The notes under the pieces are model-generated. The model ran no database searches and was not told where the DNA came from. It worked only from the letters and a program-made list of their open reading frames with translations. Below are positions 1 to 29,926 of a stretch of 29,926 nucleotides of DNA, in pieces. The DNA comes from Candidatus Omnitrophota bacterium (GTDB taxonomy: Bacteria > Omnitrophota > Gorgyraeia > Duberdicusellales > 4484-171), in contig JAIPHU010000014.1 of the NCBI GenBank assembly GCA_021735045.1, forward strand, positions 1-29,926. The letters are read 5' to 3'. Made by a program: the position numbers and the translations under genes. Position 1 is the first letter of the stretch, and each line of letters starts with the position of its first letter.

Positions 1-1
1 G

Positions 2-301
2 GTTGAGTGTGAAGATGAAAAAGTAATAGAAAAAAAAGAAATACCTAATCCGGGCCATCATCCAGGCTACTTGCCTGAATTTTTAAAAAAAGAAGGGGTA
101 AGTGTAATTATTGCGGGAGGAATGGGCCAACGTGCTTTAGAGTTATTTTCTCAAAGTGGAATTCAGGTAGTTGTAGGTGTAGGTGGAAAAATTGAAGAAG
201 TAATTGCTAAATTAGTTGAGGGTAAGTTAGAAGGAGGCGAAAGTTTTTGTAAACCGGGCCGAGGCAAAGGTTATGGGATAGAAAAAACCGACAAAGAATA
301 G
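2..301 (+). CDS. NifX/NifB-C-terminal-like (FeMo-cofactor-binding-like family) small protein, 5' partial
   Basis: The frame is open from the window edge (VECEDEKVIEKKEIPNPGHHPGYLPEFLKKEGVSVIIAGGMGQRALELF...), so the TTG start at 71 in the ORF track is an edge artefact. The HxPG...VIIAGGMGxRA...GIxVV pattern is typical of this family. It is a paralog of 528..893. Confidence 0.7.
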   Translation, partial: VECEDEKVIEKKEIPNPGHHPGYLPEFLKKEGVSVIIAGGMGQRALELFSQSGIQVVVGVGGKIEEVIAKLVEGKLEGGESFCKPGRGKGYGIEKTDKE

Positions 302-312
302 AAAGGGCGAAT

Positions 313-469
313 GATACAAGAGACAAAAGGAAATAAACAATAAACAAAGGGAGAATAGACAATAAACAAATTACAAATTACAAACAATATCCAATAGACA
401 ATATACAAACCAGAAGCTATATGCTTTTTTGATATCCACTTGTAATTTGGGATTTGTATATTGGAATTT
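313..469 (+). repeat. Interspersed intergenic element, copy A (A/C-rich heptamer arm, central hairpin with T-run, G/T-rich heptamer arm)
   Basis: Aligns without gaps to 6622..6778 with 3 mismatches in 157 nt (330/6639, 351/6660, 390/6699). The left arm reads CAAATTA CAAATTA CAAACAA TATCCAA TAGACAA TATACAA. The right arm reads TTGTAAT TTGGGAT TTGTATA TTGGAAT. Confidence 0.9.
411..430 (+). terminator. Weak intrinsic-terminator-like hairpin inside repeat copy A
   Basis: CAGAAGC-TATAT-GCTTTTTT: a short stem (AGC/GCT extended by A-T and G-T pairs) followed by a 6-T run, about 110 nt after the stop of the upstream + gene. The stem is short and AT-rich. Confidence 0.3.
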
Positions 470-527
470 GTTTACATCTTGTATCTTGGTTATTTCGATT
501 GTAAACATATTAATAAGGGAGGAGTAA

Positions 528-893
528 ATGAAGTTATGTATTACATCAGAAGGCGATAGCCTAGATTCAAAAGTTGATCCGCGTTTTGGGAGATGCCAAT
601 ATTTTGTTATTGCTGATACAGAAACGGACCAATTAGATGTAGTTAAAAATCCTAATACCGGAGGTATGGGCGGTGTCGGAGTGCAATCAGGCCAGTTGAT
701 TTCAGAAAAAGGAGCAAAAGTTGTTTTAACTGGTAATGTTGGCCCGAATGCTTTTAGGACATTAGAAGCTGCTGGTATTGAAATTATTTCCGGTGTATCT
801 GGGACAGTTAAAGAAGTTGTTGAAGCTTATAAGCAAGGTAAATTTAAACCAGGTGATGGACCCAGCGTTAATTCTAAGTTTGGAATGAATTAA
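528..893 (+). CDS. NifX/NifB-C-terminal-like (FeMo-cofactor-binding-like family) small protein
   Basis: 121 aa with a strong SD (AAGGGAGGAG, 5 nt before the ATG). The N-terminus MKLCITSEGDSLDSKVDPRFGRCQYFVI and the GNVGPNAFRTLEAAGIEI motif are typical of the family. Confidence 0.8.
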   Translation: MKLCITSEGDSLDSKVDPRFGRCQYFVIADTETDQLDVVKNPNTGGMGGVGVQSGQLISEKGAKVVLTGNVGPNAFRTLEAAGIEIISGVSGTVKEVVEAYKQGKFKPGDGPSVNSKFGMN

Positions 894-1201
894 TAAATAA
901 TTGCATTAAGTATAAAGGCACTGCGCTAAAGAATTCGGCTTAGTGCCATAAATAAAGGTATTCGCTAAATAATTGCATTAAGTATAAAGGCACTGCGCTA
1001 AAGAATTCGGCTTAGTGCCATAAATAAAGGTATTCGCTAAATAATTGCATTAAGTATAAAGGCACTGCGCCGAGTAATTCGGCTTAGTGCCATTAAAAAT
1101 AAAGGTATTCGCTAAATAATTGCATTAAGTATAAAGGCACTGCGCCGAGTAATTCGGCTTAGTGCCATTAAAAATAAAGGTATTCGCTAAATAATTGCAT
1201 T
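894..1201 (+). repeat. Tandem array 1 of a 72/75-bp hairpin-containing unit (4 full units plus an 11-nt partial unit)
   Basis: Units 897-968 and 969-1040 are identical (72 bp). Units 1041-1115 and 1116-1190 are identical (75 bp). A partial unit covers 1191-1201. Each 75-bp unit holds the hairpin GGCACT GC GCCGA GTAAT TCGGC TT AGTGCC (e.g. 1061-1091). Every reading frame on both strands has a stop within one unit. Confidence 0.95.
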
Positions 1202-1218
1202 TTTAATGGAGGTAAGTT

Positions 1219-1431
1219 ATGCCAGGTGGAAATGGAACAGGACCAACAGGGCAGGGCCCGATTGGTGGTAGAGGGCAAGGCGGCGGCCAAGGCAGAGGAG
1301 GACGTCCCGGTGCAGGCCCAGGAGGGCTTTGTTTATGCCCGGCTTGTAAGCTAAGTGTGGAGCATAAAGCGGGGACTCCTTGTGCCGAGATGAAATGCCC
1401 TAAGTGCGGTGGGATTTTAGTAAGAGGCTAG
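1219..1431 (+). CDS. DUF5320-like small protein (Gly/Arg-rich N-terminus, C-terminal CxxC...CxxC zinc-ribbon-like motif)
   Basis: GGAGG SD 5 nt upstream. MPGGNGTGPTGQGPIGGRGQGGGQGRGG... is followed by CPACK...CPKCG. This family is commonly found next to NifX-like genes in anaerobes. Confidence 0.7.
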   Translation: MPGGNGTGPTGQGPIGGRGQGGGQGRGGRPGAGPGGLCLCPACKLSVEHKAGTPCAEMKCPKCGGILVRG

Positions 1432-1432
1432 A

Positions 1433-2035
1433 ATGGACCTTTTAGCTAAACAGACTTATCAAGAATATCTTGAGAAAAATAAATTTTACCGTAAGTTTGG
1501 TTATGATATTGAAGCTGAAAGAAATTTTATTTTAGATAAAGCAAAACCTTTATCTGGAGATATTTTGGAAGTAGGAACAGGTAAAGGAAGTTTTACTGTT
1601 ATTTTAGCCAAGAGAGGGTATAATTTTGTTAGTGTAGATGCCTCTTATGATCAACAAAAAATAGGCTATCTTAAGCTAAAACATTTAAGCCTTGATAATC
1701 AAGTTATTTTTAAAATTGAAAATGCGGAAAATTTAAGCTTTAAAGATAAAAGTTTCAGTACAGTCATTTCTGTAAATATGATCCATCATCTTGATGATCC
1801 GCTTAAAGTTGTAAATGAATTTACTAGGGTTTTAAAAAGCAAAGGAAAAATTTTATTAGCTGATTTTACTAAAGAAGGATTAGAGGTAATAAATAAAATT
1901 CATCTACAGCGAGGTAATCGGCATCGAACTGAAAGGATAGATTTTTCTGAATTGGAGAAATACTTTAGCCAAAAAGGTTTTAAGTTAGAAAGATACCGAG
2001 ATAAATTTCAAAAAATATTGTTAGCTTGCCATTAA
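1433..2035 (+). CDS. Class I SAM-dependent methyltransferase
   Basis: Motif I ILEVGTGKGSFT, acidic motif II VSVD, and the post-I/III pattern VISVNMIHHL. The ATG lies 1 nt after the upstream stop, suggesting translational coupling. Confidence 0.75.
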   Translation: MDLLAKQTYQEYLEKNKFYRKFGYDIEAERNFILDKAKPLSGDILEVGTGKGSFTVILAKRGYNFVSVDASYDQQKIGYLKLKHLSLDNQVIFKIENAENLSFKDKSFSTVISVNMIHHLDDPLKVVNEFTRVLKSKGKILLADFTKEGLEVINKIHLQRGNRHRTERIDFSELEKYFSQKGFKLERYRDKFQKILLACH

Positions 2036-2072
2036 GTTATTTAAAAATATTAAAAACATTTAGGGGGATACG

Positions 2073-3416
2073 ATGGGAAAATCAGACATTTTAATAGTTG
2101 GAGCCGGGCCAGCAGGGATGGTTGCAGCTACCACCGCAAAAACATATTATCCGGATAAAAGTATAACCATTATAAAGAGTATTAAATCTGGATGTATTCC
2201 CTGTGGTATTCCTTATATGTTCTCTAGCTTGAAAGATCCTTCTGATAATAAATTAAAAACTGATGCATTGGAGAAAAAAGGGGTTAAAGTTTTTATTGAT
2301 CAAGTAATCTCAATTGATTCAGAAGAAAAAAAAGTTAAAACTAAAAACAATAAAGAATATTCTTATCAAAAGTTAATTTTAGCTATTGGCTCAAAACCAA
2401 TAGTTCCTCCAATTGACGGAATAGACAAAGAAGGAGTTTTCCCTATTCATAAAGATATGGATTACCTAAAAAAGGCTATAGCTCAAATAAAGAAGAAAAA
2501 GAATGTTTTAGTTGTTGGAGGAGGCTTTATCGGAGTTGAGTTTGCCGATGAAATTTCTAATATTGAGGGCATAAAGGTTACTTTAATTGAGATGCGCCCC
2601 CATCTTTTGCTTAATTCTTTTGACCGGGAGTTTTCTCATCTGGTTGAAGATAAATTAAAAAAGAAAGGAGTCAAAGTTATAACTGGTGCTAGAGCTGAGA
2701 AGATAGTTGGCTCTGGTAAGGTTGAACAAGTAGATCTTTCTGATGGAAGAAAAATTGATGCTGAAGGAGTAATCTTAGGGATTGGAGCTTGCCCTAATAC
2801 AGATTTGGCTAAAGATGCCGGCCTGGATTTAAGTAGTAAAGGCGGAATATTAGTAGATGAATATATGAGAAGTTCAGATCCGAATATATTTGCGGTTGGA
2901 GATTGTTCTTGCAAAAGGGATTTTTTTACCCGTAAGGCTGTTCCGGTTATGCTTGCCTCTACTGCTACTGCAGAAGCAAGAGTGGCCGGAGCTAATTTAT
3001 ATAAGATTAAAGTAGTTAGAGAAAATAAAGGGACAATTGCGGTTTATTCTACTTATGTTGACGGATTGGTTTTATCATCAGCAGGGTTAACAGAAGAAAA
3101 TGCGCAAAAAGAAAGTTTTGAGATTATAACTGGCCAGATAGAAGGGATGGATAAACATCCTGGTACTTTGCCGGGAGCACAAAAAAGCATAATGAAATTA
3201 GTTTTTTCTAAACAATCCGGGATTATTTTAGGAGGCCAAGTTAGTTGTGGTATGGCTTGTGCTCAACTTATAAATTTAGTTGGGGTGGCAATTCAAAAAC
3301 GGATGTCAGCAACAGAGTTAGAAACTCTACAGATGGCAACTCATCCTTATCTTACTAGTTCTCCGACAAAATATCCGGTGGTTTTGGCTGCTCAAGAAGC
3401 TTTAAAAAAAGAATAA
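2073..3416 (+). CDS. FAD-dependent pyridine nucleotide-disulfide oxidoreductase (NADH oxidase / CoA-disulfide reductase-like)
   Basis: Two Rossmann GxGxxG motifs (ILIVGAGPAGMVAA and VLVVGGGFIGVEFA), the FAD motif IFAVGDC, and an N-terminal candidate redox Cys in SGCIPCGIPY in the position of the Nox/CoADR SxxxCG(L/I)PY motif. Confidence 0.85.
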   Translation: MGKSDILIVGAGPAGMVAATTAKTYYPDKSITIIKSIKSGCIPCGIPYMFSSLKDPSDNKLKTDALEKKGVKVFIDQVISIDSEEKKVKTKNNKEYSYQKLILAIGSKPIVPPIDGIDKEGVFPIHKDMDYLKKAIAQIKKKKNVLVVGGGFIGVEFADEISNIEGIKVTLIEMRPHLLLNSFDREFSHLVEDKLKKKGVKVITGARAEKIVGSGKVEQVDLSDGRKIDAEGVILGIGACPNTDLAKDAGLDLSSKGGILVDEYMRSSDPNIFAVGDCSCKRDFFTRKAVPVMLASTATAEARVAGANLYKIKVVRENKGTIAVYSTYVDGLVLSSAGLTEENAQKESFEIITGQIEGMDKHPGTLPGAQKSIMKLVFSKQSGIILGGQVSCGMACAQLINLVGVAIQKRMSATELETLQMATHPYLTSSPTKYPVVLAAQEALKKE

Positions 3417-3418
3417 CT

Positions 3419-4300
3419 ATGAAAACTTACCTGGATTGTATCCCCTGTTTTTTTAAACAAGCCTTAGACGCAGCCCGTTTGGCCAAAGCCTCTGAAGCTG
3501 TTCAAAGAGAGGTTTTAATTAGTTTGTCTAAAGAGTTAGAAAATTTTTCCTTAGATAGTTGCCCGCCGCAGATGGGTAAATTTATTTACAATAAAGTAAG
3601 AGAGATTACTAAAAAAAGTGATCCTTATAAAGAAATAAAGGAAAAAAGCAATAAATTAGCTTTAAATTTTTATCCAAAATTAAAAGATAAGGTAAAAAAT
3701 GCAAAAGACCCTCTGTTGTTTTCACTTGAACTTGCTATTGCGGGAAATATTATTGATTATGGAGTAAAACATAGTTTAGATGTAGATAAAGAGTTAGATA
3801 ATATTTTAGCAGAAGAAAGCGAAGCTATAAGGCATGAATCAAAAGCTATTTTTAATTATCCGGAATTTAAGCATAAATTGGCTGAATCCAATAATATCAT
3901 TTATTTGGGTGATAATGCTGGAGAAATTGTTTTTGATAAAATTTTAATTGAACAGATAAAAGAAAATTATCCCAAAAAAGATATTCTATATGTAGTCAAA
4001 GAAAAACCAATAATAAATGATGCTTTAGCCGAAGATGCTTATATGTGCGGTATAGATAACTATGCAAAAATAATTTCAAGTGGTTGTGATTCTCCGGGAA
4101 CAATTCTTTCAATATGCTCAAAAGATTTTTTAAAAAAATTTAAATCAGTTGATATGGTGATAAGTAAAGGACAAGGTAATTTTGAAGCATTGTATAAAAA
4201 AAGCAAACGACCTGTTTTTTTTCTTTTTATGGCAAAGTGTCCGGTAGTGGCAAAAGATATTGGTTCTAAGATAAAAGATATAATCTTGTTATATGAGTAG
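3419..4300 (+). CDS. DUF89 / ARMT1-like damage-control phosphatase family protein
   Basis: The N-terminus MKTYLDCIPCFFKQALDAARLA and the GDNAGEIVFDK and KGQGNFE motifs are characteristic of DUF89 subfamily proteins. Confidence 0.75.
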   Translation: MKTYLDCIPCFFKQALDAARLAKASEAVQREVLISLSKELENFSLDSCPPQMGKFIYNKVREITKKSDPYKEIKEKSNKLALNFYPKLKDKVKNAKDPLLFSLELAIAGNIIDYGVKHSLDVDKELDNILAEESEAIRHESKAIFNYPEFKHKLAESNNIIYLGDNAGEIVFDKILIEQIKENYPKKDILYVVKEKPIINDALAEDAYMCGIDNYAKIISSGCDSPGTILSICSKDFLKKFKSVDMVISKGQGNFEALYKKSKRPVFFLFMAKCPVVAKDIGSKIKDIILLYE

Positions 4301-4339
4301 TTACTTTTATTTTTTTGATAAAGGGATATAATTTAGAAA

Positions 4340-5050
4340 ATGGATTTTAAAATATTATTTGATAAAAATGCTATAAGCCCTAATTTGAAAACCGGGTGGG
4401 GATTTTCTGTATTTATAGACGGAGTTTTATTTGATACAGGAGAAGATGGAGATCTTTTACTTTCTAATTTGAAAGCTGAAGGAATAAATATAAATTCTAT
4501 TGAAAAGATAGTGATTTCTCATGATCATTGGGATCATATCGGTGGCCTTTGGTCTTTACTAGAATTAAAAAAGGATTTAAAGGTTTATGGCTGCCGAGGC
4601 TTTTCCAGTCAGACTAAAAACAAAATAAAAGATTTAGGTGCAGAATTTGTCGAAAGCAGTGGTTTTTTGCAGATAAAATCTAATATTTATACTACTGGAG
4701 AAATATTTGGATTTTATAAGTCTGTGGATATTTCTGAACAGTCTCTGGTAGTAAAATCTAAAAAAGGTTTGGTTGTTGTCACGGGTTGTTCTCATCCAGG
4801 TGTAGTAAAAATAGTTGAAAAAGCTAAAGAAAATTTTAAAGATGAAGATATCCATTTGGTTTTCGGTGGTTTTCATCTGATGAATAAGGAAAAAAGAGAA
4901 ATAAAATTAATCGTACAAAAATTAAAAGATTTAGGTATAAATTATGTTGGCCCGACTCACTGTACAGGCTATGAGGCTCAACAATTTTTTAGGCAAGTTT
5001 TTAAAAATAAATATATTTCTATTAAGGTAGGAAAGACCATTACTGTTTGA
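4340..5050 (+). CDS. MBL-fold metallo-hydrolase (MJ0301-like subfamily)
   Basis: HxHxDH motif (SHDHWDHIGG), the N-terminal GWGFSVFIDG..LFDTG pattern, and a later GCSHPG motif. Confidence 0.8.
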   Translation: MDFKILFDKNAISPNLKTGWGFSVFIDGVLFDTGEDGDLLLSNLKAEGININSIEKIVISHDHWDHIGGLWSLLELKKDLKVYGCRGFSSQTKNKIKDLGAEFVESSGFLQIKSNIYTTGEIFGFYKSVDISEQSLVVKSKKGLVVVTGCSHPGVVKIVEKAKENFKDEDIHLVFGGFHLMNKEKREIKLIVQKLKDLGINYVGPTHCTGYEAQQFFRQVFKNKYISIKVGKTITV

Positions 5051-5055
5051 TTATT

Positions 5056-5688
5056 ATGTTAAAACTTATTTATAAAGAGTTAAGGCATCATATCCGATTT
5101 ACTATTTTTGGAGCCATTACTGGAATTATGGTTATGTTTTTTTTCAAAAATTTACCTGCGGCAATCTCTTATAATATATTTTATATTTTGCATCCTATAC
5201 ATGTGCTGCTAAGTGCATTAGTTACAACCTCGATGTATTCTTTCTACAGTTGCCCTGTCTCAAAACGTAAGTGTAATGTTTGGTTTTTACTGGTAATTGG
5301 TTATTTTGGAGCAATAGGCATTGCGACTTTATCAGATTGTATTATTCCCTATTTAGCTGAAATCTTACTGGGATTACCTAACCGGGAAATTCACTTAGGT
5401 TTCATTGAAAAATGGTGGTTGGTTAATCCTTTGGCAATTTTGGGGGTAGCGATTGCTTATTTTTGGCCGCGGACTAAATTTCCCCATGCCGGGCATGTAT
5501 TGTTAAGCACTTGGGCCTCGCTTTTTCATATTATTATGGCCTTAGGGAAAGAACTTAATCCGTGGTTATATTTGGCTATTTTTGTCTTTTTATTTATAGC
5601 TGTTTGGTTACCTTGTTGTATAAGTGATATAGTTTTTCCGCTTTTGTTTGTAAAAGAAAAAAATGAAGAGGTTCATCAGCACAAATAA
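5056..5688 (+). CDS. Polytopic membrane protein with conserved His motifs (possible metal transport; function unknown)
   Basis: About 6 hydrophobic segments plus His-containing motifs (HPIHVLLS, FPHAGHVLLS, LFHII). I prefer the ATG at 5056 over the TTG at 5047 given by the track. Confidence 0.5.
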   Translation: MLKLIYKELRHHIRFTIFGAITGIMVMFFFKNLPAAISYNIFYILHPIHVLLSALVTTSMYSFYSCPVSKRKCNVWFLLVIGYFGAIGIATLSDCIIPYLAEILLGLPNREIHLGFIEKWWLVNPLAILGVAIAYFWPRTKFPHAGHVLLSTWASLFHIIMALGKELNPWLYLAIFVFLFIAVWLPCCISDIVFPLLFVKEKNEEVHQHK

Positions 5689-5693
5689 TTATT

Positions 5694-5894
5694 ATGGGTA
5701 GTGAATGCAAGTGGTATCAAGTTTGTCCGATGAAAAGATTTTTTGAGCAAGGGAAAATTGCTAGGCATTGGATTGATTTTTATTGTCATAATAATTGGCA
5801 AAAATGCAAAAGATTTGATTTAGAGGAAAAACAGATAGAGCATTCGGATAATATGTTACCGGATGGTTCAATTGATAATAATTTAGGAAGATAA
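5694..5894 (+). CDS. Small Cys/Trp-rich protein, possible metal-binding, function unknown
   Basis: 66 aa with 4 spaced Cys (CKWYQVCP...YCHNNWQKC) and tight spacing to the upstream gene. No family is recognised with confidence. Confidence 0.5.
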   Translation: MGSECKWYQVCPMKRFFEQGKIARHWIDFYCHNNWQKCKRFDLEEKQIEHSDNMLPDGSIDNNLGR

Positions 5895-5897
5895 AAC

Positions 5898-5938
5898 CTT
5901 ATGCAACAAAACAGGTTCAAACAAAAATGTTGCATAAG
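5898..5938 (+). other. Perfect 11-bp inverted repeat (hairpin) between the Cys-rich ORF and nnrE
   Basis: CTTATGCAACA (5898-5908) and TGTTGCATAAG (5928-5938) are exact reverse complements separated by a 19-nt loop. No T-run follows; the stem ends 3 nt before the nnrE SD (GAGGGG). Confidence 0.5.
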
Positions 5939-5949
5939 CGAGGGGTTTT

Positions 5950-6645
5950 ATGAATGCGATAACTGCTGGACAGATGAAAAAAGTTGATAAGGCTGCAATG
6001 GATGAGTTTGGAATTCCTTCTTTAATCTTGATGGAAAATGCTGGAAGAGCTGCTGCTGACATTGCTTATAAGATGCTTATAGATAAAAAAGGAAAAGTAA
6101 TTTGCATTTGCGGTAAAGGAAATAATGGCGGCGATGGTTTTGTTTGCGCAAGACATCTTATCAATAAGGGAATCAATATCCTAGTTTTTTTAACCTGTAG
6201 CCGGGATAGATTAAAAGGCGATGCTAAAATAAATTTTTCTATTTTGGAAAAAATAAAGGTCCCCATTTATGAGTTAACCAAAAAAGATGATTTCACAGAC
6301 TTAAAAAATGAAATTATAAACTCACAATTAGTAGTTGATGCAATATTTGGAATAGGTATTACAGGTAAAATAAAGGAGCCTTATTCAGAAATCATAGAAA
6401 CAATCAATAAAAATAAGAATGAAACTTTAGCACTGGATATTCCTTCTGGGTTAGATGCAACAGATGGAGTCCCTTTAGGTAAATGCATAAAAGCTAATAG
6501 AACAGCGACTTTTGCAGCTCCTAAAACAGGCCTTGTGACAAAAGAGGGCCCTGAGTTTTGTGGAGAGGTTATTGTGGTAGATATAGCTATCCCTAAACAG
6601 CTCTTGGGGAGAAAAACGAAAGATACAAGAGACAAAAGAAAATAA
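5950..6645 (+). CDS. nnrE: NAD(P)H-hydrate epimerase (stand-alone YjeF N-terminal domain)
   Basis: Motifs GIPSLILMENAGRAAA, GKGNNGGDGFVCARHL, DAIFGIGITG and LDIPSGLDATDG. No C-terminal dehydratase domain is present. The last 8 codons and the stop lie inside repeat copy B. Confidence 0.85.
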   Translation: MNAITAGQMKKVDKAAMDEFGIPSLILMENAGRAAADIAYKMLIDKKGKVICICGKGNNGGDGFVCARHLINKGINILVFLTCSRDRLKGDAKINFSILEKIKVPIYELTKKDDFTDLKNEIINSQLVVDAIFGIGITGKIKEPYSEIIETINKNKNETLALDIPSGLDATDGVPLGKCIKANRTATFAAPKTGLVTKEGPEFCGEVIVVDIAIPKQLLGRKTKDTRDKRK

Positions 6646-6778
6646 ACAATAAACAAAGGAAGAATAGACAATAAACAAATTACAAATTACAAACAATACC
6701 CAATAGACAATATACAAACCAGAAGCTATATGCTTTTTTGATATCCACTTGTAATTTGGGATTTGTATATTGGAATTT
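6622..6778 (+). repeat. Interspersed intergenic element, copy B
   Basis: 154 of 157 nt identical to 313..469. It overlaps the 3' end of nnrE (stop 6643-6645) and ends 3 nt before the map ATG (6782). It contains the same hairpin with T-run at 6720-6739. Confidence 0.9.
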
Positions 6779-6781
6779 ATT

Positions 6782-7519
6782 ATGAAAAAGGAAGATTTAA
6801 AAAGTTTGAAAAAAGCTGGATATGCACTTTCGTTAATTTTAAAAAAATTAAGAAAGTTTATAAGACCAGGCGTTACTGGCTTAGATATAAATAATTTTGC
6901 TGTAGATTTTTTAAAAACAAATTTTCCCGGTTATAATTTATCTTCTAAAGGTTATGGAGGTTTTCCTAAATCTGTATGTGTATCTTTTAATGAGAATATT
7001 ATTCATGGGATCCCTTCTGAAAAGTCAGTAGAAAAAGGGGATATAGTAAAAGTTGATATAGTAGTTGACTACCAAGGCTGGCATGCGGATTCAGCTTATA
7101 CTTATATAATAGGAAAAGTTTCTCGTGATGAAAAAAGATTGGTTAAAACAACAAAAAAGTCTTTAGATGCAGCAATTAAGGTTTCTCGGGCTGGAAATAC
7201 TATCGGAGATATAGGTTATACTGTCCAAAATGTTATAGAAAGTCAAGGTTTTTCAGTTATGAGAAAATATTGCGGGCATGGTTTAGGTAGGTCGATGCAT
7301 GAAGCACCATCTATTCCTAACTTTGGTAGCCCAGGAGAAGGAGTAAAATTAGAAGAAGGGATGGTTATTGCAATTGAGCCGATGGCTTTTACCGGAAGCC
7401 ATGAAGTTGAGGTAGCTGAAAATGGCTGGGATGTTTTCGCTAAAGATAGATCGCAGACCGCTCATTTTGAACACACTCTTTTAATCAGGAAGGGTAAACC
7501 GATTGTAATTACAAAATAA
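6782..7519 (+). CDS. map: Type I methionine aminopeptidase
   Basis: Metal-ligand context VDIVVDYQGWHADSAYTY, GHGLGRSMHEAP, IEPM and HFEHTL. I prefer the ATG at 6782 (MKKEDLKSLKKAG...) over the TTG at 6770. Confidence 0.92.
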   Translation: MKKEDLKSLKKAGYALSLILKKLRKFIRPGVTGLDINNFAVDFLKTNFPGYNLSSKGYGGFPKSVCVSFNENIIHGIPSEKSVEKGDIVKVDIVVDYQGWHADSAYTYIIGKVSRDEKRLVKTTKKSLDAAIKVSRAGNTIGDIGYTVQNVIESQGFSVMRKYCGHGLGRSMHEAPSIPNFGSPGEGVKLEEGMVIAIEPMAFTGSHEVEVAENGWDVFAKDRSQTAHFEHTLLIRKGKPIVITK

Positions 7520-7531
7520 AGGAGAAATATT

Positions 7532-7735
7532 ATGCCTATTTATAATTACTTATGCAAAGATTGCGGAGAAAAATTTGAACTTTTATTAGGAATGACTACA
7601 GATAAGCCTAAAATTATCTGCAAAAAATGCGGAAGCAAAAATATTAAAAAAGAATTTTCTGCTTTTAGTACACCTAAAAATTCAGATAGTGGTTCTTCGG
7701 GATCTTGTCCTACAGGAAGTTGCCCCTTAGGATAA
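7532..7735 (+). CDS. FmdB-family zinc-ribbon protein (CxxC...CxxC)
   Basis: MPIYNYLCKDCGEKFE...CKKCGS with a Ser/Gly/Cys-rich tail. SD AAGGAG upstream. Confidence 0.75.
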   Translation: MPIYNYLCKDCGEKFELLLGMTTDKPKIICKKCGSKNIKKEFSAFSTPKNSDSGSSGSCPTGSCPLG

Positions 7736-7740
7736 TAAAT

Positions 7741-8184
7741 ATGACTGCAAATAAAGATAAAATAATTAGTTATAGCCATAAACTTAATTGGCAGAAAGCT
7801 AAAATTGGAAAACTTTCTGCGGATAAAAAAGAGATTATTGAAATTGCTACTCCTGCTGACTTTGGTGGGCCTGATGGTTTTTGGAGCCCGGAAGATTTAT
7901 TTGTGGCTTCAGTTAATTCTTGTGTAATGACAACTTTTTTATTTTTCATTCAGAAAAGAAAAATTAAATTATTAGATTATGAAAGCAAAGCAGAAGGATT
8001 TATAGAAAAAAGAGAAGGAAAACTAAAATTTAGAGAAATTATTATTCAGCCTACCATTGTTATTCCAGAAGATGTTTCAGAAAATCAGATAATTAAAATA
8101 ATTGAGCTTTCCAAAAAGCATTGCCTTATTTCTAATTCTATTAATTGTTTTGTTGAGTTAAAATATCAAATTAAAAAAAGATAA
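7741..8184 (+). CDS. OsmC/Ohr-family protein
   Basis: SPEDLFVASVNSCVMTTF and KHCLISNSI carry the two conserved Cys contexts of OsmC. Starting at the ATG at 7741 avoids overlap with the upstream gene; the track start at 7705 is rejected. Confidence 0.75.
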   Translation: MTANKDKIISYSHKLNWQKAKIGKLSADKKEIIEIATPADFGGPDGFWSPEDLFVASVNSCVMTTFLFFIQKRKIKLLDYESKAEGFIEKREGKLKFREIIIQPTIVIPEDVSENQIIKIIELSKKHCLISNSINCFVELKYQIKKR

Positions 8185-8198
8185 ATTTTTTAATTAAA

Positions 8199-8819
8199 AT
8201 GAGTATTTTTGATAGGGAATATAAAAGGTATGATAGTTGGTATGAAAGAAATAAATTTGCTTATTTATCAGAGTTAAATTTACTTCGTGAATTAATCCCT
8301 AAAAAGAAAAAGGGCTTAGAGGTAGGGGTAGGGACCGCTAGATTTGCTGAGGAGTTAAAAACAGATTTTGGAATTGACCCCTCTTTTAATATGATAAAAA
8401 TTGCAAAAGAAAGAGGGATAAAATGCACTGTTGCTTCAGGAGAGAACCTTCCTTTTAGGAATAATTCCTTTGATTACTTAACGATGATTATTACAATTTG
8501 TTTTATTGATAATCCTGCCAAGGCTTTATGGGAAGCTAAAAGAGTTTTAAGAAAAAAAGGAAAAATTATTATAGGATTTATAGATAAAATGAGTTTTTTA
8601 GGTAAATTTTATCAAAAAAAACAGAGTCCTTTTTATAAACAGGCAAAGTTTTTTTCTATTGATTCAATTTCAAAATTGTTAACCAGCCAAGCCTTTCAAG
8701 ACCTTTCTTATTTTCAAACTTTGTTTGATTTTCCTAATAGTTTAAACCAGCCGGATAAGCCAAAAACTGGATACGGCAAAGGTAGTTTCGTTGTAGTTAA
8801 AGCCTCTAAAGGTGATTAA
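8199..8819 (+). CDS. Class I SAM-dependent methyltransferase (Methyltransf_11-like)
   Basis: Motif I GLEVGVGTARFA, plus LRKKGKIIIG and LPFRNNSFDYL. Confidence 0.75.
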   Translation: MSIFDREYKRYDSWYERNKFAYLSELNLLRELIPKKKKGLEVGVGTARFAEELKTDFGIDPSFNMIKIAKERGIKCTVASGENLPFRNNSFDYLTMIITICFIDNPAKALWEAKRVLRKKGKIIIGFIDKMSFLGKFYQKKQSPFYKQAKFFSIDSISKLLTSQAFQDLSYFQTLFDFPNSLNQPDKPKTGYGKGSFVVVKASKGD

Positions 8820-8836
8820 AAAGGTGGTTAAGTAAA

Positions 8837-8865
8837 TTGACAAACTATGATCCATATATTAGACT
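8837..8865 (+). promoter_or_regulatory. Candidate sigma70-type promoter of feoAB
   Basis: TTGACA (8837-8842), a 17-nt spacer, then TAGACT (8860-8865). The -35 is perfect and the -10 matches 4 of 6. Confidence 0.35.
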
Positions 8866-8867
8866 TA

Positions 8868-8880
8868 TCTAATAATTAGA
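8868..8880. promoter_or_regulatory. Perfect 6-1-6 palindrome, candidate metalloregulator (Fur-like) operator
   Basis: TCTAAT-A-ATTAGA lies 3 nt downstream of the putative -10 and 30 nt upstream of the feoA ATG. Confidence 0.35.
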
Positions 8881-8909
8881 AAATTTGTAAATAAGAGGAA
8901 AAATTAATA

Positions 8910-9134
8910 ATGATTAATTTACTTCAACTTAAATCCAATCAATCCGGTAAAATTATATCTATTGCCGGTGGTAGAGGATTGGTTGCACGTTTTAATAATC
9001 TAGGAATTAGAGAAGGTGCTCAGGTAAAAAAAGTAACTGGTTATTTCCGTGGCGGGCCTGTAGTTATAAAGATTGATGGCACCCAACTTGCTTTAGGTAG
9101 GGGAATGGCTTCGAAAATAATGGTAGAGATATAA
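8910..9134 (+). CDS. feoA: Ferrous iron transport protein A
   Basis: 74 aa with an SH3-like FeoA pattern (GKIISI...LGIREGAQVKKV...GPVVIKIDGTQLALGRGMASKIMV). Its stop overlaps the feoB start (TAATG). Confidence 0.85.
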   Translation: MINLLQLKSNQSGKIISIAGGRGLVARFNNLGIREGAQVKKVTGYFRGGPVVIKIDGTQLALGRGMASKIMVEI

Positions 9135-10855
9135 TGAAGGTAGTATTAACTGGTAATCCTAATGTTGGTAAAAGTGTAGTTTTTAATCGGCTTACTGGAG
9201 CAAAAGTTATTGCTTCAAACTATCCTGGGACAACAGTAAGTGTTGCTAAAGGTAAGATGCATTTTTTTAATATTAAAGCCGAAGTAATAGACACCCCAGG
9301 TTCTTATAGCCTAGAACCTTCAACTAAAGCAGAAGAAGTAGCAGTTGATCTAGTAGATGATGCCGATTTAATTATCGATGTGCTTGATGCTACTAACTTA
9401 GAAAGGAATCTCTATCTTACCTTAGAATTGATTCGTAAAAAAGATAAGCCTTTAATTGTTGTTTTGAATATGTGGGATGAAACAAAACATAAAGGAGTTG
9501 ATATAGATATCAAAAAGTTAGAGGAATTTTTAGGAGTTCCAGTTATAGCAACTTGTGCTTTAAGTGGAGAAGGCATAAAAGATTTAGTTTTTGCAATTAA
9601 TAAAGCCAAAAAGTCTCATCTTAAAGATTTAAAGGAACCATTATGGATAGAAATTGGAAAAATTGTTGAAAAAGTTCAAAAGCTTACTCATCGTCATCAT
9701 AGTTTTTTAGATATTTTAGAGGAAATAAGTATTAGGCCGCCTTTTTCTTTTTTTATTGCAGCCGCCATTATATTTTTATCATTTTCTGTAGTTAGATTTG
9801 TCGGAGAAGGTTTAATTAACTATCTGTTAGAGCCTTTATTTAACAATTTTTATACGCCTTTGATGATGAAATTAAGTTCAATGTTTGGGCCAGGTTCTTT
9901 TCTCCACAGTTTATTCATTGGAGATTTAATAGAAGGTTCAATAGATTATGGTGTTTCATTTGGCATTTTAACAACCGGTATCTATGTACCAATAGCGATG
10001 GTTATGCCTTATATCTTTAGTTTTTATCTTATATTAGGATTTTTAGAAGATTGGGGTTATCTGCCTCGTCTGGCAATTTTAGGAGATAGGTTATTTCATA
10101 AGTTAGGACTTCATGGTTATGCTATAGTTCCGATGATTTTAGGCCTAGGTTGTAATGTACCGGGTGCTTTAGCTACAAGGCTTTTTGAAGAAAGAAGAGA
10201 AAAATTTATTGCTGCGACTTTGCTTGCAGTAGCAGTTCCTTGCATGGCGCAAACGGCGATGATTATAAATTTGTTAGGGCGTTTTGGTGGCCAATATATA
10301 TTTATTGTTTTTTTGACTTTATTTTTGGTTTGGTTTAGCTTAGGAAAGTTGATGAATATTTTTACCAAGGGAGAAAGCCCTGAAATTTTAATAGAAGTTC
10401 CTCCTTATCGAATGCCGCATTTTGGGAGTGCTTTGAAAAAATTATGGTTAAGGGTTAACTCATTTTTTAAGGAAGCAATCCCGCTTGTTCTTTTAGGGGT
10501 GTTGTTAGTAAATTTATTAAATGTTTTAGGGGTTATTAATTTTTTAGCTAAAATATTTTCGCCAGTTATAACAAAAATCTGGCAACTTCCCCAGGAAGCA
10601 ATTGGGGCATTAGTAGTGGGGTTTTTGCGTAAAGATGTGGCAGTAGGGATGCTTCGGCCACTAGGATTAACCCTGCGGCAACTTATCGTAGGGGCCACAA
10701 TTTTAGGGATTTACTTTCCTTGTATGGCTACTTTTATAGTGTTAGTTAAAGAAGTTGGCATAAAAGATATGTTAAAGTCAATTTTGATTATGTTATCTAC
10801 AGCTATGATAGTTGGGGGTTTATTAAACTATATCTTAAAGTTGGTTGGGATATAG
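9134..10855 (+). CDS. feoB: Ferrous iron transporter B (G-domain plus polytopic permease)
   Basis: G1 GNPNVGKS, G3 DTPG and G4 NMWD, followed by a gate-motif membrane domain. Confidence 0.95.
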   Translation: MKVVLTGNPNVGKSVVFNRLTGAKVIASNYPGTTVSVAKGKMHFFNIKAEVIDTPGSYSLEPSTKAEEVAVDLVDDADLIIDVLDATNLERNLYLTLELIRKKDKPLIVVLNMWDETKHKGVDIDIKKLEEFLGVPVIATCALSGEGIKDLVFAINKAKKSHLKDLKEPLWIEIGKIVEKVQKLTHRHHSFLDILEEISIRPPFSFFIAAAIIFLSFSVVRFVGEGLINYLLEPLFNNFYTPLMMKLSSMFGPGSFLHSLFIGDLIEGSIDYGVSFGILTTGIYVPIAMVMPYIFSFYLILGFLEDWGYLPRLAILGDRLFHKLGLHGYAIVPMILGLGCNVPGALATRLFEERREKFIAATLLAVAVPCMAQTAMIINLLGRFGGQYIFIVFLTLFLVWFSLGKLMNIFTKGESPEILIEVPPYRMPHFGSALKKLWLRVNSFFKEAIPLVLLGVLLVNLLNVLGVINFLAKIFSPVITKIWQLPQEAIGALVVGFLRKDVAVGMLRPLGLTLRQLIVGATILGIYFPCMATFIVLVKEVGIKDMLKSILIMLSTAMIVGGLLNYILKLVGI

Positions 10856-10864
10856 GTTAAGAAC

Positions 10865-11719
10865 TTAAAATAAAGAAGTTCCATCACAACTATTGGTATT
10901 AAGATTTTCTAATTTTTCTCTGCAAGTTGAGAACTCCAGCCCTACCTTTAAAGCTTCTTTTCTTACTTTTTCTATCAGCATCTTTCGTTTTTTTTCTTCT
11001 AGATAAAGATAACTACCTATTTTTTGTCCCTCTTTTTTGTATATTTTTCCCCAAAGTTCGTTGAATTTAGGAAATATTTGATTTAATCTTTTGAAATTAT
11101 CAGTTTTTGCCTTATAAGTTGAACTTATAATTTGTTTAGCCCCCGCTTCTTTTATTTTTTCAACAACTCTTTCTATGTTTTTAGTGTTTAAAGGATAGAT
11201 CAAAGGGTCAAATCTTACAACAATCGGCATAAATTCTGATAATTGGTTAATTGCCTTTAATCTTTTTGAGGGGGGTGGACAATTTGGTTCTAATTTTTTT
11301 GAGAGATTTTTGTCAAGAGTAGTCAGAGAGATAGTTACTAAAATTTTTTTAAATTTTTTCAGCAAATCCAAATCTTTTAAAATTAAATCTGATTTTGTGA
11401 CTAAATTTATTCTAAAATCATAGTTTACTAATATCTTTAAAGTTTTATGAGTTAATTTTAACTTCCTTTCTAAAGGTTGGTAGGGGTCAGAAGAATTAGA
11501 TATCGCGATAGTTGAACCTACCGGTATTTTTTTAGCTTCTTTTTCTAACCTTTCTCTGTAATCTTTTTTAGGCCTTGGCTGATAAAATCTAGGAATATAT
11601 GAAGAGGCATAACAATAAAGACAACTGTGTCCGCAGCCGGTATAAGCGGATAAACTATATTTTGGCGGACAACTGCAAAGTGAACTCTGCCAAGGATCAA
11701 AAGGCTTAATTAAAGTCAT
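10865..11719 (-). CDS. Radical SAM protein (SplB/COG1533-like)
   Basis: CxxxCxxC cluster motif GCGHSCLYCYAS near the N-terminus, about 284 aa. Convergent with feoB with a 9-bp gap. Confidence 0.8.
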   Translation of the reverse strand: MTLIKPFDPWQSSLCSCPPKYSLSAYTGCGHSCLYCYASSYIPRFYQPRPKKDYRERLEKEAKKIPVGSTIAISNSSDPYQPLERKLKLTHKTLKILVNYDFRINLVTKSDLILKDLDLLKKFKKILVTISLTTLDKNLSKKLEPNCPPPSKRLKAINQLSEFMPIVVRFDPLIYPLNTKNIERVVEKIKEAGAKQIISSTYKAKTDNFKRLNQIFPKFNELWGKIYKKEGQKIGSYLYLEEKKRKMLIEKVRKEALKVGLEFSTCREKLENLNTNSCDGTSLF

Positions 11720-11896
11720 AAAACTATTTTAAGTTAAAGCTTCTCAGAGTCAATCTCTGTATTTACAGGTTTACAGACGTCTTACTTTTACCGAATATAG
11801 GACGTCTGCGGGACTAGGGGTTGTGTTGAAGAGGTTTAACCTCTCCAGTTTAAAGTGTTTAAAAAATAGGATAGCTGTGCAAAAGGCGGGTATTTG

Positions 11897-11905
11897 TGAT
11901 ATAAT
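11897..11905 (+). promoter_or_regulatory. Extended -10 element (TGATATAAT)
   Basis: TGnTATAAT match lies 30 nt upstream of the small lipoprotein ATG at 11935. No clear -35. Confidence 0.35.
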
Positions 11906-11934
11906 ATTGGGAAATAATTTAGCGGGAGGCAGTA

Positions 11935-12057
11935 ATGGTTAAAAGGTTTTGTTATTTTTTGTTAATAGGAATGTTTTTATTCTTAACTTCAGGTTGTGCT
12001 CTTTTGAAAACAGCAATTAGTGCAGCAGCTGCTTACGGAATTTCACAGGCATTTTAA
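11935..12057 (+). CDS. Small putative lipoprotein (40 aa), absent from the ORF track
   Basis: MVKRFCYFLLIGMFLFLTSGCALLKTAISAAAAYGISQAF: a positive N-terminus, hydrophobic core and lipobox LTSGC. SD GGGAGG lies 6 nt before the ATG. Confidence 0.5.
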   Translation: MVKRFCYFLLIGMFLFLTSGCALLKTAISAAAAYGISQAF

Positions 12058-12172
12058 GTTTGTTTTTAATCTTTGTAGCCCTTCTTTTTTAAGCCTATAT
12101 TTATTTTTTTAGATGATTTTTATTTTAGTTAATTTTTTTGGGCTAGGGGAGCGATAAGAATAAAGGAAATAT

Positions 12173-12883
12173 ATGAATAATTTATTTGATATTATTTTGT
12201 ATTCTTTTTTATCCGGAATTACAGTATTTTTTGGAGGGTTGTTACGGAAAATAGAAAATTTTCCTGAAGGCAAAAGAAAGGAAGAATTTTTACATAGTAT
12301 AATTGCTTTTGGCGGAGGCATTTTAGTTTCGGCAGTGGCTTTAGTATTGGTTCCTAAAGGCTTGAAAGAACTTTCGCTTTTGGCAATTATTATAATTTTT
12401 ATTGCGGGAGCTGTTTGCTTTTTTCTTTTTGATCGATTTATAAGTTCTCAAGGTGGGACAAAGGCACAGCTTATGGCTATGCTTATGGACTTTATTCCCG
12501 AGGCAATAGCTTTAGGAGCAGTCTTTGCTCATGATAAAAGCTTAGGCCTACTTTTAGCTATTTTTATTGGACTTCAAAACCTACCAGAGAGTTTTAACTC
12601 TTTTTCAGATCTAGTCAAAAGTGGAGTATCTGAGACAAAAGCATTGATAATATTTATACCTTTAAGCTTTTGCGGGGTAGTCGGTGCTGTTTTAGGTTAT
12701 TTATTTTTAGGTGGTTTCCCTAAAATAATTGCAGGACTTATGCTTTTTGCAGCTTCAGGAATCTTATATCTTACCTTTCAAGATATTGCACCACTGGCAA
12801 AAATTGAAAAAAATTGGCGCCCGGCCTTAGGTGCATCTTTAGGGTTTTTAGTGGGAATTATTGGCCAAAAAATTATTGGATAA
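12173..12883 (+). CDS. ZIP-family divalent metal transporter (ZupT-like)
   Basis: Polytopic protein with the ZIP signature region GLQNLPESF and DFIPEAIALG. Confidence 0.8.
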   Translation: MNNLFDIILYSFLSGITVFFGGLLRKIENFPEGKRKEEFLHSIIAFGGGILVSAVALVLVPKGLKELSLLAIIIIFIAGAVCFFLFDRFISSQGGTKAQLMAMLMDFIPEAIALGAVFAHDKSLGLLLAIFIGLQNLPESFNSFSDLVKSGVSETKALIIFIPLSFCGVVGAVLGYLFLGGFPKIIAGLMLFAASGILYLTFQDIAPLAKIEKNWRPALGASLGFLVGIIGQKIIG

Positions 12884-12903
12884 TTAGTAGATAAGTGGGA
12901 TAT

Positions 12904-12931
12904 TTGCTGCTTAAATTTTTTATGCTATAAT
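12904..12931 (+). promoter_or_regulatory. Candidate promoter of the trehalose cluster
   Basis: TTGCTG (12904-12909), a 16-nt spacer, then TGC-TATAAT (TATAAT at 12926-12931), about 45 nt upstream of the 12976 ATG. Confidence 0.45.
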
Positions 12932-12975
12932 AAAAACTCAAAAATTTTTAAAAAAAATTATAAATAAGGAGAAAG

Positions 12976-14586
12976 ATGTTACCAAAAGCTGCTATTTTTG
13001 ACCTTGATGGTGTCATAACCCAAACTGCTTTAGTCCATGAAGAAGCTTGGAAAGAAATGTTTGATGAGTACCTACGCCTTAGAGAAAAAAGAGATAACGA
13101 GCCATTTAAGGAGTTTAGAAAACCTAAGGATTACCTTGAGTTTGTTGATGGTAAACCAAGATATGAAGGAGTAAAGAGTTTTCTAGAGTCACGTAATATA
13201 AAGCTTTCTTTTGGGGATCCAACTGATAAACCTGGTAAAGAGACTATTTGTGGATTAGGGAATAAGAAAAATGAACGTTTTTTAGAGGTTTTACAAAAAG
13301 AAAAACCCAAAGTTTATGAAAATGCAGTTGATTTTATTAAAGCTCTTAAAAGCAAAGGAGTAAAAATTGGTGTTGCTTCGTCTTCTAAGAGCTGTAAACC
13401 AATACTTGAAACTGCCGGCCTTCTAGATTTATTTGAAACTAGAGTCGATGGTGTAATTTCTGCGGAGTTAGGTTTAACCGGCAAACCCGAAGGAGATATT
13501 TTTACAACTGCGGCAAGAAATTTAGGGGCAGAGCCTTTAGAATCAATGATAATAGAAGATGCAGTGTCAGGAGTCCAGGCTGGAAGAAATGGTAGTTTTG
13601 GTTTAGTTTTGGGCGTGGCGCGCCGCGATAATGAAGAAGAATTAGCTAGGCAAGGAGCTGATATTGTAGTCTCAAATTTTGCCAATATCAATGTAGAATT
13701 AATAGATGATTGGTTTAACCGAAAAGCAATACCTTTATTTTCTGCTTGGGAAAAGATAGATAAATCTTACAAAGACAAGGTAGTTGATTTTGAGCAAGAT
13801 GAAAAGATATTAGTTAACTCATATTATAAGCGTTCTGTGAAGGATGCATTATTTAGTAAAGAAAAAATTATTTTTTTTCTAGATTATGACGGGACTCTTA
13901 CTCCAATAGTTGAGAGGCCTGATATGGCAAAAATTTCAGATTCTATGCAGGACACTGTAAAGAAACTGGCCCAAAAATTTCCAGTATCTATTGTAAGCGG
14001 CAGAATGCGGGAAGATGTTCAAAGTTTAGTGGGTATTAAAGATTTATTTTATGCTGGAAGCCATGGGTTTGATATAAAAGGGCCGAACTTTGAAGTGATT
14101 CAACCTAAGGCCAAAGAAGTTATTCCTTTGGTTACAAAAATTATCACAGATCTTCATTCTAAATTAGATAAAATAGAGGGAGTAATTATAGAGGAAAAAA
14201 AATTCAGTGTTGCAGTTCATTATCGTTTGGTCAAAGAAGAAGATGAAATTAAAAAAATAAAGGAGTTAGTAGATTCAATAATCAGTAATAATAAAGAAAA
14301 CCTAAAGCTGTTATCTGGAAAAAAAGTTTTTGAGTTATTACCTAACATGGAATGGGATAAGGGCAAAGCCATAAGGTGGATTACTGAATCTATGAAAGTG
14401 GATTGGCAAACTACTTCAATTGTATATATTGGCGATGATACTACTGATGAATATGCTTTTTCTGCGATAAGAACACGAGGGACAGGCATTCTTGTTTCAG
14501 AAGAAGATAAACATTCTTTAGCACATTTTAAATTAGATTCACCAAAACAAGTAAGGGAGTTGTTTGAGCAAATCATCAAAAAATAG
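12976..14586 (+). CDS. Two-domain HAD protein: N-terminal beta-phosphoglucomutase-family domain fused to C-terminal trehalose-6-phosphate phosphatase (OtsB-like) domain
   Basis: The N domain has FDLDGVITQTALVHEEAW, GVASSSK and EDAVSGVQAG. The C domain has FFLDYDGTLTPIV, SGR, the HYR pattern and YIGDDTTDE. Confidence 0.8.
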   Translation: MLPKAAIFDLDGVITQTALVHEEAWKEMFDEYLRLREKRDNEPFKEFRKPKDYLEFVDGKPRYEGVKSFLESRNIKLSFGDPTDKPGKETICGLGNKKNERFLEVLQKEKPKVYENAVDFIKALKSKGVKIGVASSSKSCKPILETAGLLDLFETRVDGVISAELGLTGKPEGDIFTTAARNLGAEPLESMIIEDAVSGVQAGRNGSFGLVLGVARRDNEEELARQGADIVVSNFANINVELIDDWFNRKAIPLFSAWEKIDKSYKDKVVDFEQDEKILVNSYYKRSVKDALFSKEKIIFFLDYDGTLTPIVERPDMAKISDSMQDTVKKLAQKFPVSIVSGRMREDVQSLVGIKDLFYAGSHGFDIKGPNFEVIQPKAKEVIPLVTKIITDLHSKLDKIEGVIIEEKKFSVAVHYRLVKEEDEIKKIKELVDSIISNNKENLKLLSGKKVFELLPNMEWDKGKAIRWITESMKVDWQTTSIVYIGDDTTDEYAFSAIRTRGTGILVSEEDKHSLAHFKLDSPKQVRELFEQIIKK

Positions 14587-17005
14587 AAAAGAAAAAGCCG
14601 GTTTTAGCTGGAAACTTACCTATAGTTCTTTTAAACCCCAACAAGAGAACTTAAGGGAAGCGCTGTGTACTTTAGGCAATGGTTATTTTGGGACCAGAGG
14701 AGCAACTCTTGAGTCGTCAGCTTCAAGAATTCATTATCCCGGTACGTATATATTAGGTGTTTATAATAAATTAGGGACGCGTATTGCGGGGAAACTTATA
14801 AAAAATGAAGACTTAGTAAATTGTCCTAACTGGTTACCTATTACCTTTAGAATTGAAAAAGGTAATTGGATAAATCCTGCCTCAGAAAAAATTCATAAAT
14901 GGAAGCAAGAACTTGATTTTAAAACAGGAGTATTAAAAAGAACAGTAACTTTTTCTACTCAGGATAAAAAGAAAACAACTATAAAAGAAGAAAGATTAGT
15001 CCATATGGGTGATTGCCATCGAGCTGCAATTAAATATCAAATTAAGCCCGAAAACTATAAAGGCAAAATTACAATTAGGGCAGGGTTAGACGGTTCAGTC
15101 GAGAATACAGGGGTAGCCCGGTATCGACAACTTAACTCCAAGCATTTAAAAGCAATTTCTTCTAATTCTTTTTCAAATAATTGTATTTATTTGAAAGCTA
15201 AAACCAGCCAGTCAAAAATAACTATTTTTGAGACAGCAAAAATAGATATTTACAATTCTAAAACCAGGAAAATAAAACCTAATCGTAGAAAGATACAAAA
15301 AGACAAAAAAAGTATCTATCAAGAGATTAAATTAAATGTTAGGAAAAAACAGGTTTATCAGCTAGAAAAAATTGTTGCTCTTTATACATCAAAAGATAAA
15401 GATGTTACTAATCCTTTTTCTGCAGCAAAAAATTCTGTTCAGAAAGCAAAAAGATTTAAAGATATTTTAAATGTTCATAAAAAAGCTTGGCGGTTTTTGT
15501 GGGATAAATCTGACATAGAGTTAAAGGGGCCTGTTTTTACTCAAAAAGTTTTACGTCTACATATCTTTCATTTGCTTCAGATTGCTTCAACTAATACTAT
15601 CGGCCTAGATACTGGCCTTCCGGCAAGAGGCCTTCACGGTGAAGCTTATCGGGGGCATATTTTTTGGGATGAGCTTTTTACTACTCCTTTTTACGATGCC
15701 CATCTTCCTGAAGTGACAAAAACTATTCTTTTATATAGGTATCGGCGCTTAGTTGCTGCTAAAAAAGCAGCAAAGAAAGCCGGATTTAAGGGGGCGATGT
15801 TTCCTTGGCAGAGTTCATCAACCGGTGAGGAAGAATCCCAAGTTATACACCTTAACCCCTTATCGGGTAAGTGGGGGCCAGATTATAGCAAAATCCAGAG
15901 GCATATTTCTTTTGATATAGCCTATAATATTTGGAGGCACTGGGAAAGAACTGCTGATTTAGATTTCATAATTTATTACGGAACAGAGTTGCTTGCTGCT
16001 ATCTCTCAATTTGGAGCCAGTTTAGCAAAATTTAGCAAGAAAGATGGTCGTTTTCATACTAAAGGCTTAATGGGGCCAGATGAGTTTCATGAGAAGATTC
16101 CCGGGGCAAAAAAAGGGGGATTTATTGATAATGCTTATACAAATGTTTTAATTGTTTGGACAATCCTAAAGACCCAGAAAGCTCTTGCCATGATCCCTAA
16201 AAGCCAATCTTTGCGGATCAGGAAAAAATTAAATATTACCCAAGAAGAGTTAAAACGTTGGGATGATATAACCAAGAAGATGAATATCATCACAAATAAA
16301 AATAAAATAATATCTCAGTTCGATGGATATTTCAATCTTAAGGAGATAAACTGGAGGTATTATCGAAAAAGATATAAAAATATTAAACGTATGGACAGAA
16401 TTTTAAAAGCTGAAGGTAAATCGCCAGATGAATATAAAGTAGCTAAACAGGCTGATGTTTTAATGATTTTTTACCTTATTCCTTTCTTTGAGGTAAAAGG
16501 TATTTTTGCTAGGTTAGGTTATAAAATGAATCGCAAAATTTTGGCGAAAAACTATAATTATTATGTAAAAAGAACTTCTCACGGTTCGACCTTGAGTAAA
16601 GTTTCTCACTGTTACTTAGCTAATCTTATTGGTAAAAAAGGAAATGGCTGGGATTGGTTTCAGCAGGTTCTTGCATCTGATATTTATGATACTCAAGGAG
16701 GGACTACTCCAGAAGGAATTCACGCAGGTGTTATGGGCGGGTCAGTCGATGTGGTTATGCGTAGATTTTGTGGGATTAGGCCTTTTGAAGATAGGATAAA
16801 AATAGAGCCGAGGCCTCCCAGAAAGATTAAAAAAATTAAATATAATTTTTATTATCAAGGATATCAGATATTTATAATCTTAAAAAATAAACATGTTGAA
16901 GTATATTTAAAAGGAAAAAATATAAAAAAATCCCCTGTTATTGTTGAAATTTCAAAAAATTCATACGAACTATTTCCAGGCAAGAAGTATCAACTTTCTT
17001 TTTAA
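14564..17005 (+). CDS. Glycoside hydrolase family 65 disaccharide phosphorylase (trehalose / kojibiose / trehalose-6-P phosphorylase-like)
   Basis: GNGYFGTRG, HGEAYRGHIFWD and MFPWQSS motifs. The TTG start at 14564 is preceded by AAGGGAG 4 nt upstream and overlaps the upstream gene by 23 nt. Confidence 0.88.
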   Translation: MSKSSKNRKEKAGFSWKLTYSSFKPQQENLREALCTLGNGYFGTRGATLESSASRIHYPGTYILGVYNKLGTRIAGKLIKNEDLVNCPNWLPITFRIEKGNWINPASEKIHKWKQELDFKTGVLKRTVTFSTQDKKKTTIKEERLVHMGDCHRAAIKYQIKPENYKGKITIRAGLDGSVENTGVARYRQLNSKHLKAISSNSFSNNCIYLKAKTSQSKITIFETAKIDIYNSKTRKIKPNRRKIQKDKKSIYQEIKLNVRKKQVYQLEKIVALYTSKDKDVTNPFSAAKNSVQKAKRFKDILNVHKKAWRFLWDKSDIELKGPVFTQKVLRLHIFHLLQIASTNTIGLDTGLPARGLHGEAYRGHIFWDELFTTPFYDAHLPEVTKTILLYRYRRLVAAKKAAKKAGFKGAMFPWQSSSTGEEESQVIHLNPLSGKWGPDYSKIQRHISFDIAYNIWRHWERTADLDFIIYYGTELLAAISQFGASLAKFSKKDGRFHTKGLMGPDEFHEKIPGAKKGGFIDNAYTNVLIVWTILKTQKALAMIPKSQSLRIRKKLNITQEELKRWDDITKKMNIITNKNKIISQFDGYFNLKEINWRYYRKRYKNIKRMDRILKAEGKSPDEYKVAKQADVLMIFYLIPFFEVKGIFARLGYKMNRKILAKNYNYYVKRTSHGSTLSKVSHCYLANLIGKKGNGWDWFQQVLASDIYDTQGGTTPEGIHAGVMGGSVDVVMRRFCGIRPFEDRIKIEPRPPRKIKKIKYNFYYQGYQIFIILKNKHVEVYLKGKNIKKSPVIVEISKNSYELFPGKKYQLSF

Positions 17006-17028
17006 TAATAGCTAGCAGTAGCCACTAT

Positions 17029-17670
17029 ATGGACCCCTTTATTTTTAGAACCCGTATAAATCAGATTGAGCTTTTAGGAAAAAAAGCAAAAAACTTAAAA
17101 CAATTAGTTGAAAACATAAAAACGGTTCCTTCCTCAAGTATTTATCATCACACCCATAGATTCCTAGAACAGCATATATATTTTTCTCCCGAACATCCTA
17201 ATGATTTTAGTTATTGGATAACAACTGCCTTAGGCTTAAAACGGTTAGGTGAAATAATAGCTAGCGTAGAGATTTTTCAATTTAAAGATATTGAATCTTT
17301 AAGAAATAAGTTTATAAAAATTATCGAAACTTATCTTAAAGGGACTTCTTCTTTGCGTAATTGTATTTTAGGGGAAGAGTTTAGTTTTATGTCTTCTAAG
17401 ATGTTTATTTTAAACACACCTTTTAAAGCGCATAATTTAGAAGAATTTATTAGTTGTCTTAGGCAAATCACAATACATTCTTTTTATTTTCATATGTTTG
17501 AGGCTAGAATGAGACTGCAGAAAGATGAAAATGATTTTTCTCGTTGGTTTAAAGATAATGGATTTAAAAGATTAGCGGATCAAATTGCTTTCCTGGATCC
17601 TTATACGCATACCTTAGAAGGCCTACGTAAAAAAATAATCAGTTTAGCAACAAAATATACACAAAGATGA
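17029..17670 (+). CDS. Conserved hypothetical protein translationally coupled to treT (possibly DUF5752-like)
   Basis: 213 aa with no recognisable catalytic motif. Its stop overlaps the treT start (ATGA at 17667-17670). Confidence 0.5.
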   Translation: MDPFIFRTRINQIELLGKKAKNLKQLVENIKTVPSSSIYHHTHRFLEQHIYFSPEHPNDFSYWITTALGLKRLGEIIASVEIFQFKDIESLRNKFIKIIETYLKGTSSLRNCILGEEFSFMSSKMFILNTPFKAHNLEEFISCLRQITIHSFYFHMFEARMRLQKDENDFSRWFKDNGFKRLADQIAFLDPYTHTLEGLRKKIISLATKYTQR

Positions 17671-18890
17671 AGCCAATAAAAGAATATATTCCGGTTGTTG
17701 GAAAACAAGTTATAGACGAACTTTATTTAGTAGCTGATAAAGTAAAAAATATAAAAGTTCAAAATATAAACTCAACGCATTCAGGAGGAGGAGTTGCTGA
17801 AATATTATCTCGAATGATTCCTCTGATGAAAGATTTAGGGATTTCAGTCAGTTGGGATAGTTTAGAAGCTGGAGATAAGTTTTTTACTATAACTAAAAAA
17901 ATCCATAATGCCTTACATGGATTAGAGGTTAGTTTAACTAGTAAAGAATATGATTATTTTTTAGAAATAAATGAAAAAAATCAAAAAAAATTATCGACTG
18001 ATTCGGATATAGTATATGTCCATGATCCTCAGCCGATTGCTTTAATTGATAAAGATAAAGGTCAAGGGAAAAAATGGTTGTGGCGTTGCCATGTAGATTT
18101 TTCAAAACCGCAACAAGATGTTTGGAATTTTTTAAAAAAGTTTATTCAAAACTATGACGCTTCTGTATTTAGCGCTCCGGCTTTTGCCCGTAAGCTTAAC
18201 TGTAGACAAGTTTTAGTTTCTCCTTCGATTGATCCTTTGAGTGATAAAAATAAAAGATTAGACCAGCGAGAGATTGATTCGGTTTTAGAAAAGTATGGTA
18301 TTGATAAAGATAAACCGATAATCACTCAAGTTTCTCGGTTTGATTACTTAAAAGATCCGCTAGGAGTTATAAAAAGCTATCGTTTAGTTAAAAAATATAT
18401 TGATTGCCAGTTAGTTTTAGCTGGCGGCGGAGCAACTGATGATCCTAATACAATAGAAGTTTTAAAAGAAGCAGAAAATTCGGCTGCTTTGGATAAAGAT
18501 ATTTTCATTTTGCACTTGCCGGCTCAGAGCCATCTTGAGATAAATGCTTTACAGAGAGCATCTACTGTAATTTTGCAGAAATCTTTACGTGAAGGTTTTG
18601 GCCTTACTGTTTGTGAGGCACTTTGGAAAGAAAAACCAGTGATAGCTTCTGCTGTAGGAGGTATCCCCTTACAAATTGCCCATAAATATTCTGGTATTTT
18701 GACCTATACTACAGAAGGGACGGCTTATTGGATAAAGCAGTTGATACAAGAACCTGAATATGCTAAAAGGTTAGGGGCCCACGGCAGAAGGCATGTAGCT
18801 AATAATTTTCTCATTACCAGACAAATACAAGATTATCTACTACTTTTTTTATCTCTTTATAACCAATCTGACATAGTTGATTTGGGCTGA
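17667..18890 (+). CDS. treT: Trehalose glycosyltransferring synthase (TreT, GT4)
   Basis: Strong resemblance to archaeal and Thermotoga TreT along its length: NSTHSGGGVAEIL, HNALHG, VHDPQP, WLWRCHVD, SPSIDPLSDKN, KPIITQVSRFD, NALQRASTVILQKSLREGFGLTVCEALWKEKPVI and AVGGIP. Confidence 0.85.
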   Translation: MKPIKEYIPVVGKQVIDELYLVADKVKNIKVQNINSTHSGGGVAEILSRMIPLMKDLGISVSWDSLEAGDKFFTITKKIHNALHGLEVSLTSKEYDYFLEINEKNQKKLSTDSDIVYVHDPQPIALIDKDKGQGKKWLWRCHVDFSKPQQDVWNFLKKFIQNYDASVFSAPAFARKLNCRQVLVSPSIDPLSDKNKRLDQREIDSVLEKYGIDKDKPIITQVSRFDYLKDPLGVIKSYRLVKKYIDCQLVLAGGGATDDPNTIEVLKEAENSAALDKDIFILHLPAQSHLEINALQRASTVILQKSLREGFGLTVCEALWKEKPVIASAVGGIPLQIAHKYSGILTYTTEGTAYWIKQLIQEPEYAKRLGAHGRRHVANNFLITRQIQDYLLLFLSLYNQSDIVDLG

Positions 18891-19039
18891 AAAAATCTTG
18901 CCAATATAGCTATATTATGGTAAATTACCAATCAACTATTCGATTACGCTTAGGCTAAAACCTTAAAGCCTGCAAGCTATAGAGCTAAAAGGTAGATACA
19001 GTTCCCGCTTTTATTTAACTAAAAAAAGAGGTGTAAAAT

Positions 19040-20911
19040 ATGGCAGAAAAATCATTAGATTTTTTAAAAGAAAAATTAGATCAAAAAAATTTTCAAAAGC
19101 TTGAATCTTTAGAAAATCCGGATCTTTTTGATTTTATAGCTGAAGCTATCCAACTTTGTAATCCTAGTTCAGTCTTTGTTCGCACAGATTCAGAAGAAGA
19201 TGTAGCCTATATTAGAAAAAAAGCTAAAGAATTAGGCGAAGAAAAAGCTTTAGCTATAAAAGGTCACACTGTTCATTTTGATGGCTATAATGACCAAGCT
19301 CGGGACAAAAAAAACACAAAGTATCTTCTTAGTAAAGATAGTTTAGAGAAGAGTCGGCTAAATAGCCTTGGAAAACAACAAGGAACAGATGAGATTAAAG
19401 AAATATTAAAAGATATTATGCAGGGTAAAGAGATGTTTATTTGCTTTTTTTGCCTTGGGCCTAATGATTCTATGTTTTCTCTTCCTTCAGTTCAAATTAC
19501 TGATTCTTCTTATGTAGCTCACTCCGAAGATATTCTCTATCGGCCTGGATATGATCAATTTAGGAAAATAAAGAAAAAGAGTGAATTTTTTAAGTTTATT
19601 CATAGTGCAGGTGAATTAGAAAATGGAGTAAGTAAGAATGTTGATAAAAGAAGAGTCTATATTAATTTAGACGATCAAATAGTTTATAGCACCAATACTC
19701 AATATGCTGGTAATACTGTAGGTTTGAAAAAGTTAGCTTTGAGATTGGCAATTAATAAGGCAACTAGCCAGGATTGGTTAGCTGAGCATATGTTTGTCAT
19801 GTCGGTATCAGATAAAGAAGGTAATAAATCTTATTTTTGTGGGGCTTATCCTAGTATGTGTGGTAAAACTTCAACTGCTATGATTGAAGGTGAGACTATA
19901 ATTGGAGACGATATAGCTTATCTAAAGAAAAAAGATTCAAAAGTATTTGGTACTAATGTAGAACGGGGTGCTTTTGGGATTATCAAAGGAGTAAATCGAG
20001 AAGATGATCCGATTATCTATAAAACTTTATCTAAAGAAGGAGAGGTAATTTTTTCAAATATCTTAGTGAGTGAGGATAATACACCTTTCTGGGAAGGCAA
20101 AAGCAAAGAACATCCTCCTGCAGGCCTAAATTTTTCCGGCCGGTGGTTTCCGGGTAAAACCGATACTGAAGGAGAAGAAATTCCTGCTTCTCATAAGAAT
20201 GCTCGTTTTACAATTAGGATAAGAGATCTTGAAAATGTTGATGAGAATCTTAATAATCCTAATGGAGTAGAGATCAAAGGGTTAATCTATGGAGGTAGAG
20301 ATTCTGATACTTCGGTGCCAATTGAACAAGCATTTAACTGGCAACATGGGATTATAACTAAAGCTGCGAGCCTTGAATCAGAGACTACCGCGGCTACCTT
20401 AGGCCAAGAAGGGGTTAGAGTATTTAATCCGATGAGTAATATGGATTTTTTATCGGTACCTTTAGGTAGATATATTCAAGCTAACTTAGATTTTCAAAAA
20501 AATTTAGAGGAAGTACCTTTAATATTTTCTGTTAACTATTTTTTGAGAGACAAAGAAGGAAAATTTTTAAATGGCATGAAGGATAAGCAGGTTTGGCTTA
20601 AATGGGCTAAGCTGAGAGCTGATAAAAAAGTAGAAGCAATCAAGACTCCTACAGGTTTTATCCCTCAATACCAAGACCTAAAGATATTATTTAAAGATTA
20701 TTTAGGAAAAGATTATTCACAAGAAGATTACAATACTCAATTTACTTTAAGGGTTGTTGAGAATTTAGAAAAAATTGAAAGAATAATCAATATCTATCAA
20801 GATAGAGAAAATATTCCTCCTATCTTGTTTGAAGAGCTAGAAAAACAAAAGGAAAGACTATTAGATTGCCAAAAAAATCACCGAGATTATCCTAAACCTT
20901 CTGATTTTTAA
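19040..20911 (+). CDS. pckG: Phosphoenolpyruvate carboxykinase (GTP)
   Basis: About 620 aa with P-loop GAYPSMCGKTS, GDDIAY and NARFT motifs. SD AGAGGTG upstream. Confidence 0.92.
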   Translation: MAEKSLDFLKEKLDQKNFQKLESLENPDLFDFIAEAIQLCNPSSVFVRTDSEEDVAYIRKKAKELGEEKALAIKGHTVHFDGYNDQARDKKNTKYLLSKDSLEKSRLNSLGKQQGTDEIKEILKDIMQGKEMFICFFCLGPNDSMFSLPSVQITDSSYVAHSEDILYRPGYDQFRKIKKKSEFFKFIHSAGELENGVSKNVDKRRVYINLDDQIVYSTNTQYAGNTVGLKKLALRLAINKATSQDWLAEHMFVMSVSDKEGNKSYFCGAYPSMCGKTSTAMIEGETIIGDDIAYLKKKDSKVFGTNVERGAFGIIKGVNREDDPIIYKTLSKEGEVIFSNILVSEDNTPFWEGKSKEHPPAGLNFSGRWFPGKTDTEGEEIPASHKNARFTIRIRDLENVDENLNNPNGVEIKGLIYGGRDSDTSVPIEQAFNWQHGIITKAASLESETTAATLGQEGVRVFNPMSNMDFLSVPLGRYIQANLDFQKNLEEVPLIFSVNYFLRDKEGKFLNGMKDKQVWLKWAKLRADKKVEAIKTPTGFIPQYQDLKILFKDYLGKDYSQEDYNTQFTLRVVENLEKIERIINIYQDRENIPPILFEELEKQKERLLDCQKNHRDYPKPSDF

Positions 20912-20919
20912 AAATAAAA

Positions 20920-21798
20920 ATGTTAGAAAAAACTGATTTTAGTAAATTAAAACTTTATAAAAAAGGCAAAGTAAGGGATGTCTATGAGTTGGGCAACAAA
21001 TTATTAATTGTTGCTACCGATAGAATCTCTTGTTTTGATGTAGTTTTACCCACCCCTATTCCCAATAAAGGCAAGATCCTTACCCAGATTTCTCTTTTTT
21101 GGTTTTCTTACTTACAAGATCTTGTTTCTAACCATTTGATCTCGGCTGACGATAAAGATCTACCTCAAGAAGTTTCTCAAAATAAAAAAGAACTAGCCGG
21201 CCGTTTTATGATTACGGAAAAATGCGAAGTTTTTCCTTTTGAATGTGTAGTGAGGGGATATTTAGCTGGTTCTGGTTTTAAAGACTATCAAAAGACAAGT
21301 AGTGTCTGCGGGATTCAACTTCCTGAAGGCCTCAAACAAGCCGATAAATTACCAGAGCCTATTTTTACTCCTGCTACTAAAGCAGAGTCAGGCCACGATC
21401 AAAATGTTGATTTTGACTATATGAAAAAAGAAGTTGGTGAAAATGTAGCTGAAAAATTAAAAGATATTAGCATTCAACTTTATAAAAAAGCTACTGAATT
21501 AGCAGAAAGTAAAGGGATAATAATCGCTGATACAAAATTTGAATTTGGTAAAACCGATGATAATAGAATAATAATTATTGATGAGGCTTTGACTCCAGAC
21601 TCTTCTCGTTTTTGGCCAAGATCAGAGTATAAACCAGGCAAATCTCAACCCAGCTTTGATAAACAATTTGTCAGAGATTATCTAGAAAGCTGTGATTGGG
21701 ATAAAACACCACCGGCGCCAGAACTACCGGAGGAGATAGTTAAAAAGACTAGTGATAAATATAACCAAGCTTTAGAAATGCTTACCGAAAATAGATGA
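20920..21798 (+). CDS. purC: Phosphoribosylaminoimidazole-succinocarboxamide synthase (SAICAR synthetase)
   Basis: GKVRDVYE, LLIVATDRISCFD, ADTKFEFG and LTPDSSRFW motifs. Confidence 0.93.
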   Translation: MLEKTDFSKLKLYKKGKVRDVYELGNKLLIVATDRISCFDVVLPTPIPNKGKILTQISLFWFSYLQDLVSNHLISADDKDLPQEVSQNKKELAGRFMITEKCEVFPFECVVRGYLAGSGFKDYQKTSSVCGIQLPEGLKQADKLPEPIFTPATKAESGHDQNVDFDYMKKEVGENVAEKLKDISIQLYKKATELAESKGIIIADTKFEFGKTDDNRIIIIDEALTPDSSRFWPRSEYKPGKSQPSFDKQFVRDYLESCDWDKTPPAPELPEEIVKKTSDKYNQALEMLTENR

Positions 21799-21814
21799 TA
21801 GAAGGCAGAAATAA

Positions 21815-22606
21815 ATGAATATAGTAGTTTGTATTAAGCAAGTTCCTGATACTACAGAGGTAAGAGTTAATCCTGAAACTAATACTTTAATTAGAGAAGG
21901 GGTTGATTCGATAGTGAATCCTTTTGATACTTATGCAATTGAAGAGGGGCTACGCTTAAGGGATAAATTTGGTGGAAAAGTTACAGCCATAACTATGGGG
22001 CCTCCCCAGGCAGAGGCCGTTTTGCGAGATGCTATCTCTTTAGGGGCCGATTCAGCTATTCTTGTTTCGGATCGAGCCTTTGCTGGTTCTGACACTTGGT
22101 CAACAAGTTTAATCTTGTCAAAAGCTTTAGCTAAAATAGATGACTTTGATTTAGTCATTTGTGGCAAACAAGCTTCAGACGGAGATACTGCTCAAGTTGG
22201 ACCGGGTATTGCAACTCATCTTAGCTTACCTCAAGCAACTTATGTAAGAAGAATAGACAGCCTACATCTAGATACTTCTCCTAAAGTTATTGTAGTAGAA
22301 AGATTACTAGAAGAAGGTTATGAGATGTTGGAAGTACAACTACCGGCTTTAATTACTGTAGTAAAAGAGATTAATGAACCAAGGATGCCTTCTTTGCGGG
22401 GTAAAATGAAGGCAAAAAGTGCTAAGATAGATTGTTGGGGGAATAAAGATTTAGGAATAAAAGAAGATGAAATTGGCCTTGAAGGTTCTCCCACTCAAGT
22501 AGTTAAAATTTTCAGTCCGCCCAAAAAAGAAGGCGGTAAGATATTTAAAGGTGAACCAGCTGAGACAGTTGAAAAGCTAGTTAAAGAAATCAAAGATATA
22601 TTATGA
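21815..22606 (+). CDS. etfB: Electron transfer flavoprotein beta subunit, bifurcating-type sequence signature
   Basis: MNIVVCIKQVPDT plus CGKQASDGDTAQVGP. The DGDTAQVGP version of this motif is the one described for FAD-binding (bifurcating, group 2) EtfB rather than AMP-binding group 1. Confidence 0.9.
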   Translation: MNIVVCIKQVPDTTEVRVNPETNTLIREGVDSIVNPFDTYAIEEGLRLRDKFGGKVTAITMGPPQAEAVLRDAISLGADSAILVSDRAFAGSDTWSTSLILSKALAKIDDFDLVICGKQASDGDTAQVGPGIATHLSLPQATYVRRIDSLHLDTSPKVIVVERLLEEGYEMLEVQLPALITVVKEINEPRMPSLRGKMKAKSAKIDCWGNKDLGIKEDEIGLEGSPTQVVKIFSPPKKEGGKIFKGEPAETVEKLVKEIKDIL

Positions 22607-23802
22607 GTAAAATCAGAGTCATAAAGGATAAATGTACTGGTTGTGGTTTATGTATTAAAGCTTGCCCGGTAGATGCAATAAAACTTATTGATAAAAAAGC
22701 TGTTATCGATCTTGATAAATGCACTCTTTGCAAGGCTTGCTTACAAAGTTGTAAATTTGATGCAATTCAAATAAAAACTTTAGAAAAAAAAGTTAAAGAT
22801 TTTTCAAACTATAAAGGAGTTTGGGTTTTTGCTGAAAACTCAGAAGGTGTTATCTCGCCGGTTGTTTTTGAACTTTTGAATAAAGCAAGGCAGTTAGCAG
22901 ATGATTTAGATACAGAAGTTGCTGCTATTTTATTGGGGGAAGATATTGAGCCAAAAGCAGAAGAGTTGATTCAACGTGGTGCAGATAAAGTTTATTTAGT
23001 TGAGTCAAAAGACTTAAAGCACTATATATCAGAGAACTATACAGCTAAAATAGTCGAATTAATAAAAAAGTATAAACCTCAAATTTTATTGGCTGGAGCA
23101 ACAACTACAGGGAGAAGTTTAGTCTCTCGAGTAGCAGTTAACTGTTATACTGGTTTAACCGCAGATTGTACTGGTCTAGAGATTGATAAAGAGAAAAAAA
23201 TATTAGTTCAAACTAGACCGGCTTTTGGGGGAAATATTATGGCTCAAATTATTTCACCTGATTTCAGGCCGCAGATGGCAACTGTCCGGCATAAAGTAAT
23301 GCCGGAAGCACAACCAGACTCTTTGCGCAAAGGTGAAATAATTAGAGAGAATTTTGATTCAAAAAATATAGATAAAAGGATAAAGTTTTTAGATTTTATT
23401 AAAGAAGATGTCTCCACAGTAAATCTAGCAGAAGCTGATATAATTGTATCCGGCGGAAGAGGATTAGGTGGGCCAGAGAATTTTAAAATAATCGAAGAGC
23501 TAGCTAAGAGCTTAGATGCTGCAGTAGGTTCTTCTCGGGCTTGTGTTGATGCCGGATGGATTCCTTATTCTCATCAAGTGGGTCAAACTGGCCGGACGGT
23601 ATGTCCTAAAATTTATATTGCTTGTGGAATATCAGGACAAATCCAGCATTTAGTAGGCATGCAATCATCTGATTTAATTATTGCCATTAACAAAGATCCA
23701 GAGGCTCCTATATTTAAAATAGCTGATTACGGTATTGTAGGTGATCTTTTTAAGGTAATCCCTCTTTTTGCTAAACAGTTAAAAGAACTACTTAATCGCT
23801 AA
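22603..23802 (+). CDS. etfA: Electron transfer flavoprotein alpha subunit with N-terminal 2x[4Fe-4S] ferredoxin domain
   Basis: CTGCGLCIKACP and CTLCKACLQSC are followed by the ETF alpha core (SGGRGLG, AVGSSRACVDAGW, GQTGRTVCPKIYIACGISGQIQH). ATGA overlap with etfB. Confidence 0.88.
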   Translation: MSKIRVIKDKCTGCGLCIKACPVDAIKLIDKKAVIDLDKCTLCKACLQSCKFDAIQIKTLEKKVKDFSNYKGVWVFAENSEGVISPVVFELLNKARQLADDLDTEVAAILLGEDIEPKAEELIQRGADKVYLVESKDLKHYISENYTAKIVELIKKYKPQILLAGATTTGRSLVSRVAVNCYTGLTADCTGLEIDKEKKILVQTRPAFGGNIMAQIISPDFRPQMATVRHKVMPEAQPDSLRKGEIIRENFDSKNIDKRIKFLDFIKEDVSTVNLAEADIIVSGGRGLGGPENFKIIEELAKSLDAAVGSSRACVDAGWIPYSHQVGQTGRTVCPKIYIACGISGQIQHLVGMQSSDLIIAINKDPEAPIFKIADYGIVGDLFKVIPLFAKQLKELLNR

Positions 23803-23820
23803 AGTTGATTTTTTAAGATA

Positions 23821-26800
23821 ATGTATTTAAAAGAGCTAAATCTTTTTGGATTTAAATCCTTCCCTGAAAAAACTTCCCTTAAATTTGATTCTGGCATAAC
23901 TGCAGTTGTTGGTCCAAATGGCTGTGGAAAAAGTAATGTATTTGATTCTATTAAATGGGCTTTAGGAGAACAAAGCCCCAAGTCTTTGCGGGGGACAAAG
24001 ATGGAAGATATTATCTTCAATGGTACAGAAACTTATCCTGCATTAAACTATGCTGAAGTCAGTTTAAATTTTTCTAATGAAGATAAATATTTGCCAATTA
24101 ATTATAATGAGGTATTAATTAGCAGAAGATTATATCGTTCTGGGGAGAGCCAGTATTTTATAAATAAAAGTCCAGTAAGGTTAAAAGATATTCAAAACCT
24201 TTTTCTAGGTACAGGGATTGGAGAATCTACTTATTCTTTTGTTGAGCAGGGTAAAATTGAAGTATTTTTAAGTTATAAACCAGAGGATAAGCGTTTAATC
24301 TTTGATGAAGCAAGTGGAATAGTAAAATATAAGGAAAGAAAAAGAGAAGCCTTGCGGAGGCTATCAGAAGCAGATGATAATATTGTTCGCCTAGATGATA
24401 TTTTAGCTGAAGTAAAAAGGCAAATTGGGTATCTAGAAAGGCAAGCCCAAAAGGCAGAAAAATATAAAGAGACCAAAGAGAAATTAATTGAAGTTGAGAA
24501 AAAAATAGCTGCAAAATCAGCTGAAAACCTTGACAAAAAAATCAATGAATCGACTACTAACCTTAATTCCTCAAAAGAAAAAGAGTCTGATATTGAAAAT
24601 CAACTATCTCTATTAAACCAAGAGCTTGAGGCTATAAATCAAAACCAAAATAATCTAAGAAATGAGCTTGATCAAGCCAATACACTAGTGGTTTCGACTC
24701 AAGCTCAAATAAAGACCTACGAAAACACTATTGATTTTTCTTTGCAACGGATAAAAGAGTTAAAAGAAAGAAGCAAACAACTGGAGATATCTGGGGAAAG
24801 TTTAAAAGAAAAAATTAATACCCAAGGCCAAAGAAGAGAAGAAGAAGCTATGCGCCTAGATGCTATCAAGGAAGAATTTGAAAAAATTGAGCATACTTTA
24901 AATAGTCTTTCTACAGAAAAAGAAACTAATAGTTTAAAAATAAAAGAAGCGCAAAAAGATTTAAAAAAGGAAAAAGAGAATATTTTAATCTTAGAGGAAC
25001 AAAAAGCTAAAACCCATAATTCGACTATTGAACTACAGGCGCAAATATCTACTTTATTGAATCGGAAAAAAAGATTGCTTTTAGATAAAGGTAAGCTTGA
25101 TAATTTACTTTTAGATAATTCAGAGAAATTAGAACAAGCAGAATCTAACTATTCGCAGGTTTTTGGCAAACTCAGTCAATTAAAAGAAACAAAGCAAGGT
25201 TTGACTAGTCAGGAAAAAGAAATTAACCAAAAAAATGAGAGGTTAAGAGATTTATTATCAGCAAAAGAGAAAGATTTTTTTGAGTTAAGCGCTTCTTATC
25301 AGTTTTTAAAAGAGTTTCGTACTAAATATGAAACTTTTTCACGTAAAGAAAATATTACAGTTCTTTTTGATAAAGACCCTGGTAATATTAACAAATTAGT
25401 TGCTTCTCTAAAGGATACAAAGTTCAGCCAAGAAGGCAGTTTTTTTAAAGCAAATTTAGAGGCTAAAGTTATTGCTTTTGACCAAGAGCAACTACAACAA
25501 AAAATTTTAAAGCTCGAGACTGAGATTAATCAATTAAAAGAAAATATCAAAAGTTTATCTGAACAGAAAGAGTCTTTAGATGAAAAATTATCTTCCCAAG
25601 ATAGTAATATTGAACGCTACAAAAATGATCTTAGTCAGGTTCAACAAGATAAAGATTCAGCTCAACGGGAGGTTAAAAGATTAAAAGAGGAATATGAATT
25701 GGTAGATGAAGAGACTAAAGATGCAATAGCTGAAATTGATAAGCTTCAAACAAGGAAAGATCAAGCTGAACAAGAAACAACTAGCAGCAATCAAGAGTTA
25801 GAGCAAGCAAATGATCTTTTATCTTCTTTGCAAAATAAAATAGAGAGTTGTGAACAATCTATAAGAGAGATAGCTATTCAGAGTGCTCAAGCTGTAGCTC
25901 AAAAAGAATCATTATATAAAGAAAAAGACAGTATTAGCTCAAAGGTTGAGTTTTTTAAAGAAGAAATTAATGAGTTCAATAAAAATATCGAACAGATAAA
26001 AGAGGAAAAAGAGTCTAACCTTAGACAGGTAAATTCTTTAGAAGAAAAAATAAAAGAGTTAAGAGAGCAGATAGAAAAAGATAAGCAAAGTATTCAAGAA
26101 TCAGCTCAAAAGAAAGAAGAGCTTCAGAAAAAGGAGATGAGCTTAAACGAGGAAACATCGGGCCAAAGAAAAAAGATTGACGACCTTAAACAAGAACTTA
26201 ATAAATTACAGCAAACTATTTACAATCAAAAACTTAAAGTGCAAAGCCTAGAATATGAAAAAGAAAAAGTCAAAGACTACTTAAAACAAGTATATAATTT
26301 AGAGATTGACCTTTCTTCCTTAGAGCCAGAGGATATATCTGATGAAGAACTCAATAAAAATAAAGAAAAAATGCAAAAAAGGATGAATTCTTTAGGGGAA
26401 GTAAACTTAGTTGCGATTGAAGAGTTTCAGGAACTTAAAGAGAGAAGGGATTTTTTAGAGGCTCAACGGATGGATTTAACTACCTCAAAAGATAATTTAA
26501 AAAAAGCAATTAATAAGATTAACCGTACTTCTCGGCAGATGTTTATAGAAACTTTTGAAAAAATTGAAAAAGAGTTTAAAAAAAATTATAAGTTTTTGTT
26601 TAACGGAGGCAGGGCAAAATTAATTTTAATCGATCCTGATAATCTCCTAGAGTCAGGAGTAGAGATAGAGGTTCAACCACCTGGTAAAAAGTTACAAAAT
26701 GTATCTTTGCTTTCAGGGGGAGAAAAAGCTCTTACCGCAATTGCTTTAATTTTTTCTATTTTTACAGTCCGGCCTTCTCCTTTATGTGTGCTTGATGAAA

Positions 26801-27018
26801 TAGATGCACCTTTAGATGAAGCTAATGTTGACAGGTTTAATCATATCCTTAAAGATTTTTCTAAAAATGCCCAGTTTATTTTAATTTCCCATAACAAAAA
26901 AACTATGAGTAATGCTGATGTCTTATATGGGGTTACCATGCAGACAAAAGGCGTCTCAAAATTAGTTTCTGTTAAGTTTGCAGGAGAAAAAGAAAAAGAA
27001 GAAAAGGCAAAAACCTAA
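23821..27018 (+). CDS. smc: SMC-family chromosome segregation ATPase with unusually short, glycine-poor hinge region
   Basis: Walker A GPNGCGKSN, signature LSGGEKALTAIAL and Walker B LCVLDEIDAPLDEAN, with long K/E/Q-rich coiled coils. It is 1065 aa, against roughly 1180 aa for a typical bacterial SMC. Confidence 0.85.
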   Translation: MYLKELNLFGFKSFPEKTSLKFDSGITAVVGPNGCGKSNVFDSIKWALGEQSPKSLRGTKMEDIIFNGTETYPALNYAEVSLNFSNEDKYLPINYNEVLISRRLYRSGESQYFINKSPVRLKDIQNLFLGTGIGESTYSFVEQGKIEVFLSYKPEDKRLIFDEASGIVKYKERKREALRRLSEADDNIVRLDDILAEVKRQIGYLERQAQKAEKYKETKEKLIEVEKKIAAKSAENLDKKINESTTNLNSSKEKESDIENQLSLLNQELEAINQNQNNLRNELDQANTLVVSTQAQIKTYENTIDFSLQRIKELKERSKQLEISGESLKEKINTQGQRREEEAMRLDAIKEEFEKIEHTLNSLSTEKETNSLKIKEAQKDLKKEKENILILEEQKAKTHNSTIELQAQISTLLNRKKRLLLDKGKLDNLLLDNSEKLEQAESNYSQVFGKLSQLKETKQGLTSQEKEINQKNERLRDLLSAKEKDFFELSASYQFLKEFRTKYETFSRKENITVLFDKDPGNINKLVASLKDTKFSQEGSFFKANLEAKVIAFDQEQLQQKILKLETEINQLKENIKSLSEQKESLDEKLSSQDSNIERYKNDLSQVQQDKDSAQREVKRLKEEYELVDEETKDAIAEIDKLQTRKDQAEQETTSSNQELEQANDLLSSLQNKIESCEQSIREIAIQSAQAVAQKESLYKEKDSISSKVEFFKEEINEFNKNIEQIKEEKESNLRQVNSLEEKIKELREQIEKDKQSIQESAQKKEELQKKEMSLNEETSGQRKKIDDLKQELNKLQQTIYNQKLKVQSLEYEKEKVKDYLKQVYNLEIDLSSLEPEDISDEELNKNKEKMQKRMNSLGEVNLVAIEEFQELKERRDFLEAQRMDLTTSKDNLKKAINKINRTSRQMFIETFEKIEKEFKKNYKFLFNGGRAKLILIDPDNLLESGVEIEVQPPGKKLQNVSLLSGGEKALTAIALIFSIFTVRPSPLCVLDEIDAPLDEANVDRFNHILKDFSKNAQFILISHNKKTMSNADVLYGVTMQTKGVSKLVSVKFAGEKEKEEKAKT

Positions 27019-27041
27019 TTTAATCCAACCATAAGCTTACT

Positions 27042-27186
27042 AAAATTACAAATTACAAATAATAAATTCCAAACAAATTACAAATCTCAAATTACAATTA
27101 ATAAAATGCCATAATTCTATTTGTAATTTTGGTATTTAATATTGTATATTGTTTGTAATTTGGAATTTATGTATTGGAATTTATTG
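27042..27186 (+). repeat. Interspersed intergenic element, diverged copy C
   Basis: Shares the left motif AAATTACAAATTACAAA(T/C)AATA and the right terminus TTGTAATTTGG(A/G)ATTT..GTAT(A)TTGGAATTTATT with copies A and B. It has the same A/C-rich then G/T-rich architecture and fills the convergent gap between smc and the GGDEF gene. Confidence 0.6.
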
Positions 27187-27188
27187 AT

Positions 27189-28349
27189 TTAGCAGGTTAT
27201 TGTGCAGTTTTTACCCTTTCTTTTTGCCTCGTATAAACAGTCGTCTGCTTTTTTAATAAGTTCTTGTTTTTGGGCATGGTCTTTAGGGAAGTTAGCAGCT
27301 CCGATGCTTATAGTAAATTTATAGTTTAAAATTTTATTTTTTTCAATTGCTTTTCTAATTCTTTCTGCCAGCAGATGAGCTTCTTTTTTATTATTGGAAG
27401 GTAAAATTAAAGAAAATTCCTCTCCTCCATAACGGCAAACTATATCAATTTTTCGACAACTGTTTTTTATGATTTGCCCAATTTTTTTCAGAGCTTTATC
27501 TCCTTGAACGTGGCCAAAATTATCGTTATATTTTTTGAAATCATCAATGTCGATCATCAGCAATGATACATTTTGATTGGTTGATTTAGCTTTAGCTAAT
27601 TCTTCATCCAGTTTGTATTGAAAGTAACCGTAGTTCCAAAGGCCGGTTAAAGAGTCAGTATGGGCTTTAGTTAGGGTTAGCTCAAAACTATATGAGTTTT
27701 CAAGAGCTCCTGCTGCTTGTTCAGAAAACATCTCAAACATTTTAAACTCTTCTTTAGTAATATTTTTTTTCGTTATATAGTTATCTACAACTAGTATAGC
27801 TGCAATCTCACCTTTAATTTTTAGGGGGGCTATAATAAACTCATCTAAATCTAGCTTTTTTACTAAAGGGTCATCTTTGAGTTGCTTATTGCCTTTTTTT
27901 ATCCAAAGGATTTCACCTTCTAAGCTATCAAAGATTAAACCGCTTTTTGGATCCACAGGAAATTTAAGTGATTGGATGAATTTCATAAAGCTAGGTTGAT
28001 TTTTCTTATTTTTTTTAATTAAATGATAGTTTTCGATTAAAGTGTATAAGTCTTTTTTTTCTTTTTCAATATGCTGCCAAACCTCCGAAGCTTCTTTTCC
28101 ATTCATCGGGCCAAGCCCCATAAAACCTTCTATTTGTTTTTTTTCATTATTAACAAAAAAAAGTGCTGCGCGATTATATCTTAGGCTTTGATGAGAGGTT
28201 AGCCCGGTCAAAATTATATAACTAATTTCTTCTAGATGGAGAGTTTTCCGCATTGCTTTGGTAAGTTCATAGAATATTTCTAGATGAGATTGAGCTCTTT
28301 TTAGTTCCCTTTTTAGTTTTTTTATTTTATTATCTGCAGTTTTATCCAT
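27189..28349 (-). CDS. GAF-domain diguanylate cyclase (GGDEF) with RxxD inhibitory site
   Basis: GGEEF active site in RYGGEEFSLILP, an RKID motif 5 residues upstream (I-site position), the DIDDFKKYND metal site, and an N-terminal GAF-like region of about 200 aa. Confidence 0.88.
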   Translation of the reverse strand: MDKTADNKIKKLKRELKRAQSHLEIFYELTKAMRKTLHLEEISYIILTGLTSHQSLRYNRAALFFVNNEKKQIEGFMGLGPMNGKEASEVWQHIEKEKKDLYTLIENYHLIKKNKKNQPSFMKFIQSLKFPVDPKSGLIFDSLEGEILWIKKGNKQLKDDPLVKKLDLDEFIIAPLKIKGEIAAILVVDNYITKKNITKEEFKMFEMFSEQAAGALENSYSFELTLTKAHTDSLTGLWNYGYFQYKLDEELAKAKSTNQNVSLLMIDIDDFKKYNDNFGHVQGDKALKKIGQIIKNSCRKIDIVCRYGGEEFSLILPSNNKKEAHLLAERIRKAIEKNKILNYKFTISIGAANFPKDHAQKQELIKKADDCLYEAKRKGKNCTITC

Positions 28350-28370
28350 AGTAACTAGATAGCATATTTA

Positions 28371-28496
28371 CTGGCTTTAGTCAAGACGAACCCTCTAAAG
28401 GGAGACGTTCGGCTCTGCTATAAGTTATTGCAAATAAGACAGCCAGATTATGGGGTATACCTTTGCAGATGTCCTACAAAGGTACACCCTGCTTTT
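28371..28496. other. GC-enriched structured island in the divergent GGDEF/queA intergenic region (candidate cis-regulatory RNA or small ncRNA; strand unresolved)
   Basis: Closing stem CTGGCT (28371-76) / AGCCAG (28441-46) encloses hairpin AGaCGAAC...GTTCGgCT (28384-28414) and TTATT-GCA-AATAA (28425-37). A 12-bp interrupted stem spans 28453-28489 (GGGTaTACCTTTG / CAAAGGTAcACCC) with an 11-nt loop, followed by GCTTTT and AAAAAA. Confidence 0.3.
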
Positions 28497-28585
28497 AAAA
28501 AAGTCTAAACTATCTCAATTGTCTAAAATATAAATTAGGTGTTAGTTATACACATTTTATATTTTTTCTGGTAGAATATGAGATT

Positions 28586-29614
28586 ATGGAAAAAGATAAT
28601 TTAGCAGCAGCTAACTACGATTTTAAAATTCCTAAAGAATTGATCGCTCAGTCTCCTAGGCGTCCTCGTGATAAATCACGTCTTTTAGTTTTAGATAGAA
28701 AAAGTAAAGAGTTAGATGAAAAAGTATTTTCCGATATTGTTAATTTCTTTCAAAAGGGAGATTGTTTAGTTTTAAATAACACTAAAGTTTTTAAAGCGAG
28801 AATTTTTGGTAAAAAAGAAACAGGAGCTAAAATTGAGATATTTTTACTGCAAGATTTAGAAAAAGGAGTTTGGCAATGTTTAGTCAAGCCGGCAAAAAGA
28901 GCAAAAATAGGCAGCAAAGTCTTTTTTTTAGAAAATTTTCAAGCCGAAGTCAAAGAAAGAACCGAGAAAGGATTATTTATAGTTCAATTTCAGCCTCAAG
29001 ACATAAAAAAGTTGATTGAAAATGCAGGTAAAACACCGCTTCCTCCTTACATTAAAAAAGAATCAGAGTTAGAGAGTTATCAAACTGTTTATGCCAAAAA
29101 TACGGGGGCAGTAGCTGCGCCTACAGCGGGCTTACATTTTACAAAAAGTTTGATTGATAATTTAGAAAAAAAAGGAGTTAAAATAATTCATCTTACTCTT
29201 CACTGTGGCCTGGGCACTTTTCAGCCGATAAAAGAAAAAAATATTCGAGATCACCAGATGGCAGAAGAATATCTAGAAATATCAAAAAAAACAGCAGAAA
29301 TTATAAATAGAGCTAAATCAGAGAATAAAAAAATATTTGCCGTAGGTACTACTGCGGTAAGAAGCCTAGAAAGTGCTGCTAATAACAACTCTCAACTAAC
29401 TGATTATCAGGGCCAAACTAGTCTTTATATAATTCCAGGCTATAAGTTTAAGATAGTAGATGCTTTAATTACTAACTTTCATACTCCTTTATCTACTAAT
29501 TTAGTTTTAGTTTCTTCATTTTCCTCTTTGGAATTAATAAAAAAAGCTTATTGTTATGCCCAAAAAAATAAATTTCGTTTTTTTAGTTTTGGTGATGCAA
29601 TGATAATCATCTAA
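28586..29614 (+). CDS. queA: S-adenosylmethionine:tRNA ribosyltransferase-isomerase
   Basis: YDFKIPKELIAQSPRRPRDKSRLLVL, TPLPPYIK, YQTVYA, AAPTAGLHFT, VGTTAVRSLES and LITNFHTPLSTNL. Confidence 0.93.
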   Translation: MEKDNLAAANYDFKIPKELIAQSPRRPRDKSRLLVLDRKSKELDEKVFSDIVNFFQKGDCLVLNNTKVFKARIFGKKETGAKIEIFLLQDLEKGVWQCLVKPAKRAKIGSKVFFLENFQAEVKERTEKGLFIVQFQPQDIKKLIENAGKTPLPPYIKKESELESYQTVYAKNTGAVAAPTAGLHFTKSLIDNLEKKGVKIIHLTLHCGLGTFQPIKEKNIRDHQMAEEYLEISKKTAEIINRAKSENKKIFAVGTTAVRSLESAANNNSQLTDYQGQTSLYIIPGYKFKIVDALITNFHTPLSTNLVLVSSFSSLELIKKAYCYAQKNKFRFFSFGDAMIII

Positions 29615-29749
29615 AAATCCCCTTTTTTAGCTAAATTTTAGCCAAATTGTCTGATATAAACTAGATTATTAGTCAAAATTTAGGTATTTTTTTACATAAG
29701 AGATTTATAGTCAAAGAGTTATATAAGTATAAAAAAAAAGCTCATTTCA

Positions 29750-29778
29750 TTGACTCTTGGGTCTATTTTTAATATAAT
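29750..29778 (+). promoter_or_regulatory. Near-perfect sigma70 promoter driving tandem array 2
   Basis: TTGACT (29750-29755), a 17-nt spacer, then TATAAT (29773-29778). The first repeat hairpin starts 20 nt after the -10, and no ORF follows. Confidence 0.6.
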
Positions 29779-29790
29779 AACAGTTTACCA

Positions 29791-29926
29791 AGTACAAGAC
29801 ACTTCGCCGAGTAATTCGGCTTAAGTGTCATTAAAAATAAAGGTATTCGCTAAATAATTGCATTAAGTATAAGACACTACGCCGAGTAATTCGGCTTAAG
29901 TGTCATTAAAAATAAAGGTATTCGCT
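29791..29926 (+). repeat. Tandem array 2 of the same 75-bp unit (1 full unit plus 61 nt, truncated by the window end)
   Basis: Period is 75 bp (29791 vs 29866). The hairpin GACACTT C GCCGA GTAAT TCGGC TT AAGTGTC spans 29798-29829. The linker ATTAAAAATAAAGGTATTCGCTAAATAATTGCATTAAGTATAA is identical to the array 1 75-bp units. Confidence 0.9.

Follow-up and report, generated by a model that had tools for sequence, protein, structure and literature searches.

Array 1, a tandem array of a hairpin-bearing non-coding unit that fills the space between two genes of an operon near the start of the window (the whole stretch of DNA analyzed, 29,926 nucleotides), is probably one locus of a lineage-specific family of structured intergenic repeats that is co-transcribed with its neighbors and would act at the level of their mRNA. 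The family is a small dispersed intergenic repeat, found so far in a few related Omnitrophota MAGs. Copies were located at a minimum of 5 independent sites in five MAGs (the window, and four other MAGs with L002, L004, L005, L013 and L020), in most cases as a single copy, and at all 5 of 5 independent sites the element is sense to the flanking genes. The features of the window were as follows.

528 to 893, + strand: upstream gene from the ORF list, a 121-aa NifB/NifX-family (Nitro_FeMo-Co) protein (Pfam PF02579, E 9.7e-26), stop codon TAA at 891-893.
894 to 1207, + strand: inserted element of array 1, comprising 4 full units (AABB), an 11-nt partial unit and the P2 3' arm, and occupying the whole stop-to-SD gap (TRF, script, empty and single-unit orthologous sites).
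897 to 1040, + strand: two A units, P1 at 917-947 and 989-1019, apical stem weakened (GCUAA/UCGGC, one U.G pair, one A.C mismatch).
1041 to 1190, + strand: two B units, P1 at 1061-1091 and 1136-1166, basal stem GGCACU(G)/(U)AGUGCC, apical stem GCCGA/UCGGC, loop GUAAU.
1167 to 1207, + strand: P2 of the terminal unit (inverted repeat I23), 5' arm ATTAAAAAT at 1167-1175, 23-nt loop AAAGGTATTCGCTAAATAATTGC, 3' arm ATTTTTAAT at 1199-1207.
1189 to 1201, + strand: last 13-nt direct repeat AAATAATTGCATT, copies of which at 895, 967, 1039, 1114 and 1189 bound every unit.
1208 to 1212, + strand: native Shine-Dalgarno (SD) GGAGG of the downstream gene, at empty sites as well.
1219 to 1431, + strand: downstream gene from the ORF list, a Gly-rich 70-aa protein with a CxxC...CxxC motif; the DUF5320 assignment is weak.
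29750 to 29778, + strand: promoter-like TTGACT-17-TATAAT, 11/12 matches, kept in relatives with and without an array.
29790 to 29926, + strand: C units of array 2, C1 at 29790-29864 and C2 at 29865-29926 and beyond, running off the contig end; P1 at 29798-29829 and 29873-29904, basal stem GACACU(U)/(A)AGUGUC.

Array 1 was detected by TRF at 894-1201 with a period of 72, 4.2 copies, 97% matches and a score of 514, and was resolved by script into the order AABB followed by an 11-nt partial unit at 1191-1201. The two A units (897-968 and 969-1040, 72 bp) are 100% identical to each other, as are the two B units (1041-1115 and 1116-1190, 75 bp). A units differ from B units by 4 substitutions (GCCGAGT to GCTAAAG, by which GAATTC is created) and a 3-nt deletion, and the 44-nt linker ('spacer') is identical across units. 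Stop codons were found by script in 6/6 frames of every unit, so the array is non-coding. The layout, the A/B differences and the closed reading frames are all as described in the first-pass annotation. In dinucleotide shuffles the number of hairpin and linker matches expected by chance was zero.

The basic element is ∼95-110 nt long and consists of a 5' module AAATAATTGCATTAAGTATAA, the GC-rich bipartite hairpin P1 and then ATTAAAAAT-AAAGGTATTCGCTAAATAATTGC-ATTTTTAAT, the last three forming the second helix, P2. The window, L002 and L004 have the 5' module, which L013 lacks. Each unit is bounded by the 13-nt AAATAATTGCATT, which sets the register of 'n units plus 11-13 nt' seen in the arrays, and these direct repeats are likely the substrate for slippage or unequal recombination. 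The terminal unit reads GCATTTTTAAT where the internal units read GCATTAAGTATAA, giving it a distinct 3' end. In L004, too, the 13-nt repeat AAATAATTGCATT stands on both sides of the single-copy element.

The NifX-like site was compared across four relatives at 77-81% protein identity. It is empty in L014 (TTAA-AAAGGAGGTAGATTATG), in L016/L017 (TTAAGGAGG...) and in L015 (13-nt gap), and filled in L013, which holds exactly one unit, and in the window, which holds 4.15 units. The distance from the NifX-like stop codon to the downstream gene is 13-24 nt in L014, L015 and L016 versus 325 nt in the window, in agreement with the earlier statement that these two genes are normally adjacent. The site upstream of an EF-G-family gene, occupied by array 2, is empty in L018/L019 and filled in the window and L020. 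As relatives with empty sites exist for both loci of the window, the arrays are insertions. GGAGG is found at the empty sites too, so the SD is native and lies outside the element, and the insertion falls between the stop codon and the SD; the motif had been reported to begin at 1209 and is indeed present, at 1208-1212. Comparison of empty and filled junctions showed no visible target-site duplication, and no transposase was found in the annotated flanks of the copies. Terminal inverted repeats are absent, the element ends not being mutual inverted repeats and the P2 arms being internal or 3'-terminal.

The DUF5320 label previously given to the downstream gene does not hold for the 70-aa protein of the window, which had no Pfam DUF5320 match at E<=0.01; its L013 orthologue gave a DUF5320 match below threshold (22.6 bits against a Pfam cut-off of 27).

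Array 2 is inserted in the 5' UTR of the EF-G-family gene, downstream of the gene's own promoter, at the junction TTTACCAA/GTACAAG, and synteny (ETF-SMC-GGDEF-queA) is conserved at the site. The invariant linker recurs there at 29839-29864. L018/L019 have the same TTGACT-17-TATAAT promoter, and between it and the EF-G-family GTPase lies a leader of ∼35 nt. Since the promoter is present in relatives that have no array, it belongs to the downstream EF-G-family gene and not to array 2. L020 comes from another species (QueA 74-76% identical) with an empty NifX-like site, and carries 3.5 D-type units at the EF-G site; its array starts at a junction identical to that of the window (TTTACCAA/GTACAAGACAC) and its contig ends within the array. 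The sister assembly L001 (GCA_021735365.1, 99.98% identical) holds ∼3 C units and likewise has a contig end inside array 2.

The numbers of units are to be read as lower bounds. An assembler that meets A-A, A-B and B-B junctions can join them by no shorter path than AABB, so the four units of array 1 are a minimum. B and C units share an exact 43-mer, at which short-read assemblers would break or minimize the arrays. Judging by the coordinate offset, the sister assembly probably begins at about position 1063 of the window, inside array 1; this probable break, like the one in array 2, leaves copy number a lower bound.

Other members of the family were located by searching with parts of the unit. 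The linker 22-mer gave three true loci in two other Omnitrophota MAGs of the same lake series, each a single unit in sense orientation: L002 between RibBA and RibH (ribBA to ribH), L004 between trigger factor and ClpP (tig to clpP) and L005 immediately before tRNA-Gly(CCC), at the end of its contig. L013 carries its single copy at the same NifX-like site as array 1. The further loci and variants that such a search might yield were found, in array 2 and in four other MAGs. Throughout, the element lies in spacers that are presumably transcribed, to judge from their place within operons and behind a promoter, and ends directly before the downstream SD (GGAGG) or the 5' end of the tRNA. A covariance model trained on these copies and run over both strands of 144 kb of related DNA returned sense copies only, and neither this model nor blastn-short found more diverged or further copies in the same 144 kb.

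Outside this set the matches were spurious. The match in L003 (Bacteroides) was rejected as a chance 22-mer inside a coding region. A metagenome scan with the two-block pattern CATTAAGTATAA-N(27-37)-CATTAAAAATA returned 7 loci (L006-L012), all chance matches without the hairpin; viral contigs matched neither pattern, and phage and plasmid records gave no blastn match. Rfam gave zero matches at gathering score over the whole window, and over 800-1300 at E<=10 it returned only noise (E>0.7, far below gathering score), so that the unit still resembles no described Rfam family.

P1 (31 nt in array 1) is predicted in every copy, with fold energies of −20.9 kcal/mol for the B hairpin and −14.0 kcal/mol for the A hairpin. 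Covariation was assessed on an alignment of 11 distinct copies that covered 6 pairs of the P1 basal stem, 5 of the P1 apical stem and 9 of P2. Within it 99.4% of the alignment cells are paired and double-sided changes occur in 8/20 pairs; 0/500 column shuffles reach the observed values, and partners slid by 1-3 columns pair in 27-43%. Covariation, which had been put forward as a test of the hairpin, is thus present.

At least four independent compensatory events were identified in P1: G-C to A-U in the C/D lineage, CU/AG to UC/GA in L002, C-G to U-A in L004 and G-C to A-U in D. The loop variants GUAAU, GUAAG, GGAAG and GGAAA conform to G-N-A-A-N, which is GNRA-like. The covariation of P2 comes from one copy, L005, in which GCUGAAAAU pairs with AUUUUCAGC through three compensatory pairs. 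The final two bases of its 3' arm are the first two of the tRNA, if the tRNA starts at G 5581; we take this to be the start, the ARAGORN boundary presumably being one base off relative to the standard tRNA-Gly acceptor stem.

P2 is predicted in L004, L002 and L005 and is retained in L002 despite a replaced loop. It is a marginal helix, with pair probabilities of 0.01 (L013), 0.04 (L002) and 0.29-0.36 (window) and a range of 0.01-0.96 depending on context, and it can be formed only by the last unit of an array. It is extendable, since the CC at the P1 3' end can pair with the GG of the SD. The alignment indicates that both helices are kept by compensatory substitutions, a pattern in which a single-strand DNA structure would covary equally. 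Wobble and mismatch positions are few and symmetric between strands, and the G.U pairs were uninformative on the strand of action.

The array had been read as part of the polycistronic mRNA, and this remains the natural expectation. A + strand intrinsic terminator was rejected, as an A-rich tract comes after the hairpin and the scan of the array found none on that strand; read-through as part of the mRNA is therefore expected. A unit-borne promoter (TTAAAA-16-AATAAT, 9/12 matches) was also considered and was no better than shuffle expectation. The predicted probability of the SD being unpaired is 0.97 at empty sites versus 0.20-0.50 at filled sites, with ∼0.5 at the window.

We favor an explanation in which the family spreads and persists as a selfish or mobile sequence. 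Its arrays would lengthen when the 13-nt direct repeats (or whole units) slip during replication or recombine unequally, and concerted evolution would follow array growth. The element would be co-transcribed with its operon and read through. At array 1 it would split a formerly tight stop-SD junction by 325 nt and add four stable hairpins; the P1 hairpins together with P2 could lower SD accessibility and break stop-SD coupling, and P1 and P2 would probably serve as RNase barriers or processing points. The net effect would be an altered ratio of upstream to downstream cistron expression, through mRNA decay, processing or translation. Hairpin effects on these same steps are documented for REP, SMAG, ERIC, Correia and BOX (PMC3049150, PMC3184786). 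Action at the RNA level is inferred from orientation, position and covariation, and hairpins in single-stranded DNA would covary alike. Orientation may also have a simpler cause: read antisense, the element is a GC hairpin followed by the U-rich UUUAUACUU and would terminate transcription inside the operon, so that the sense-only orientation may simply reflect selection.

The copies differ in how far they have diverged. Between the window and L013 the element is identical at 72/74 positions (97.3%), and the fourfold-degenerate sites of the flanking genes at 41-48%. Comparison between species at the EF-G site gives 84% identity of C with D units, and comparison among the units of one array 97-100%. 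This divergence between species with near-identity inside arrays, together with the window/L013 identity, points to concerted evolution within arrays. The B-type sequence indicates recent spread, homogenization across genomes or very strong constraint. Because the old copies (D, L002) vary in loop and linker and keep the helices, recent mobility combined with selection on structure is favored. Two species have kept multi-unit arrays at the EF-G site, and this may point to a function under selection and not to tolerance alone.

The recent mobilization suggested by 97% identity against 41-48% at neutral sites would also fit an element that acts as DNA, with P1 (and P2) forming single-stranded hairpins for an HUH/Y1 transposase (REP/RAYT, IS200/IS605 TnpA-like) or a site for a nucleoid protein, and with any RNA effects incidental. 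P1 is GC-rich and imperfectly palindromic, with a mismatch inside it, like REP and the IS200/IS605 subterminal hairpins (in part PMC3184786), and the covariation fits DNA hairpins equally. However, neither a Y1 transposase (Y1_Tnp) nor a RAYT was found in the annotated flanks, the units are direct tandem copies with no inverted REP pairs (REPIN-like), and P1 is unlike P2, whereas the left- and right-end hairpins of IS200/IS605 resemble each other. The G-N-A-A-N loop, moreover, resembles an RNA GNRA-type constraint. We consider this reading rather unlikely as the whole account; it is compatible with the favored explanation, for which it would supply a mechanism of spread.

The position of P2 raises the case of a dedicated cis-regulatory leader (a thermometer, protein-binding site or riboswitch-like device) in which P2 would gate the SD and P1 would be a sensor or protein-binding hairpin. 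The P2 3' arm adjoins the SD in three different genes, CC:GG pairing can reach into GGAGG, the predicted SD accessibility falls from 0.97 to 0.2-0.5, and in L005 the pairing of P2 has been preserved through three compensatory pairs. Yet the genes that follow the element share no function (they encode a small Zn-ribbon protein, RibH, ClpP, an EF-G paralogue and a tRNA), and the clearest P2 covariation precedes the tRNA, for which there is no SD. P2 is out of reach of the internal units of an array, its loop is replaced in L002 and it is weak in several contexts. Such a leader is accordingly thought doubtful.

It is equally doubtful, at about the same low level of credence, that the element is a domesticated RNA leader cassette and not a tolerated parasite, with P1, capped by its GNRA-like loop, stacked on P2 and bound by a specific endoribonuclease or RNA-binding protein. 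If this were true, new 5' ends would be set just before the SD or the tRNA, operon mRNAs and tRNA precursors would be cut and stabilized, and arrays would tune the dose. It would account for the persistence of EF-G arrays in two species, for P2 tracking the first tRNA bases and for near-invariant sequence between genomes whose neutral sites are saturated.

Among the roles first proposed was a processed multi-copy small RNA, that is, an array cut to unit-length functional RNAs after the manner of a type III antitoxin (ToxI), a CRISPR or a sponge. ToxI-type arrays repeat a short structured non-coding unit in tandem and in direct orientation, and lie before a gene on its sense strand. Here too the units are tandem, identical and hairpin-bearing, a near-consensus promoter lies directly before array 2, and A/G-rich AUAAAGG motifs occur twice per unit. 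That promoter, however, which serves the only array to have one, is the EF-G-family gene's and stands before a short leader in relatives without an array. Most loci hold a single unit, dispersed by conserved housekeeping genes; there is no adjacent ToxN, Cas or other nuclease or toxin partner, no ToxN-like endoribonuclease downstream, no terminator between array and gene and no Rfam match. With identical 'spacers' the array is no CRISPR, and a CsrA sponge was judged unlikely because GGA is not conserved in the AAAGG motifs. The small-RNA reading gained nothing from the analysis and is very unlikely. The MIRU-like intra-operon repeat raised at the same time, joined to an effect of the hairpins on mRNA, comes closest to the evidence. 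A boxA/nut-like antitermination site and tRNA-minihelix mimicry were rejected, since by eye the element fits neither consensus.

It can hardly be right that array 1 is nothing more than a local minisatellite or an artefact of assembly (a one-off tandem duplication that belongs to no family and lacks a selected structure): AABB is indeed the minimal path through self-looping repeats and contigs of two assemblies break in these arrays, but the element occurs at ≥5 independent sites in five MAGs from separate assemblies, including L013 with its single copy at the same site, and carries compensatory substitutions, so that it is real and not locus-specific and only the unit count is uncertain.

The element was then set against known repeats. 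BOX of Streptococcus pneumoniae (boxA-(boxB)n-boxC) is, like it, a small interspersed intergenic repeat with a module in variable tandem number (PMC3049150); BOX elements have predicted stem-loops when transcribed, are co-transcribed with their neighbors and are believed to influence how these are expressed (PMC3049150). The two do not resemble each other in sequence, and BOX has distinct inverted-repeat-type terminal modules and possible ORFs, whereas here the hairpin lies within the repeated unit, the bounds are 13-nt direct repeats, all frames are closed and all copies are sense.

MIRU shares with the element units of 40-100 bp, often in tandem, a location inside operons, empty and filled sites and GC-rich internal inverted repeats (PMC3184786), and the 72-75-bp tandem units of array 1 do lie within an operon with flanking genes all on the same strand. 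In contrast, the small ORFs of MIRU overlap the flanking genes while the element has stops in six frames, and the short flanking direct repeats of MIRU are taken as target duplications, of which none is detectable here. Neisseria REP2 (120-150 bp) also has two stem-loops, which lie immediately before ORFs; REP2 reportedly brings a promoter, RBS and ATG of its own, whereas the element has the native target-site SD and the promoter of the host gene, and the tandem arrays of the element are no REP2 feature per the review consulted. MITEs differ in having the terminal inverted repeats and target-site duplication that the element lacks.

REP/BIME and SMAG resemble the element as GC-rich imperfect hairpins in transcribed extragenic DNA, single or clustered. 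REP clusters are typically in alternating orientation. The units described here are strictly direct, with no GTAG before P1, an AU-rich second helix and no RAYT in the annotated flanks, whereas SMAG has a 5' GTAG and REP is associated with RAYTs (PMC3184786). Copy-number-dependent effects on mRNA stability are documented for REP and SMAG (PMC3184786). The element thus stands outside MIRU, REP2 and MITE and appears to stand outside BOX and REP as well; it is a new family of a known kind of repeat and not a new RNA system.

The first-pass annotation had missed array 2, the dispersed family and P2, the helix through which the terminal unit is tied to the sequence immediately before the SD. Cultivated Proteobacteria, Firmicutes and Actinobacteria are well known to carry small interspersed repeats; a full-text literature search found none described for Omnitrophota, an uncultivated phylum. 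The present family offers a clean case, with empty and filled orthologous sites, two-helix covariation, strict sense orientation and concerted evolution of arrays. It is a potential strain-typing marker for these MAGs and a warning for assembly and binning, as contigs break at the arrays. As it places 1 to 4+ stable hairpins between the stop codon of one cistron and the SD of the following one, it could also provide a small natural experiment on operon expression.

A second repeat was seen in the operon of array 1. An unrelated palindromic MITE-like repeat of 226 nt is inserted between two NifX-like genes, which are adjacent in relatives, and with this second, unrelated insertion in the same operon the genome tolerates, and evidently gathers, intergenic repeat insertions.

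The two-hairpin repeat family is a systematic source of assembly breaks in these Omnitrophota genomes. Contigs end inside the repeat in four separate MAG assemblies, namely the window and the contigs carrying the loci of the 99.98%-identical sister assembly (L001), of the tRNA-Gly(CCC) site (L005) and of another species with an array at its EF-G site (L020). JAIPHE010000015.1 is probably broken in the repeat at both ends.

Contigs broken in the two-hairpin repeat
Window, at 29926
JAIPHE010000015.1
JAIPHC010000016.1
JAIPHF010000033.1

Every B and C unit of the repeat carries TTAAAA-16-AATAAT, a weak promoter-like match (9/12) that is not above shuffle expectation for the surrounding AT-rich region. 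The transcription start predicted from the copy in the last unit would fall just upstream of the Shine-Dalgarno sequence.

Promoter-like matches TTAAAA-16-AATAAT within units
1093-1120
1168-1195
29831-29858

The small protein encoded downstream of the first array, at 1219-1431, has a Gly-rich N-terminus and a C-terminus with CxxC...CxxC, and a Pfam search with it returned no match. The operon position of this gene is evolutionarily unstable. Among the relatives' loci compared at the NifX-like site, gene calling gives two very short ORFs, of 40 and 24 aa, for the orthologous region of L016, and in L015 an EncFtn-like gene takes the place of this region.

A second repeat family in the window, unrelated to the two-hairpin repeat, is a ~165-nt long imperfect palindrome that is AC/GT-rich and looks MITE-like, with AATAAAC/ACAAATT heptamers on the left side and TTGTAATTTGGGATTTGTATATTGGAATTT on the right. 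Copies 308-472 and 6617-6781 share 97% identity.

Palindromic repeat in the window
302-527, wholly occupying the 226-nt gap between two NifX-like genes
6617-6781
27040-27190

In L013, L014 and L016 the two NifX-like genes lie directly next to each other, which corresponds to an empty site for the palindromic repeat. Fragments of its arms were located elsewhere, at 404-452 in L014 and at 570-611 and 17465-17589 in L016.

On the minus strand of L005, at ~5270-5520, a stretch made up of the tRNA-Gly(CCC) 3' end and ~60 nt downstream (CCGCTCGCCCGCTTACTGAGACTTATAATTTTCCCAGCCAA...GTAATC) is present as a direct repeat, with the second copy ~190 nt later. This duplication looks like the att-type repeat that an element leaves behind on integration or excision. 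The ARAGORN call presumably starts this tRNA 1 base too far 5', judged against the standard tRNA-Gly acceptor stem.

Follow-up and report, generated by a model that had tools for sequence, protein, structure and literature searches.

A tandem repeat behind a consensus promoter in an Omnitrophota contig as a probable expanded copy of a small interspersed repeat in the EF-G 5′ leader

The window that we analysed, a stretch of 29,926 nt from a Candidatus Omnitrophota bacterium, ends inside a tandem repeat that stands behind a near-consensus promoter and holds no gene. The question that this locus raises is whether promoter and repeats make up a gene for a stand-alone structured RNA, or whether the promoter belongs to something else and the repeats came to lie behind it. 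The original prediction favoured the first answer and saw in the locus a strong promoter dedicated to the repeat, with an architecture formally like that of a type III toxin-antitoxin array. We refer to this repeat as array 2, and to the array of the same unit at the other end of the window as array 1. The features of both are collected in Table 1.

Table 1. Features of the two arrays and their surroundings in the window. P1 and P2 are the two helices of the repeated module; SD, Shine-Dalgarno sequence.
Feature	Position	Strand	Detail
Array 1, 314-nt insertion	894-1207	+	Between the stop codon TAA of the NifX-like gene (891-893) and the native SD of the 70-aa gene
P1, remaining array 1 copies	917-947, 989-1019 (inner stem damaged), 1061-1091	+	
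P1 of the last array 1 unit	1136-1166	+	GGCACT gc GCCGA gtaat TCGGC tt AGTGCC
P2 of the array 1 terminal unit	1165-1209	+	CCATTAAAAAT (1165-1175) pairs with ATTTTTAATGG (1199-1209), conserved 23-nt loop between
queA	28586-29614	+	Pfam Queuosine_synth, E = 3.8e-130; adjoins array 2 upstream
Sigma-70-type promoter TTGACT-17-TATAAT (predicted)	29750-29778	+	-35 at 29750-29755, -10 at 29773-29778
Native beginning of the EF-G 5′ leader (AACAGTTTACCAA)	29779-29791	+	From alignment with array-less relatives
Array 2 unit 1, 75 nt	29790-29864	+	P1 hairpin 29798-29829
Array 2 unit 2, cut by the window end	29865-29926	+	P1 hairpin 29873-29904; complete in L001

Most of the sequence features on which the original prediction was built were found as described. 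The promoter lies at the predicted position and matches 11 of the 12 sigma-70 consensus positions, and the 312 bases from the end of queA to the window end were indeed free of genes: in the matching stretch of a sister assembly with the same QueA protein (L001, JAIPHE010000015.1) the longest ORFs had only 20–24 aa. The left junction of array 2 falls at 29789-29792, where the window matches the array-less loci L007 and L019 up to ...TTTACCAA and then diverges, and homology to the array 1 unit begins at about position 29790 (AAGTAC...). The P1 hairpin of unit 1 reads GACACT tc GCCGA gtaat TCGGC tta AGTGTC and is followed on its 3′ side by the 5′ strand of P2 and the conserved linker ATTAAAAATAAAGGTATTCGCTAAATAATTGCATT. 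This unit scored 100.7 bits with our covariance model of the unit (R1), in whose training set it is itself included.

The 75-nt tandem unit is shared with array 1, as claimed, at about 94% identity and with a distance of 75 nt from hairpin start to hairpin start. The reported switch from G:C to A:T on both arms of the basal stem is also there (GACACT/AGTGTC in array 2 vs GGCACT/AGTGCC in array 1), and the additional T:A pair (GACACTT/AAGTGTC) is present in unit 1 only, while unit 2 has an A/A mismatch at that place. The linker, which was said to be identical in both arrays, is nearly so, with one A shifted and 5 out of 78 columns different over the whole unit. In particular, array 2 has one A less 5′ of the hairpin and one more 3′ of the inner stem than array 1, and its unit therefore stays 75 nt long. 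Tandem Repeats Finder did not report array 2 in the window, since fewer than two copies fit. The sister assembly reaches 88 nt beyond the window end and carries a third identical unit, after which its contig also stops inside the array. Assemblies break inside the arrays.

We used QueA homologues at about 75% identity to reach the syntenic loci of related genomes. In L007, L008, L010–L012, L013–L018 and L019, a spacer of about 200 nt leads from queA to the EF-G gene (NCBIfam NF009381, 849 bits vs a cutoff of 583), and the genes after EF-G in the array-less relatives are ychF, purH, folC and mnmE. The short spacer between queA and EF-G has no repeat in nine relatives' loci, which represent four distinct sequence types. 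The promoter block CATTTCATTGACT...TATTTTTAATATAATAACAGTTT is invariant across six genomes (window, L009, L007, L019, L011 and L013), and in the four array-less ones among these six (L007, L019, L011 and L013) about 35 nt separate the -10 box from the EF-G start codon. Judged by this conservation, the TTGACT-17-TATAAT promoter is the EF-G gene's own and not one dedicated to the repeat; the earlier claim of a dedicated promoter fails, since the same block drives EF-G where the array is missing. Because the array-less loci keep the promoter directly in front of EF-G, we read array 2 as an insertion, specific to its lineage, into the 5′ leader of the EF-G gene.

An array at the queA–EF-G site was found only in the window's species and in JAIPHF (L009), with an identical left junction in which ...TTTACCAA is joined to GTACAAGACACT. 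The JAIPHF array comprises at least four units of a diverged version of the repeat, with the inner stem GCCAA/TTGGC, the loop GGAAA and six linker changes, and these units are homogenised within the array, which argues for concerted evolution. A diverged array at the same site, together with related single copies elsewhere, marks array 2 as a real feature and not a chance one. As the gene downstream of array 2 we predict EF-G, from the synteny in the nine relatives' loci. The extension past position 29926, where the original prediction had proposed to look for a ToxN-like gene, added a third unit, and the gene expected downstream by synteny is EF-G. In the window's own MAGs, the EF-G/ychF/purH cluster lies on a different contig. 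The contig of L020 (JAIPHF) begins in the middle of EF-G, and those of L021 and L022 begin further downstream.

Array 1 could be compared with an empty site. Its first two units, of 72 nt each, occupy 894-1037, the next two, of 75 nt each, occupy 1038-1187, and the terminal piece TAAATAATTGCATTTTTAAT completes it. Tandem Repeats Finder described it with a period of 72, 4.2 copies and 97% matches; the inner stem is damaged in two of its units. In L023/L024 the stop codon of the NifX-like gene stands directly against the SD of the 70-aa gene (TAG followed by GGAGGTAGATTATG), while in the window the same place reads TAA, the 314-nt insertion and GGAGGTAAGTTATG. From this comparison, the SD and ATG of the 70-aa gene, which encodes a Cys-rich protein and lies downstream of the array, are native and not borne by the element. 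The 3′ end of array 1 lies exactly against this native SD, and the last two pairs of its terminal P2 use the first GG of the SD GGAGG (1208-1212), with the start codon at 1219. Within its operon, array 1 has no promoter or terminator of its own and no terminator-like site before the next gene, and we found no transposase in the window near either array. The nifU site, filled in other genomes, is likewise empty in L007 (TAA AGGAGG) and in L010.

A query with 22 nt of the linker recovered three Candidatus Omnitrophota MAG contigs, all from one study (Tobar series), and one chance match (L003). These contigs hold single copies between ribBA and ribH (L002), between tig and clpP (L004) and directly against tRNA-Gly(CCC) (L005). 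We then searched loci fetched via protein neighbours with two covariance models, R1 for the unit and R2 for its 3′ module, and detected copies upstream of nifU (L013–L018, L019, L022), of a LolA-like gene (L022) and of rubrerythrin (L020), as well as a diverged relative of the repeat at the rubrerythrin site in L007 and L013. In the roughly 300 kb of related MAGs that we sampled, the family occupies 8 distinct loci, upstream of EF-G, the Cys-rich protein gene, ribH, clpP, nifU, rubrerythrin, the LolA-like gene and tRNA-Gly. At all 8 loci every copy is in sense orientation relative to the downstream gene, and its end, ...ATTTTTAAT, directly abuts either an SD (GGAGG or GGGAGG, with the ATG 4–7 nt further on) or the 5′ end of the mature tRNA. 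While this 3′ end is constant, the 5′ end of the repeat is ragged. The number of units is one in L002, L004, L013, L019 and L020, two in L022 and four in array 1; for array 2 it is at least three in JAIPHE and at least four in JAIPHF.

The single copies had no terminal inverted repeats by eye and no clear target-site duplications. Rfam gave no match at gathering score in the whole window, only far-sub-threshold chance matches at E up to 5. Phage and plasmid sequences searched with blastn yielded no match, and a scan of viral contigs yielded none either. A scan of metagenome contigs with 20 nt of the linker returned one chance match without a hairpin (L006), and the genome-contig match L003, which falls in a Bacteroides coding region, is likewise chance. 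A full-text search on Omnitrophota and intergenic repeats returned nothing relevant.

Each module consists of two helices, P1 (6+5 bp) and P2 (an A-U stem). The basal stem of P1 has 6 bp and its inner stem 5 bp; a 2x2 or similar internal loop lies between the two, and the hairpin is closed by a G-N-A-A-N-like pentaloop. In P2, (C)CAUU[A/G]AAAAU pairs with AUUUUUAAU(GG) around a loop of 23–25 nt, and the core of this loop (AGG..., CTAAATA) is better conserved than any other sequence in the family, with the consensus A-R-A-G-G-T-A-T-n-C-n-C-T-A-A-A-T-A... The 75-nt array unit runs in the order AAGTATAA, P1, P2 5′ strand, loop and GCATT; the direct repeat AAATAATTGCATT stands on either side of this repeating 75-nt piece, and within arrays the P2 3′ strand is found in the last unit only. 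A CRISPR array was rejected as an interpretation, as the would-be spacer (the linker) is the most conserved part and the full 75-nt period repeats.

Among 8 distinct copies, P1 was paired in 98.9% of the cells, and 5 out of its 11 pairs had double-sided changes; when the partner strand was slid by 1–3 columns as a control, pairing fell to 22–38% with no compensatory pairs. P2 was 97.7% paired with double changes in four pairs, but these covariation counts overstate the number of independent events, since the copies are related by descent and a single copy, the tRNA-adjacent L005 (GCUGAAAAU/AUUUUCAGC), accounts for three of the four double changes in P2. RNAalifold recovered both P1 and P2 from seven modules when the structure was not supplied. 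The copy in L020 and the first unit of L022 carry an unrelated 9-bp hairpin (TATTCAACT/AGTTGAATA) instead of P1, with the rest of the module kept. Selection on the hairpin to pair is supported by these alignments.

Regarding the strand, the non-Watson-Crick pairs comprised seven G.U on the sense strand vs one A.C, a bias that mildly favours a constraint on the sense-strand RNA. The folding energy, which the original prediction proposed to compare with shuffled controls, was indeed low on the plus strand (z = -4.78) but similar on the minus strand (z = -4.28), and did not discriminate between the strands. The units are non-coding, with stops in all three sense frames by eye, and no ORF of at least 20 aa spans a unit. 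Thus, the claim of a transcribed structured RNA holds in so far as a non-coding unit whose pairing appears to be selected lies on the sense strand behind a strong promoter, but not in the sense of a stand-alone RNA gene. Base-pairing probabilities gave no consistent difference in SD accessibility between filled and empty sites, and sequestration of the SD by P2 was dropped for that reason. A CsrA-type GGA sponge, nut-like boxA/boxB and IHF sites were also dropped by eye, as their motifs are not conserved across the variants.

Taken together, we consider it probable that array 2 arose by tandem expansion of a small interspersed repeat, specific to this lineage, that is carried in the EF-G 5′ leader. 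Copies lie, always in sense, downstream of a promoter or stop codon and upstream of the ribosome-binding site of the next gene, and by virtue of this placement they would be co-transcribed as leader RNA within an mRNA or pre-tRNA leader. P1 is a stable interrupted hairpin that varies in sequence but keeps its pairing, and the 3′ strand of P2 abuts the Shine-Dalgarno sequence of the next gene. The flanking direct repeat could allow slippage or unequal recombination to amplify the 75-nt unit, which would give arrays of 1 to at least 4 units and break short-read assemblies. The 3′ junction of array 2 would then be expected to read ...GCATTTTTAAT, followed by the SD and the EF-G ATG. The hairpins may modulate the stability, the processing or the translation initiation of the leader of the downstream gene, by analogy with BOX, ERIC and Correia repeats, for which such effects on leader or neighbouring gene expression were reported (PMC3049150). 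The constraint would act on the sense-strand RNA. The sense-orientation bias could stem from the replication strand instead of transcription; the two are confounded because the genes in these loci are co-directional.

We also considered, as a speculative and decidedly improbable extension, that the module acts in cis as a mobile leader and homes directly 5′ of SDs. A trans-acting factor would bind its P2 loop (about 23 nt), so that the expected copies, roughly 100, would make up a post-transcriptional regulon; by multiplying the binding sites, the EF-G leader arrays would serve as an in-cis amplifier or sponge. The features that go with this reading are the constant 3′ end, the ragged 5′ ends and the closing of P2 on the first GG of the SD.

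Several observations would also fit a purely selfish or neutral DNA element, either MITE- or REP-like or a minisatellite, that has no RNA role and is co-transcribed only incidentally: filled and empty sites alternate among close relatives, copies within a genome evolve in concert, copy number varies and assemblies break in the arrays. The hairpin of such an element would serve only its mobilisation as single-stranded DNA, for instance by an IS200/RAYT-type transposase, and hairpin covariation is also expected when a transposase recognises the hairpin structure; moreover, gene and replication orientation are confounded in these loci, and a RAYT-like Y1 transposase is present in related genomes. 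However, the RAYT-like gene (L010, L011, L013–L018) is flanked by a different hairpin, GGGGACGTTTCCCTC, which is unrelated to P1 and was found only beside that gene, and both gene and hairpin are absent from the window and from all element-bearing loci. The RAYT/IS200 link was rejected on account of this different flanking hairpin and the missing co-occurrence. The selfish reading is further opposed by the absence of terminal inverted repeats and clear target-site duplications, by the sense orientation at 8/8 loci with a constant 3′ end exactly at the SD, and by a wobble tolerance limited to the sense strand (7 vs 1), and we regard it as unlikely.

We judge it distinctly unlikely that each unit holds a weak sigma-70-type promoter (TTGAAA or TTAAAA, 16 nt, AATAAT or AATAGT) from which transcription starts shortly before the next hairpin or SD, so that arrays would be stacked promoters boosting the downstream gene as in Neisseria REP2 or Borrelia IR. 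REP2 offers a precedent, as these repeats combine two stem-loops with a promoter immediately upstream of genes (PMC3184786), and TTAAAA-16-AATAAT (9/12) occurs in every 75-nt unit. By eye, the -35 is better (TTGAAA) in the L009, L013, L020 and L022 variants, where some -10-like hexamer follows at 16–18 nt, and in the tRNA-Gly copy the predicted start site would lie 2–3 nt before the mature 5′ end. Yet promoter-like sites were near shuffle level (3 found vs 3.0 expected, and 5 found vs 2.8, sd 1.7), the hexamers are less conserved than the spacer between them, the invariant final T of the -10-like hexamer is missing in three variants (AATAGA, AATAAA, AATATA), and the 72-nt units have part of the -35 deleted. 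This reading also leaves the P2 complementarity and the compensatory changes unexplained, and a near-consensus promoter already precedes array 2. That promoter, followed by tandem structured units without an ORF, is what gave rise to the idea of a stand-alone repeat RNA, a type III antitoxin-like array or protein sponge with its own promoter that is processed into unit-sized pieces; a terminator is formally possible, since the assembled sequence stops inside array 2, while the assembled part contains no terminator-like site. In type III loci, the repeats are separated by a short palindromic terminator from an endoribonuclease gene that follows directly. We consider this model largely refuted and its remaining probability very small: the promoter is that of EF-G in array-less relatives, array 1 lies inside an operon without its own promoter or terminator, single copies precede ribH, clpP, nifU and tRNA-Gly, and the units of 72–75 nt are set against 31–62 nt for known type III antitoxin repeats and fall outside all three family ranges (31–62, 40–48 and 39–57 nt for toxIN/cptIN/tenpIN; PMC3401426). 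There was no ToxN, CptN, TenpN-like or other PADLOC match nearby, including the 70-aa Cys-rich protein and EF-G. Unit size, toxin gene and promoter ownership all speak against the proposed toxin-antitoxin-like architecture.

The main outcome is that the more exciting stand-alone RNA reading is not supported. A consensus promoter before structured tandem repeats need not indicate an RNA gene, and array-less relatives can reveal who owns the promoter. The repeat, for which we found no description either in Rfam or in our full-text search on Omnitrophota intergenic repeats, is a two-helix, covarying and sense-only family in an uncultivated phylum. The arrays explain the fragmentation of these MAGs at these positions. 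If the strict SD-adjacent placement holds genome-wide, the family would be a natural system for the study of the expression effects of inserted leader structures and of target choice.

Finally, we compared the Omnitrophota repeat with known repeat systems. BOX of Streptococcus pneumoniae (boxA, a variable number of boxB, boxC) is a composite small interspersed intergenic repeat whose internal module occurs in variable tandem number, with predicted stem-loops when co-transcribed and more length variation in larger arrays (PMC3049150), and effects of BOX on neighbouring gene expression were reported (PMC3049150). The Omnitrophota repeat shares with it the many dispersed intergenic copies in one lineage and the variable internal tandem module, but there is no sequence similarity. 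In addition, we found neither the terminal inverted repeats nor the proposed mobilising IS that are known from BOX, and BOX occurs in both orientations with fixed ends, whereas our repeat is sense at 8/8 loci and has a fixed 3′ end, exactly at the SD, but a ragged 5′ end. The Neisseria REP2 (CREN) and Borrelia IR repeats resemble it in length (about 100–150 nt), in their place directly in front of ORFs and in the two internal stem-loops close to the 5′ end (PMC3184786). They carry their own promoter, RBS and ATG, while SD and ATG are native at the array 1 site and a promoter within the Omnitrophota repeat is only weakly suggested; unlike our repeat, REP2 is not tandemly amplified. MIRU are similar in their 40–100-bp units, often tandem and intergenic in operons, which are co-transcribed in polycistronic mRNA, vary in copy number and show filled and empty sites between relatives (PMC3184786). 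However, MIRU contain small ORFs whose ends overlap the neighbouring genes at their stop and start codons; the Omnitrophota units have no such ORFs, and with stops in all three sense frames such translational bridging is impossible for them.

The likeness to REP/BIME lies in transcribed extragenic palindromes of high copy number with stem covariation between subfamilies, and in a RAYT-like gene in related genomes. Nevertheless, the Omnitrophota repeat has neither a GTAG-type 5′ tetranucleotide nor inverted REP pairs, and where a REP hairpin flanks a single-copy RAYT gene and is itself dispersed, the RAYT-like gene here is flanked by an unrelated hairpin outside the element-bearing loci. ToxI, CptI and TenpI likewise have a promoter followed by tandem structured non-coding repeats, and differ from our repeat in unit length (31–62 vs 72–75 nt), in having a toxin gene where ours has none, and in that the promoter here is owned by EF-G and dispersed single copies precede housekeeping genes. 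With no shared sequence and at least one defining feature of each missing, the Omnitrophota repeat is distinct from BOX, REP2/IR and MIRU; by analogy of organisation, it belongs to the small interspersed bacterial repeats, among which BOX, REP2 and MIRU are its closest analogues.

Both arrays of the two-helix element (P1, a hairpin; P2, an A-U stem) act as assembly breakpoints, because the sister contig JAIPHE010000015.1 (28,952 nt) ends in each of them. By coordinate arithmetic, this contig maps to window ~1063 to 29926, starting inside array 1 and ending inside array 2, and the NifX-like protein encoded 5' of array 1 was recorded on one contig only.

In array 1, both 72-nt units (window 894-1037) were degenerate: the inner stem GCTAA/TCGGC carries one mismatch and one wobble, and the P2 5' strand is shortened by a 3-nt deletion (ATAAAT vs ATTAAAAAT). 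A 7-bp pairing, GCGCUAA/UUAGUGC, is possible in these units as an alternative. The 70-aa protein encoded directly after the array is Gly-rich with a CxxC...CxxC motif, had no match in Pfam or NCBIfam, and is conserved in related MAGs (at least 13 sequences with ≥90% identity). Another copy of the element, in locus L022 of a related MAG, meets a coding end: the MMPL-family gene, as called, runs into the element and stops at the TAA of the P1 loop (GTAAT, 10859-10861), and the element therefore provides the final codons of the protein.

Coordinates of the features in the window and in loci (L) of related Omnitrophota MAGs
Feature	Location	Strand	Profile
70-aa protein gene, directly after array 1	window 1219-1431		
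Second repeat family, copies	window 308-472, 6617-6781, 27043-27185; L010 17060-17260		
RAYT-like Y1 transposase, 184-213 aa	L010/L011 8037-8591, also L013-L018	minus	NCBIfam REP_Tyr_transpos
Extra 1124-aa ORF, between GGDEF gene and queA	L009 (JAIPHF) 5357-8731		
Element copy with overlapping MMPL-family gene end	L022 10843-10932		
Direct repeat, ~80 nt	L005 ~5270-5530	minus	

We also observed in the window a second intergenic repeat family, unrelated to the element of the two arrays. It is AT-rich and forms a long imperfect hairpin of ~165 nt whose 5' arm is rich in A and C (ACAAATTACAAA...) and whose 3' arm is rich in T and G; window 300-530 folds at -42.5 kcal/mol (z = -3.7), and the copies at 308-472 and 6617-6781 share 97% identity. 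Two copies are directly followed by an RBS; one is flanked by the SMC and GGDEF genes, which are convergent.

The extra ORF of L009, in the interval between the GGDEF gene and queA, gave no match in the Pfam search. The closest genomes differ between the QueA and SMC identity matrices, and this disagreement suggests recombination in this region. The interval between the GGDEF gene and queA is, in relatives, the insertion site of the RAYT-like gene, which is absent from the window and scored 62.8 bits against its NCBIfam profile, below the cutoff of 80. Inverted GGGGACGTTTCCCTC hairpins lie on both of its flanks; they are unrelated to the P1 hairpin of the arrays.

Finally, in L005, where an element copy abuts tRNA-Gly(CCC), the direct repeat comprises the tRNA 3' end and its downstream flank, with ~110 nt separating the copies. 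This arrangement resembles an att-type duplication, the remnant of an integrating element.
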